A stretch of DNA of 55,409 bases from a virus (lineage: Duplodnaviria > Heunggongvirae > Uroviricota > Caudoviricetes): the IMG/VR virus record IMGVR_UViG_2531839531_000009. One strand, given 5' to 3'. The position numbers and the translations under genes were made by a program. Of this stretch, positions 1 through 55,409 are shown one piece after another. Numbering within the stretch: the stretch's first letter is position 1; each line of letters begins with the position of its first letter. The notes below the pieces were generated by a model. That model searched no databases. It worked only from the letters and a program-made list of their open reading frames with translations, and was not told the origin of the DNA.

Positions 1-70
1 TCACAAAAACGTAACCACACTGCCAATAGCCAGAGAAATATAATTTTTTTTGCGATTTTTTAGAACTGAC

Positions 71-130
71 ACAACGTGAAACAACGAGACACCACGACGA
101 ACAACGGCGAACAATCTGGAACAAACTTGA
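71..130. repeat. six direct repeats phased at 10 bp (AC[A/C]A-initiated decamers) upstream of alpA
   Basis: Read directly: acaacgtgaa / acaacgagac / accacgacga / acaacggcga / acaatctgga / acaaacttga in consecutive decamers. Confidence 0.5.
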
Positions 131-410
131 TTAACATCTGACTGACACCCTAAAAAGTTGATTTTCAGTCGTTTTACTGGCTTTTTGTACATTGGCGAAT
201 CACTCTTAAAAACATGTAAAAAAGGCGTAAAAACAGAATTTTATGCCTTTGCACCACAATGAATTAAAAGAGTTTTTATTCTCATTACCACACTTCTGTA
301 AAATGACCGCCGCCAGTGTTTGCCATTCCATAAACACCCTGACACAATCCGACGCACCACAACACAATAGGACACCAAATAACTCTTTAAGAAATATCAA
401 AGGGGGAATT

Positions 411-599
411 GTGTTAAGCACAGATCGCTTTATACGTGAAAAAGAATGTCAGCAACTTACAGGCTTGAGCCGTTCATGTCGGTACCGCCTGGAAAAAACC
501 GGACAATTCCCATCACGGCGTAAGCTCGGCGGTCGTTCCGTTGGCTGGTCTTTATCCGAAGTTCTGGCATGGAAGGAAAGCTGCGAGGCAGTTCACTAA
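411..599 (+). CDS. alpA: AlpA-family HTH transcriptional regulator
   Basis: GTG start inside ORF 243..599; ...LSTDRFIREKECQQLTGLSRSCRYRLEKTGQFPSRRKLGGRSVGWSLSEVLAWK resembles AlpA-type regulators of P4-like and PICI elements. Confidence 0.7.
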   Translation: MLSTDRFIREKECQQLTGLSRSCRYRLEKTGQFPSRRKLGGRSVGWSLSEVLAWKESCEAVH

Positions 600-651
600 T
601 CAGGCTGGCGGCACACAGCCGCCACCCATCCACTAATACAGAGATCTAACC

Positions 652-1842
652 ATGAATACTGGATATTCTCCCGAACAAGGGCGGGGCTTCGTTCGTCCTG
701 AAAAACAGAATCTGCAAAATTTTGCCGAAATTATTCCGGTTATTTCCGGCCTTACTGGCGGGAGTGAAACCAATATTGTTAACGCCAGAGCGTTGCAGAT
801 GTTTGATGATAAAAAGGGAGTAAATTTAACTTACACCCCTGACGGCAATCAGAATATGAGCATTATCTCTGAGTCAGGTTTCTACAAACTAATAAAAACA
901 AAAAGCGCCCCGTTGCCGGAGCGCCTTTGTGAACAATTAACCTACTGCGCAAAAAATGAATCTGAGCAGTGGGATTATATCAACCGTGTGGCGAAGCGCC
1001 ACAATTGCCGGATAACAGGCAAAACAAAGGCCACCCGCAACGGTGGCCCCTCGACACAAGCTACACGTTATCCCCAACGCATGAGCATCACCAACAATGC
1101 CACATTTGCGGCTGGTGGGCAATGTGATCAGTCAGATTTGGTTCGTTCCAAGGTTTGCAACGAGAGCTTTTTCCTGTGCTCTTTAAGGAATTTCTCAAGA
1201 GCAAAAGCACATGGCGCGAATCTTTCTGATTCATGCTCTATCTTTCTGCGCCGTCTTTTCCGTGCCGGTGATAATGTTTTGGTCAATTCTTTATCGGTCA
1301 TTGTGTTGTCCTGCATAGCAATGCGCCGTAATACCTTACACCACGGCGCTGATGGTGATTACTCTGGTTCTTTGGTCTTGCGACGCTGGAGTTCTTCGCG
1401 TGCAACGGTGACAAGCTGCCCGATTTCTTCCGCTGCTTTGATGCCGATTTGTTCGACCTTAGCCAGGGCATCCAGTGACGACACAAGGGGATTTTCTCCG
1501 CTGCCTTCTGCTTGGCGGCGGGCTATTTCTCCGCGCATGGCGGTTACGATAAATCCGGCATTGCTTTCGCCGTCCAGCTTAACGGATTCCATCCCTTGCA
1601 TAACATCTAGTGGGACTCTGACAGTTGTCAGTTGTGATTTTGCGTTTTTGTTAGCCGTTGCCATTTCTGAAACTCCTAATCATCGGTGTGTTTCAGTATA
1701 CACAAAAAAAGAAATACAAAAAGCCTTGACGTGTGTTTCATGCGCTCATAACATGAAACACACCAAAAGAATTGTTGAAATACAAAGAGCAACGCCCCGC
1801 AGTGCCGGAAACACATACGGGGCGTCTAACCACCAACGATAG
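652..1842 (+). CDS. hypothetical protein; 3' extent uncertain
   Basis: 396-codon open frame with no recognisable SD; the C-terminal third is low-complexity and overlaps a well-supported minus-strand gene at 1359..1664. Confidence 0.3.
   Translation: MNTGYSPEQGRGFVRPEKQNLQNFAEIIPVISGLTGGSETNIVNARALQMFDDKKGVNLTYTPDGNQNMSIISESGFYKLIKTKSAPLPERLCEQLTYCAKNESEQWDYINRVAKRHNCRITGKTKATRNGGPSTQATRYPQRMSITNNATFAAGGQCDQSDLVRSKVCNESFFLCSLRNFSRAKAHGANLSDSCSIFLRRLFRAGDNVLVNSLSVIVLSCIAMRRNTLHHGADGDYSGSLVLRRWSSSRATVTSCPISSAALMPICSTLARASSDDTRGFSPLPSAWRRAISPRMAVTINPALLSPSSLTDSIPCITSSGTLTVVSCDFAFLLAVAISETPNHRCVSVYTKKEIQKALTCVSCAHNMKHTKRIVEIQRATPRSAGNTYGASNHQR
1359..1664 (-). CDS. hypothetical small protein
   Basis: 101-aa ORF with protein-like, balanced composition; AGGAG about 9 nt upstream of the ATG on the minus strand. 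Confidence 0.45.
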   Translation of the reverse strand: MATANKNAKSQLTTVRVPLDVMQGMESVKLDGESNAGFIVTAMRGEIARRQAEGSGENPLVSSLDALAKVEQIGIKAAEEIGQLVTVAREELQRRKTKEPE

Positions 1843-1861
1843 CAAGATTATCGAGGCTGCT

Positions 1862-2068
1862 ATGAGAAATCATACCATACACCCGCAAGGGCGGGACTCG
1901 CACAACCTGAATAAATACATCTGGCGTTTTATCGCCCTGAGTACGGCACAACCGCGCGTGATTACCATTGAGGCCACCAGCGAACAGGAAGCCCGTCAGC
2001 AATCACCGGCTGGCTGCGTGATGGTATTCGCCGCCCGTATTCGTCAGGGGGTGCACCATGTGCAATAA
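1862..2068 (+). CDS. small protein, possibly Icd-like
   Basis: Internal ATG of ORF 1772..2068; ...NKYIWRFIALSTAQPRVITIEATSEQEARQQSPAGCVMVFAARIRQ resembles what I recall of Icd-like proteins of P4-type elements; weak. Confidence 0.3.
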   Translation: MRNHTIHPQGRDSHNLNKYIWRFIALSTAQPRVITIEATSEQEARQQSPAGCVMVFAARIRQGVHHVQ

Positions 2069-2282
2069 CACCCGTCCGGACGCAGCCGCCGAAGCAATCA
2101 AAACACTGATTGATATTTCTGTTATCGCGGACAGGGCGCATAAGCACGCTACCAGTGAAACAGAATATGCCGGGGCTTTCGTTCCTCATTCACTGGCTGT
2201 AATGCAACTTAGTGCTGATATGGCACTGAATGAGGCCAGCAAAATTATCATGGCTGATATGGAGGTGGTGAGCCATGAATAA
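2058..2282 (+). CDS. hypothetical protein
   Basis: ORF whose ATG follows a GGGGG run and overlaps the upstream stop; part of a tightly packed + strand operon. Confidence 0.35.
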   Translation: MCNNTRPDAAAEAIKTLIDISVIADRAHKHATSETEYAGAFVPHSLAVMQLSADMALNEASKIIMADMEVVSHE

Positions 2283-2487
2283 TAATGAAGCGCACTTATC
2301 TGTAGTGCTGAATGTGCCGTCAGATTATACGGGGCGCGTACTGGTGTATCTGGAAAAAGGCCGGGTTAAATGCCAGTGCCGTTTAATGGAAAACGAATTT
2401 ATCAGCACTCTTGCGGGATTTTCTGAAATGCTCACTAAATCGGGTGTTAGTGCAGACCAGTTACGCGGGGGCGATTATGCGAAATAA
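2275..2487 (+). CDS. hypothetical protein
   Basis: ORF with GGAGG-like SD (ggaggtggtgagccATG); translationally coupled to neighbours. Confidence 0.35.
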   Translation: MNNNEAHLSVVLNVPSDYTGRVLVYLEKGRVKCQCRLMENEFISTLAGFSEMLTKSGVSADQLRGGDYAK

Positions 2488-2695
2488 ACATGATATTGAA
2501 GACCTGGCATTTGAAGCCCTGCACTCTGCGAAAAAAATCAGGGAAGTCGTCAATATGTGGATGAACAGCCTTAGCACCGATGAATCCGATAGCAGAGAGG
2601 AAATTCTTATTTCTTTGTTGTTAGACCTGGCAAATACACAGGTTTCTCTGACATCTGATATTGAACTCGCCGCTAAAAATCTGCCTCTGGAGTAA
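2477..2695 (+). CDS. hypothetical protein
   Basis: Internal ATG of ORF 2411..2695 preceded by GGGGG (gcgggggcgattATG). Confidence 0.35.
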   Translation: MRNKHDIEDLAFEALHSAKKIREVVNMWMNSLSTDESDSREEILISLLLDLANTQVSLTSDIELAAKNLPLE

Positions 2696-2701
2696 AAAAA
2701 C

Positions 2702-3001
2702 ATGAAACAGAAAAATTCTGGCTTTACTGCCAGTGGTCTCCCTCGGCCTGAAATCCGCCCCGGCGATATTTTCCGGGATAACTACGGTGGCACGGTAACG
2801 ATTAAAAGCGTGGCGGGGCGGTGCGTTACTTACCGCCGTGATGGGTACGGCTATGACTGCGTGATGCCTGCTTATCAGTTCCGGCGTGATTTTTCACTGA
2901 TACAGGCCACACCACGCAAACAGCCCACCAGCAACGCAAAGGCACGGGCAAATATTCAGAAAATGAAAAACATGATTAACGCATTCAGGGGCAAAAAATG
3001 A
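2702..3001 (+). CDS. hypothetical protein
   Basis: 99-aa ORF; its stop overlaps the ATG of the replication gene (ATGA). Confidence 0.4.
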   Translation: MKQKNSGFTASGLPRPEIRPGDIFRDNYGGTVTIKSVAGRCVTYRRDGYGYDCVMPAYQFRRDFSLIQATPRKQPTSNAKARANIQKMKNMINAFRGKK

Positions 3002-4413
3002 AACTGGCACCGAACTTAAAAAAACAGCCACACGACAAAATGACCGAAGTCATTATTTTTGCGGGTAGTGATGCCTGGGCGCACGCGAAACAGTGGCAGG
3101 AACAGGACGGGCGACTTGCTGGTGATAACGTCCCGCCTGTATGGCTGGGAGACAGCCAGCTTGACGAACTGGCAGACCTGAAAATTATCGACGATGGTCG
3201 CTATTGTGTCCGGCTGTACAAGGCAGGCCACATCAAGCCGTCAAATATTAATGCTATCGGGCAAAAGCTGGCGGCGGCAGGTGTACGGGATGCGAATTAT
3301 TACCCTGATGGAATGCACAGCCAGAAGCTGGAGAACTGGCACGACTACCTGCAACGGATCCGCGAACAGGCAGAGCGCGGGGAAATACTTACTGACGAGC
3401 AATACAGCCAGCGAAAAACCACGCTACCAATGAGCATTGGATCTGCAGGGTACGACACACAGCTTGATTATGTCGTTAAGGGCGTGATTCCGGCTAATTC
3501 ATTGTGCAGCACATACGGCGCGAGCGGTTCCTATAAATCGTTCCTCGCGTGTTCCTGGGCGTGTCATGTTGCCACTGGCCGTCACTGGGGAGGCCGCAGG
3601 GTGGCGCATGGTTCGGTGATGTATGTTGTCGGTGAAGGTGGCATTGGTGTCCCCCGCCGTATCAAGGCATGGGAAATCGTTAATGATGAACGGGTGGAAA
3701 ATCTGTACCTGGTAAACCGCCCGATTTTTCCGGCAGTCCCGCTTGATGTTGATGAAATGGTCATCGCTTCCCGCCAGGTTGAACGGGAAACGGGTAAACC
3801 GGTACGCATGATTATTCTTGATACGCTGGCGCGTTGCTTTGGCGGTAATGATGAAAATGACGCGCGGGATATGGGGGCGTTTATCCGTGGATGTGACGAA
3901 CTGAAACGCCGCACAGGGGCCACGGTGCTGGTGGTTCACCATTCCGGCAAGGATGAAACAAAGGGGGCGCGTGGTTCCAGTGCATTTCGTGCATCTCTGG
4001 ACGCTGAATACCGTATTCGCCGTGAAGGTGCAGACAGTGAAGCCCTGGTTATCTCCTGCACAAAAATGAAGGACGCGGAGGAACTGAAAGAGGCCGCATA
4101 CGATTTACGTGTGGTGGAGCTTTTTACCGACACTGACGGGGAGTTAATCACGTCGCTGGTTGTTGTGGATAAGCCGCGCCCACCCGTTGAACTGGAGCGC
4201 ATCGAGGAAGCCGGGAACAAGACGGAGAATCATGCCGCGCTATGGGGCTGTATCCGTTCACGCACACAGCGCGGAGATAAATGCACTATTCCGTTGTTGC
4301 GCGATGATATGAAAAAGCTGGGGTATGAGATGAAACACTTCCGGCGCTGGCTGTACAAGCTGGAAGGTGATGGCGTTATTGCTATTGACGGTGATGACGT
4401 GCGCCCACTGTAA
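2998..4413 (+). CDS. replication protein with RecA-like (RepA/DnaB-type) ATPase domain
   Basis: 471 aa; Walker A-like YGASGSYKS and Walker B-like RMIILDTLAR...VLVVHHSGKD; resembles primase-helicase/Rep proteins of satellites and genomic islands. Confidence 0.75.
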   Translation: MKLAPNLKKQPHDKMTEVIIFAGSDAWAHAKQWQEQDGRLAGDNVPPVWLGDSQLDELADLKIIDDGRYCVRLYKAGHIKPSNINAIGQKLAAAGVRDANYYPDGMHSQKLENWHDYLQRIREQAERGEILTDEQYSQRKTTLPMSIGSAGYDTQLDYVVKGVIPANSLCSTYGASGSYKSFLACSWACHVATGRHWGGRRVAHGSVMYVVGEGGIGVPRRIKAWEIVNDERVENLYLVNRPIFPAVPLDVDEMVIASRQVERETGKPVRMIILDTLARCFGGNDENDARDMGAFIRGCDELKRRTGATVLVVHHSGKDETKGARGSSAFRASLDAEYRIRREGADSEALVISCTKMKDAEELKEAAYDLRVVELFTDTDGELITSLVVVDKPRPPVELERIEEAGNKTENHAALWGCIRSRTQRGDKCTIPLLRDDMKKLGYEMKHFRRWLYKLEGDGVIAIDGDDVRPL

Positions 4414-4607
4414 AAAGTGGGTAGTAAAAGTGGGGAGTGTGGGGAATTTAACAAAATTGAAACGTGATTCCCCACTTTCCCACCTGTATATACCCCAAAA
4501 AGTGGGGAATAAAAAACACATTGAAAAACATCACGTTAGAATCACAAAAAAAAGAAGTGGGGAGACGTTGGGTAATTTCAAAAAGTGGGTAGTAAAAGTG
4601 GGGAGCA
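4411..4607. repeat. iteron array (putative replication origin) just downstream of the replication gene
   Basis: 25-bp direct repeat aaaagtgggtagtaaaagtggggag at 4413..4437 and 4581..4605, plus extra AGTGGGGA cores and one inverted copy (tccccactttccc) between them. Confidence 0.6.
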
Positions 4608-4614
4608 GTGAGGA

Positions 4615-4866
4615 ATGACCAGAAAAACCAGAGATAAGACAGCGCCAAAATATAAAGCGTTAGACATGACAGAGCACGCCTTAAAGGTGGCAATCAGAAC
4701 GATAGACCGCCACGCTGGGGAAGGATACGCGAAAGCACACCCCGAACTGATAAGCGCATTCATGACCACGACGGCGGCAAACTTTGCCACGCTGACAGAA
4801 CGGGAGATTGCCGAAGCGGAACAGGTGACAACCATCAACATTAAAACTGGAGAGCAGACAGCATGA
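4615..4866 (+). CDS. hypothetical protein
   Basis: 83-aa ORF starting just after the iterons; stop overlaps the next start. Confidence 0.4.
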   Translation: MTRKTRDKTAPKYKALDMTEHALKVAIRTIDRHAGEGYAKAHPELISAFMTTTAANFATLTEREIAEAEQVTTINIKTGEQTA

Positions 4867-5219
4867 CAGCACAGATAGCGGCTTACGGGCGGCTGGTGGC
4901 TGACCCGCAGTTAAAGACCACCAGCAAGGGTACACAAATGACGATGGCTAGTATGGCGGTCCCCCTTCCGTGCAGCCAGGCAGATGACGGAACGGCGACG
5001 ATGTGGTTATCCGTCCTGGCGTTTGGCAGACAGGCCGACGCACTGGCAAAACACCACAAAGGCGAACTGGTGAGCGTGGCGGGTAACATGCAGGTAAGGC
5101 AGTGGACAGGCCAGAACGGCGAAACGCGGCAGGGCTGGCAGGTTATCGCAGACAGTGTAATCAGTGCCAGAACGGCGCGACCGGGCGGCAAAAAAAGGTC
5201 AACAGGACCAGGCTACTGA
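4863..5219 (+). CDS. putative single-stranded DNA-binding (SSB-like, OB-fold) protein
   Basis: 118 aa; ...WLSVLAFGRQADALAKHHKGELVSVAGNMQVRQWTGQNGETRQGWQVIADSVI has the pattern of short SSB proteins; by eye only. Confidence 0.5.
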   Translation: MTAQIAAYGRLVADPQLKTTSKGTQMTMASMAVPLPCSQADDGTATMWLSVLAFGRQADALAKHHKGELVSVAGNMQVRQWTGQNGETRQGWQVIADSVISARTARPGGKKRSTGPGY

Positions 5220-5503
5220 CGCACTGAACAGGGCAAAACAACAGTCGGGGAATGATGATCCGTACGGCGATAATATACCGTTTTAAATTCTGCAAATAAA
5301 AAAATGCCGGAAGAAAATAGATTTTCCGGCATGCTACATAAATCCCGACCAAAGGAAGTAAATACATTAACACGAATTATCAGCACTGAAGTTGTCACGG
5401 CAGATTTTATACAACATTGCACTTGGTTGCATGTATTCGCATAGCAAATATCGGTGATAGCATATATCCACAATTATTTTTAATGAATGCAAAGAGGATG
5501 CGT

Positions 5504-6544
5504 ATGGTTGATTTATATTCGCCTGCCCAGCTTGTGCAGGTGGCTAATGCTGAAGATGTGCAAAAAAAATTAAATGCGTTGTTTACCAGTTTGTTTTTCA
5601 CTCGCTCGGTAATGTTTGAATCGAGAGACATTATTCTTGATACGATCGACGATCCAAATATCCCGATCGCGGCGTTTTGCTCTCCTATGGTGGGCAGTAA
5701 GGTTTCACGAGATGAGGGATACGAATCAAAAACAATTCGCCCTGGCTATATGAAACCGAAAAGCAGCATTGATCCAAATAAGTTAGCTGTGCGCCCTGCT
5801 GGTGTGTCACCTGAGCAATACAATGCTTTTGGGGCGCGTAATATTAAAGTTAAACAGGCGATTGTAAATCAGGCTAAAGCTATTCGTGCACGTATTGAAT
5901 GGCTTGCTGTTCAGGCAATCACAACGGGGAAAAATATCATTGAGGGCGATGGTATTGAACGTTATGAGCTGGACTGGAATATAAAACCACAAAATATTAT
6001 CACGCAGTCTGGCGGTGCTGAGTGGTCAGGTAAGGATAAAGAAACTTTTGATCCAAATGATGATATTGAGAGCTACGCAGAATTTAGTGAGGGCGTCACT
6101 AATATCATCATTATGGGCGGTAATGTATGGAAGAAATACCGTTCATTCAGAGCGATAAAAGAGGCTCTGGATACCCGTCGTGGTTCTAATTCCGAACTGG
6201 AAACGGCCCTTAAAGACCTTGGTGATTCGGTGAGTTTTAAAGGGTATATGGGCGATGTTGCGATTGTTGTTTACAGCGGACGTTATACCGACGAGGACGG
6301 AACTGAAAAACATTTCCTTGATCCTGATTTGATGGTGCTTGGCAATACGGCTCTTCAGGGGATTGTCGCCTATGGCGGTATTCAGGATCCGGAGCTAATC
6401 CGAATGGGGCTGACTAAAGCCGAACTTGCACCGAAAAACTATATTGTGCCTGGTGATCCGGCTATTGAGTACGTACAAACGCACTCTGCACCACAGCCAA
6501 TACCGGCCCGCATCAATCGTTTTGTTACCGTTCGCATTGGCTAA
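5504..6544 (+). CDS. major capsid protein, lambda gpE family
   Basis: Translation from ATG 5504 (AGAGGA SD) aligns by eye along its length with lambda gpE, e.g. ITQSGGAEWSGKDKETFDPNDDIESYA and LDTRRGSNSELETALKDLG...YMGDVAIVVYSG. Confidence 0.85.
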   Translation: MVDLYSPAQLVQVANAEDVQKKLNALFTSLFFTRSVMFESRDIILDTIDDPNIPIAAFCSPMVGSKVSRDEGYESKTIRPGYMKPKSSIDPNKLAVRPAGVSPEQYNAFGARNIKVKQAIVNQAKAIRARIEWLAVQAITTGKNIIEGDGIERYELDWNIKPQNIITQSGGAEWSGKDKETFDPNDDIESYAEFSEGVTNIIIMGGNVWKKYRSFRAIKEALDTRRGSNSELETALKDLGDSVSFKGYMGDVAIVVYSGRYTDEDGTEKHFLDPDLMVLGNTALQGIVAYGGIQDPELIRMGLTKAELAPKNYIVPGDPAIEYVQTHSAPQPIPARINRFVTVRIG

Positions 6545-6553
6545 GGGGGAGCA

Positions 6554-6895
6554 ATGGCTACTCATTACACTGAACTCATGTCTGGCACTGAAGCACTGGT
6601 TACTACGCTGGGGATATTTTCAGCCAATAAAGGGGTAATACCTGCGTTTACGCCACTGATGCAGGAAGATGCAACTGGTGCGCTAGTGGTATGGGATGGA
6701 ACGAGCGCAGGCAAAGCGGTTTATGTTTCCGCTGTACAAATCGACACAGCGAAAAAAACACAGGCACAGGTTTATAAGACAGGTGTTTTAAATGTTGATG
6801 CTCTGAACTGGCCTGAGTCTGTAAAAGAACTGTCGGCAAAGGTTGCCGCGTTTGTTGGCTCAGGTATTTCTGTTCAGCCGCTGGCTCGTGTGTAA
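6554..6895 (+). CDS. head decoration protein, lambda gpD family
   Basis: 113 aa; TPLM, LVVWDGT, YKTGVLNVDALNWPE and AFVGSGISV match conserved gpD blocks (TPLM, LVAWDGT, YKSGTFRYEDVLWPE, AFAGTAISI). Confidence 0.75.
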   Translation: MATHYTELMSGTEALVTTLGIFSANKGVIPAFTPLMQEDATGALVVWDGTSAGKAVYVSAVQIDTAKKTQAQVYKTGVLNVDALNWPESVKELSAKVAAFVGSGISVQPLARV

Positions 6896-6906
6896 AGGGG
6901 GATACA

Positions 6907-7290
6907 ATGCAGAATCATTACAATGACCTTAAGCCAATTGCCGAAATGATGTATCCGGATCCAGCAGTAGAGGAATTAAAGGCTATTGCTGACAAAATGC
7001 GTTTAAGTGAACGCCTTGTTGATATGAATCAGGTGATGGAACTTACTACCCTTAGCCGTCGCACATTGCTAAACCTTGAGGCTCGCGGAGAGTTCCCCGA
7101 ACGCGTACAGGTTACGGAAGGGCGTAAGGCCTGGTATTTAAGCGAAGTGATCGACTGGATAAACAATATTCCTCGAGCTTCTGAATATTGCCGCGTACCT
7201 GTCCCAAAAAAGCCAGATGCGGCGCTATGCCTCAAGATTGAGCGTGTACGCCGCAATGCACGGGATGGTCGCTATAAGTTGATTGGTTGA
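6907..7290 (+). CDS. second AlpA/excisionase-like HTH protein
   Basis: 127 aa; ...LSRRTLLNLEARGEFPERVQVTEGRKAWYLSEVIDWI is an AlpA-type helix-turn-helix. Confidence 0.55.
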   Translation: MQNHYNDLKPIAEMMYPDPAVEELKAIADKMRLSERLVDMNQVMELTTLSRRTLLNLEARGEFPERVQVTEGRKAWYLSEVIDWINNIPRASEYCRVPVPKKPDAALCLKIERVRRNARDGRYKLIG

Positions 7291-7345
7291 TGAAATTAGG
7301 GCCCGTTCTGGCTGGCGGGTCCTTTCCGGCGATCCGGTAGGCTAC

Positions 7346-7380
7346 GGGGCGGCGACCTTGCGGATTTTCGCTATTTATGA
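7346..7380. other. lambda-type cohesive-end site (cosN-like)
   Basis: ctacgGGGCGGCGACCTtGCGGaTTTTCGCTATTTATGA matches the lambda left cohesive end GGGCGGCGACCT and the following ~20 nt with two mismatches as recalled; lies ~110 bp upstream of the Nu1-like gene. Confidence 0.6.
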
Positions 7381-7491
7381 GCCTTTTCGGGTTGGTGGTG
7401 GTGGTTTTGTTTTTCGCTCTATCTCTATGAATAAAAAGGGAAAGATAACACCAACACACCAACCTGAAACCTTAACTAAGTGGGGATATTG

Positions 7492-8034
7492 ATGAAATCG
7501 CACCTGATGAACAAAAAAACTATGGCGCAAAGCTGCCGCGTAAGTGCGACAGCGTTCGACAAGTGGGGAGTAACTCCCGTTGAGCGTAAAGGCCGTGAGG
7601 CGTTTTATGATGTTGCTAGCGTGATAGACAATAGGGTTAACAATGCAATTAACCAGCTTACAAACGACAAAGGCGAGATTGATGATGATGAACTTTTACG
7701 CGTAAGAATCAGATTGCTGACAGCACAGGCGGAAGCGCAGGAACTTAAAAACGAGCGCGAACGCGGCGAGGTGATTGATACAAAGTTTTGCATCTACGCG
7801 ATTTCAAAACTAGCGAGTCAGATTTCATCAATCATGGACAGCCTCCCGCTCACAATGCAAAGGCGCTTTCCCGATATAAGGCCGTATATGCTGGATGAAC
7901 TAAAAAGGGAAATAGCCAAAGCATGTAACGCATGTGCAAGACTTGACGAAAACCTGCCACAGATACTGGCTGATTACCTGATGGAAACTACCGGAAGCGC
8001 GCCTGAGAAGTTGCTACAGAACAAAGGCGAGTAA
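7492..8034 (+). CDS. terminase small subunit, lambda Nu1 family
   Basis: Conserved blocks shared with Nu1: LTAQAEAQELKNERERGEVIDTKFC, SIMDSLPLTMQRRFPD; start 7492 (GGGG 6 nt upstream) or 7507. Confidence 0.8.
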   Translation: MKSHLMNKKTMAQSCRVSATAFDKWGVTPVERKGREAFYDVASVIDNRVNNAINQLTNDKGEIDDDELLRVRIRLLTAQAEAQELKNERERGEVIDTKFCIYAISKLASQISSIMDSLPLTMQRRFPDIRPYMLDELKREIAKACNACARLDENLPQILADYLMETTGSAPEKLLQNKGE

Positions 8035-8107
8035 CCGCCGCCCCGTAACGGGCCATAATTCCAGGAAGGACCTGACGACACCAGGCTATCAGAGCGATGG
8101 GGGCACA

Positions 8108-8389
8108 ATGACAGAAGCCGAAATACTGCGATTAATCCGCCGCGTTACCGGAATCAGCCAGCAGGCTGACGAACAGGCCACGCAGCCGGACAGCGTGACC
8201 GCTGAAAATTATGTGCGTGTTGTTGCTGAGGTGATGCGCCGTGACGGTATCGAGCTTAACGGCGTGGATATGCGCAACATACGCACCAGAGTTCTGGAGA
8301 TGTTGTCGTACCGTCGCCGCGTGCAGATGTACCAAGAGAAAGAAAAAATTACTTACCACTGGAAGAAGCCGGAACGGTTACGACGTTAA
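8108..8389 (+). CDS. hypothetical protein
   Basis: 93-aa ORF directly after the small terminase gene; no recognisable family. Confidence 0.4.
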   Translation: MTEAEILRLIRRVTGISQQADEQATQPDSVTAENYVRVVAEVMRRDGIELNGVDMRNIRTRVLEMLSYRRRVQMYQEKEKITYHWKKPERLRR

Positions 8390-8395
8390 CTTGTG

Positions 8396-8430
8396 GTGAC
8401 ATACCGTGACGGAGAGTGACACACAGTGAC
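8396..8430. repeat. four GTGAC motifs at exact 10-bp spacing
   Basis: GTGAC at 8396, 8406, 8416 and 8426, immediately after the last island gene. Confidence 0.5.
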
Positions 8431-9163
8431 AAAAAAGACGGTATTTAAATCGGGTGGTGTTTAATACCCCCAGGGGGATAGAAATCCCTACACCTCATTG
8501 CTTATGGGACCGCCCGCCTACCCTTGTTCACATCGCCACAGGTTCGAAAACTTTTTTTGGGAAGGTGTGCACGGGATTGATAGATGAGGTCTATCTATAA
8601 AAAATCACAAAATCCGCGCCATTGCTGGATCCGCCAAAAATCCCCCACCTTACGGCAGACAAAGAAAACGCGAATTATGGGCCTGTTGCAGAGAAAAAAG
8701 GTCTCACTAGTTTTGCGCACCCTAGCATCGAGGTTCGTCAGCCTCCCATCAGCAACCAGATAACTAATCTCGCTGGTGGGCATGATGCCGATATGGGGAC
8801 TTCCATAACGGTTTATCCGTGATCATCCACCAGCTTCATGGCGGATAGCCGGAAAATGATAACGGTATAGCCCGTCGCTTGTGTCTATTTGTTCCGCATT
8901 GTTGCATACAGTGCACCGAACGGTGTAGTTAATGGTGTAGTTAATTTGCGATTTTTAACGTTATTTGCAGCGATGTTTGTTGGTTAAATTCAATAAGTTA
9001 TGCGCATTTAATTATAAATATCGTGAATGAATAATCATGCATAAGCATTTTGCTTAAAATATCGGCAATATTTGGAACTTATTACTGGAATTTTGGGTAA
9101 TACGTTGTTGGACCGACCCGGTCTGGTTATCATATCGCGCTCTTAATTGCGGGAGGATGTAAC

Positions 9164-9727
9164 ATGAACCTTGACGACAAATCGCTGTTTCTTGACGCCA
9201 TGGAAGATGTCCAGCCGCTGAAACGTGCTACCGATGTCCACTGGCATCCAACGCGTAACCAACGTGCGCCGCAGCGTATCGACACGCTGCAGCTTGATAA
9301 TTTCCTCACCACCGGATTTCTCGACATCATCCCACTAAGTCAGCCGCTGGAGTTTCGGCGGGAAGGGTTGCAACATGGGGTGCTGGATAAGCTGCGCAGT
9401 GGTAAATATCCGCAACAGGCGAGCCTGAATCTTTTGCGCCAGCCGGTGGAAGAGTGCCGCAAAATGATGTTCAGTTTCATTCAACAAGCCATGGCTGATG
9501 GTTTGCGTAACGTGCTGATTATTCATGGCAAAGGACGGGATGATAAATCGCATGCCAATATTGTCCGCAGCTATGTGGCGCGCTGGCTGACCGAATTTGA
9601 TGATGTTCAGGCATATTGCACTGCGCTACCGCATCATGGCGGCAGCGGGGCGTGTTACGTCGCACTACGTAAAACGGCGCAGGCGAAGCAAGAAAACTGG
9701 GAGCGCCACGCTAAGCGCAGTCGTTGA
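9164..9727 (+). CDS. smrA: Smr-domain endonuclease SmrA (YdaL)
   Basis: 187-aa ORF with the Smr-domain motif LIIHGKGRDD...VRSYVARWL; position upstream of dgcM as in K-12. Confidence 0.85.
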   Translation: MNLDDKSLFLDAMEDVQPLKRATDVHWHPTRNQRAPQRIDTLQLDNFLTTGFLDIIPLSQPLEFRREGLQHGVLDKLRSGKYPQQASLNLLRQPVEECRKMMFSFIQQAMADGLRNVLIIHGKGRDDKSHANIVRSYVARWLTEFDDVQAYCTALPHHGGSGACYVALRKTAQAKQENWERHAKRSR

Positions 9728-9747
9728 TCTCGAGACGCATCCGCGGC

Positions 9748-10980
9748 TTATGCCGCCAGCACGCGGTTGCGTCCATCATTTTTCGCCCGATACAAAGCAT
9801 CATCAACGCGTTTAAACAGTTCATCGATGCTTTCATTTCCTTCGTGATGCGCCACACCAATGCTGACGGTAAAGCGTGGTAAGCCCGAAATACTCACTTT
9901 TGCCACGCTTACACGGATAGTTTCAGCCAGCGAAAGCGCGGTATCCAGTGGGGTTCTTGGTAGCAATAAGACAAACTCTTCGCCTCCCCAACGAAACACC
10001 AAATCGCCTTTGCGAGCGCAACTTTCAAGGGTGCGGGCGAGGGCGCATAACACCTCATCACCTTTAGAATGCCCATAGAGATCGTTAATGTGTTTAAAAC
10101 GATCGGTGTCGATGAGCAACAAGCTGTAATCCTGAGCGATGGCGAGATGCTGCATTTGGCCTGGCTCGGTAATGTGATAAAACTGTCGCCGATTCAGTAA
10201 TCCGGTCATCGCGTCATGGTGAGCAGCATGTTCCAGCTGCTCCTCCAGCAGTTTTTGCTCAGTAATATCATGCACAATACATAACATGAGCTTGTCGCCA
10301 TAAATTTCAATCGGCCCGGCATAGGTCTGCACATGACGAGTAGATCCATCCGCCAGTTTATGAACAAAATTCAAAGGTTTATGACCGCCGGGTAAATGCG
10401 AAATTTCATGCATGATAGGCATGACGCGACGCCCGAGCATATTAATTTCCCAGGTATGTTTCTGGCACATCGTTTCATGGTTATAACCATAGAAATTGAG
10501 CGCGGCGAGGTTAGCATCGACGATTTGGCCATCTCGTGAGGGGTCAATCAACAACATTGGTGCAGAGTTAGTCAGAAAAAAGCGCGCATAAAAACCTTGT
10601 TTTTTGCGCTGATAATTTGCCGAGCGACTGGCTTTTAAACCCAGCGTTGCCGGCGCTTCGATACCTTCGAAAATAATCACCGGTTCTGTTTCTGTCAGCT
10701 CTCGCAAAACAAGCCGACAGCTTAATGCTGTTTCCTCTTCTTTACGCTGAACAGTGAGGATTTCGATAATATCGTGTTGGTTTTGCAGATCGGAGAGGTA
10801 TTTCGGCAGTTCTTTTTGTGAGGAGACGGAATAGGGTCCGGTTCGTAGCTGACTAAACGTGAGGTCTTGCATCAACAGTCGCGCCGCGCTATTGGCATAA
10901 ATTAACTGTTCCTCAAAGGGCGAAACAATCCAGACAGGACTGGTGAGTAAGTCCAGGGTATTGAAGTTGTGCGTAATCAT
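9748..10980 (-). CDS. dgcM: diguanylate cyclase DgcM (YdaM), PAS-GGDEF
   Basis: 410 aa from the internal ATG; GGEEF active-site motif (RWGGEEFVLLL) and PAS region; K-12 gene order. Confidence 0.85.
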   Translation of the reverse strand: MITHNFNTLDLLTSPVWIVSPFEEQLIYANSAARLLMQDLTFSQLRTGPYSVSSQKELPKYLSDLQNQHDIIEILTVQRKEEETALSCRLVLRELTETEPVIIFEGIEAPATLGLKASRSANYQRKKQGFYARFFLTNSAPMLLIDPSRDGQIVDANLAALNFYGYNHETMCQKHTWEINMLGRRVMPIMHEISHLPGGHKPLNFVHKLADGSTRHVQTYAGPIEIYGDKLMLCIVHDITEQKLLEEQLEHAAHHDAMTGLLNRRQFYHITEPGQMQHLAIAQDYSLLLIDTDRFKHINDLYGHSKGDEVLCALARTLESCARKGDLVFRWGGEEFVLLLPRTPLDTALSLAETIRVSVAKVSISGLPRFTVSIGVAHHEGNESIDELFKRVDDALYRAKNDGRNRVLAA

Positions 10981-11213
10981 TGAGATCCCGTTATTTTTAT
11001 CAATTTTTGTTGCTATCCGATCGCAAAAAAGCCACGTCATATGATCAGATAATTCTGATAATGATAGACGCTATTTAACACTTCACACGGTTTGTATACG
11101 GAAAAGCATTTTGCTTTTTGTATTCAATTTAGACAGAATTTTATTAATCATTTCAGGGTAATGGGGTGATGAGATGTTGCGTAACAGGGCCAGAAGGCTA
11201 GACTACAAAATAA

Positions 11214-12218
<1,005 letters not shown>

Positions 12219-12264
12219 CAAAAGCAATTTTTCCGGCTGTTTGTATACAAAAACGCCGCAAAGT

Positions 12265-12278
12265 TTGAGCGAAGTCAA
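12265..12278. promoter_or_regulatory. FNR-box-like site upstream of fnrS
   Basis: TTGAG-CGAA-GTCAA resembles the FNR consensus TTGAT-N4-ATCAA and is centred about 42 bp upstream of the predicted fnrS start. Confidence 0.45.
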
Positions 12279-12313
12279 TAAACTCTCTACCCATTCAGGG
12301 CAATATCTCCCTT

Positions 12314-12435
12314 GCAGGTGAATGCAACGTCAAGCGATGGGCGTTGCGCTCCATATTGTCTTACTTCCTTTTTTGAATTACTGCATAGCACAATTGATTC
12401 GTACGACGCCGACTTTGATGAGTCGGCTTTTTTTT
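12314..12435 (+). ncRNA. fnrS: FnrS small RNA
   Basis: gcaggtgaatgcaacgtcaagcgatgggcgttgcgctccatattgtc... ending in hairpin gacgccgactttgatgagtcggc plus T8 matches my recollection of E. coli FnrS; between zntB and dbpA as in K-12. Confidence 0.7.
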
Positions 12436-12695
12436 GCCTGTTATTTATCAGCGTCTACCCTTTAAGAGTCCACCCAATGACCGGAGGGAAATATGACGAC
12501 ACTTATTTATTTGCAAATTCCTGTCCCTGAACCGATTCCTGGCGATCCTGTTCCAGTGCCCGATCCGATCCCTCGCCCGCAACCCATGCCTGACCCACCA
12601 CCTGATGAAGAACCGATTAAATTGTCGCATCGTGAGCGTAGATCTGCGAGGATACGCGCCTGCTAACTTTGCGTCGATGACCACGAGAATAGATT

Positions 12696-14069
12696 GTGAC
12701 CGCTTTTTCTACCCTGAATGTTTTGCCTCCCGCCCAACTCACGAACCTTAATGAGTTGGGTTATTTAACCATGACGCCGGTGCAGGCCGCCGCGCTTCCG
12801 GCGATCCTTGCCGGAAAAGATGTTCGCGTGCAGGCGAAAACCGGCAGCGGCAAAACGGCGGCTTTTGGCCTCGGCTTGTTACAGCAAATTGATGCGTCGC
12901 TATTTCAAACCCAGGCTTTAGTGCTGTGTCCTACGCGTGAACTGGCGGATCAGGTGGCAGGTGAATTGCGTCGGCTGGCGCGTTTTCTGCCAAATACCAA
13001 AATTTTGACGTTGTGCGGTGGTCAACCGTTCGGTATGCAGCGTGATTCGTTGCAACATGCGCCGCATATTATCGTGGCAACGCCGGGTCGTTTGCTGGAT
13101 CACTTGCAAAAAGGCACGGTATCACTGGATGCGCTGAATACTTTGGTGATGGATGAGGCCGACCGCATGCTGGATATGGGATTTAGCGATGCCATTGATG
13201 ATGTCATCCGTTTTGCGCCTGCATCTCGACAGACGCTTCTGTTTTCGGCAACCTGGCCGGAAGCCATCGCCGCAATCAGCGGACGAGTGCAACGCGATCC
13301 TTTGGCGATTGAAATTGACTCAACAGATGCTTTGCCACCCATTGAACAACAATTTTATGAGACATCCAGTAAAGGCAAAATTCCTCTGTTGCAACGGTTA
13401 TTAAGTTTGCATCAGCCATCCTCTTGTGTGGTGTTTTGCAATACCAAAAAAGATTGCCAGGCTGTCTGCGACGCGCTGAATGAAGTAGGGCAAAGTGCAT
13501 TGTCGTTACACGGCGATCTGGAGCAACGCGATCGCGATCAGACCCTGGTACGTTTTGCTAACGGTAGCGCCCGTGTACTGGTTGCGACTGATGTTGCTGC
13601 GCGTGGTCTGGATATTAAATCGCTTGAGCTGGTGGTGAACTTTGAGCTGGCGTGGGACCCTGAAGTTCATGTACATCGCATCGGCCGTACAGCTCGTGCA
13701 GGAAATAGCGGTCTGGCGATCAGTTTCTGTGCTCCGGAAGAAGCACAGCGGGCCAATATCATTTCTGACATGTTGCAGATAAAACTTAACTGGCAAACGC
13801 CGCCAGCTAATAGTTCCATTTTGCCGCTGGAAGCAGAAATGGCAACGTTGTGTATCGATGGCGGGAAAAAAGCCAAAATGCGCCCGGGTGATGTATTAGG
13901 TGCGCTGACAGGAGACATCGGGCTTGATGGCGCAGATATTGGCAAAATCGCCGTGCATCCGGCGCATGTCTATGTCGCGGTGCGTCAGGCTGTTGCTCAT
14001 AAAGCATGGAAACAGTTACAGGGCGGGAAGATTAAAGGAAAAACGTGCCGGGTGCGGTTATTAAAATAA
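12696..14069 (+). CDS. dbpA: ATP-dependent RNA helicase DbpA (DEAD-box)
   Basis: 457 aa, GTG start; motifs AKTGSGKT, PTRELA, DEAD (VMDEADRML), SAT, HRIGRTAR. Confidence 0.9.
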   Translation: MTAFSTLNVLPPAQLTNLNELGYLTMTPVQAAALPAILAGKDVRVQAKTGSGKTAAFGLGLLQQIDASLFQTQALVLCPTRELADQVAGELRRLARFLPNTKILTLCGGQPFGMQRDSLQHAPHIIVATPGRLLDHLQKGTVSLDALNTLVMDEADRMLDMGFSDAIDDVIRFAPASRQTLLFSATWPEAIAAISGRVQRDPLAIEIDSTDALPPIEQQFYETSSKGKIPLLQRLLSLHQPSSCVVFCNTKKDCQAVCDALNEVGQSALSLHGDLEQRDRDQTLVRFANGSARVLVATDVAARGLDIKSLELVVNFELAWDPEVHVHRIGRTARAGNSGLAISFCAPEEAQRANIISDMLQIKLNWQTPPANSSILPLEAEMATLCIDGGKKAKMRPGDVLGALTGDIGLDGADIGKIAVHPAHVYVAVRQAVAHKAWKQLQGGKIKGKTCRVRLLK

Positions 14070-14116
14070 TGAAATGTTGAATTGCCGGGTGCAAGAGTAA
14101 ACATCTTATGCGGGAT

Positions 14117-14190
14117 TGCCGGATGCGACGCTGGCCGCGTCTTATCCGGCCTCCATAAGAGTAGCCCGATACGCTTGCGCATCGGGCGCT
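14117..14190. repeat. REP (repetitive extragenic palindrome) elements
   Basis: tgccggatgcgacgctggccgcgtcttatccggcct followed by gcccgatacgcttgcgcatcgggcgc, classic REP-type palindromes between convergent dbpA and ttcA. Confidence 0.5.
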
Positions 14191-14197
14191 ATCCTGG

Positions 14198-15133
14198 TTA
14201 TTTCACTTCAACCACATTCAGCCGTAACTCATCCAACTGATTTTCATCTTCTTCTGGCTGCCAGCCCGCCGGTTGTAGTGGGATCTCTTCGCGATCAAAC
14301 GCCAGATCACCCCCGTTAACCACTTCAGAACCGTGGGTAATGCCTTTGAAATCGAACAGGTTGGTATCGCACAGATGCGACGGCACCACATTCTGCATCG
14401 CGCTGAACATCGTCTCGATACGCCCTGGATAACGTTTATCCCAGTCACGCAACATGTCAGCAATCACCTGACGTTGCAGGTTAGGCTGTGAACCGCACAG
14501 GTTGCACGGAATAATCGGGAACGCTTTTGCATCGGCAAATCGCTGAATATCTTTCTCGCGGCAGTAGGCCAGCGGACGAATAACGATATGTTTGCCATCA
14601 TCGCTCATCAGTTTCGGAGGCATACCTTTCATCTTGCCGCCGTAGAACATATTTAAGAACAACGTTTGCAGGATATCGTCACGATGGTGACCCAACGCGA
14701 TCTTCGTCGCCCCCAGTTCCGTTGCGGTACGATAAAGGATACCGCGACGAAGGCGAGAACACAGTGAGCAAGTGGTTTTGCCCTCTGGAATCTTCTCTTT
14801 CACGATACCGTAAGTATTCTCTTCAACAATCTTGTACTCAACGCCCAGCTTTTCAAGATACTCGGGCAGAACGTGTTCCGGGAAGCCCGGTTGCTTTTGA
14901 TCGAGGTTAACAGCCACCAGCGAAAAATTGATTGGCGCGCTTTGCTGCAAATTGCGCAGAATCTCCAGCATGGTATAGCTGTCTTTACCCCCGGAGAGGC
15001 AAACCATGATGCGATCGCCTTCTTCAATCATATTGAAGTCAGCAATGGCTTCGCCCACGTTACGACGCAGACGTTTTTGTAATTTGTTCAGGTTGTATTG
15101 TGCTTTCTTTGTAATTTGTTGATTTTCTTGCAT
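14198..15133 (-). CDS. ttcA: tRNA 2-thiocytidine biosynthesis protein TtcA
   Basis: 311 aa; PP-loop SGGKDS and CxxC motifs ([16 protein letters not shown]). Confidence 0.9.
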
Positions 15134-15184
15134 TATTTCAGTTCTCTGGTACTAAATGGGGCATATTGAGGGCAAACTTTGCAA

Positions 15185-16420
15185 CTACGATAACCGTGCA
15201 TTCAACATGGCTACCTGTTCGTCGTTCATGTCATCAATCCACATACCGTAAATTTCATACACCATCTGCGCAGTTTCATGCCCCATTTGGCTGGCTATAA
15301 ATGCCGGGTTCGCTCCTGCCGTCAACAGCCAGCAGGCAAAAGTATGCCGCGTATGGTACGGATTACGGCGGCGAATACCAGCACGTTTTACTGCTGCATT
15401 CCACCTTGCCCCCAAACTGCTTACCGAGTAATAAGGTTTTTGTTTTCCGTTACACACCCTGGGCATGAAAACAAAATGCAGTTTTTGCTTTTCGGTTCTG
15501 CCGTACTCCCGATGATAAAAGGTGATTTCGCTTTTGCGATGATGCCCGGTCAGTTTGTATTGCTCCTTCAGTGCTTCAAGAGCAGGCTGCAGTAGTGTTA
15601 CTGTCCGGATCCCGGCATTTGTTTTTGGGGGACCGAACATATCAAGTATCGTCAGGTTTCTTCTGACATTCACTATTCCCTTTTCGAGATCCACATCCTC
15701 CCACGCCAGAGCTGCCAGTTCCCCGTGACGAAGTCCTGAGTAAACGGCAAATTTCCACAAGTTCTGGCTCTGTCCTTTTTCACTTTCCATTAATGCATTG
15801 AATTCTGTTTTAGATAACGGATCAGGCTTTATTCTGTTTCGCTGTAATTTTTTTACTCCTTCAAATGGTTTGGTTGATATAAATCCCGACTGATACGCAA
15901 AACGTAACAGCGAACAGAGCAGGGCGATATAGTTATCAACTGTGCGTACGGTTCTTCCTTTTTTGTTGGATCTTGGATTATCCAGGTAAAGCGTTTCTCC
16001 ATGCAGCAGTTCATTCCGGTAATTTAAGATATCGCTATAACGAATATGTGATATCGGGGTACTTTCACAAATTATTATTCTGAGTGTTTTTAATTGTGAT
16101 TTCGTTTTCTTCATTGTGTTTGTTGTTAACTCTGTTTCTTTAATTTTTGTCCAGATATCACAAAGCTCCCCGAACGTTTTTATGACTCTCGTTGTCACCA
16201 TTTTTGCCCCAGTGCTGGACTGGGGAAAACGTCTTAAATACTCAAATTCACCGGAGTTTATTTCATGAACTATCAGCGCTCTTAAATTTCCGGCCTTTTT
16301 AATATTACTGTTTGTAATCTCCCAGCCTTTTAATGTTTCCCGACATCGTTTTCCTCGAAACATGAACCAGATGCGAATGTATCTACCTCTAATCTCGACA
16401 CCTGTTGGTAATTTAGACAT
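15185..16420 (-). CDS. intR: tyrosine integrase, Rac-type
   Basis: 411 aa; C-terminal catalytic region with RHTFACWLL and HETAQMVYEIYGMW; adjacent to ttcA as in K-12 Rac. Confidence 0.85.
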   Translation of the reverse strand: MSKLPTGVEIRGRYIRIWFMFRGKRCRETLKGWEITNSNIKKAGNLRALIVHEINSGEFEYLRRFPQSSTGAKMVTTRVIKTFGELCDIWTKIKETELTTNTMKKTKSQLKTLRIIICESTPISHIRYSDILNYRNELLHGETLYLDNPRSNKKGRTVRTVDNYIALLCSLLRFAYQSGFISTKPFEGVKKLQRNRIKPDPLSKTEFNALMESEKGQSQNLWKFAVYSGLRHGELAALAWEDVDLEKGIVNVRRNLTILDMFGPPKTNAGIRTVTLLQPALEALKEQYKLTGHHRKSEITFYHREYGRTEKQKLHFVFMPRVCNGKQKPYYSVSSLGARWNAAVKRAGIRRRNPYHTRHTFACWLLTAGANPAFIASQMGHETAQMVYEIYGMWIDDMNDEQVAMLNARLS

Positions 16421-16421
16421 A

Positions 16422-16637
16422 TCATGATTCTTTGATAAACTGATTTATCTTTGGATAGTTGTACCAGATAATTCCTCGTTTGCTGTCTGGCTTACCTAAA
16501 GGAGATACTCGTTTGAAGTGGAAGCCCTCCACCCAACAGTTCTGGCGGTATGCTTCAATTTGTCTGACCCCCAGACCAGTGCGAAGCATCAGGCCGTATT
16601 CAACCATCCACTCTTCATTAAAGATTACTTGTGCCAT
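16422..16637 (-). CDS. xisR: excisionase-like protein
   Basis: Small ORF immediately upstream of int on the same strand; AGGTGA SD before the internal ATG; start uncertain. Confidence 0.55.
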
Positions 16638-16736
16638 CGCATCACCTCTGGCAGGCGCCAATGTTAGACTGAAATTGACGCCCGATGTTGATTATTAATA
16701 ATCAGCTATGAAGTTTTAATTTGAATACAATGCAAC

Positions 16737-16937
16737 TCACGAGGACTGAAGTTTCTCGCAATTGAAATTAATCAGTTTTACTTTCTGCTCTCTGGAAACT
16801 CCTGCTTCTTTTTTACCTGAGAGCATTTTTTCGCATTCTGATTTCGTTAGTTTAGATTTTGAATATCTTGTCCAGTTAGTAGGAGTGCCACCTTCCTTTT
16901 CAATAGTGGCGGTAATTTTATACATGAACATCTCCAT
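16737..16937 (-). CDS. ydaC: YdaC-like small protein
   Basis: ORF between xis and ralR; start uncertain (ATGs at 16937, 16931, 16925) because the longest frame overlaps ralR. Confidence 0.45.
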   Translation of the reverse strand: MEMFMYKITATIEKEGGTPTNWTRYSKSKLTKSECEKMLSGKKEAGVSREQKVKLINFNCEKLQSS

Positions 16938-17112
16938 TATTATTTCCAGTGGTTCGTTTATTCCATCTTTCGAGTGCTTCTTTTTCACTTCCACCATAAC
17001 CGGTTCGGGATTCGCATGCGTTACACTTCGCTCGGTAATATCCTGAAATGGCTTTCACCGTTACTGATGGACAACCACAAAATGGACATGGTTTGACTTT
17101 TTCATACCGCAT
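16918..17112 (-). CDS. ralR: restriction alleviation protein RalR (Lar)
   Basis: MRYEKVKPCPFCGCPSVTVKAISGYYRAKCNACESRTGYGGSEKEALERWNKRTTG matches Lar as recalled. Confidence 0.65.
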   Translation of the reverse strand: MRYEKVKPCPFCGCPSVTVKAISGYYRAKCNACESRTGYGGSEKEALERWNKRTTGNNNGDVHV

Positions 17113-17175
17113 TGTCTTTTCTCTCATATAATAAAATTTTGTGATGGCGGTGAGGCTACACCGCCAAAGTCAATA

Positions 17176-18279
17176 TTAGGATCCGATATATTCTGGTTTC
17201 ATATCTGTCAGTGTCGTTTTATACGCCTCATATAATTCACCCAGATGTGGTCGAGCAGCATTCAGCGTATTTTCCAGAGCAGTAAATTTTTGTTCTGCTT
17301 CTGGATCACCTGATGAAGGCAGGTCATTTATCATCTTCTCGATACTGGCAATAGCATTGAGACGGTGATGACGCCGAACCACTTTTCCTTTAAGCTCGGC
17401 AAAGAATTCGCCGATCTGGTTTTTCTGATCCTCTATCTCTTGGCGTAATGCAGTGGTTTCCTCAGTCGTGGCCGCGCTTTCGACACGCTGCCGGAATTCA
17501 TCAATCCACGCTTCGTCAATACGCTGTTCGATGGTTTCTGTTCGCTGCTCGCTTACCTCTCTATAATTCTGTACCGGCACAGGATTGATGATTTTTTCCT
17601 GTGGCTCTTCCAGTTCGTCCGGGGTATACACGCCCAGGATGACGTCAGGACAATAAAGGCGAGCCCAGTATTTCAACGCCAGATAGGCGAGCTGTTGTTT
17701 CGGGTTTGAGGTCCATAAAGGAGAATTACGCGTAATCACGCTGGAAAGAAACACCGGTTCTCCCCAGGTAATCTCACTTTCACCGCGAAGAACTGCACCA
17801 ACTCGAACGGATAGACCATACTCATCTTCACTGGTCCAACATGGGATCGTTTCTTTTTTCTCATAGATTCCGCCTCCTTTGGCCGTTTTCTTAACGGTCT
17901 CCACTCGGGCGCGAGAGCATTTCTCCCAGTCTCCCTCGTACTTGTAATGGAAGCGGCCTACAATTGCACTTGAGCTAGAGATCACAGCGTTAACAAGTTG
18001 TGCTTCATAACCCAGAACTCCGTTTACCAGGTGTGTTTTCTGAGCCACAGCGTAGGGGTTCATGCCCCATTGCATGGCTTGCATGATGATTGCCATGCAG
18101 TCGGCAGGTTTTCCGCGAAGGTGATCGGGAACTGTGACGGTGGCCTGTGACATCAACCCGGCTACTTCCTGAAGTTGCGTCAACGCCTGAACGTTAAAAA
18201 TAGTGTTACTGGCAGAAATGGTATTTGGTGTCTGCTCTGTCGTGATGATATTGGTATTTTGCATGGTCAGGTTCTCCAT
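17176..18279 (-). CDS. single-strand annealing recombinase, RecT/Red-beta family, with long C-terminal extension
   Basis: 367 aa; core resembles RecT/Bet (QWGMNPY...GVLGYEAQLVN...NPKQQLAYLALKYWARLY) but differs from K-12 RecT as recalled; about 100 extra C-terminal residues. Confidence 0.6.
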   Translation of the reverse strand: MENLTMQNTNIITTEQTPNTISASNTIFNVQALTQLQEVAGLMSQATVTVPDHLRGKPADCMAIIMQAMQWGMNPYAVAQKTHLVNGVLGYEAQLVNAVISSSSAIVGRFHYKYEGDWEKCSRARVETVKKTAKGGGIYEKKETIPCWTSEDEYGLSVRVGAVLRGESEITWGEPVFLSSVITRNSPLWTSNPKQQLAYLALKYWARLYCPDVILGVYTPDELEEPQEKIINPVPVQNYREVSEQRTETIEQRIDEAWIDEFRQRVESAATTEETTALRQEIEDQKNQIGEFFAELKGKVVRRHHRLNAIASIEKMINDLPSSGDPEAEQKFTALENTLNAARPHLGELYEAYKTTLTDMKPEYIGS

Positions 18280-21200
18280 TAAGCCAGATGCAGTGCTTCA
18301 AGACGACGAAGATCAAAGTCGTTTAATTCGTCGGTATAACTTTCGGTAATCGGTGCTGGCCAGTTGTTTGTCTCTAGGGCTTCGTTTATCTGGCGTAGCG
18401 TCCGGCGATATTCCTGTCGACCAAGTTCCAGGAGTTCCTGCGAGGCTTCCACGACTGCCACCCAGTGATAGCCAACATCTTTGTTGACGAAGATCCAGAA
18501 AAATTTGTCCAGGTTTGCCACATCACAATACATTGCGGCGCTGAGGTGATAATCACGCTCAATAATTTCACGGTGCAGGCGATCTTTAAGTCGTTCCTGC
18601 CGCACATAACCGAGGCTGACTGACTTCACGTCAGCGCAAATGCTTTCGTATGGCAGCCGGATTTCGATATCAGGACGGACCCTGATTTCCAGCCCGGTTT
18701 CTTCATCAAACCCGAAATAGCTGATTTCAGATTTGCGATCCGGGTGGTTGAGTAGCCTTGCTGTATCGGTATTGTTTTGCAGTGCCGCGTGAATATTTTT
18801 TGCCTGTTCATACATATCCGCACTGATAAACGTTTTCCCGGCGTTTTCTTCTTGCTGTCGTTTTTGCCAGTCCTCCAGTGTCACCAGTTCCGGGCGAATT
18901 TTCCGTGCGATTTCGGTTAATTGCTCTTTTGTGCCACTGATGTTGTAAGGCAACGATTTAGCACGTTCTTTTTTTGCCAGTTCTGGATCTACAGTTTCAA
19001 TTTGCTCCAGAAGCTGCTCCCGTGTTCCACTGGTTTTCAGCAGAGGAGGGAGGCTTGCGTTGTATTCTTTAATACAGGCTTTCATTGCTGATGCTGTGTG
19101 TTTTTCCCCCTCAGGAATACGCCGAAATTCCTCCGGAAGCGAACCGTAAAGGATGCCTGTTTCTTCGGTCCCAGCGCTTACCGACAGAGGCTGTATAAGA
19201 GTGCTGTTGTAGCTTTCGATCCACTCTTTCATCTGCTCTGGTGTCATCAGTGATGGCAGACTGGCATTGTATTTTTTAATGATGGTGATCAGTTCGTTAG
19301 AAGTAGTAACCACATATTCAGGAACCGGTACCGGAATGGCATATTCATCAGCGAATTTATCCGTTTCCAGAACGTAGCTGTGAATGATCCGCCCACGCAG
19401 CAATGCATCACTTTCCTCGTTCGGAATAGTCCCGGCAATGTGCCGCCCGTGGTAATACATCAGACTGATGCGGGCATCCTTCAGCATTGTGCTGCTTATT
19501 CCGTTGGCGGAGTGATAAACCTCGTTCGGGAGGTTTTCATAGCGGCCAGGCTCGAAATATGACGGCCACATGATTTCAGTTGCTACATTAGCTGACGCTT
19601 CACCAGTTTCATCACTGCAATCGTGATGCGGATGGTTGCCAGCATTCTCCTTGTGTGGATGTTCAGCGCTTTCCATTTCCTCCGGATCATTTTCCTGAAC
19701 TTCAACCTGATTCTCTTCATCGAATGTTTCCTGGTATGTTGCGTCGCCCATCACCGCACCACAATCAGGGCAGTTGCCGCCGTCGGTCTGACCGCAGGCG
19801 GCGCAGGCTTTTTCCGGCTCCTGTTGCGTTATTGGCTCGGATTGTTTCGTTTCTGGCTCGTTTTGTTGCGCATTTCGGCTGTTTTGTTCCGCTTTCTGGT
19901 CGTTCTGTTCCGTTTCTTGCTGGTTCTGATTCACTGAATCGCGGGTTTCAATCCCCTTCACCCATTTCGGATCGTTCGGGTCGCTAATTCCGTCAACAAA
20001 TTCACCACGTGATGCTGCAAGTAATTTATCGGCATCGACAGGATTTTTTGATGGAATGTTTTTCCGGGCTTCATGGAGTTCTGCCCGCAGTTCCTGATAT
20101 TTCGCATCAACAGAATTTACCTGTGACTGAGCATCCAGCGGCTGCGTGTCCTGATGATGTTCAGTTGCATTCGGTTCCACTGTTTCAGCCGTTGCCTGTT
20201 CATCTGCCATTGCGCCAGATGGTTGTGGCTTTTCTTCATCGTCCTGTTTTCCTTCTTCTGTCACACGCTGCGGCATCGGGGCAGAGGAGCGACCGCAGGC
20301 AATATCCACGATTTCCGGATCAGGGTTGGCATGATCAGTTTCAGTCAGTACTTTGTTCAGATATTCAGTGACGTGCGCGGGGATGACCTCGATCCCAATT
20401 GGTGCTTCTTTCACGGACGCAACCACGGTGGCGCGGGAATAATCCAGCCCGCCAGGCATGGTGATGAATTTGTCGCGGAAAACAGAAAAGGGCGGTTTAT
20501 TTTCAGCGATAATTTCCTCAATGCGTTTAGCGTGTGCCGGATGAAGGTTATAGATGTCCACGTCCATTGAACGGGCCAGTACGCCAGTGGCTACATCGCG
20601 TGCCAGTGACGTCAGATCGTGGACGAAACCTTCGCCGCGATCGGTGAGGTTCCCGCCGCCAGCATTAGCACCGGAAGCCGTGCGAGTGATGCGTGAAACA
20701 CGATTCCCTTTCCTCCATTCTTTTGTCAGAAGACCACGATCAATGTGTTCGGTATCCAGCCAGGCTGAAATGAAATTCTTAAATTCATAGGGCTGATGTT
20801 TTTTCGTGATAGAGAAAACTGCCTTAATTGCATCAGTCAGGCGGAGCAGGGCGGCATTATCCAGAGTTGTCGGTTCTGCCATGCCGCGTATGGCCAACAG
20901 CAGATTCTGGACATAGCTGTTTTCCTGGCCCATCTCAAGAGCAGTAATGTGTTCGCGTTGTTCACGGGTGGCATGATGCAGGTATTTCCGATCCCCGGCC
21001 GCATATGTAAAAATGTGCAGAAGACGCTGTGTGAACCGCAAAGTGGCTACAGAAACTTCGCAATCCTGGCAATCCCCGTGGGCGTCTGCCTGCGCGTTTT
21101 CTTCCTGGCCTCCCGCCAGTTCTTTGGTTTCCTGGGTATTCTCCTGATGGTGAACGTCGTCTGGTGCTGCACCCGGTTTTAGTTCCCAGGTGATGGAGTC

Positions 21201-21446
21201 CTTGCCGAGTTGATAGCGTTCACACCACGTAAAATCGATCTCACCTTCAGGGGGAAGGTCATTAACGACAGGAAAATTAGTTGCAACAGTTTTAAAATAG
21301 TTGCTCAGTTTTTTACCTGACTTAACGATCAGGTAGTCCAGAGTGGCACTGGTCGATTCAAAATCGTCGCTTGCCCACAGGACGACGTCAGGTTCACCGG
21401 ATGATTTTTTCGCTTTCCGTAAAAGGAAGAGTGGTTTTGTGCTCAT
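18279..21446 (-). CDS. recE: exodeoxyribonuclease VIII (RecE family), 1055 aa
   Basis: N-terminal ~450 aa match K-12 RecE as recalled ([26 protein letters not shown]..., [25 protein letters not shown]); acidic Q/E/N-rich region; C-terminal region diverges and holds internal repeats. Confidence 0.8.
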
Positions 21447-21545
21447 TGTTTTTTAACCTCAACTCAGATTAAAATTACTGCGAGTGATGAATAAATGTCC
21501 CAGGTTCTTCACTCAGGCCTGCACACTGTGCAGGCTTTCTTTTTT

Positions 21546-21821
21546 TCAGATTTCACCGTTTAATTTCATTGCGATCAGAGTTGCCAGAAATCCAGCTTTT
21601 TTTTCTGCGGGCAGATTCTTTCCGATGTGAACCAGGCACATTTTTGTGACACCTTCATCAAGTGTTTTAACGTTGCCTGATGGACCGTCGATATCAACCA
21701 CAGTGAAAGGGGTTTCTTTATTTTCTGTTTTAATCACGTAGCCAATGCGCTTTCCTTCCAGATTCACCTCGTGAACAATGTCATCGGTAGTTACAACAGT
21801 GGCTTCATAATTGGTAATCAT
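21546..21821 (-). CDS. racC: RacC-like protein
   Basis: 91 aa from the internal ATG with AGGAG SD; position upstream of recE as in Rac. Confidence 0.5.
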   Translation of the reverse strand: MITNYEATVVTTDDIVHEVNLEGKRIGYVIKTENKETPFTVVDIDGPSGNVKTLDEGVTKMCLVHIGKNLPAEKKAGFLATLIAMKLNGEI

Positions 21822-21895
21822 GTTTTTCTCCTTAATTAAGGTTGAGCGAATCTCTACCATTTCTGGCATAAATTCAGTTTCGAATAGTCAATTAA

Positions 21896-22065
21896 TTAAA
21901 GTTCGTGTGCCATCTGGTCTTTTTCGGCACAGATTTCACTACAATATTTTTTCATTTCCGTCGTTGGTATAACTCCACGCATGAAATGAAGTGGTCTTGT
22001 AATGATTTTGCTTTCTTCAATTTCTTTATTGCAAAGGTGATAAGCACATTTTATTTTCTTAGTCA
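21896..22065 (-). CDS. ydaE: YdaE-like zinc-ribbon protein (56 aa)
   Basis: Minus-strand ORF below the ORF-track size cutoff: [56 protein letters not shown] with two Cys pairs; its start abuts the kilR stop. Confidence 0.5.
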
Positions 22066-22287
22066 TTACCATGACTCCGCCTTTACAGGTAAACCATCAC
22101 GACCGAGGAAGACTTTAATCATGCAGTCAGAAATGCATGTTTTTGTAGTCAGGCTACGAATATAAAGTTTTCGCTTTTTAATATTGTTTGCCGAGGCGAT
22201 ATATGTCCGACCTTCATGAAGAACATAATCGCCAGGGGTCACACACTGACGTGGTATTTCATCAGTTCCGAAGTGATGAGCAATCAT
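22066..22287 (-). CDS. kilR: KilR, prophage FtsZ inhibitor
   Basis: [73 protein letters not shown] matches KilR as recalled. Confidence 0.7.
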
Positions 22288-22695
22288 AATTATCTCCATT
22301 TTTACAAATGAATTTTGTCGATGCGGTGCCTGGTGCCTCCAGGTGACGTTAACCAGTTAACAATTAACGCCGGATAATCCACCCATAACACTGATGCTTT
22401 TAACTGCGCCGCGTGCGCTTAGCCGCATTCACCGCATCACAAAATTCACTTTAAAAAGGGGCGGCAGGGCAGCTACGGAGTAGAACTGATGCCGCCAAAA
22501 ACTAGACACAGCAATGTCGTTATTTACAACCGGAGGCGCACTCCCACCATTTAAATTTAACAGACAAGACCGACTCTTTATGGATACCGGAAATGCGCCT
22601 TCGTATTGTGCCCGGTTTTATTTCACCACCTCCGGGCTTTGGTGGCCTCGGCTATACCCCTACAGCAAGAATATTGAATTAATCCAATAAATGGT

Positions 22696-22848
22696 TTAGC
22701 TGGTATTTTTGGCAAGCCAGCGACGTGCGCCAGCTTCGGTTTTAAACGATTTGCTTTTGGTATACGTCATGGCGGTGAATGTGCCGTCCTGATTGGGAAA
22801 CACGCCACATACCAGAGATTCGTTGTTGCCAAGATCGATAGTATCCAT
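22696..22848 (-). CDS. ydaF: YdaF-like small protein
   Basis: 50-aa ORF from the internal ATG (MDTIDLGNNESLVCGVFPNQDGTFTAMTYTKSKSFKTEAGARRWLAKNTS). Confidence 0.4.
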   Translation of the reverse strand: MDTIDLGNNESLVCGVFPNQDGTFTAMTYTKSKSFKTEAGARRWLAKNTS

Positions 22849-23153
22849 GTTGACCTCATTTCCCCTTAACGCCGGGTGGCGGAACGTTTTATCTACTGCG
22901 CTTTGTATCAATCAACAACTGCCGTCATGTTCGTATGCCTCAGGCTGGCTACTTAGCCCTGTTCAGTGGCTGGATAACTCGAGGTATTGTCCTGCCGTTC
23001 TCTGGTGGGGCGTTGTTTGGATATGCTTATTAAACACAATGTGTTTTCTTATGTCAACACGAAATGTGTTTTATGGTGGGTATCATATGATGATGGTACA
23101 AAAAAGCCCGCTGATAGCGGGCTGATTGGCATATTACTGTGATAGCAAGATCA

Positions 23154-23573
23154 TTACTCCGGTGGGGGATTATCTTTAAGCCTGCCTCTCAAATATTTTT
23201 CTACATACTCATCGATTTCTTTTAGCCGGACTTCAAATAGCTCAATCATTCGTTGTTGTTCTGAGCCCGGTAGCTGGTTAAACAACTCAAGAAGTTTTCG
23301 TTGGGATTCATTTAACCACAATTCAGAAGATTCCTGTTCTCCAAAGAGGAGCTCAGGAGGAGATATGCCAAGTGCCTTTCCCAATACGACAGCGTCATGC
23401 ACTCCAACATTTCTGCTGCCCGCCTCATAGTTACCTATACGCGATTGCGTCCATCCGCAGATTTCAGCAAGTTTTCCTTGAGATAAACCAAGCTTCTGCC
23501 TGCGCTCTTTAAGACGCATTGCAATTTTGTCATTGAGCCTACTAGCGGCAATTTTTTCGTTTTCTTTTTCCAT
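23154..23573 (-). CDS. racR: XRE/cI-type HTH repressor, RacR-like
   Basis: 139 aa with HTH (LGLSQGKLAEICGWTQSRIGNYEAGSR); divergent from the ydaS-like gene. Confidence 0.7.
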   Translation of the reverse strand: MEKENEKIAASRLNDKIAMRLKERRQKLGLSQGKLAEICGWTQSRIGNYEAGSRNVGVHDAVVLGKALGISPPELLFGEQESSELWLNESQRKLLELFNQLPGSEQQRMIELFEVRLKEIDEYVEKYLRGRLKDNPPPE

Positions 23574-23669
23574 TGCATCCTTGTATCACGAATCGTGATT
23601 TACATAAAACACAAAACAGCTTGACCATATAACACAAGATGTGTTTAAAATTGTCATCGGAGGTTTTCA
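23574..23669. promoter_or_regulatory. divergent promoter/operator region between racR and ydaS
   Basis: Perfect 15-bp palindrome ATCACGAATCGTGAT (23585..23599) and inverted repeat AACACAagaTGTGTT (23631..23645). Confidence 0.5.
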
Positions 23670-23912
23670 ATGAACAAAATTTCAACATATCGAAAACAGC
23701 TTGGGCTGTCTCAAAGACAACTTGCTGTTCAGTTAGGGTGGATACAAAGCCGACTGGCAAATTACGAAGCAAATTTTCGTACCCCTGGACTAGAGGAGTG
23801 CAGAAAAATTGTTTCTACCCTTAATCGGCTTGGCGCTCATTGTGGACTTGACGATGTATTCCCCCCAGACGGTAAGCATAGCGAAAACAGCATAGGAGCG
23901 GTTGATTCATGA
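23670..23912 (+). CDS. ydaS: Cro/YdaS-like HTH protein
   Basis: 80 aa with HTH (LGLSQRQLAVQLGWIQSRLANYEAN), transcribed divergently from racR. Confidence 0.65.
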   Translation: MNKISTYRKQLGLSQRQLAVQLGWIQSRLANYEANFRTPGLEECRKIVSTLNRLGAHCGLDDVFPPDGKHSENSIGAVDS

Positions 23913-24331
23913 AAATCAGGCATGAGCACATCGAATCAGTGTTGTTAGCCCTGGCAGCCGAAAAAGGGCAGGCGTGGGTCGCTAACGCAATTACTGAAGA
24001 ATATCTGCGCCAGGGGGGCGGCGAATTGCCCCTTGTACCAGGCAAGGACTGGAACAATCAGCAGAATATCTATCACCGTTGGTTGAAAGGTGAAACGAAA
24101 GCGCAAAGGGAAAAAATTCAGAAACTGATTCCTGCGGTTCTGGCAATTCTTCCGCGCGAGCTGCGTCACCGACTCTGCATCTTCGATACCCTGGAACGCC
24201 GTGCATTACTGGCGGCGCAGGAAGCGTTGAGTACGGTAATTGATGCGCATGATGATGCAGTTCAGGCCGTTTACCGGAAAGCACATTTCAGCGGTGGTGG
24301 TTCGTCCGGCGATTCTGTTGTTGTTCATTAA
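23909..24331 (+). CDS. ydaT: YdaT-like protein
   Basis: 140-aa ORF coupled to ydaS (overlapping stop/start); position as ydaT in Rac. Confidence 0.6.
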   Translation: MKIRHEHIESVLLALAAEKGQAWVANAITEEYLRQGGGELPLVPGKDWNNQQNIYHRWLKGETKAQREKIQKLIPAVLAILPRELRHRLCIFDTLERRALLAAQEALSTVIDAHDDAVQAVYRKAHFSGGGSSGDSVVVH

Positions 24332-24337
24332 GGTGAT

Positions 24338-24640
24338 GTGGTGATGGAAAAATATGAACTGAAAAAATACCGACTTAAAACACTGGAAGGCGAAACATTG
24401 CTTCAGCGTATAGCCCGAAATGTTGCCTGGTATGCCATACGACTCTCTCTGCATCGCCATCTTGTTAACGGGTATCCCTCGTCAACGCTGTTGTTCATCA
24501 ATATCAAAGATAAAGAAAAAGCCGCAGAACACATTCGGTGGATGGAACTGGCGCAGGGACAAGCTCTTGATATTGAGTATGGCGATGAGATCGACTACAG
24601 CAAAGCTCAACCGCTGCGCCACGTAATTTTTAGGGGGTGA
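24338..24640 (+). CDS. hypothetical protein
   Basis: 100-aa ORF; convergent with and abutting the minus-strand ORF 24641..24892. Confidence 0.4.
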   Translation: MVMEKYELKKYRLKTLEGETLLQRIARNVAWYAIRLSLHRHLVNGYPSSTLLFINIKDKEKAAEHIRWMELAQGQALDIEYGDEIDYSKAQPLRHVIFRG

Positions 24641-24892
24641 TTATGACATCTTTTCTTTTAGCTTTTGTAGGACAACGATCGGTTCATCAATTTGGGTTGC
24701 ATCCATTATCAACTCCAGTTTGTGATAAGCCCCGTAATTTAGCTCCTGTGTGTGGAATTCCTGGGCAAGTATTTTTACTCCTCCGCGATTGAGCATTCCT
24801 GAGGTGCTAAAAATTTTTGACTCGGTTCCAGTAATACTGTCCACCCAAAAATTTTGGGGGAATGGAGCAGACTTATCAAATGTAAAAGACAT
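24641..24892 (-). CDS. hypothetical protein (opposite orientation to surrounding operon)
   Basis: 83-aa ORF with AGGAGG SD 6 nt upstream of its ATG; AT-rich. Confidence 0.45.
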   Translation of the reverse strand: MSFTFDKSAPFPQNFWVDSITGTESKIFSTSGMLNRGGVKILAQEFHTQELNYGAYHKLELIMDATQIDEPIVVLQKLKEKMS

Positions 24893-24971
24893 GTCGAACC
24901 TCCTTTGGTTCTGTTGATTGGGGAATCACAGATTATATCCGGAGGAAGGTTCGACACCAGATGAGGCAATT

Positions 24972-26090
24972 ATGGTTAAGGCTAAAAATATGCCAAATCC
25001 CATGCCAAAAACTAAGGCAAACAATGAGCCTTATCGCAAGGTAAAAATAACGATATGGGATGATCCCAAATTTAGGGCGTTATCTCCTCTGCCTCCAAGT
25101 GGACAGAGTTTGTTTATTTATCTGCTGACCAGTCCATTTACCGGGATTATTCCTGGGTTGTTTAAAGCCGGGCGGGCAGCAATGGCTGAAGAGTTGGGGT
25201 GGGATATCGAAGCCTTTAACTTAGCCTTAGGAGAAGTCATGAATCTTGGCATGGTGAAAGCAGATATCAAAGCCAGAGTTTTTTGGCTCCCGAATGCTGC
25301 GAAACACAATCCGCCAAACTCGATAAATGTCATTAAATCCTGGGCAAAGGCATTCGCTTTAATTCCTGATTGCCCTCTCAAATGGGAGGCCAGAGAATCG
25401 CTGAGAGCCGCGTCCTACGGGGTTTCTGAGGCTTTGGGGATGGCATTCGATAAGGCAATCCCTTTGCCTGAGGATAAGCCTAAGGATAAGGCTAACGCTT
25501 TGTCATGCGGTATCCAGATAACAGATAACAGATATATAAACCCCACACATAACGCGCGCGAGAGTGCTCCGGCCAGTGAGGCAAATGGCGTGCCGTTGCA
25601 GACAGCGGAACCTGATTACCTGGAAGGCCTGAGCGAACCCATCGGGAAATTTCCGATGACCGATGGCTGGCATCCGTCGCCGGATTTTCGACGACGGGCG
25701 GCTCTGTGGGGAGTGGCTCTGCCGGAGCCGGAATTTACACCTGCTGAACTTGCCGCCTTCCGGGACTACTGGGCAGCGGAGGGGAAAGTTTTCACGCAGG
25801 TTCAGTGGGAGCAGAAATTCGCCCGTCACGTACATCACGTCAGGGCGCAGGTTAAACCAGTCAGCAAGGGGGTGAGCCATGCAGCAGCACCAGGCGGCAC
25901 CGCATCACGGGCAGTTCAGGAAATTCGGGCAGCACGTGAGCAGTGGGAACGTGAAAACGGATTTATCAGCGACGGAAACGGCGTGGAAGCTGTGGGAACT
26001 CATGGGGGAGGTTTATTCGAACCGCTGGACCCAGAAGAACGGGGCCGCACCTTCGAAGCCCTGGATTGCACAGATTGGTGCGATGACTGA
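24972..26090 (+). CDS. replication initiation protein (O-like/YdaU-like, DnaT-like C-terminal region)
   Basis: Start at internal ATG 24972; C-terminal segment TDGWHPSPDFRRRAALWGVALPEPEFTPAELAAFRDYWAAEG resembles DnaT-type domains; the 3' 212 nt overlap the next gene in another frame. Confidence 0.55.
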   Translation: MVKAKNMPNPMPKTKANNEPYRKVKITIWDDPKFRALSPLPPSGQSLFIYLLTSPFTGIIPGLFKAGRAAMAEELGWDIEAFNLALGEVMNLGMVKADIKARVFWLPNAAKHNPPNSINVIKSWAKAFALIPDCPLKWEARESLRAASYGVSEALGMAFDKAIPLPEDKPKDKANALSCGIQITDNRYINPTHNARESAPASEANGVPLQTAEPDYLEGLSEPIGKFPMTDGWHPSPDFRRRAALWGVALPEPEFTPAELAAFRDYWAAEGKVFTQVQWEQKFARHVHHVRAQVKPVSKGVSHAAAPGGTASRAVQEIRAAREQWERENGFISDGNGVEAVGTHGGGLFEPLDPEERGRTFEALDCTDWCDD

Positions 26091-26544
26091 GCAGCAAATC
26101 CGGCAGGTCTGCTGCCAGTGCATGGACCGCTGCCGGGCGGGTGAAACATGGCCTCCGGACCTGGCTGAGTTTGTGGCGCTGATTTCGGAAAGCGGAGCCA
26201 ATCCATTCGGTCTGACGGTGGATGCCGTGATGGAGGAGTACCGACGCTGGCGCAATGAGTCCTGGCGATACGACGGAAGCGATAAATACCCGTGGACTCA
26301 GCCTGTGCTGTATCACATTTGCCTCGAGATGCGTTCAAAGGGGATTGAGCGTCAGATGACCGAAGGGGAGTTAAAACGACTTGCAGAACGGCAACTGGCG
26401 AAATGGGCAAAGCATGTTGGTGATGGCTTCAGCGTTCCGCCCGTACGGCGGCAACTGGCAGCACCAGAACGCCCGTCGGGACCAACACCAATTGAGTTGC
26501 TGAAACAGGAATATGAACGCCGGAAAGCGGCGGGGTTTGTTTGA
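25879..26544 (+). CDS. replication protein P-like helicase loader
   Basis: AAGGGGG SD before ATG 25879; ...[11 protein letters not shown]...[19 protein letters not shown]...[20 protein letters not shown] parallels lambda P (...PSPGQFVAWC...YPWKSNAHYWLVTNLYQNM...TDAELRRKAADELVHM). Confidence 0.65.
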
Positions 26545-26578
26545 GTTGAGAAGTGATTTTTACCGGGAGGAAATTTTA

Positions 26579-26728
26579 ATGGAGACCGTTTTTGACGCAC
26601 TGAAAGCAATGGGAAAAGCCACGTCGGTAGAGCTGGCTGAGCGACTTGATATCAGTCGTGAAGAAGTACTGAACGAGCTGTGGGAACTGAAAAGGGCTGG
26701 CTTCGTTGATAAAAGCGTATACACCTGA
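26579..26728 (+). CDS. small winged-helix-like protein
   Basis: 49 aa from internal ATG with GGGAGG SD; [43 protein letters not shown]. Confidence 0.35.
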
Positions 26729-26731
26729 CGT

Positions 26732-27340
26732 GTGGCTGATAACAACGTTCAGCAGGAACAGCCAGCGCCAGAAGAACAGCCGGAAGAAACCACCACGGCG
26801 ACAGTAGCGAAAATCTCAAAGTGCGATTTAACCGCAACGATTGAACAACGCGGACCACAAACGGCTGATGAGCTGGCTACATTGTTTGGTACCACATCAC
26901 GCAAAGTGGCTTCAACGCTGGCAATGGCAATCAGCAAAGGTCGTCTGATTCGCGTAAATCAGGGCGGTAAATTTCGTTACTGCATACCGGGCGATAATTT
27001 ACCAGCAGAGCCGAAAGCAGCATCGGTAGCGGAAACTGATGGTAAGGCCTTTCCTCAGCCCGCAGGTGTTGCATTACCAGTACAGGAGGCTGCAACACAG
27101 GAAGATATTAAAACAGAAACGGTGGCGGACATTGTGCAATCGCTGCCATCGTTTACTGAAACGCGAGCGGATGACCTGGTTTTACCATCGCTGCATATGG
27201 CAAACCGCGAACTGCGTCGGGCGAAAAATCATGTCCAGAAGTGGGAGCGAGTCTGCGCCGCGCTGCGGGAGCTGAACAAGCACCGGGATATTGTTCGACA
27301 GATTGTCGATTCCTCCAGTCGTATTGTGTCGGAAAAGTGA
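26732..27340 (+). CDS. hypothetical protein with winged-helix-like segment
   Basis: 202-aa ORF, GTG start; acidic N-terminus then [31 protein letters not shown]. Confidence 0.4.
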
Positions 27341-27355
27341 TTGCCGGAGGCACCT

Positions 27356-27778
27356 ATGGCAAAAGTATTTACACCAGAAGAGCGGGAAAAAATTAAAGGG
27401 CAGGTTGTTGAACTTGTACGTCTGAGCGGTCGCGAGACGTTACGGGCTCTGGAGGCTAAAACCGGTGCATCAAGGTATTACATAAGCACTCTCGCCAGAG
27501 AACTGGTCGCCAGTGGTGATGTTTACAATTCAGGCTACGGATTATTCCCGTCTGAGCAGGCGCGTAAAGACTGGCAAAACGCCCGCAAAAAACTCTCAAG
27601 GGCAAATCTGAAGAAACCATCTGTGGTTGATCCGGATCTTATCTGGTCATTACCAGATGGAGAAATACGCCGCTACAACAGGCGTCTGAACATAATTTGC
27701 CGTGAGTGCCGGAAGAGTGAGGTTATGCAGCGAGTGCTGGCGTTTTATCAGGGGAAATTTCAGGAGGTGATGCTGTGA
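27356..27778 (+). CDS. hypothetical protein
   Basis: ATG preceded by GGAGG; 140 aa. Confidence 0.4.
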   Translation: MAKVFTPEEREKIKGQVVELVRLSGRETLRALEAKTGASRYYISTLARELVASGDVYNSGYGLFPSEQARKDWQNARKKLSRANLKKPSVVDPDLIWSLPDGEIRRYNRRLNIICRECRKSEVMQRVLAFYQGKFQEVML

Positions 27779-28029
27779 GCGAATCAAAATGTCAGGTTAA
27801 TGGCAATCAGATAGAACCGTGTACGGCACTGGCAAAATCCCTTGAGCATGATGCTGAATACACGACGCGAAAAGGTCTGCTGATATACAAAATCTGGAAT
27901 GAGAATTTAACTCGCGACCCTGATTTGGTGATGTTGCGTTCCGGTGAATTTTCTAAATTACCAGTGCGGGTTTCATTTTGTCCGTTCTGTGGTGAAAGTC
28001 TGAAAACGTGGGAGAACAGAAATGAATGA
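27775..28029 (+). CDS. hypothetical zinc-ribbon protein
   Basis: 84 aa with CxxC-like pair (CPFCGESL); overlapping start/stop with neighbours. Confidence 0.4.
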   Translation: MSESKCQVNGNQIEPCTALAKSLEHDAEYTTRKGLLIYKIWNENLTRDPDLVMLRSGEFSKLPVRVSFCPFCGESLKTWENRNE

Positions 28030-28333
28030 AATTAGAGAAATACCAGTAGTACGTGATGAATATGGCTGCTGGACGCATCCTGAATATGAAAAATTCTGTG
28101 ATGGTAGAGAACTTATTTCAACGGAAGAGTTTAACGCCTGGATGGAGGAAAATAATCTTCAATACGTCCTCTGCTTCAGAGATGAAGGATGTGCTGACCT
28201 TGATGCGTGTGATGCTGATATTTCTGCATGGGAACCGGAACGACCAGAGGGCAATGGATGGTTTATTGGTTCAATACATGACACCGAAGATGGCCCGGTT
28301 TGTGTATGGCTGAGAAATAAGGCCGAAGCATAA
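28022..28333 (+). CDS. hypothetical protein
   Basis: 103-aa acidic ORF at the end of the nin-like small-gene run. Confidence 0.4.
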   Translation: MNEIREIPVVRDEYGCWTHPEYEKFCDGRELISTEEFNAWMEENNLQYVLCFRDEGCADLDACDADISAWEPERPEGNGWFIGSIHDTEDGPVCVWLRNKAEA

Positions 28334-28638
28334 AGGCTATAAACCGACTAACAACTAAATACTGAAGATTTAAATCAGAAACGATTTTTATTAAATCCTT
28401 AACCGGAGGGATTCTGCACCCTCAGAACATCAGGAGGCCGACTGAAAGGGCGGAACAGATAATGCTTACGTTGAAACATTTTATCGACATACCAACATGG
28501 TTAGCCGTCATTGCTTTTGTTAAAATACACATCCACTTTTCTGTGCAATGTTTAACCACTGGTCATATCAAATGGCATTCATGCGAACCATGATATAGAA
28601 TCATGGCTTGAGAGAGTCGATGAAAGCGCAACTATGGT

Positions 28639-29211
28639 ATGAGAGACATTGATGTAAGAAAGGCTGTGCATGCCAAGATTCTGAGAGATCATCATAAAGA
28701 TCCTGACACCCTAATCATTGATGAGTTTACGATGAATCTAGGGGCTAGCAGAGCTGATATAGCAGTGATCAATGGGCTTATACATGGTTATGAGTTGAAG
28801 AGCAAGAGTGATAACTTGCTCAGATTACCAGCGCAGGTGCAACATTACTCATCAGTGATGGATAAAGTAACGTTGGTTGTCTCTGATTGCCATCTTTATG
28901 ATGCTTTAAGCATAGTTCCATCATGGTGGGGGATAAAGCAAGTTACGCAAGGTGCACGGCAAGGTATCCATTTAAAAACAATTCGAACTAGCAAGTTGAA
29001 TCCACAAGTGGACAAACTTTCCTTAACAATGCTTCTTTGGAAAGATGAATTGCTTTCCCTATTAAGTGATGTAGGGGAGCTACAGAATTTGAAAAATAAA
29101 CCTAAACGCGTCTTATGGTCAAAACTCGCCAATAGTATGGATGTTGGCGAGCTTCGTGAAGCTGTTCGAGTTAAACTTAAAGCCCGTAAAGAGTGGCGAG
29201 TTGCTCAATAA
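28639..29211 (+). CDS. PD-(D/E)xK nuclease-like protein (resembles proteins I recall annotated as sce7726 family)
   Basis: 190 aa; LIIDEF...RADIAVINGLIHGYELKSKSDN fits a PD-(D/E)xK D...D...E-x-K pattern; AT-rich coding sequence; 3' end overlaps the convergent partner by 35 bp. Confidence 0.6.
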   Translation: MRDIDVRKAVHAKILRDHHKDPDTLIIDEFTMNLGASRADIAVINGLIHGYELKSKSDNLLRLPAQVQHYSSVMDKVTLVVSDCHLYDALSIVPSWWGIKQVTQGARQGIHLKTIRTSKLNPQVDKLSLTMLLWKDELLSLLSDVGELQNLKNKPKRVLWSKLANSMDVGELREAVRVKLKARKEWRVAQ

Positions 29212-30274
29212 CCTTAGTTATGTGATGGTTTTGCCCAATCCTACGCCATACCTCTGGGCTACCAAATTTATAGTTACCAGAGGGATTGGCTTTGTAGGCT
29301 TGATACTCGTTTGCATAATATTCTATGTCTCTATCTCCCGCACAGAATGTAGGCCCTGAATATTCTCGATGAGCAAGAATATCCTCACTATGTTTACCAT
29401 ATTGTTCATAACCAAAGCGATTAGCTACTCTTCCTCGAAATACCCAAAAGTCATTATCTCCAGAGTATCTGACGCTGGCAGATACGCTAGGGAATCGCGT
29501 CGAAAGCCTATTAAAGTCGGGGTGCTGTACTCCATAATCACTATAAATCACATTTCTGGCAAGTTCTTTTCTATTCATTAAACTCTGCCATAAAATCCAC
29601 TCGATTCGAGGTTGAGAATATAGACCAACAGAAATATCACTGAGATCTGTAGGAAATGAACCCCCAGAAATAATCACTTTCCTGTATTCATTGAGGTGCG
29701 CCAGATTGTTTATCAATCCCATTGCCAAAGTATATAGTTCGCCGGAATTAAGTTTATCCTCGGTTAACTCATCTCTTAAGTCAATAATTATATCAAAATT
29801 TGATAAAGGAATTCCCAGATGATTAATGTAATGCGTTATTAATTGTGGGTTAACCAGATCTAACGTAGTTAATCTCAAGCATATTTCATTCTGCATTAAT
29901 TCATCAATCGCTCTTTTATAGTTAGATGGGCGAGTTGGTGAACTGACAGGAATAACTCTTATTCCCATATCTCTAACTTGATTAACCGCATTCATTATAG
30001 GGTAATGATCTTCAGGAGAAATAAAATGCTCTTCAATTAATAATCCATCAATATAAACACCTTGCATATCTGAGCAAGATTTTGAGACTTTCTTTCCGAA
30101 CTCTATAAGAGTCTCGTTATAACTCTTTAAGGCAATACCTGAATCAGGGTCAATTGGCACTGGTTCAATTTCGAGTAATGGCAAAATTTTTGATTTCTTT
30201 TCAATGGATAGCTGCGATAAAGCTGATAACTCAGAACGTTTCGCTTTCAGAATAGGAATATATGAAATTGTCAT
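29177..30274 (-). CDS. hypothetical 365-aa protein (resembles proteins I recall annotated as sce7725/beta family)
   Basis: Long AT-rich ORF convergent with the nuclease-like gene; no motif identifiable by eye. Confidence 0.6.
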   Translation of the reverse strand: MTISYIPILKAKRSELSALSQLSIEKKSKILPLLEIEPVPIDPDSGIALKSYNETLIEFGKKVSKSCSDMQGVYIDGLLIEEHFISPEDHYPIMNAVNQVRDMGIRVIPVSSPTRPSNYKRAIDELMQNEICLRLTTLDLVNPQLITHYINHLGIPLSNFDIIIDLRDELTEDKLNSGELYTLAMGLINNLAHLNEYRKVIISGGSFPTDLSDISVGLYSQPRIEWILWQSLMNRKELARNVIYSDYGVQHPDFNRLSTRFPSVSASVRYSGDNDFWVFRGRVANRFGYEQYGKHSEDILAHREYSGPTFCAGDRDIEYYANEYQAYKANPSGNYKFGSPEVWRRIGQNHHITKVIEQLATLYGL

Positions 30275-30830
30275 GTTAATACCTTATACAGAATCAATTA
30301 ACAATTAATGGTTCTTCGGACATTGAAATTTATATCGCAAAAATTGGCAAACTCTCCTCGACTACTCACTTGTGGGTATCCTGGCGTAAAAGGAATGACT
30401 TGGCAATACCCGGTGTGATCATAAGTCATTGAAAATGATCATTTTTATCAGCCTTTCTTCCATGATGAATGCTAATGCCATTTGATTTGTTGAGGTGAAA
30501 ACTATTAAAAATCAAAACGATGTAATTGAAATGAACGTTCGGTAGCATTCACGCTTTAAATGTTTCTTTTGTGCTGATTGGATGAATTTTGGTCACTTAT
30601 GATGAGAGATGTTGCAGGAAAAGAAGTTGGCATTGATCTATTGGATAGTTAGAATTGCTGCGGGTGCTTGAGGCTATCTGCCTCAGGCATGAACACCAAA
30701 AGGCAGATAGAGAAAAGCCCCAGTTAACATTACGCGTCCTGCAAGACGTTTAACATTAATCTGAGGCCATATCTATGCGACACATAGAGATTAGCCTCTT
30801 ACGGACCGAAAGGTCAAGGAGAAGCAGGCT

Positions 30831-30986
30831 ATGAAGCAGCAAAAGGCGATGCTAATCGCCCTGATCGTCATCTGTTTAACCGTCATAGTGACGGCACTGG
30901 TAACGAGGAAAGACCTCTGCGAGGTACGAATCCGAACCGGCCAGACGGAGGTCGCTGTCTTCACAGCTTACGAACCTGAGGAGTAA
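30831..30986 (+). CDS. hokD: Hok/Gef-family type I toxin (HokD/RelF-like, 51 aa)
   Basis: Unlisted short ORF: MKQQKAMLIALIVICLTVIVTALVTRKDLCEVRIRTGQTEVAVFTAYEPEE; preceded by a short overlapping mok-like frame and followed by hairpins. Confidence 0.75.
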   Translation: MKQQKAMLIALIVICLTVIVTALVTRKDLCEVRIRTGQTEVAVFTAYEPEE

Positions 30987-31055
30987 GAGACCAGGCGAGG
31001 GAGAAATCCCTCGCCACCTCTCATGTGTCAGGCATCCTCAACGCACCCGCACTAA

Positions 31056-31077
31056 ACCCGCTTCGGCGGGTTTTTTG
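31056..31077 (+). terminator. rho-independent terminator after hok
   Basis: CCCGC-TTCG-GCGGG hairpin followed by TTTTTTG. Confidence 0.5.
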
Positions 31078-31261
31078 TTGCGTGCTGAATGCGCAGGGTG
31101 AAAAATAACCATATATTTGATTATATACACAACAAAAAATAAAAGTCATTGTACCTGCACATTAAATAATCAAATATACAGCGTGAAATAAATATTTTTC
31201 AGATTAATATTTTTGTCTCTATGTGGATATAACCGTTTGTACTTATAAACTCGGAGGCATC

Positions 31262-31474
31262 GTGGAAAAAATAAAGAAACTATTTAGTTGCAAATACGCA
31301 GTCATACGTCGTGATGACCTGTCAGTTATAGTCGAAATGGATTACTTCCCTGAACCCCCAAAATCAATGATGTATCGTAATGGTCGAAAGGCAATTTTTT
31401 TACCGATGAGGGTAAGTGACATTATGGGAAATGATAAACTGCTGGATGAATTGCGAGTCAGAGCATCCTGTTAG
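31262..31474 (+). CDS. small protein, Rem-like by position
   Basis: GTG start preceded by CGGAGG within ORF 31223..31474; gene order hok, small gene, DUF1367-like, Q resembles K-12 Qin (hokD, rem, ydfU, quuQ) as recalled. Confidence 0.4.
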   Translation: MEKIKKLFSCKYAVIRRDDLSVIVEMDYFPEPPKSMMYRNGRKAIFLPMRVSDIMGNDKLLDELRVRASC

Positions 31475-31545
31475 TATTGGCATTAATTCTGGTATACTAC
31501 ATAACGGGCTGAACACCCATTCTACTGCGCCAGCGGAGAACTACG

Positions 31546-32145
31546 ATGGCGCATATACAACTGGTCAAACAAACCTCTTCCGGATTACTTCTCCCGGCGA
31601 CGCCGGAGAGTTGCGATTTTTTGCATCAAATCAAAATAGGTGAGTGGATACACGCAGACTTTAAGCGGGTGCGTAACTACGCATTCCACAAGCGTTTTTT
31701 CAAACTCCTGCAACTGGGATTCGATTACTGGACTCCGGTCGGTGGGGCGATCACGCCTCGCGAACGAAAACTGGTATCAGGCTTCGTTGATTACCTGTGC
31801 GAATCAGTAGGTCGGGAACACACTCCAGCCCTGAGTGATGCCGCAGAGCAATACCTTAATACAGTTGCGACATGCAGAACCCGGGATACGGCATTGCTAA
31901 AGTCGTTTGACGCTTTCCGCGAGTGGGTAACCATTCAGGCCGGATTTTACACCGAGCATATTTATCCTGATGGTAGTCGTGGGCGCAGGGCAAAATCTAT
32001 CGCATTTGCGAACATGGACGAAACCGAGTTTCAGCAGGTTTATAAATCTGTACTGAATGTGCTGTGGAACTGGATCCTGTTCCGTAAATTTTCCTCTCCG
32101 GAGGAAGTCGAAAATGTGGCCGCGCAGTTACTGGAGTTTGCGTAA
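31546..32145 (+). CDS. phage protein (YdfU/DUF1367-like)
   Basis: 199-aa ORF upstream of the Q-like gene. Confidence 0.5.
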   Translation: MAHIQLVKQTSSGLLLPATPESCDFLHQIKIGEWIHADFKRVRNYAFHKRFFKLLQLGFDYWTPVGGAITPRERKLVSGFVDYLCESVGREHTPALSDAAEQYLNTVATCRTRDTALLKSFDAFREWVTIQAGFYTEHIYPDGSRGRRAKSIAFANMDETEFQQVYKSVLNVLWNWILFRKFSSPEEVENVAAQLLEFA

Positions 32146-32435
32146 TGGTGGATTTACGTAAAGCGGCGCGGGGGCAGATGTGCACCGTCAGAATTCCTAG
32201 CTACTGCAATCACAATCCCGAAACTTCTGTGCTGGCGCATTACAGGCTGGCGGGGACGTGCGGAACAGCGATAAAGCCACACGATATGCAGGCAGCGATT
32301 GCCTGTAGCTCGTGCCACGATTTAATCGACGGGCGGGTAAAAACCAGCGATTACACCAAAGAAGAATTACGCCTGATGCATGCAGAAGGTGTTTTTCGCA
32401 CACAAGAAATCTGGAGAAAGGAGGGATATTTATGA
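32145..32435 (+). CDS. hypothetical Cys-rich protein
   Basis: 96 aa with several Cys/His (CTVRIPSYCNH...CSSCHD); start overlaps the upstream stop. Confidence 0.45.
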   Translation: MVDLRKAARGQMCTVRIPSYCNHNPETSVLAHYRLAGTCGTAIKPHDMQAAIACSSCHDLIDGRVKTSDYTKEELRLMHAEGVFRTQEIWRKEGYL

Positions 32436-32974
32436 TTTACCCAACGAATACAGGAAAAAGCGGAGAACACCTTCGTCTCACCACGCTGGAAAGTGTCTGG
32501 ATTCAGGGAAAACTGCGCATGTGGGGGCGCTGGTCGTATATTGGCGGCGGTAAGACGGGGAATATGTTCAACCAGTTGTTGGCCTCTAAAAAGCTGACAA
32601 AAACGGCAATTAACGAGGCGCTCCGGAGGATGAAAAAAGCAGGTCTGAACAAGTCTGAACTTGAGGCTTTTTTGCGGGATATGATTAACGGTAAGCAAAA
32701 GAGCTGGCTGGCGCATTGTACTGATGCAGAGGCGTTATGTATTGATCGGGTGATTAGTGAAGTGCTGGCAGAACACCCAGGATTGATTTTTATCCTCCGG
32801 CAACGATATGAAGGGAGGGGGATGACTAAGCGAAAAATGGCTGAATTGCTAAATGATGCACACCCTGAGTGGTGTTTTAGCACATGCGAAAAGCGAATTG
32901 CTAATTGGTTGGCTGTTGCTGAGTATGCGCTGTACGTTCCCATGCGAGAATCATTCGCTCAAAAAATAGCTTGA
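32432..32974 (+). CDS. late-gene antiterminator, Q-like (QuuQ-type)
   Basis: 180 aa from internal ATG with GGAGGG SD; followed by a short hairpin with T-run and then tRNA and lysis genes. Confidence 0.6.
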   Translation: MIYPTNTGKSGEHLRLTTLESVWIQGKLRMWGRWSYIGGGKTGNMFNQLLASKKLTKTAINEALRRMKKAGLNKSELEAFLRDMINGKQKSWLAHCTDAEALCIDRVISEVLAEHPGLIFILRQRYEGRGMTKRKMAELLNDAHPEWCFSTCEKRIANWLAVAEYALYVPMRESFAQKIA

Positions 32975-33059
32975 TTTTTTACGCATAAACTGCTTCAATC
33001 CCGGTATGCTTCGCAAAGCTGTATCGCGAGGCGAATAGCAGTTTTGAACATCTAAAGAC

Positions 33060-33081
33060 CCCGTTTAATGCGGGTTTTTTT
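33060..33081 (+). terminator. candidate tR'-like terminator downstream of Q
   Basis: CCCG-tttaatg-CGGG hairpin followed by T7; short stem, so weak. Confidence 0.35.
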
Positions 33082-33328
33082 ATGCCCAAAAACGAAGTAG
33101 TGCGTTAAAATGTGATGGTCGGGAGTATACAGACTTTTATATAGCACTGCGTAAAAATCAATTTATCCGGGGTAAATGTCAATTTGCTTATAAAAAAACA
33201 AAAAGATAAATTTATAGCAATTGTGTTTCTTTGGGTTGAAAGTTTTAATGTCGTCAGTATTATCTGAAGCGGTTCTGAGGAGGGGGTTTCCATTGCTCGG
33301 CCACGATACTTCCGAGGAACCAATTAAC

Positions 33329-33404
<76 letters not shown>

Positions 33405-33407
33405 TAT

Positions 33408-33482
<75 letters not shown>

Positions 33483-33846
33483 GCAGAGGACGATGCTAGG
33501 CTGTTTCAGGCACTGACACATTATATGTGTGGGATGTTTTACCCTAACTCCTTACCACATCCTGTTCTGTAATGAATATTATTTATTACGGTACCAGTGT
33601 TGTTTTTTTACAATAGTGGAATGGTGCATTACTGGTGGAGATTTGTATTTCCTGGCAGGGCTGGTAATGTATCATTCCGGTGTTGTAAATAACACCCCAG
33701 AGACGTTCCTCAGTGCGAGGGTGGTTGAAAGAGTCGGTTTTGCGGGAAACCACAGCATCCATGCAGGACTGGATGTTTCGGGAGGCCCCGACGTCTCTGG
33801 TCATAATAAAATCATAGTGTTCTCTTCATGCCATTTTATGCCATAG

Positions 33847-33871
33847 ACCGCCACGCCAGGCGGTTTTTTTT
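33847..33871 (+). terminator. rho-independent terminator
   Basis: ACCGCC-acgcca-GGCGGT hairpin followed by T8. Confidence 0.5.
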
Positions 33872-34053
33872 ATTCAGAATTCAGTATTTATGCGGCTCGC
33901 TACGGCGGGCCTTTTTCATATCCGCGCCACGCCCGGCGCATATCAAAAACCACAGAGCCTTTCAGGGGTGAGCTTACGGGATGGTCAGTGTGACTTTCTC
34001 TGTGGGCTGGTCACCCCCGGGCGCAGGCCCACCCACTAAGAGGAAACGTCACG

Positions 34054-34480
34054 ATGTTTGGTATTTTCAAAAAGAAAACCCGCAAGGCCATTACCGAAGT
34101 GAAGAAGATGGAGAACCGTGACGCAGTGGAGGCGACCGTCTGGGGCGCGTACTCCATTGCATACGCTGACGGCACCTGTGACGCGAAAGAAATCGCGGTA
34201 CTGGAAAAAAACCATTGCAGCACTTCCTGTCTTTGCGCCGTTCTCCGGTGAGATTGCACAAATGAGTGCAAATATCCGCGCCCGTTATGAAGCGTCGCCG
34301 CGTTCTGCCAATGCCGAAGCTCTTCGTCAGCTGGCTGATGTTGCCGGTACTGATGATGCAGTTAATGTGCTGTGCCTGTGTCTGGATATCGCTGACCAGG
34401 ACGGTATCGGTCAGGAAGAAGAAGCGCAACTGAAGAAAATTGCGCAGGCGCTGCAGTTGCCGCTGGAGCAGTACCTGTGA
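34054..34480 (+). pseudogene. TerB-like protein gene split by a frameshift at an A7 tract
   Basis: ORFs 34054..34251 and 34118..34480 together read as one TerB-like protein; the frame change maps to gaaaaaaacc (A7 at 34205..34211). Confidence 0.45.
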
Positions 34481-34715
34481 AAAGTGCGCGCCTTGTGCTG
34501 GCTGTCATCCTGTTGTTTCTGGTAGTGGTGGTTGATTTCACCGGACGACTGATGTCGGTGCTGGCAGATGGTGTGCTGGTGGCGATGGCGCTGGTCGTGC
34601 TCCGGCCTTTACTGCGTAAATCTGAATAACATCACACAAAAGGCATCTGCGGATGCCTTTGACGGGGTGTTTTTTACGGGGCGCTGGTGGCCCTTTTTTA
34701 TTTTCAGGAGGAAGT

Positions 34716-35108
34716 ATGTCTGAACCCTTATCCGGTTCCGGCACGGCTGCTGCGCTGGGTGGCGCGACGGTATTCGGGCTGTTTACCGGGATGGATTTCG
34801 GGATTGTGTTTGGCGCGTTCGCCGGGGCGTTATTTGTGGCAACGATGCCGCAGTCACTTTCAGTCTGGCGCGTGGTGGCACATTTTCTGGTGTCGTTTAT
34901 TGTCGGCGTGCTGGGAGCGCGTGTGCTGTCAGCCTGGATTGCATCAAAAACAGGGTATGACGGTACATCAGCAGATGCGCTTTGCGCGGTGCTGGTCTCG
35001 GTTGTGTCGGTGAAGATTCTCTCGTTCATCCACCAGCAGGATATTGCATCGCTGGTGTCCGGTGTGTTCTCCCGCCTGCGGGGTGGAGGAGGCGGCAATG
35101 TTAAGTAA
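34716..35108 (+). CDS. putative holin-like membrane protein
   Basis: ATG with AGGAGG SD; hydrophobic Gly/Ala-rich segments typical of small membrane proteins; directly upstream of the endolysin. Confidence 0.45.
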   Translation: MSEPLSGSGTAAALGGATVFGLFTGMDFGIVFGAFAGALFVATMPQSLSVWRVVAHFLVSFIVGVLGARVLSAWIASKTGYDGTSADALCAVLVSVVSVKILSFIHQQDIASLVSGVFSRLRGGGGGNVK

Positions 35109-35373
35109 CCTTCCCGGATTGCTGAATGTGGTGTTATGCACAGTTATCGTGCTGACGCTCTTTTTTTATCGTCGCCGTGATTCCAGACATAAACCGCTGG
35201 TGTCATGGCTGGCCTGGCTGCTGATGCTGCTGTATGCCTTTGCGCCCCTCAGCTATCTGTGTGGTCGCCCGTTAGCAACGGGCTGGCTGGAAGTGTTTTT
35301 TAACCTGCTGTTCTGCGTGCTGGTGATACGCGCACGCGGGAACGTCACAAAAATCTTTCCATTGTTGAGGTGA
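35098..35373 (+). CDS. small membrane protein (holin/antiholin-like)
   Basis: ATG preceded by GGAGGAGG; predicted transmembrane segments. Confidence 0.4.
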   Translation: MLSNLPGLLNVVLCTVIVLTLFFYRRRDSRHKPLVSWLAWLLMLLYAFAPLSYLCGRPLATGWLEVFFNLLFCVLVIRARGNVTKIFPLLR

Positions 35374-35375
35374 AT

Positions 35376-35753
35376 ATGTCGGGTAAATTCAGATTTAGTC
35401 GTCGCAGCGAAAAGAATCTGGAGGGCGTTAAACCACAGCTGGTTGCTGTCGTTCGCCGTGCGCTGGAGCTGACGGAGGTTGATTTCGGTATTACGGAAGG
35501 GCTGCGCACGAAAGAACGCCAGAAACAGCTGGTCGCGGAAGGGAAAAGCCAGACCATGAACAGCCGCCACCTGACCGGTGATGCGGTGGATGTTGTTGCC
35601 TGGGTTGGCAGCCAGGTGTCATGGGACTGGCCTCTGTACGAGAAAATCGCGCAGGCATTTAAGCAGGCTGCCGCAGAGCTGGGAACTGCCATCGAATGGG
35701 GCGGGGACTGGAAAACACTGAAAGACGGACCTCACTTTCAGTTGAAACGCTGA
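35376..35753 (+). CDS. endolysin, peptidase M15-like
   Basis: 126 aa; GITEGLRTKERQKQLVAEGKS...SRHLTGDAVDVV...GGDW...DGPHFQL matches the M15 hedgehog/DD-peptidase pattern. Confidence 0.65.
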   Translation: MSGKFRFSRRSEKNLEGVKPQLVAVVRRALELTEVDFGITEGLRTKERQKQLVAEGKSQTMNSRHLTGDAVDVVAWVGSQVSWDWPLYEKIAQAFKQAAAELGTAIEWGGDWKTLKDGPHFQLKR

Positions 35754-35767
35754 TAACCAGGTGTGTT

Positions 35768-35950
35768 ATGAGCAGAAAACACTGGACACACAGAATACCG
35801 CGAGTGGCGGCGAAATGGGCACTGGTAGCGATACTGGTGCCTTTTTTATTGGTGGGATGCGTCAGCCTGGATAAGGCGCGCCAGCTTTCCGATACAGCTT
35901 CTCAGGTCTGTGAAATTGTCGACGGTGTTCGGCAGTGTATGCAGAACTGA
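35768..35950 (+). CDS. spanin-like lipoprotein
   Basis: 60 aa; signal peptide with lipobox LLVGC; directly after the endolysin. Confidence 0.45.
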   Translation: MSRKHWTHRIPRVAAKWALVAILVPFLLVGCVSLDKARQLSDTASQVCEIVDGVRQCMQN

Positions 35951-36354
35951 TCGCCTGTAATAGCAGAATATTTTACTGAAAAATGAAGGGTGCGCCAGCG
36001 TCCGGAAAGCATGAAATTCTGCTGCGTGTGCCAATTTTATCTTATTCATCCTAAATCTTGCCGAATCAAGATGAACTTTGATCAACTGCCTGGCGGCAAG
36101 GGGCATTAAAACAGGAGAAAATTATGTGGAAATCTACAGGTGACAAGTTAATCACCGCGTTGATTGACGGCAAGCCACAATACTTACGCATTGAAATGAG
36201 TGGTCAGCATGCTCGTTTGATTCGTGAGTAACAGGCATTACAGCAGCCCTTCAGTGTGAGGGGCTGCGATAATGTCAAAGCTCGTTATCAGCACCCGCCG
36301 CGCACCCAGCGCACTGGCCGATAGCGGGCTTTTTTATTCATAAAGCGAGTCTGT

Positions 36355-37146
36355 ATGAGCGAGAAATTGAAGATTGGCTATCGCCCTTTACAAGAACTGT
36401 CTCCGTATGCACACAACGCCAGGACACACAGCCCTGAGCAGGTGGCACAACTGGTAGAAAGCATTAAGCAATTCGGCTGGACTAATCCGGTGCTGATTGA
36501 TGAAAAGGGCGAAATTATTGCTGGTCACGGTCGCGTTATGGCGGCTGAAGTGCTCAAAATGGATTCCATTCCGGTCATCGTTCTGTCTGGTTTGATGGAT
36601 GATCAGAAAAAGGCGTACCGCCTGGCAGATAATCGCCTGCCGATGAATGCTGGCTGGGATGAAGATCTGTTACGGATGGAGCTGTCGGACCTAATCAATG
36701 CTGATTTTGATGTCTCCCTGACAGGCTTCAGCCCGACAGAAATTGATGAACTGTTGACGGATGTTTTGCCCGGTACAGGAAATGAGGAGGAGCCGTATAC
36801 GACGAAAATTGATACGCCTGTTTATGAGCCGTCGGGCGGTAAACCGGATATCAGTGAACTGTACGACGATACGAAAACTCAGGAGCTGATCAGCCGGATA
36901 CGTTCGGCGTCCCTTGATCCTGATATTGAGAAATTCCTCCTGTGTGCGGCAGAACGTCACACGGTGTTTAATTTCAGCAGAATTGCGGACTATTACGCTC
37001 ACGCCCCCGCTGAAATTCAGTGCCTTTTCGAGGATTCGGCGCTGGTGATCATTGATTATCAGCAGGCTATTGAAAATGGATTTGTCCGGATGACGCAGCG
37101 CATGGTGGAGATCATGCATGGCGGGGAGGAGGAGGAATATGCGTGA
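36355..37146 (+). CDS. ParB N-terminal domain (ParB/Srx-like) protein
   Basis: 263 aa; N-terminal LSPYAHNARTHSPEQVAQLVESIKQFGWTNPVLIDEKGEIIAGHGRVMAA is a ParB-N signature; no methyltransferase motifs. Confidence 0.65.
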   Translation: MSEKLKIGYRPLQELSPYAHNARTHSPEQVAQLVESIKQFGWTNPVLIDEKGEIIAGHGRVMAAEVLKMDSIPVIVLSGLMDDQKKAYRLADNRLPMNAGWDEDLLRMELSDLINADFDVSLTGFSPTEIDELLTDVLPGTGNEEEPYTTKIDTPVYEPSGGKPDISELYDDTKTQELISRIRSASLDPDIEKFLLCAAERHTVFNFSRIADYYAHAPAEIQCLFEDSALVIIDYQQAIENGFVRMTQRMVEIMHGGEEEEYA

Positions 37147-38071
37147 TGATTTTTGCGCCTTTATTCTGACTCACGGGCGACCGGACAAAGTTCTGACTTA
37201 CCGGACGTTGCGTCGTGCTGGCTATACCGGGAAAATTTTTATCGTTGTTGATGATGAAGATAAGACACGGCATCAGTACATAGCTGAATTTGGTGAACAG
37301 GTGCTGGTGTTTTCCAAATCCGATATCGCCAGTCGTTTTGACGAAGCCGATAATTTCGGTGACCGCCGCTCAATTTTTTACGCCCGTAATGCTTGTTTCG
37401 ACCTGGCAAAACTGGTCGGGTGTAAATTCTTCATTCAGCTCGATGATGATTATCACGAGTTCCAGTTTCGGGTGGATCGCAACTATGACCAGGCCTATTT
37501 TCCGATAAGAAAACTGGATGCGATCCTTTCTGAAATGCTGGCGTACTACGAATCAATACCTGCGCTTTCCATCGCTATGTCGCAGGGCGGGGATTTTCTT
37601 GGTGACAATGGCGGCCATGCTTCGTGGGTGAAACGCAAGGCAATGAACAGCTTTATCTGTTCGGTTGATCGACCGTTCTCATTCATGGGACGCATTAACG
37701 AGGATGTGAATACGTACACGAATCTCGGTCGCTGTGGTGAATTGTTTATGACGATCGGTGCTGTCCAGTTAGGGCAGAAACAGACGCAGAAAAACAGCGG
37801 CGGAATGACCGAGCTGTATCTGGATTCCGGAACCTACGTTAAAAGTTTTTACTCCGTCATGTATGCGCCGTCGTGCGTAAAAATCTCACTGATGGGTGCC
37901 AGCCATAAACGCATTCACCATCAGGTCACCTGGAACAACGCTGCAGTAAAAATCCTTCACGAAAAATACAGGAAGAAGACACCCTGCATATCAATGGGGG
38001 TGACAAATGATTCCGTATTCGAAAGTCGAGTCTCTGGCAGCGTGCCGGATGACTGCACAACAAATCGCTGA
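37139..38071 (+). CDS. putative GT-A-like nucleotide-sugar transferase (DxD motif)
   Basis: Strong SD GGGGAGGAGGAGG; N-terminal AFILTHGRPDKV...IFIVVDDEDK and FFIQLDDDY resemble GT-A/GT2 signatures; assignment by eye. Confidence 0.4.
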   Translation: MRDDFCAFILTHGRPDKVLTYRTLRRAGYTGKIFIVVDDEDKTRHQYIAEFGEQVLVFSKSDIASRFDEADNFGDRRSIFYARNACFDLAKLVGCKFFIQLDDDYHEFQFRVDRNYDQAYFPIRKLDAILSEMLAYYESIPALSIAMSQGGDFLGDNGGHASWVKRKAMNSFICSVDRPFSFMGRINEDVNTYTNLGRCGELFMTIGAVQLGQKQTQKNSGGMTELYLDSGTYVKSFYSVMYAPSCVKISLMGASHKRIHHQVTWNNAAVKILHEKYRKKTPCISMGVTNDSVFESRVSGSVPDDCTTNR

Positions 38072-38258
38072 CGTTCTGGATGTTGATCTGAACCGACTGA
38101 AAGAAAATCGGGAAGCAATGACAAATTTTTATGCGTCCATCCGTAAGGGCAGAGCGAAAGGTGAAGCCGAGCTACGGGCGGCATTGTTTAAGCTTGCCAG
38201 AAAAGGGGATGCCTTTGCCCTGCGCGAACTACTCAGGGTGGATAAAAATCAGGATTAA
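38049..38258 (+). CDS. hypothetical small protein
   Basis: Internal ATG of ORF 38007..38258; helical, basic. Confidence 0.35.
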   Translation: MTAQQIADVLDVDLNRLKENREAMTNFYASIRKGRAKGEAELRAALFKLARKGDAFALRELLRVDKNQD

Positions 38259-38261
38259 CTG

Positions 38262-39353
38262 ATGAGCAGACCGGACTGGGGGGCGTTGCAGCAGGAGTAT
38301 ATTGCTGAATACACCCGCTCCGGTATATCTCCGGTGGCATGGTGTGAAGCAAGGGGACTGAATTACGCAACAGCCCGTCGTTACATCAAAAAACCTCCGA
38401 AAAATGCGCAGACAGAAATGCGCAAAACTGCGCAAAAAAGTGCGCAGAAAAAATCTGCGCAGACTGCGCAAAAGCAGAACGGAAAATCTCAGAAAAAAAA
38501 GCCAGTATCCGATGCGTGCCTGAATAAGGGCGACACGGAGGAATTTTCGTTCTGTCCCGATGAATTCGGCATCTCAGAGCAGCAGACGAAATTTGCGATG
38601 CTGGTTGCACAGGGGAGAAAACTCGTTGAGGCATATCGCCTGGCAGGATACGAGTCAGAGGGGAATGCGGCCTACGTCACTGCCAGCCAGCTCCTAAGAA
38701 ATCCTAAGGTTTATCGGGCTATCTCATGGTTCCGCAATCAGTACCAGAAACGCTATACCGCAGACCTAGATTTACTGGTGAGTCAGTTGATGGCCATTGT
38801 CCAGGCCGACCCCAATCAGTTGGCACAATTTCGCCGTGTTAACTGCCGTTATTGCTGGGGCGAGAATCATCTCTACCAGTGGCGTGATATTGCAGAATTC
38901 GATAAGGCAGCAGCACAGGCCTCCAGAGATGGCAAACCCGAGCCGGAATATGGAGGCCTCGGCTTTGTTGATAACGCCATACCCAATCCGGATTGTCCGA
39001 AGTGCTGCGGTGAGGGAACGGGACAGCTTTATATGGCTGATACCACTCTGCTTGATGGGGATGCGCGACAATTATATGCAGGGGCAAAGCTCGGGAAATT
39101 TGGTGTTGAGATCCTGCTGGAGGATAAGGCTGCCGCCCGGCGCGAACTTATCAAGCTGATAATGGCGACGAAAGGAGGTTCTGCTAGTGGTGCAACTGAC
39201 AGTCGCAATGATCTGGAGCTTGAAGGACTGAGACTTCGCAACGAAAAGCTGCGCACTGAGATTGAAAACCTCAAAAAAGGCGTGGGTGGTGAGAATAACG
39301 AAATAATTATCCACAACTCTCTGCCGATGCCGGGAGTGGATAATGTCGATTGA
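38262..39353 (+). CDS. putative terminase small subunit
   Basis: 363 aa with N-terminal HTH (GISPVAWCEARGLNYATARRYIKK) directly upstream of the large terminase; contains a short AQK(S/T)AQK repeat. Confidence 0.55.
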   Translation: MSRPDWGALQQEYIAEYTRSGISPVAWCEARGLNYATARRYIKKPPKNAQTEMRKTAQKSAQKKSAQTAQKQNGKSQKKKPVSDACLNKGDTEEFSFCPDEFGISEQQTKFAMLVAQGRKLVEAYRLAGYESEGNAAYVTASQLLRNPKVYRAISWFRNQYQKRYTADLDLLVSQLMAIVQADPNQLAQFRRVNCRYCWGENHLYQWRDIAEFDKAAAQASRDGKPEPEYGGLGFVDNAIPNPDCPKCCGEGTGQLYMADTTLLDGDARQLYAGAKLGKFGVEILLEDKAAARRELIKLIMATKGGSASGATDSRNDLELEGLRLRNEKLRTEIENLKKGVGGENNEIIIHNSLPMPGVDNVD

Positions 39354-40671
39354 AATCTACCTCCCAAAACCTCATGAGGGGCAAATAGCTGCATGGACGG
39401 CGGCAATAGAGGAACGCTTCCACGCGGTATGCTGTGGTCGTCGCTGGGGTAATACGGTGATGCTGGTGAACATCGCTACCAGTTTCGCGACGCGGAAATT
39501 TGCCGTTCCTACCACCGGGCAGCTTATCGCGGGTAGGGTGGGGATTTTTACCGCACAATACCGACAGTACCAGGAAATCTGGGATGAAATTAGCGCCGTT
39601 CTGCAACCGCTGATCCTCAGTCAGTCAAAAAATGAAAAGCGCATCATTCTCCGGAACGGTGGCCGCATCGACTTTTGGGTAACGGACAATAACAAACTGG
39701 CCGGGCGTGGGCGTAAATATCACGCTGTGCTGATTGATGAGGCCGCATTCACTAAATCGCCGGAAATGCTCGAAGAAATCTGGCCCCGCGCTATACGCCC
39801 GACGCTTGTCGATTACCGCGGCTGTGCGTGGGTATTTTCCACACCAAACGGTATCGACGAGAGCAATTTTTTCTACGCGATATGCCACGATGAATCCCTG
39901 GGATTTGTCATGCACCATGCGCCAACTTCATCGAATCCGTATATTCCGAAAGAAGAACTGGAGGAAACGGAGAAGAAATCCGATCCGCGCGTCTGGCAGC
40001 AGGAATATCTTGCCGAGTTCGTGGACTGGTCCAAAGATGCGTTACTCGATGTCGATAAGCTGCTGGTGGACGGTCAGCCGATTGAGATGCCACCGCATTG
40101 CGACATGATTTTCGCAGTGATGGATACGGCGCTGAAAGGCGGGACCGAAAATGATGGTACTGGCATGGTGTATTTCGCTTATGAGTCAACGTATTCGGAC
40201 GAGCCAAAACTGACGATTATTGACTGGGATGTGACGCAAATTAAAGCGTCATTGCTTCCTGAATATATCCCCGGCGTTTATGACAACCTCGAGCGCCTGG
40301 CGAAATTATGCCGTCCGCGTCTGGGCAGCCAGGGAATTTTTATGGAAGACGCTGCGATGGGGGCAATCCTCAACCAGAAGGCGGAAACCGAAGGTTGGGA
40401 TATGACGCCGATTAAATCGGCACTAACCAGCAAAGGCAAAGACGAACGGGCGGTGATGGCATCCAGCTACCACTATCAGGGGATGTGCAAAATCGTCCGG
40501 GAGGCTTACGACAAGACCGTTTCATTCAAACGCACCACCGCAAACCACCTCATTAAGCAAATAGCCGGGTTCCACCTGGCAGACAAAGACGCACATAAAC
40601 GTGCTGATGACCTTTTCGATTGTTACACCTACGGATTGATTATCGCGCACGGTAATTACGCGGAATTGTAA
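39343..40671 (+). CDS. terminase large subunit
   Basis: 442 aa; Walker A-like CCGRRWGNT, Walker B-like YHAVLIDEAA, C-terminal nuclease-like region. Confidence 0.85.
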   Translation: MSIEIYLPKPHEGQIAAWTAAIEERFHAVCCGRRWGNTVMLVNIATSFATRKFAVPTTGQLIAGRVGIFTAQYRQYQEIWDEISAVLQPLILSQSKNEKRIILRNGGRIDFWVTDNNKLAGRGRKYHAVLIDEAAFTKSPEMLEEIWPRAIRPTLVDYRGCAWVFSTPNGIDESNFFYAICHDESLGFVMHHAPTSSNPYIPKEELEETEKKSDPRVWQQEYLAEFVDWSKDALLDVDKLLVDGQPIEMPPHCDMIFAVMDTALKGGTENDGTGMVYFAYESTYSDEPKLTIIDWDVTQIKASLLPEYIPGVYDNLERLAKLCRPRLGSQGIFMEDAAMGAILNQKAETEGWDMTPIKSALTSKGKDERAVMASSYHYQGMCKIVREAYDKTVSFKRTTANHLIKQIAGFHLADKDAHKRADDLFDCYTYGLIIAHGNYAEL

Positions 40672-40689
40672 AAATCTGGATTTTTTCTG

Positions 40690-42126
40690 ATGGCTGAGAT
40701 CGAGATTTCTGTAAATCTCAGTTCTTCGCTGATGCGCATTCTTGAGGCTGAAGAAATTCAGCCGGGAACCGACATTGGCTATGAACTGTGTAAACTGCTG
40801 TGGCAGTACCACCCGCTGGGCGGGAAACTTGTCGAAAAACCCATACTGATGGCGATGTGTAAGCCGCGCCAGTACAACGTGGAGACAGACCCTGACGAGC
40901 GGGTTGTGCGGCGTTTTCAGGAGGTATGGGAACGTATGAAGGTTAACGAGAAGATTAAAAATCTTTTTTTTCTGTCTCGTTGCTACGGTGCTGCAGCGAT
41001 CGGCGTGGGCACCGACAGTGTTTCATGTCGTGAACCGCTTCCGACGTTCGGACTGACAGAAGAGGATGTGTATATCAACGCGTGGGATCCGTTGAACGCT
41101 TCCGGTTCGATGGTGACTGACCAGAATCCAAACAGTCCGTTTTTCCAGGAAGCCAATAAAAAGCTGAAGATTGGCGGAAAAGACTGGCATCCGTCACGCA
41201 CACTAAAAATCTTCAACGGCACACCGATTTATCTGGAGTTTCAGAGTTCATCGTTCGGATTCACCGGGCGAAGCGTATTTCAGCGCGTTCTTTATTCCCT
41301 GAAATCCTATATCAATACGATGGAGGCGAATGATCTCGTCAGCCAGAAGGCGGGCGTACTGGTAGCTAAAGTTGTGCAGTATGGCTCGAAACTTGACGGG
41401 ATCATGGCTGCCGCCACGGGACGAAAAAGGGAAAACGTCAAAGAGGCAAAAAATAAAGGTGTGCTTAGTATCGGGAAGGATGAGGATGTTACCTCGCTGA
41501 ATCTACAAAACATCGATGGTGCGCTAAACGCTGCACGCGACAATATTATTTCCGATATTGCGTCAGGGAGTGACGTTCCGGCGATCCTCATTAAAGAGGA
41601 AGCCTTTTCGAATGGTTTCGGTGAGGGGACCGAAGATTCGAAAGCCGTCAGCCAGTATATCGATGGTGTACGCCAGCAGATTGAACCTGTGATGGATTAT
41701 TTCGAACGCCTGGTGCAGTACATCGCCTGGAACGAGGAATTTTATCAGTCGCTGAAAAATGATTACCCGGACATCATAACCGACGACTATAAAACCACGT
41801 TTTACCAGTGGCGACGTGAATTTACCGCGACGTGGCAGGAGCTGGTGGAGGAGTCGCCGGACAAACGCCGGGAAAGCGACAGTAAAGTGATTCAACAGGC
41901 GATAGCACTTTTCTCTGCCGTGTCGCCACAGGTTGATCCTGAAAACCGTGCCGCCGTCACTGAATGGCTGGCAAGCCTTGTTAATGCCACGCAAACCTAT
42001 GGCGAAGCTCCACTCATCATTGATGTGGGCGCGCTGGCGAATTATGAACCACCGAAGCAGGAGACGCCTGATGGCAATTTCCAGCCGGGCGGGGAGGAGG
42101 AAGAGACGGATCAGGACGCTGTATGA
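40690..42126 (+). CDS. putative portal protein
   Basis: 478 aa directly after the large terminase; acidic C-terminus. Confidence 0.6.
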   Translation: MAEIEISVNLSSSLMRILEAEEIQPGTDIGYELCKLLWQYHPLGGKLVEKPILMAMCKPRQYNVETDPDERVVRRFQEVWERMKVNEKIKNLFFLSRCYGAAAIGVGTDSVSCREPLPTFGLTEEDVYINAWDPLNASGSMVTDQNPNSPFFQEANKKLKIGGKDWHPSRTLKIFNGTPIYLEFQSSSFGFTGRSVFQRVLYSLKSYINTMEANDLVSQKAGVLVAKVVQYGSKLDGIMAAATGRKRENVKEAKNKGVLSIGKDEDVTSLNLQNIDGALNAARDNIISDIASGSDVPAILIKEEAFSNGFGEGTEDSKAVSQYIDGVRQQIEPVMDYFERLVQYIAWNEEFYQSLKNDYPDIITDDYKTTFYQWRREFTATWQELVEESPDKRRESDSKVIQQAIALFSAVSPQVDPENRAAVTEWLASLVNATQTYGEAPLIIDVGALANYEPPKQETPDGNFQPGGEEEETDQDAV

Positions 42127-42904
42127 GGTTCTGACGGATGCCGTTAACTACTACGTAAATCACGGGTGGGATAGCGAAAAATCATTGCTCGAATGGTGCC
42201 GGAAACTCCGTGTAGCCGCTCAGCGAGAAACCCCTGATGATACCGTAGCCAGAAAACATCTCACCGCTATCTACAGCCGTCTTGTCATCGACGGCGGGGC
42301 ATTACGGGATCAGCCTCCTGACGGCCCTAAAAAAATCACTGTTGAAAAACTGAAACCTGAGTTTCGCAAGGAACTCGACAGGCGAATTTTCGCCAGTGCC
42401 AACCTGATAAAACTCAACCGAGAACAGGCCATCGAGAAAACCATACAGCGTTTTCAGGGGTGGGTTACGTCCATTCCGCCTGACGGGGTGAGCGAAATTG
42501 ATCGCCGGGAAGTGAAGTCCAGTTTTCAGAAGTCCGTGAAGGATATGGATTTTATCAGTCGCCGGGTGGCAATTGACCAGGGGCATAAGCTGGCAAGCAA
42601 CGTTAAGTATCTGCTGGCTGTTCAGAGTGGTGCGATTGCTCTGCGCTGGCATTCGAACTGGCGGCGTCCGGGCTACAAATACCGACAGGACCACAAAGAG
42701 CGCGACGAGAAAATTTATCTCCTCCGCGATTCTTGGGCGCTGGAGCAGGGGCTGATTAAGCCCGTATATGGTTTTTATGACGAAATCACTGCTGCCGGGG
42801 AGGAGGTTTATTGCAGTTGCGATGCACTGCCGATCTACGCCCCTCAGAAACTACCTGACGAATTTTTAACGGAGAAGGGCAAACGTGAGTTTAACCGAGC
42901 TTGA
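42071..42904 (+). CDS. putative head morphogenesis / minor capsid protein
   Basis: Internal ATG of ORF 41933..42904; typical position after the portal. Confidence 0.45.
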   Translation: MAISSRAGRRKRRIRTLYEVLTDAVNYYVNHGWDSEKSLLEWCRKLRVAAQRETPDDTVARKHLTAIYSRLVIDGGALRDQPPDGPKKITVEKLKPEFRKELDRRIFASANLIKLNREQAIEKTIQRFQGWVTSIPPDGVSEIDRREVKSSFQKSVKDMDFISRRVAIDQGHKLASNVKYLLAVQSGAIALRWHSNWRRPGYKYRQDHKERDEKIYLLRDSWALEQGLIKPVYGFYDEITAAGEEVYCSCDALPIYAPQKLPDEFLTEKGKREFNRA

Positions 42905-44207
42905 AGTGGCAGAACGCATCAGGGACGGAACCGTACCGTCTCCGGTGAAATTCTCCAACATGTGGCTGGTGAATTTGCGAATAACCGGAACCGGGCTTGC
43001 CTATCGCGCCGGGCTGAAAGAGCACGTATGGCGTGATCCAAAGCTCTATCTGAACGAGGAGTTTTTAAGGCGATGCAATGGCCTTCCGGTTATCGCAAAC
43101 CATCCTGACGACGCAGTTCTGACGGAGGAGGATTTTAAATCGCGGATCGTCGGCAGTGTCATGCTGCCGTATATCCGGGGTGACGAGGTATGGGCGGTGT
43201 GCCGCGTTTATCTCCAGAGCATTGTTGAAGAAATCACTGAGGGGGATGTTTCGACAAGTCCGTCGGTGGTGTTCAACAGCACATCAGGAAATGTGGAAGT
43301 ACAGGAAGGTGACACCAATTTTTTAATCGAGGGCGTTCCTTTCCTTGTTGATCACATCGCCCTGGTGACGAAAGACCACGGCTCGCTGGGCGTGTGGGAT
43401 AAAGACCGGATCCCCGCAGGGGTTGAAGTGACAAATACAGGTGAAATTGAGATGGAAAAAGAAGAACTCCAGGCCCTGTTACAGGGGGTGGTTAACGATG
43501 CCCTGAGCGGCATTAATCAGAAAATCGATGGAGTAGTCACGCGCATGGACTCACTGGAACAGCGGGACAAAGCGCGGGCGGACGCCGAAGATCAGGCGAA
43601 AAAAGAGGCCGAAGAAAAGGCCAAAGCCGATGAAGCCGCAGAGGAACAGCGTAAAGCTGATAAAGCTGCGGCAAAGGAGGCGGAAGAAAAAGTCAAAGCT
43701 GACGAGGCGGCAGCTAAAGACGCTGAGGAGAAAGCAAAGGCTGATTCCGAAGCGGAAGAACAGCGTAAGGCTGACGAGGAGGCAGAAAAAGAACGCAATG
43801 ACTCTGCCCTGGCAGAAGCACAGGCTAAAGCCGACTCCGCATTCAGTGCCTGCGGTAAAAACGCGCCAGCACCGTTTTCTGGTGAAAATGCGCTGGACTA
43901 CCGCAAGCGTGCGCTAATCGCTATGCAGAAACACTCTCCGGCACATAAGGACGTCAATATTCGCGCGATTGCGGATTCTGCAACGCTGGCTGTGCTTGAG
44001 GACGCAATTTTCAGTGCTGCCCGTCAGTCCATCGAAAAAGAAATGATGAGTACGCAGGGGCAACTGCATAAACGTATCCGCAACGATGAAGCCGGGCGTC
44101 GCATTACTGAATATCAGGGCGATCCGAACGTCTGGCTAAGTGTTTTCAAAATTCCGGGGCGTCGTCTGGCAAAAATTAACACTCAAGGGAGCCTGAACAA
44201 TGGCTGA
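42885..44207 (+). CDS. putative scaffold/protease-like protein with Ala/Glu/Lys-rich coiled-coil repeats
   Basis: 440 aa, GTG start; central KADEAAEEQRKADKAAAKEAEEKVKADEAAAKDAEEKAKADSEAEEQRKADEEAEKE repeat. Confidence 0.5.
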   Translation: MSLTELEVAERIRDGTVPSPVKFSNMWLVNLRITGTGLAYRAGLKEHVWRDPKLYLNEEFLRRCNGLPVIANHPDDAVLTEEDFKSRIVGSVMLPYIRGDEVWAVCRVYLQSIVEEITEGDVSTSPSVVFNSTSGNVEVQEGDTNFLIEGVPFLVDHIALVTKDHGSLGVWDKDRIPAGVEVTNTGEIEMEKEELQALLQGVVNDALSGINQKIDGVVTRMDSLEQRDKARADAEDQAKKEAEEKAKADEAAEEQRKADKAAAKEAEEKVKADEAAAKDAEEKAKADSEAEEQRKADEEAEKERNDSALAEAQAKADSAFSACGKNAPAPFSGENALDYRKRALIAMQKHSPAHKDVNIRAIADSATLAVLEDAIFSAARQSIEKEMMSTQGQLHKRIRNDEAGRRITEYQGDPNVWLSVFKIPGRRLAKINTQGSLNNG

Positions 44208-44817
44208 TATTAACTTTCATCCGTTTAAAAACCGTGGAGCATTTGGTGGCCTTTTTAACGTCGAATCCCGTGGGCTGATGCAGGGGGATGCGCAGGATGA
44301 TCCGGCAATTCGTCTGCAACTTTGCTCCGGTCGACTGGACAGCAAAATCACTGAGCCGGTATGGGGTGGCGTTGGAGTTATGGAGTGCATTGCTCCCGCG
44401 AAAGACAGCGTTAACGGCGCGGTAATTAAGCAGGCTACACAAAACGCATGTAACGCCTTTACGGTCTTTAATCAGGCATTTCATGGCATTACCACGCCGG
44501 ATAATCCGGTGCCGTTATATCTCGCGGGTGGCTTTGTTCACTATTACCGCGTTGGCTCAGGTGCCCGCATTCCTCTCCCTGTCAGTGCAGAAGTTGTTGC
44601 GCTGGCTGATGGTAATAACACCGTTGCTGCCAGTGGTTTTGTGTGGGATCTGACGAAAAACATGGTTGATGTTTATTCGGGATCACCCGGAGCTAATCCG
44701 AAAGTGGATATTAAATTGCTGATGGTTTCAGTTGACGGAAACCTGACGGTGAAAAAAGAGGATGGCGGTAACGTTGTCTGGGAAATCGGCAAGCCGTGCG
44801 GCCTGTTTTTAATTTAA
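44200..44817 (+). CDS. hypothetical head protein
   Basis: 205-aa ORF between scaffold-like and capsid genes. Confidence 0.4.
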   Translation: MADINFHPFKNRGAFGGLFNVESRGLMQGDAQDDPAIRLQLCSGRLDSKITEPVWGGVGVMECIAPAKDSVNGAVIKQATQNACNAFTVFNQAFHGITTPDNPVPLYLAGGFVHYYRVGSGARIPLPVSAEVVALADGNNTVAASGFVWDLTKNMVDVYSGSPGANPKVDIKLLMVSVDGNLTVKKEDGGNVVWEIGKPCGLFLI

Positions 44818-44831
44818 GGGGATATTAATTA

Positions 44832-45860
44832 ATGAGCGCATTTACTCCTGCGACTACTATTGTGTCGCCGTCAATGGTGCTGCCGGAAATGATCGTGCAA
44901 CAGAGCATGGCTTCCGGTGCGTTTGAAGTCCTGGCTGGCGGTGCTCCAGCGGTAAAAATCAGTTCCAGTGATTTGATGGTCTATCAGAAATATTTACGTA
45001 TGACCTCGCAGGCGCAGGTCAGCCAGTCTCTGCCGGGCCAGTTGCCGTCTTCCAGTATTTCTGGCGGCTATGACGGGATGATGACTTACCGAATTTCTTC
45101 CCGCTCGCAATACAGCTATCTCGATACTGATGCAGCAGATCGCTGGGGCTATTCTCTGATTGAAGGCCTGCGCCTGGCTAACCGCCAGGGACACGCTCAA
45201 ATGTTGCGTAATATGCTGCTGTATGGTGTGAATGCAGCTAATAACGAGGGGATCACCAACTCCCCGAACGCAGTGACGCTGAATCTGGGCAACGACAGCA
45301 AAGGGAATGATTCATATACCACTTGGGATTCCGGCGAGATGGCTAAATTTATGCTTGGCCTGATTGCTGACCAGAAAACCCGCATGTTGCTGCTGGGGCA
45401 GCCATTAACGACTGTCATTCTGAGTCCGCAGCGATTCATGAAGGCGCTGGAGTGGACAGGAATTGTTGAGCTGACCAGTTACCAGCGTCCTGGTGGCGGT
45501 ACCGGAACGGTGGGAACGGTGGTTAAAGACGTCGCTGATAAGGCGACAGGCGATGACATCATTTTCTGCCAGGACGACACGCTGATCGGTAAAGGCGCTG
45601 GTGGTAATGATCTGATCATCGTTACGAACCCGACGATTGAGGTGCCGGAAGCGCGTCACGCCATTAACACCAATATCTTCTCCACGCTGGTTCCGAACCA
45701 GCAGGCCGTCAACGTGATGTTCTGCGATATGGCAGCGCCGACGGAGATCCCGTCCCCTATGCCGGATGGCGGCCTGACCACGTTGTATACCATGCGCGCG
45801 ACGCCGGGCTGGAACTTCCGCCCTGAGGGGATCACCCTGTTGTCTGCCAAATACGCATAA
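44832..45860 (+). CDS. putative major capsid protein
   Basis: 342 aa; followed by a strong intrinsic terminator, as is typical for highly expressed capsid genes. Confidence 0.55.
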   Translation: MSAFTPATTIVSPSMVLPEMIVQQSMASGAFEVLAGGAPAVKISSSDLMVYQKYLRMTSQAQVSQSLPGQLPSSSISGGYDGMMTYRISSRSQYSYLDTDAADRWGYSLIEGLRLANRQGHAQMLRNMLLYGVNAANNEGITNSPNAVTLNLGNDSKGNDSYTTWDSGEMAKFMLGLIADQKTRMLLLGQPLTTVILSPQRFMKALEWTGIVELTSYQRPGGGTGTVGTVVKDVADKATGDDIIFCQDDTLIGKGAGGNDLIIVTNPTIEVPEARHAINTNIFSTLVPNQQAVNVMFCDMAAPTEIPSPMPDGGLTTLYTMRATPGWNFRPEGITLLSAKYA

Positions 45861-45878
45861 ACGTTCAATCTGATAACG

Positions 45879-45905
45879 CGGGGAGCTAAATGCTCCCCTT
45901 TTTTG
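45879..45905 (+). terminator. rho-independent terminator after capsid gene
   Basis: GGGGAGC-taaat-GCTCCCC hairpin followed by TTTTTTG. Confidence 0.55.
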
Positions 45906-45917
45906 TGGGAAAAATTT

Positions 45918-46388
45918 ATGAAGCTCTACATCGCTAACTGTTCACGTCAGCCGCACACGTTCAACTACAAACTCCCCGAAAAAACGCAGTCGTTCGGTGT
46001 GACAATTCCGTCCGGACGTCAGCATATGATCGAAAATCAGTCCGATATTATCGACCACATCATCCGACAGCATGAGCCTTACGGATTCCAGCGTTGTGAC
46101 AAGGTGGACAAGAATTTTTCCGGTATCTGCTATTCCATCGATAAACCTGTGAGTGTCGGTCGCATTGAGGATTGCGCGGAGCAGAAAACGGAAAATCTGG
46201 AATCCATGTCAGAGGAAATTCTCGCGGCCAGCGCCGTATCGCTGAATAACGCAGTGGATCAGGCAGTGATTCAGAGCGGCGAAAAACCTCAACCTGGCGG
46301 TATTGAGATGGAAATCACCGGGGAAGCGATCAACACCGAACAGGAAAATCCGCCCAGCACAAAGCGAAATATTAAGGTTAAAAAATAA
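45918..46388 (+). CDS. hypothetical protein
   Basis: Internal ATG of ORF 45903..46388. Confidence 0.4.
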   Translation: MKLYIANCSRQPHTFNYKLPEKTQSFGVTIPSGRQHMIENQSDIIDHIIRQHEPYGFQRCDKVDKNFSGICYSIDKPVSVGRIEDCAEQKTENLESMSEEILAASAVSLNNAVDQAVIQSGEKPQPGGIEMEITGEAINTEQENPPSTKRNIKVKK

Positions 46389-46828
46389 TGACCCTGCGTC
46401 CGTCACTGGAGGGATTTATTCGCTTTGTTCGTGATGACATGAAAGTACCGGTTCACGCTATTGCTGACGATGATCCGACGCTGGAATGTTGCTTTCAGTC
46501 TGCGATGGAGGAAATCCCTCACGATCAGGGGCTGGAGCGTTTACCCATCATCTATGTGCGAACGGTTTATAACGCTGCCGCCTCATTCCTCCTGAATTTC
46601 GCCCCAGGCTCGTGGTTTGCTGACCTGAGAAAAAAACTCAACCTCGGGAAACTGGCTACCGGGCTTGTCAGCGCGGCAGCAGACCAGGGGACATCGGGTT
46701 CGATCACTATCAGCGACGCGCTGAGAAATCTGTCTTTGCTGGATTTGCAGATGTTGCAGGATCCGTATGGACGACAGGTTGTTGCGGTGCTGATGCAGAT
46801 GGGTACGGTATGGGGTTACACGCCATGA
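46388..46828 (+). CDS. hypothetical head-tail joining protein
   Basis: 146-aa ORF in the structural operon. Confidence 0.4.
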   Translation: MTLRPSLEGFIRFVRDDMKVPVHAIADDDPTLECCFQSAMEEIPHDQGLERLPIIYVRTVYNAAASFLLNFAPGSWFADLRKKLNLGKLATGLVSAAADQGTSGSITISDALRNLSLLDLQMLQDPYGRQVVAVLMQMGTVWGYTP

Positions 46829-47265
46829 AACTCTGTTTTGGTGTTGTCGACCAGCCGTATGACTACGGCGACGAACCGGGAAAAACCACGTTTGACGTGG
46901 CCTGTGACCTTGAGGAGCGATACGAAATTTTTACGCACTTCTGGGAAATGCATAAGGACGAGATTATCCAGGAGGCAGGTACTGAACTGGCGTACCAGTG
47001 GGTCAATCGCCTTAAACATAAGGCTCCGCTACCAGGCGAGCATTTTCTGGAAGGGACTGAGAAGATTTTCCATATTTTTCTTGAAACTGAAGAAATGGCC
47101 GGGATGACGATTAACGGAAACCCTGTGCCAACTCAGGCCGCGCTACTGGGCGTTAACTCCAGGCTTAAGGACAAATATACCGGAGAGCGGCGTCCGTCAT
47201 TCATAGACGGCGGCCTGTTTAAGGGCAGCTTTATAGCGTGGATAGATAACAATGCCGAGTCTTGA
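46825..47265 (+). CDS. hypothetical protein
   Basis: ATG overlapping the upstream stop (ATGA); alternative start at 46810. Confidence 0.4.
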   Translation: MKLCFGVVDQPYDYGDEPGKTTFDVACDLEERYEIFTHFWEMHKDEIIQEAGTELAYQWVNRLKHKAPLPGEHFLEGTEKIFHIFLETEEMAGMTINGNPVPTQAALLGVNSRLKDKYTGERRPSFIDGGLFKGSFIAWIDNNAES

Positions 47266-48196
47266 GGAATTAGCCGAACAGCACAGTTCGCAGCTCTCAT
47301 CCGTTCTTAAATCCGCAGTTGAAACCATCTCGTCAGACCAGGAAATCACGTTCAGGCTCTATGTCCGGCAGGTTCTGCCGCTGGATGGTTTTGTCTATTG
47401 GGTTAATGCGGAAATCATCAGTTGCGATGAACTGTGTCGCCTGAATATTGAGTCACCAACTCGTCTGAAAATCAAAGGCAGCCTGCATCGTCAGGTTATT
47501 GCAATTCAGGACGAGTCTGTCTCGAAGGATGTGAACAACATTATTTTCACGCCTGTTCAGCAGGTTGATGATTTTAATGTGGAAAATCCCGATGCGATCT
47601 ATCTCGGTGAGTACGGCGGCGTCCAGTTCGCTTTTTCACGAATGGAGAGCCGTTATCAGCAGTCGGGTATTTTTCATTATCGAGGCATGGCGATTTTACC
47701 AACTATGCGTTCTCAGATTATCGACTGCGAGGAGGATATCAGCGACGAGCAGATCATCTCCAACAGCATCCCGATCTGGCTGCAAATGAAAGATGCCGCG
47801 ACCGTGTATCCGTCTTACCTGGTACCTCAGAACCTTCGCCCTCCGTATATCGCGGTGGATGTTCGCAACAGTATTCCGTTGCAGGTGGCTCCCGTTGTTT
47901 TCGGTGGTGAGCGATTCCAGCTCGTCCAGGATTCGGTTCGCCTGACGCTTTACGGATTCAGCAACAAAATGGCGCTGGATCTTGTCGACTCGGTGGTGAA
48001 CAGGGCGCTGGAGGAGGAAAAGTTTGGTGTAACCAATATTCCGGTGGTTCAGGACGCAAAGTCGGGACAGGTTGAAATCAACGCTCTGGCGAAGAAAAAG
48101 ATTGTCGATTTTGACGTGAATTACTACCAGAGCACCGCTCGGGAAATATCCCGGCAGTTGATTGAAAAAGTTATTTGTAAATATGAGGTTAAATAA
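47252..48196 (+). CDS. hypothetical structural protein
   Basis: 314-aa ORF; stop overlaps the next start. Confidence 0.4.
   Translation: MPSLEELAEQHSSQLSSVLKSAVETISSDQEITFRLYVRQVLPLDGFVYWVNAEIISCDELCRLNIESPTRLKIKGSLHRQVIAIQDESVSKDVNNIIFTPVQQVDDFNVENPDAIYLGEYGGVQFAFSRMESRYQQSGIFHYRGMAILPTMRSQIIDCEEDISDEQIISNSIPIWLQMKDAATVYPSYLVPQNLRPPYIAVDVRNSIPLQVAPVVFGGERFQLVQDSVRLTLYGFSNKMALDLVDSVVNRALEEEKFGVTNIPVVQDAKSGQVEINALAKKKIVDFDVNYYQSTAREISRQLIEKVICKYEVK

Positions 48197-55409: not shown

What the first reader, a model, noticed from the sequence alone, without database searches (positions are those of the whole stretch)
36355..38071. ParB-like protein coupled to a DxD-motif GT-A-like enzyme just upstream of the terminase genes
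In lambdoid phages a ParB-like domain at this position is usually fused or adjacent to a DNA methyltransferase. Here the partner instead resembles a GT-A nucleotide-sugar transferase (IVVDD, LDDDY) and is translationally coupled to the ParB-like gene. That makes the pair a candidate DNA hypermodification or other nucleotide-dependent anti-restriction module.
Basis: inference. Interest (0 to 1): 0.5.

Follow-up and report, generated by a model that had tools for sequence, protein, structure and literature searches.

The report
Orphan ParB-partnered phage glycosyltransferase module
A Rac-like E. coli prophage carries, just before its DNA-packaging genes, a translationally coupled pair of genes - a ParB-type nucleotide-switch protein with an undescribed C-terminal domain, and a glycosyltransferase of the family that sugar-coats phage DNA - but without the enzyme that normally makes the sugar attachment site, so its target is unknown.

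Summary
Window 36355-37146 encodes a 263-aa ParB/Srx-type protein. Window 37139-38071 encodes a 310-aa GT-A glycosyltransferase of Pfam family TAGT (E 2.5e-35) with intact catalytic motifs. Its ATG overlaps the ParB stop codon behind a strong Shine-Dalgarno sequence, and the terminase genes follow.

TAGT enzymes glycosylate hydroxymethyl-pyrimidines in DNA, and ParB-like proteins are known activators of phage DNA-modifying enzymes. But this prophage shows no TET/JBP dioxygenase, hydroxymethylase or C5-methyltransferase. The complete 31.8-kb genome of Lactobacillus phage c5, which has the same pair, lacks a detectable one too.

The pair is an ancient two-gene module. The glycosyltransferase is almost always preceded by a protein carrying a conserved, acidic ~120-aa C-terminal domain with no Pfam or PDB match. 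This holds in phages of Proteobacteria, Firmicutes, Actinobacteria and Bacteroidota, and in a haloarchaeal virus. The module usually sits just upstream of the terminase. The ParB N-domain is interchangeable: it is shared with ParB-methyltransferase fusions and is absent from some partners.

The most likely function is a late-expressed, dioxygenase-independent glycosylation module acting on phage DNA as a counter-defence. The acceptor is unproven, and the pair is uncharacterised in the literature I could search.

The parts
36355..37146 (+). Gene for the 263-aa ParB/Srx-type partner protein (RefSeq name 'ynaK' / ParB/Srx family N-terminal domain-containing protein).
   Evidence: ORF. Pfam ParB_N and PHROG 620 matches. 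RefSeq annotation of 99.9% identical loci.
36355..36759 (+). ParB-CTPase-type nucleotide-binding domain plus a helix-helix segment (residues 1-135). Motifs are N21-A-R23, G57-H-G-R60 and D92-N93. There is no HTH DNA-binding domain.
   Evidence: Alignments A2-A4. PDB profile hits to ParB/Noc N-domains only, residues ~18-98. AF2 model secondary structure. The domain is shared with ParB-MTase fusions.
36796..36831 (+). Conserved linear motif Y148-T-x-K-x-x-x-P155-x-Y157-E-P159 inside a predicted disordered, acidic linker.
   Evidence: Y148, P155 and Y157 are conserved in 69 of 72 distinct homologues. pLDDT is below 50 for residues 137-159.
36850..37119 (+). Undescribed helical, acidic C-terminal domain (residues ~166-255; AAERHTVFNF..IADYY..Q.L.E.SALVIID). 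This is the constant partner of this TAGT clade.
   Evidence: R201, Y214, E226 and D234 are invariant in 72 sequences. No Pfam or PDB match. 1196 cluster representatives in 1.84 billion proteins. It lies directly upstream of the GT in 154 of 169 loci. It also occurs alone, without the ParB N-domain.
37123..37146 (+). Translational coupling junction: Shine-Dalgarno GGGGAGGAGGAGGAA, GT start ATG at 37139, ParB stop TGA at 37144-37146.
   Evidence: Read directly from the sequence. Overlapping or abutting gene ends recur in relatives.
37139..38071 (+). Gene for the 310-aa TAGT-family GT-A glycosyltransferase. Key residues are R14 (37178-37180), D38/D41 (37250-37261), D102-D104 (37442-37450), N187-E188-D189 (37697-37705) and H260-H261 (37916-37921). 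The C-terminal subdomain, residues 216-290, is basic.
   Evidence: Pfam PF20691 E 2.5e-35 and PHROG 842 E 9e-103. AF2 model with GT-A Foldseek hits. Invariant columns. pI values.
38049..38258 (+). Small ORF (69 aa as annotated in RefSeq; 83 aa from ATG 38007) overlapping the 3' end of the GT gene. It resembles part of a terminase small subunit. It is context, probably not part of the module.
   Evidence: phrog_309 E 2.5e-22. RefSeq CDS in L001.
38262..40671 (+). Terminase small (38262-39353) and large (39343-40671) subunit genes, the conserved downstream neighbours.
   Evidence: Pfam Terminase_2; PHROG 51 and PHROG 2.

Best explanation
This is a self-contained, two-protein glycosylation module of tailed viruses. 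The enzyme is a TAGT-family GT-A glycosyltransferase that uses a host nucleotide-sugar. Its obligate partner is a protein whose conserved acidic C-terminal domain, together with a Tyr-rich linear motif, is inferred to bind and control the basic enzyme. In this prophage that partner also carries a ParB-CTPase-type N-terminal domain. The same interchangeable domain is fused to DNA methyltransferases at the equivalent position in other phages. I infer that it tethers or activates the enzyme on double-stranded DNA, as shown for ParB-dependent phage thymine dioxygenases. The pair is transcribed with the late genes and translated as a unit just before the terminase. It would therefore act on replicated phage DNA shortly before packaging and protect it from host nucleases or other DNA-sensing defences. 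Unlike every characterised DNA-acting relative, it works without a dioxygenase or hydroxymethylase, so the acceptor must be something universal: a canonical DNA position, or the partner protein itself. What is shown: the identity of both proteins, the fold, intact catalytic motifs, the obligate pairing, the position next to the terminase, and the absence of a detectable hydroxylase. What is inferred: DNA as the target, the tethering role of ParB, and the counter-defence role.
For: The enzyme is a real, conserved GT-A. Evidence: Pfam TAGT E 2.5e-35; only GT-A folds among the Foldseek hits; R14, D102-D104 and D189 invariant from E. coli to a haloarchaeal virus, with N187/E188 also invariant among closer relatives. 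The family link to DNA glycosylation comes from T2/T6 TAGT (PMC13216743, PMC13390438) and from phage GT-A enzymes with the R...DDD...ED motif, which resemble JGT (bioRxiv 10.1101/2023.12.21.572611). Pairing is obligate: the C-terminal-domain protein lies directly upstream in 154 of 169 loci and is present in 73 of 78 non-redundant diverse loci. Hosts include Lactobacillus, Nocardia, Porphyromonas, Vibrio and Yersinia, plus Haloarcula virus HHTV-2. Terminase genes are the main recurrent downstream neighbour (TerL in 48 of 78 loci) and come in several unrelated types. Nucleotide-sugar supply or extra glycosyltransferases are added in variants: a UDP-galactopyranose mutase equivalog in 13 of 78 loci, and 2-3 tandem TAGT genes. 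The ParB N-domain is shared with DNA methyltransferase fusions. ParB-like activators of a DNA-modifying enzyme on dsDNA have been demonstrated (PMC13229309). Partners that lack the ParB N-domain sit among DNA polymerase, clamp, helicase and primase genes. The GT is basic, especially its conserved C-terminal subdomain (pI 9.7), and the partner domain is acidic (median pI 4.6). The module is dispensable, as expected for a counter-defence gene: the GT is broken or deleted in several L. delbrueckii phages, and 677 of 1566 E. coli genomes hold only partial copies. No hydroxylase was found.
Against: No chemistry is known by which a GT-A enzyme glycosylates unmodified DNA; all characterised DNA-acting relatives need 5hmC, 5hmU or glucosyl-5hmC. 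The partner has no recognisable DNA-binding (HTH) domain and is strongly acidic. Some partners lack the ParB domain altogether, so DNA tethering cannot be the core mechanism. One TAGT relative, GREB1, glycosylates a protein (PMC7968844). Pyle et al. regarded GT contigs without a 5mYOX or ThyS as less likely to act on DNA. My test for TET/JBP in distant loci was of limited sensitivity. It used a single eukaryotic seed and a Pfam summary that showed only 25 of 99 families. There is no experimental evidence on the DNA of any phage that carries the pair.
Confidence: 0.45

Rival explanations
1. Protein glycosylation. The glycosyltransferase modifies a protein rather than DNA. The most plausible acceptor is its own partner, on the near-invariant Tyr/Thr residues of the Y-T-x-K-x3-P-x-Y-E-P motif (glycogenin-like priming). 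Another phage or host protein is also possible. The glycosylated acidic protein would then act as a packaged or injected factor, a decoy or a regulator.
For: Y148 and Y157 are conserved in 69 of 72 partners and lie in a disordered linker. The acceptor would travel with the module, which explains function in bacteria and archaea without any base-modifying enzyme. The TAGT relative GREB1 O-GlcNAcylates a protein (PMC7968844). Glycogenin is among the structural neighbours. Tandem GT genes and UDP-Galf supply fit the building of a glycan chain. The partner is acidic with no DNA-binding domain.
Against: The association with ParB N-domains that are shared with DNA methyltransferases, and with replication or packaging genes, points to DNA. 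The glycogenin similarity is generic to the GT-A fold. There is no precedent for a glycosylated ParB-like protein.
Confidence: 0.22
2. Classical hydroxymethyl-pyrimidine glycosylation, with the precursor made by an undetected enzyme. That enzyme would be a highly divergent dioxygenase, a radical-SAM enzyme, or a gene elsewhere in the phage or host. Under this reading the pair is an ordinary TAGT pathway.
For: TAGT is named for its TET/JBP association. O'Toole et al. report thousands of phage 5mYOX-like contigs without a Pfam TET/JBP annotation (PMC13229309), so divergent enzymes exist. A few variant loci carry radical-SAM genes next to the pair, one of them PA0069/SplB-like. My TET screen had limited sensitivity.
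Against: No unassigned ORF of at least 150 aa remains in the non-structural part of this prophage. In the complete phage c5 genome the largest unknown ORF is 208 aa and has no Pfam hit. No recurrent unknown family accompanies the pair in 78 diverse loci. The ParB-dependent 5mYOX class is linked to amino-acid transferases and kinases, not to GTs, and the GT-linked 5mYOX class lacks ParB (PMC13229309).
Confidence: 0.12
3. A non-DNA, non-protein target. The pair glycosylates a small molecule or RNA, for example a nucleotide immune signal or a tRNA base. Alternatively it is a lysogenic-conversion enzyme that alters a host envelope glycan to exclude other phages.
For: ParB/Srx-fold domains bind diverse NTPs and occur in kinases such as SerK and Srx (PMC12704722). 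The region between the lysis and terminase genes of lambdoid prophages is a known moron site; in a Yersinia prophage an enterotoxin operon sits right next to the pair. Pyle et al. note the structural similarity of phage GT-A enzymes to the prophage wall-teichoic-acid GT TarP.
Against: The pair also occurs in phage c5, where it is the first two genes after cos and whose genome shows no integrase, and in large phages with their own DNA-replication genes. No sigma-70-like promoter of its own was found upstream. The GT has no membrane segment or undecaprenyl-linked partner, and no PADLOC hit. Its strict linkage to packaging or replication genes is unlike conversion genes.
Confidence: 0.1
4. A decaying remnant. 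In this E. coli prophage the pair is a non-functional relic of an ancestral hypermodification pathway.
For: Many E. coli copies are truncated (677 of 1566 genomes have less than 80% coverage, and K-12 Rac retains only a ynaK fragment). The window prophage carries an IS3 insertion in the tail region and a frameshifted TerB gene.
Against: Both ORFs here are full length with every invariant catalytic and partner residue intact. The same intact pair is conserved at 60-98% identity across Enterobacterales and is present in induced E. coli phages.
Confidence: 0.05

Closest known systems
TAGT / beta-glucosyl-HMC-alpha-glucosyltransferase of phages T2 and T6 (Pfam PF20691), and the 5mYOX-associated phage GT-A enzymes of Pyle et al. 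2024
   Same: Same Pfam family and PHROG 842. Same GT-A fold and the same R...DDD...ED catalytic motif. All are phage-encoded and post-replicative.
   Different: Those enzymes act on glucosyl-5hmC or 5hmC made by dCMP hydroxymethylase or by C5-MTase plus TET. Here no such precursor pathway is detectable. The T4-like homologue in Aeromonas phage Aeh1 has no C-terminal-domain partner, whereas this clade always has one.
ParB-dependent phage thymine dioxygenases (5mYOX176/ParB176; O'Toole et al., PNAS 2026, PMC13229309)
   Same: A phage ParB-like protein with an N-terminal NTP-binding domain, a short helical segment, a disordered linker and a C-terminal domain, but no HTH. It is encoded next to a DNA-modifying enzyme that it activates on dsDNA. 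Terminase genes are often nearby.
   Different: The client enzyme there is a dioxygenase linked to amino-acid transferases and kinases. Here it is a glycosyltransferase and there is no dioxygenase. I could not test whether the two C-terminal domains are homologous, because no sequences were available.
ParB-DNA methyltransferase fusion proteins of temperate phages (phrog_498; PADLOC MTase_II model)
   Same: The N-terminal ~140 residues are homologous, with up to 54% identity, which is closer than to distant ParB-CTD proteins. The position at the head of the packaging genes is the same.
   Different: In those proteins the ParB domain is fused to an N6/N4 methyltransferase. Here it is fused to the novel C-terminal domain, and the enzyme is a separate, translationally coupled polypeptide.
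Base-J glucosyltransferase (JGT) of kinetoplastids, and GREB1
   Same: Related GT-A catalytic domains, according to the literature (PMC7968844 and Pyle et al.). RefSeq names some orthologues 'GREB1-related protein'.
   Different: JGT needs 5hmU made by JBP1/2. GREB1 O-GlcNAcylates a protein. Neither has a ParB-type or C-terminal-domain partner.
DpdB-DpdA of the 7-deazaguanine DNA modification system (recalled from memory, not tested here)
   Same: A ParB-like NTPase serves as an accessory to an enzyme that modifies DNA.
   Different: The enzyme there is a transglycosylase that swaps a base. There is no sequence relationship to the GT here.

Membership tests
Pfam PF20691 TAGT (GT-A, JGT/GREB1-like glycosyltransferases) | Profile match above the curated gathering score | tested here: met
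   122.7 bits against a cutoff of 27.5, E 2.5e-35, residues 8-222. PHROG 842 E 9e-103.
Pfam PF20691 TAGT (GT-A, JGT/GREB1-like glycosyltransferases) | GT-A Rossmann-like fold with the R...DDD...ED(Y/F) active-site motifs | tested here: met
   The AF2 model is confident over residues 1-215. All top Foldseek PDB hits are GT-A enzymes. R14, D102-D104 and D189 are invariant across 9 very distant homologues, and N187/E188 are also invariant among 17 closer ones.
Pfam PF20691 TAGT (GT-A, JGT/GREB1-like glycosyltransferases) | Genomic association with a source of hydroxymethyl-pyrimidine (TET/JBP 5mYOX, or dC/dU hydroxymethylase with alpha/beta-GT) | tested here: not met
   None is annotated or detected in the prophage, in the complete phage c5 genome, or as a recurrent neighbour in 78 diverse loci. 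The sensitivity of the TET screen in distant loci was limited.
Pfam PF20691 TAGT (GT-A, JGT/GREB1-like glycosyltransferases) | Transfers a sugar to a modified base in DNA | not testable with these tools
   Needs nucleoside LC-MS or an enzyme assay.
Canonical partition ParB (ParABS; TIGR00180) | Full-length match with an HTH parS-binding domain, a ParA-binding motif and an adjacent parA | tested here: not met
   TIGR00180 scores 35.7 bits against a cutoff of 58.45, and only residues 12-93 match. PDB profile hits cover only the N-domain. No ParA is annotated in the prophage.
ParB/Srx N-terminal (ParB-CTPase fold) domain, PF02195 | Profile match and conserved NTP-pocket motifs (NxR; GxxR; E/D-N) | tested here: met
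   27.7 bits against a cutoff of 26.3. N21-A-R23, G57-H-G-R60 and D92-N93 are conserved in Enterobacterales orthologues. R60 is lost in the Nocardia and Porphyromonas phage homologues. NTP binding itself was not tested.
ParB-dependent 5mYOX system (PMC13229309) | ParB-like activator with an NBD and a CTD but no HTH | tested here: met
   The architecture comes from alignments and the AF2 model: NBD, helix-helix segment, disordered linker, helical CTD.
ParB-dependent 5mYOX system (PMC13229309) | A cognate TET/JBP-family thymine dioxygenase encoded next to the ParB | tested here: not met
   The gene translationally coupled to ParB is a TAGT glycosyltransferase. No dioxygenase was found.
ParB-DNA methyltransferase fusions | An N6/N4 methyltransferase domain fused to the ParB N-domain | tested here: not met
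   Only residues 3-144 match these models (phrog_498, PADLOC MTase_II). The C-terminal half has no Pfam match.

The most novel reading that the evidence does not exclude
The ParB/CTD partner and the TAGT enzyme together glycosylate canonical, otherwise unmodified DNA (or DNA ends) directly, just before packaging. That would be a precursor-independent DNA glycosylation chemistry. It would be present in about a quarter of E. coli genomes and in viruses of at least four bacterial phyla and haloarchaea. The undescribed acidic C-terminal domain would serve as the specificity or activation subunit.
Probability: 0.25. Interest if true: 0.85.

Novelty: new variant of a known kind. Interest (0 to 1): 0.62.

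Why it matters
Phage DNA glycosylation is known only as the last step of pathways that first install a hydroxymethyl (or hydroxy) group on a pyrimidine. This module has the glycosyltransferase and a dedicated partner but no such first step. Even so, it is conserved with intact catalytic residues from E. coli prophages to a haloarchaeal virus. It is present in 29% of complete E. coli genomes. Recent papers noted 'solitary' TAGTs (288 of 753 GT-encoding phage genomes) and GT contigs without a dioxygenase (~65%), but left them unexplained. Solving the acceptor would reveal either a new kind of DNA modification or a new use of the enzyme family, such as protein glycosylation tied to DNA packaging. 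A new DNA modification would bear on restriction evasion, on sequencing artefacts in prophage-derived DNA, and on biotechnology tools. The work would also define the function of a ~120-aa domain with more than 1000 sequence clusters and no annotation, and add a third client class to the emerging role of ParB-fold proteins as adaptors for DNA-modifying enzymes. The system is easy to test, because it needs only two genes and a genetically tractable host.

Tried and rejected
1. Canonical plasmid or chromosome partition ParB. Rejected: no HTH, no ParA, and the score is below the TIGR00180 cutoff.
2. A hidden TET/JBP, hydroxymethylase or C5-MTase in the prophage. The window is colinear with an annotated prophage at 99.5% identity that has none. 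Pfam scans of the unassigned ORFs were negative.
3. A TET screen with Naegleria Tet1. I verified the recalled sequence as 100% identical to PDB 4LT5. It gave nothing in the phage collection or in the window plus 171 loci. A single eukaryotic seed is insensitive to phage 5mYOX enzymes.
4. The Pfam summary of 130 neighbour-cluster representatives showed no TET_JBP, but only 25 of 99 families are listed.
5. A fold or family assignment for the C-terminal domain. Pfam and PDB profile searches gave only noise, such as designed armadillo repeats and Phage_Gene47 at E > 0.005. The AF2 model of this half has low confidence (pLDDT 35-65), so I made no fold search of it.
6. GT-partner fusion proteins (Rosetta-stone evidence). 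The longer CTD proteins are just ParB_N plus CTD.
7. parS-like repeats or an own promoter around the pair. Nothing beyond chance.
8. Membership of a known defence system. The GT has no PADLOC hit, and ParB hits only the ParB part of an MTase model.
9. Iyer et al. 2013 (NAR 41:7635), the paper that defined TAGT, is not held in the library, so I could not check its statements on ParB-TAGT linkage.
10. Literature on HHTV-2 and on ynaK gave no functional data on the pair.
Full report
**What is in the window**

The region lies in a Rac-type lambdoid prophage integrated next to ttcA (TtcA equivalog at 14201-15133; integrase at 15185-16420).
- Window 16361-52344 is colinear, at 99.5% identity, with an annotated prophage of E. 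coli 214-4. That prophage carries intR, xisR, ralR, recT, recE, kilR, replication genes, a Q-like antiterminator, lysis genes, then the pair, then terminase and structural genes.
- ORF1 (36355-37146, 263 aa) matches Pfam ParB_N (E 2.7e-6, just above the gathering score) and PHROG 620 (E 3.8e-88).
- ORF2 starts at ATG 37139 and ends at 38071 (310 aa). It matches Pfam PF20691 'TET-associated glycosyltransferase' (E 2.5e-35) and PHROG 842 (E 9e-103).
- The ATG lies behind GGGGAGGAGGAGGAA and overlaps the ParB stop codon by 8 nt.
- A small ORF follows, then TerS (38262-39353) and TerL (39343-40671).
- No sigma-70-like promoter is predicted upstream of the pair, so it most likely belongs to the late transcript (inference).

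**The glycosyltransferase**

- An AF2 model built on 17 homologues is confident over residues 1-215. Its PDB neighbours are exclusively GT-A enzymes: chondroitin polymerase K4CP, SpsA, glycogenin and others.
- No solved structure is detectable by sequence.
- R14, D38, D41, D102-D103-D104-Y105, N187-E188-D189 and H260-H261 are invariant among 17 homologues down to 59% identity.
- R14, the DDD triad, D189 and the HH pair stay invariant in 9 homologues down to 29% identity, including an archaeal virus.
- This is the R...DDD...ED motif that Pyle et al. describe for phage DNA-glycosylating GT-A enzymes and for trypanosome JGT.
- Characterised members of the family are the T2/T6 enzyme that adds a second glucose to glucosyl-5hmC, the phage 5hmC glycosyltransferases, JGT, and the protein O-GlcNAc transferase GREB1.
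- The enzyme is basic. The median pI is 8.8 over 78 homologues, and the conserved C-terminal subdomain of the window protein has pI 9.7.

**The 'ParB-like' protein has two parts**

- Residues 1-~95 are a ParB-CTPase-type domain with N21-x-R23, G57-H-G-R60 and D92-N93. PDB profile hits are to the ParB/Noc N-domains only.
- Residues 103-134 are two or three helices, and residues 137-159 are predicted disordered.
- There is no HTH domain. The protein fails the model for partition ParB, and there is no ParA.
- The C-terminal half is at least as conserved as the N-domain. It has a linear motif, Y148-T-x-K-x3-P155-x-Y157-E-P159, followed by a helical domain (AAERHTVFNF..IADYY..Q.L.E.SALVIID).
- In 72 distinct sequences R201, Y214, E226 and D234 are invariant. 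Y148, P155 and Y157 are present in 69, and H202 in 70.
- This domain has no Pfam or PDB match.
- It is acidic, with a median pI of 4.6.
- It has 1196 cluster representatives (1008 at E <= 1e-10) among 1.84 billion proteins. Nearly all listed hits have it at the C-terminus, and the full-length ones are about 255-300 aa; 7 of the 10 longest were confirmed as ParB_N proteins.

**Obligate pairing and context**

- Diverged homologues of the GT in a metagenomic HK97-like phage, a lambda-like prophage and a Yersinia prophage all have the partner gene directly upstream, overlapping the GT start, and the terminase downstream. The terminases are of three unrelated types.
- The same arrangement is found in cultured viruses:
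  - Lactobacillus phages phi jlb1 and c5;
  - Nocardia phage NTR1;
  - a Porphyromonas phage;
  - haloarchaeal virus HHTV-2, where the pair lies 3 kb upstream of TerL.
- I scanned 169 loci with my own HMMs. In 154 the C-terminal-domain protein abuts or overlaps the GT on the same strand.
- In the rest it lies up to about 1.6 kb upstream on the same strand, or the locus is cut at a contig end. In the cases I inspected, only extra GT or radical-SAM genes lie in between.
- In 78 non-redundant diverse loci the only recurrent neighbours are:
  - the partner (73 loci);
  - a Terminase_3-type TerL (48 loci);
  - families of about 120 and 150 aa at the TerS position, with no Pfam hit (22 and 13 loci);
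  - a UDP-galactopyranose mutase, above the NCBIfam equivalog cutoff (13 loci).
- Some loci have two or three tandem TAGT genes or a radical-SAM gene in the module.

**The ParB N-domain is an exchangeable accessory**

- In some phages the partner is only ~130 aa, made of the linear motif plus the C-terminal domain. The pair then sits among DNA polymerase A, sliding-clamp, helicase and primase genes. One example is Vibrio phage pv27.
- Conversely, the window's N-domain is more similar to the N-termini of phage proteins annotated as adenine DNA methyltransferases (up to 54% identity) than to the N-domains of distant ParB-CTD proteins (35-41%). It also matches phrog_498 and the PADLOC MTase_II model.
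- The T4-like TAGT of Aeromonas phage Aeh1, which is of the T6 type, has no such partner.
- So the constant unit is C-terminal domain plus GT. The ParB domain is a module shared among DNA-modifying enzymes.

**No precursor enzyme**

- The annotated, colinear prophage has no TET/JBP, thymidylate-synthase-like hydroxymethylase or C5-methyltransferase.
- The unassigned ORFs large enough to encode one gave no such Pfam hit.
- Phage c5 is a complete cos genome of 31.8 kb in which the pair is ORF1 and ORF2. Its largest unknown ORF is 208 aa and has no Pfam hit.
- Naegleria Tet1, verified against PDB 4LT5, finds nothing in the phage collection or in any sequence held here. That is a low-sensitivity test.
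- A Pfam summary of 130 neighbour-family representatives lists methyltransferases, PAPS reductases, radical-SAM enzymes and a sugar epimerase/dehydratase, but no TET_JBP among the 25 families shown.
- In the literature, the ParB-dependent dioxygenases are linked to amino-acid transferases and kinases, and the GT-linked dioxygenases lack ParB.
- About 65% of phage GT contigs lack a 5mYOX or ThyS and were set aside.
- 288 of 753 GT-encoding phage genomes have a solitary TAGT of 'yet-to-be defined function'.

**Interpretation**

The module works in at least four bacterial phyla and in haloarchaea with no other constant gene. The acceptor must therefore be universal (DNA or RNA) or supplied by the module itself (the partner protein).

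Several observations favour DNA as the substrate or platform:
- the family's record of acting on DNA;
- the ParB domain shared with methyltransferases;
- the demonstrated role of ParB-like proteins in activating a DNA dioxygenase on dsDNA;
- the location next to packaging or replication genes;
- the basic GT.

I give that reading about 45%.

Other observations keep a protein-acceptor model alive, at about 22%:
- the near-invariant tyrosines in a disordered acidic linker;
- the lack of any DNA-binding domain in the partner;
- the GREB1 precedent.

Frequent loss of the GT points to an accessory, probably counter-defence, role rather than an essential packaging function. The GT is lost in L. delbrueckii phages phiLdb, Ld17, LL-Ku and Ld25A, and E. 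coli prophages often hold truncated copies (889 full-length among 1566 genomes).

**Novelty**

Both Pfam domains and their adjacency are annotated in databases, and solitary TAGTs have been noticed. In the literature available to me I found no description of three things: the strict two-gene module, its independence from a dioxygenase, and the conserved C-terminal partner domain. I could not read Iyer et al. 2013, which may mention the ParB-TAGT linkage. I class this as a new variant of a known kind, of above-average interest, and readily testable.

Noticed in passing
window 28639-29211 (+) and 29177-30274 (-): A convergent pair in the prophage early region. One gene is an sce7726-family protein (NCBIfam E 1.6e-56; PADLOC 'cll' E 2.4e-28). 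The other is a 'Beta protein' (Pfam PF14350 E 2e-52) matching PADLOC PD-Lambda-2_C (E 1.5e-41). This looks like a partial or variant PD-Lambda-2-type anti-phage system carried by the prophage.
   Followed up: partly
window 52438-53783 (-): An IS3-family transposase (orfA and orfB; NCBIfam transpos_IS3 E 2.8e-102) is inserted where the reference prophage has an uninterrupted 2-kb tail gene. Colinearity with L001 stops at 52344. This copy of the prophage is therefore probably defective for tail assembly.
   Followed up: partly
window 38007-38071 / 38049-38258: The E. coli GT is 310 aa and has a 22-aa C-terminal extension that is absent from the ~288-aa orthologues of other Enterobacterales. The extension overlaps the next small ORF, a fragment resembling a terminase small subunit (phrog_309).
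   Followed up: no
L093 10204-11349, and 12 further loci: A UDP-galactopyranose mutase (above the NCBIfam equivalog cutoff) lies immediately downstream of the GT in 13 of 78 diverse loci. This implies that some modules transfer galactofuranose.
   Followed up: partly
L095 4232-5942; L096 7469-9994; L110 4679-7338; L123 9204-11812; L111 3385-4236; L138 9006-9995: Module variants have two or three tandem TAGT paralogues, radical-SAM enzymes, or both. The radical-SAM enzyme in L111 is closest to the PA0069/Rv2578c group, which I recall (not tested here) to be related to spore-photoproduct-lyase-type DNA repair enzymes. It could act on DNA itself.
   Followed up: partly
L170 4459-5888 (Vibrio phage pv27): A 139-aa protein made only of the linear motif and the C-terminal domain (E 2.7e-47), with no ParB domain, directly precedes the GT. 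The pair lies between primase/exonuclease and helicase genes of a 191-kb phage.
   Followed up: yes
L006 2180-3332 (Yersinia enterocolitica prophage): Genes for the A and B subunits of a heat-labile enterotoxin of the LT-II type (Pfam Enterotoxin_a, LT-IIB) lie directly upstream of the ParB-GT pair. This shows that the slot is also a toxin moron site.
   Followed up: no
L003 17837-20316: Four consecutive GT2-family glycosyltransferase genes follow the capsid gene in a metagenomic phage that also has the ParB-TAGT pair. They may serve virion glycosylation.
   Followed up: no
Phage records KF188410 (phiLdb), KJ564037 (Ld17), AY739900 (LL-Ku), KJ564036 (Ld25A); In several Lactobacillus delbrueckii phages the GT match is split, truncated or reduced to a 45-aa remnant inside a 'ParB nuclease' ORF. 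The module is therefore repeatedly lost.
   Followed up: partly
window ~33335-33490 and 34054-34480 (by colinearity with L001 16975-17128 and 17700-18126): The prophage carries tRNA-Thr and tRNA-Gly genes and a frameshifted TerB-family gene between the antiterminator and the lysis genes, according to the RefSeq annotation of the colinear locus.
   Followed up: no
E. coli K-12 ynaK (literature, PMC12924614): Overexpressing the truncated K-12 YnaK fragment was reported to raise the MICs of six antibiotics 3-6 fold. The mechanism is unknown and may be unrelated to the intact module.
   Followed up: no

Follow-up and report, generated by a model that had tools for sequence, protein, structure and literature searches.

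A 440-aa protein encoded among the head genes of a Rac-like E. coli prophage is probably a fusion of a capsid-maturation serine protease with a scaffold, in which a nested start would yield a separate scaffold product and a charged spacer tolerates changes in length. The window analysed here is the whole 55,409-nt stretch of IMG/VR record IMGVR_UViG_2531839531_000009. The gene is a head-assembly gene of an ordinary kind that is mislabelled in databases, where it currently appears as DUF2213, "TolA", "NUDIX hydrolase", "glycosyl transferase" or "hypothetical". The first-pass annotation had described the product as a scaffold-like head protein with a coiled-coil repeat. Its location downstream of the portal/MuF-like genes and upstream of the major capsid gene and its helical C-terminal 250 aa agree with that description, but the description is incomplete, as it overlooked the N-terminal 170 aa, which form a capsid-maturation protease domain according to structural modelling.

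Gene context

The open reading frame had been delimited exactly, with its GTG start on the plus strand, and the same CDS is annotated in RefSeq in near-identical E. coli prophages (Table 1). At its 5' end it shares 20 nt with the preceding gene, and at its 3' end 8 nt with the following one; the start of the upstream MuF-like gene was taken from the RefSeq annotation of relatives. The downstream 205-aa gene invariably lies 3' of the protease-scaffold gene in the 75 loci compared. Its product was without a Pfam or PDB match, and the search at the sequence level for solved relatives of this protein and of the major capsid protein found none. A tail-sheath gene is also present in the prophage. 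Two further reading frames, one on the minus strand (43592..43798, 68 aa, Ser/Ala-rich) and one in the +2 frame (43630..43917, 95 aa, Lys/Arg-rich), were rejected as genes and are regarded as by-products of the GCN/GAR/AAR-rich repeat.

Table 1. Coordinates of the head-module genes and of the features recognised within the protease-scaffold gene
Feature	Position	Strand	Details
Portal gene	40690..42126	+	Pfam Phage_portal_3 E 1.9e-13; phrog_146 E 1.1e-73
MuF-like head morphogenesis gene	42071..42904	+	phrog_324 E 2.9e-37; RefSeq CDS in relative L003
Full-length gene (prohead protease + scaffold-like C-terminal part)	42885..44207	+	440 aa, GTG start
N-terminal domain, aa 1-170 (Pfam DUF2213)	42885..43394	+	predicted capsid-maturation protease fold
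Codon of His73, motif A-N-H-P-D	43101..43103	+	candidate catalytic His; invariant in 141 representatives
Codon of Ser125, motif S-T-S-P	43257..43259	+	candidate catalytic Ser; T124, S125, P126 invariant
Codon of Glu149	43329..43331	+	candidate third catalytic residue; invariant
Internal Shine-Dalgarno-like AGGTGA	43439..43444	+	7 nt upstream of internal ATG
Predicted nested in-frame gene, M190-G440	43452..44207	+	251 aa, ~27.4 kDa; protease domain absent
Amphipathic helix, aa 190-226	43452..43562	+	ends in conserved R-M-D-S; 35% hydrophobic; 3.6-residue periodicity p=0.004
Ala/Glu/Lys-rich charged repeat region, aa 227-318	43563..43838	+	length-variable; 10-/14-aa units ending K-A-D
Core degenerate direct DNA repeats	43596..43785	+	five 46-nt copies, spacing 30/42/42/30 nt, 61-78% identical
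Conserved C-terminal domain, aa 319-440	43839..44204	+	two helices + beta-hairpin; AF2 pLDDT 90-98
Conserved 205-aa gene	44200..44817	+	phrog_6268; syntenic in 75 loci
Major capsid protein gene	44832..45860	+	phrog_6671 and phrog_264 major head protein

Conserved domains at the two ends

DUF2213 (PF09979) was the only Pfam family matched at the sequence level (aa 46-163; 27.1 bits against a cut-off of 22, thus above the gathering threshold), and no Pfam protease family was matched. The 440-aa protein matched phrog_6216 with an E-value of 6e-207, and remote matches were obtained to PHROG families named "head maturation protease" (E 6.9e-7 and 4.2e-5). A sequence search of the PDB with the whole protein returned low-complexity matches only (Erlin, V-ATPase stalk), with E 0.1 or worse. 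Since hhalign gave no significant alignment between the profile of the family N-terminal domain and T4 gp21 as a single sequence (probability 0.7%, with the Ser mis-registered by 3 residues), the fold assignment rests on structure comparison. The AF2 model of the 440-aa protein had a mean pLDDT of 86.7; in the BFVD structure search it gave 91 matches with E<=1e-3, many of them named prohead protease, and the top-ranked proteins in a Foldseek comparison with the PDB agreed with a protease fold at E-values of only about 5e-3. Judged from sequence and model, aa 1-170 form a protease domain with the fold of T4 gp21 and herpesvirus assemblin, which is also that of HK97 gp4.

Residue conservation was determined over 141 family representatives clustered at 50% identity. 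A His/Ser/Asp triad has been reported for T4-type proteases (PMC5694885). In herpesvirus enzymes the third catalytic residue is His. The candidate His and Ser are accompanied here by Glu149, 24 residues after S125, and D156 and H157, which are at least 90% conserved, are also candidates for the third residue. At the other end of the protein, E334 is invariant and G324, Y339, R340, R342 and others are at least 90% conserved; we infer that this C-terminal domain binds the capsid.

An internal translation start

Downstream of the protease domain, an in-frame internal ATG is preceded by a ribosome-binding site of its own. Of 141 sequences, 118 have M, 18 have V and 2 have I in the alignment column of M190 (138/141 together), with neighbouring columns not conserved, and each of the 84 DNA copies has ATG at this codon. 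In these copies the ATG is preceded by AGGTG or GAGGT, placed in two different codon registers. An SD-like 5-mer was found at the internal start in 69 of 74 distinct relatives and at other in-frame ATGs in 44 of 720 (6%). The sequences behind these SD and ATG statistics are related to one another, and the counts cannot be treated as independent. The choice among synonymous codons is likewise fixed at codon -4, where Gly is always GGT (50/50) and Glu always GAG (23/23), compared with 28% and 35% elsewhere. From this ATG and its SD, which is conserved at the nucleotide level, a scaffold product of 251 aa is predicted, resembling the arrangement of lambda C/Nu3. No sigma-70-like promoter was found on the plus strand between 42000 and 46500, so that the internal product would rely on translation initiation alone.

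The charged repeat and its length alleles

A tandem repeat at the protein and DNA levels had been placed at approximately 43590..43800. The repeat is present about there, but it is degenerate, of mixed period and weak at the DNA level. Its protein units are 10 and 14 aa long (30 and 42 nt) and end in KAD; the region terminates in a conserved A-Q-A-K-A-D-S, and A+E+K make up 62-82% of 40-aa windows over aa 221-320. Self-similarity was above that of composition-matched controls: autocorrelation of the protein at a lag of 38 aa had z=5.4 (maximum-lag p about 0.001 against residue shuffles), and DNA self-similarity had p about 0.017 against codon shuffles. Tandem Repeats Finder, which had been suggested as a check, returned only a fragment of 12-nt period (43584-43626), whose score of 42 is below the default threshold of 50.

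The coiled-coil label could not be upheld for this region. Bulky hydrophobic residues (LIVMFWY) make up 2% of it, and there is no 3.5/3.6-residue periodicity, with Ala counted too (p>0.1); the helix preceding the repeat (aa 190-226), in which R220 and D222 of the R-M-D-S are at least 90% conserved in the 141 representatives, is the only amphipathic one. Opposite-charge pairs at i/i+4 number 26 in the repeat against 14.1 expected (p<0.0005). Lacking a heptad pattern of hydrophobic residues, the repeat looks like a charged single helix and not a coiled coil. AF2 predicted helices at aa 192-237 and 256-322, and its pLDDT falls below 50 for aa 233-254, which makes the helical state of this part uncertain. 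We consider that aa 227-318 are probably a charged, single-helix spacer.

Comparison of repeat copy number among relatives, also proposed in the first-pass annotation, revealed alleles of 440, 434, 433, 432, 430 and 415 aa that differ only inside the repeat, the flanking parts of 225 and 123 aa being constant in length. The variation was found through DNA searches and IMG/VR loci; the best 120 protein-search matches were all of 440 aa and at least 98% identical and therefore gave no information on copy number. Two natural deletions lie within the core repeats, one of 30 nt (window 43623-43652) and one of 75 nt (about 43704-43778). Linker length in the family ranges from 96 to 327 aa, a broad tolerance that speaks for a permissive spacer and against a precise ruler. 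An invariant repeat in a protein of non-structural function, which had been named as the outcome that would speak against the earlier reading, was thus not what was observed, since repeat length varies and the protein is a head-assembly protein.

It could be supposed that the protein is a scaffolding protein and nothing else, with a coiled-coil repeat serving as a ruler, so that the number of units sets scaffold length and thereby affects head assembly. The gene does lie in a head module, its C-terminal half is helical and repeat-number alleles exist. However, the modelled maturation-protease fold of the N-terminal 170 aa with its invariant His and Ser, the lack of hydrophobic heptads and the width of the family linker range, together with the coexistence of the 415-440-aa alleles in near-identical prophages, make this reading very unlikely. 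It is less improbable, though still unlikely, that the repeat is neutral low-complexity filler generated by replication slippage, which merely joins two conserved parts. The indels bounded by imperfect direct repeats, the homogenisation of units in some alleles (e.g., four EAAEEQRKAD copies in L027) and the widely tolerated length would all be expected of filler. On the other hand, all 148 representatives have kept a charged linker, never shorter than 96 aa, and the D-specific motif described below, the pattern of i/i+4 charges and the amino-acid composition are kept across lineages (50% identity clusters) that are about 35-53% identical to the 440-aa protein.

The motif [KR]-x-D-[AS] is 5.8-fold enriched in the family linkers (z=50), an enrichment inflated by tandem duplication of repeat units, and its Glu version, [KR]xE[AS], is depleted to 0.42-fold. 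In a scan of 11 head and tail proteins, five copies were found in the 440-aa protein and one elsewhere; the motif was absent from the capsid, portal, MuF-like and terminase proteins. Only five strict motifs occur here because most repeat units end in KAD-E or KAD-K and not in KAD-A/S. In the downstream 205-aa protein, R-L-D-S (aa 45-48) was rejected as a cleavage site, as it is not conserved beyond the closest relatives. It was reported that T4-type prohead proteases cut after the acidic residue of short X-x-E motifs and auto-cleave their C-termini, with extra sites yielding small fragments (PMC5694885). These sequence patterns suggest, without proving it, that [KR]-x-D-[AS] marks sites of cleavage by the protein's own protease domain. 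A tentative possibility, though less likely than not, is that the repeat is mainly an array of such sites, cut before A/S, in which copy number would determine the size of the scaffold fragments and the length of the spacer would be secondary. The enrichment with depletion of the Glu version, the near confinement of the motif to this protein within the module, the conserved RMD-S (220-223) and KAD-S (315-318) that bracket the variable part, and the multiple acidic sites of related proteases are in its favour. Against it, the enrichment could descend from duplication of one ancestral unit, and no other head protein has a conserved copy of the motif.

It is hardly credible that the database names are right and that the gene encodes an envelope protein like TolA, a NUDIX hydrolase or a tape-measure protein. 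Phage records do say "TolA protein" and UniRef "NUDIX hydrolase", and weak TolA and tape-measure profile matches cover aa 187-336. However, the TolA match (NCBIfam) reaches 27.7 bits against a cut-off of 59.45 and is confined to aa 222-336 and the low-complexity repeat; the 440-aa protein has no NUDIX match, an extra N-terminal NUDIX domain being found in 47 of 87 relatives; and the gene is in the head module rather than the tail module. All three identities are contradicted by the evidence of domains and context.

Discussion

Under the fusion with a nested start and a tolerant spacer, which is preferred here, a single reading frame would give two products. The full-length protease would be the minority product, translated from the GTG start by coupling to the upstream gene, and the 251-aa scaffold would be the majority product, made from the internal ATG with its conserved ribosome-binding site. 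As the C-terminal part is common to both, the protease could co-assemble with the scaffold inside the procapsid. The repeat would act as a charged spacer or tether, probably a single helix, whose exact length is not critical, so that gain, loss and homogenisation of units, arising as the imperfect 30/42-nt repeats slip or recombine with one another, could be tolerated. More speculatively, the scaffold may be cut at the [KR]-x-D-[AS] sites into small acidic peptides, which would exit the capsid during maturation.

About 1.5% of the complete genomes of E. coli carry the gene, and no fewer than 1,800 clusters of its protein (50% identity) are represented in genomic and metagenomic data. It is conceivable, although on balance doubtful, that the DUF2213 family as a whole consists of widespread, unrecognised protease-scaffolds that shred themselves. 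If this were true, the nested start would set the ratio of protease to scaffold across the family, and the hypervariable repeat would be an evolvable array of Asp-specific [KR]-x-D sites, cut before A/S; the cuts would free the capsid-binding C-terminal domain and break the tether up into small, acidic peptides. An N-terminal NUDIX (or toxin-like) cargo would moreover be carried into the capsid in about half of the family, and the NUDIX-fused relatives hint at capsid-targeted enzymes.

The current understanding of phage assembly is unchanged by these findings. Their practical value lies in annotation, as the gene can be named a head-maturation protease/scaffold that probably harbours a nested scaffold gene. 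Simple predictions on the amount of spacer needed and on the position of the cuts also follow from the length alleles found in nature and from the D-specific motif.

Comparison with known systems

In both T4 gp21 (PDB 5JBL), to which phiKZ gp175 and SPN3US gp245 are related, and the 440-aa protein, where the catalytic residues are candidates, the His lies in N-H-P and the Ser about 52-55 residues later. The context of His85 in T4 gp21 is L-N-H-P-P and that of His73 here A-N-H-P-D, with a His-Ser spacing of 55 and 52, respectively, although the two proteins have no significant sequence similarity. The acidic three-residue motifs and C-terminal auto-processing of T4-type proteases (PMC5694885) parallel the [KR]xD motif proposed here; the proposed P1 residue, based on sequence, is Asp, whereas that of the T4 type is Glu. 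The T4 scaffold gp22 is encoded by a separate gene, whereas the scaffold-like part is here fused in frame.

The family to which the 440-aa protein belongs (Pfam DUF2213, PHROG 6216) is listed as of unknown function in both databases. In a Burkholderia Tn-seq/CRISPRi study, a DUF2213-containing gene was taken as an "essential domain" and a phage protease was not recognised (PMC8770471). The repeat resembles ER/K-type single alpha-helices and the TolA central domain in its high charge, Ala-richness, i/i+4 pairs and predicted long helix, a resemblance that is compositional only and implies no homology; the weak TolA profile matches are caused by this charged, Ala-rich composition.

P2 gpO and Mu gpI/gpZ combine an N-terminal protease with a C-terminal scaffold and adjoin the major capsid gene, as here, and no sequence relationship to them was detected for the 440-aa protein. 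P2 gpO cleaves itself and is reportedly made at full length only, with no nested start (bioRxiv 10.64898/2026.09.13.751334). Nested in-frame pairs are formed by gpC/Nu3 of phage lambda, UL26/UL26.5 of herpes simplex virus (HSV) and gp17/gp17.5 of the archaeal virus HFTV1, and a length-polymorphic Ala/Glu/Lys repeat has been described for none of these systems. The protease of lambda gpC is of another fold family (ClpP/SppA-like), and the herpesvirus protease (UL26) has the fold that was modelled for aa 1-170. In such pairs the full-length protein comprises protease and scaffold, and the internal start gives the more abundant scaffold with the same C-terminus (bioRxiv 10.64898/2026.09.13.751334); the gene described here has the internal RBS and ATG, from which the corresponding product is predicted.

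Probable protease domain and head module

The open reading frame proposed in the first-pass annotation was recovered exactly as placed (plus strand, GTG start, 440 aa); its GTG lies inside the upstream gene, giving a 20-nt overlap. The same CDS is annotated as "DUF2213 domain-containing protein" by RefSeq in near-identical E. coli prophages. The order of the head module is terminase small and large subunits, portal, a MuF-like morphogenesis gene, the gene under study, a conserved gene for a 205-aa protein and the major capsid gene, with a tail sheath gene further downstream; the whole element is a Rac-like prophage with an integrase and RecE/RecT-like genes.

Coordinates of the features discussed
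Feature	Position	Strand	Remarks
ParB-like and glucosyltransferase-like genes	36355..38071	+	phrog_620, phrog_842
Portal gene	40690..42126	+	Pfam Phage_portal_3; portal family phrog_146, E 1.1e-73
Gene under study	42885..44207	+	GTG start, 440 aa
Internal SD AGGTGA	43439-43444	+	upstream of internal ATG
Internal ATG (M190)	43452	+	start of predicted nested product
Antisense ORF	43592..43798	-	68 aa, Ser/Ala-rich
Five 46-nt repeat copies	43596-43785		spacing 30/42/42/30 nt
Alternative-frame ORF	43630..43917	+	95 aa, Lys/Arg-rich
205-aa protein gene	44200..44817	+	phrog_6268
Major capsid protein gene	44832..45860	+	product 342 aa
Terminator-like GC-rich hairpin	45880..45898	+	7 pairs, 6 G-C, then TTTTTT

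The sole Pfam match was DUF2213, covering aa 46-163 with 27.1 bits (cut-off 22), and two PHROGs "head maturation protease" families were matched remotely (E 6.9e-7 and 4.2e-5). Among 1.84 billion cluster representatives 1,833 relatives were found, and in an alignment of 141 of them H73, T124-S125-P126 and E149 were invariant while D156 and H157 were conserved in at least 90%. The AlphaFold2 model built on this alignment had a mean pLDDT of 86.7 (>90 for aa 1-170 and 300-430); its top Foldseek matches were weak (E about 5e-3), and predicted viral structures gave 91 matches at E<=1e-3, many of them named prohead or capsid maturation protease. His73 lies in A-N-H-P-D, resembling L-N-H(85)-P-P in T4 gp21, and the His-to-Ser spacing is 52 residues compared with 55 in gp21. 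Since hhalign of the family profile against the gp21 sequence was not significant, it is from the predicted fold, the invariant residues and the genomic position that aa 1-170 are concluded to be a probable capsid-maturation serine protease domain. The earlier reading as a scaffold missed this domain and was incomplete.

The names given to this family in databases are artefacts. "TolA" comes from a match spanning the repeat only, with a score far below the cut-off, and isolated-phage homologues are also named "glycosyl transferase" or "hypothetical". "NUDIX" stems from an additional NUDIX hydrolase domain (about 120-170 aa) at the N-terminus, present in 47 of 87 DUF2213 protease-scaffold relatives (among family members P0121-P0269); one relative has a PBECR1 nuclease-like domain, and the window copy has no extra domain. 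Such domains look like cargo taken into the capsid by the protease-scaffold. One study of a Burkholderia gene also handled DUF2213 as an "essential domain" and did not recognise a phage protease (PMC8770471). The window gene is a mis-annotated member of an already known type of head-assembly gene.

Several neighbouring features were also observed. In relatives, the portal gene bears the RefSeq name "anti-CBASS protein Acb1 family protein", despite its position and portal-family matches. In 75 related loci the 205-aa gene directly follows that of the protease-scaffold; its product carries a conserved FNVES-G-TQGDAQDDPA motif near the N-terminus and had no Pfam match and no PDB sequence match, and decoration or another head component are among its candidate roles. 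The terminator-like hairpin is directly 3' of the major capsid gene. Just upstream of its terminase genes, the related phage Rac-SA53 has eltIIaA/B (heat-labile enterotoxin IIa; L001 216..1356) where the window has the ParB-like and glucosyltransferase-like genes, and this position looks like a swappable cargo slot.

Probable nested scaffold start

At the alignment column just past the protease domain, 118 of the 141 sequences have M, 18 have V and 2 have I, with flanking residues not conserved. The M190 codon was ATG in every one of 84 DNA copies, taken from the window, three annotated relatives and 80 IMG/VR loci; upstream of it stood AGGTG (spacing 8) or GAGGT (spacing 7). These occupy two codon registers (ACA-GGT-GAA... 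or GAG-GTG...) encoding different amino acids, and therefore the SD-like motif is conserved at the nucleotide level. An SD-like 5-mer was located 4-11 nt upstream of the internal ATG in 69 of 74 distinct genes, compared with 44 of the 720 remaining in-frame ATGs (6%). At codon -4, Gly was GGT in 50/50 and Glu was GAG in 23/23, against usages elsewhere in these genes of 28% and 35%. No internal promoter-like site was found for the nested gene. These sequence patterns point to a probable scaffold gene nested within the protease gene, with a predicted product M190-G440 of 251 aa and 27.4 kDa. Nested protease/scaffold arrangements are known in lambda (C/Nu3), HSV-1 (UL26/UL26.5) and, recently, HFTV1 (gp17/17.5; bioRxiv 10.64898/2026.09.13.751334).

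Repeat structure and length variation

Ala, Glu and Lys make up 62-82% of residues about 221-320. A tandem repeat had been claimed here at protein and DNA level, and it is real and above the expectation from composition, yet degenerate and weak in the DNA. The 46-nt copies are only 61-78% identical, and Tandem Repeats Finder picked up only a 12-nt-period fragment (score 42). In the protein, the units are 10 and 14 aa, every one ending in K-A-D, with autocorrelation peaks at lags of 24 aa (z 4.8) and 38 aa (z 5.4); the maximum was matched by 0.1% of residue shuffles, and at the DNA level by 1.7% of codon shuffles. Both ORFs overlying the repeat were rejected as genes, being by-products of its repetitive codon composition.

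The proposed coiled coil was not borne out. Residues 227-318 have 2% bulky hydrophobic and 58% charged residues (net charge about -11), without 3.5/3.6-residue periodicity of hydrophobic or Ala positions (p>0.1), and contain 26 i/i+4 opposite-charge pairs versus 14.1 expected (p<0.0005), which is the sequence signature of a charged single helix. AlphaFold2 predicts helices at 192-237 and 256-322, with pLDDT <50 at aa 233-254. An amphipathic helix (35% hydrophobic residues, periodicity p=0.004) occupies aa 190-226, just before the repeat, and is a better candidate for oligomerisation.

Copy-number variation among relatives, as foreseen, was found. Where the N-domain was 89-100% identical, the segments before (225 aa) and after (123 aa) the repeat were constant and the repeat alone varied.

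Length alleles in close relatives
Repeat (aa)	Total (aa)	Remarks
92	440	form in window
86	434	units homogenised into four EAAEEQRKAD copies
85	433	
84	432	N-domain 89% identical
82	430	
67	415	

The 30-nt deletion removed one unit between direct repeats identical at 13/14 positions (AAAGCYGATGAAGC), and the 75-nt deletion likewise lies between short direct repeats. The segment occurs in 82 of 5,426 complete E. coli genomes; among the 60 listed, the full 449-nt form was seen in 45, the -30 form in 13 and the -75 form in 2. In 148 divergent representatives the whole linker joining the two conserved parts ranges from 96 to 327 aa (51-81% A/E/K/Q/R/D); such wide tolerance of length speaks for a permissive spacer and against a ruler.

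Some near-identical copies (loci L035, L031, L054 and L032; E. coli genome copies H39/H40) are truncated or frameshifted, leaving aa 1-345 only, aa 1-201 only or a product of 386 aa whose C-terminus diverges, which points to decaying prophages. PP818812.1 (Actinobacillus phage vB_Apl-pPE4; 25309..26631) has 97% DNA identity to the window gene, which is unexpected across host families given its recorded host, Actinobacillus pleuropneumoniae; perhaps the host was wrongly assigned or the phage is an E. coli prophage that had been induced.

Proposed assembly model and related systems

Across the linkers of 141 representatives, 582 copies of [KR]-x-D-[AS] were counted where shuffles predict 100 (5.8-fold, z=50), whereas the chemically similar [KR]-x-E-[AS] was depleted (0.42-fold). 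Tandem duplication of repeat units inflates the [KR]-x-D-[AS] count. Conserved copies, R220-M-D222-S and K315-A-D317-S, flank the variable part. Among 11 window head/tail proteins the strict motif occurred five times in the protease-scaffold, once in the 205-aa neighbour, at a site that relatives do not conserve, and in none of the others. T4-type prohead proteases cut after an acidic residue at short X-x-E motifs, their C-termini are auto-processed, and multiple sites yield small fragments able to exit the capsid (PMC5694885). By analogy, the motifs could, speculatively, be Asp-specific self-cleavage sites.

In the proposed model, the full-length protein would be made in small amounts from the overlapping GTG and the nested scaffold in excess. 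Amphipathic helix, charged spacer and conserved C-terminal domain would be common to the two products, the last of these presumably binding the capsid protein, so that the protease would be built into the procapsid; after assembly it would remove the scaffold, with the [KR]xD sites as possible cutting points. Neither a [KR]xD[AS] motif nor an N-terminal extension is present in the capsid protein, in keeping with a coat protein that depends on a scaffold and is not cleaved. Structurally, T4 gp21 comes closest; in gene organisation, the closest relatives are the nested pairs of lambda, herpesvirus and HFTV1 together with the P2 gpO fusion.
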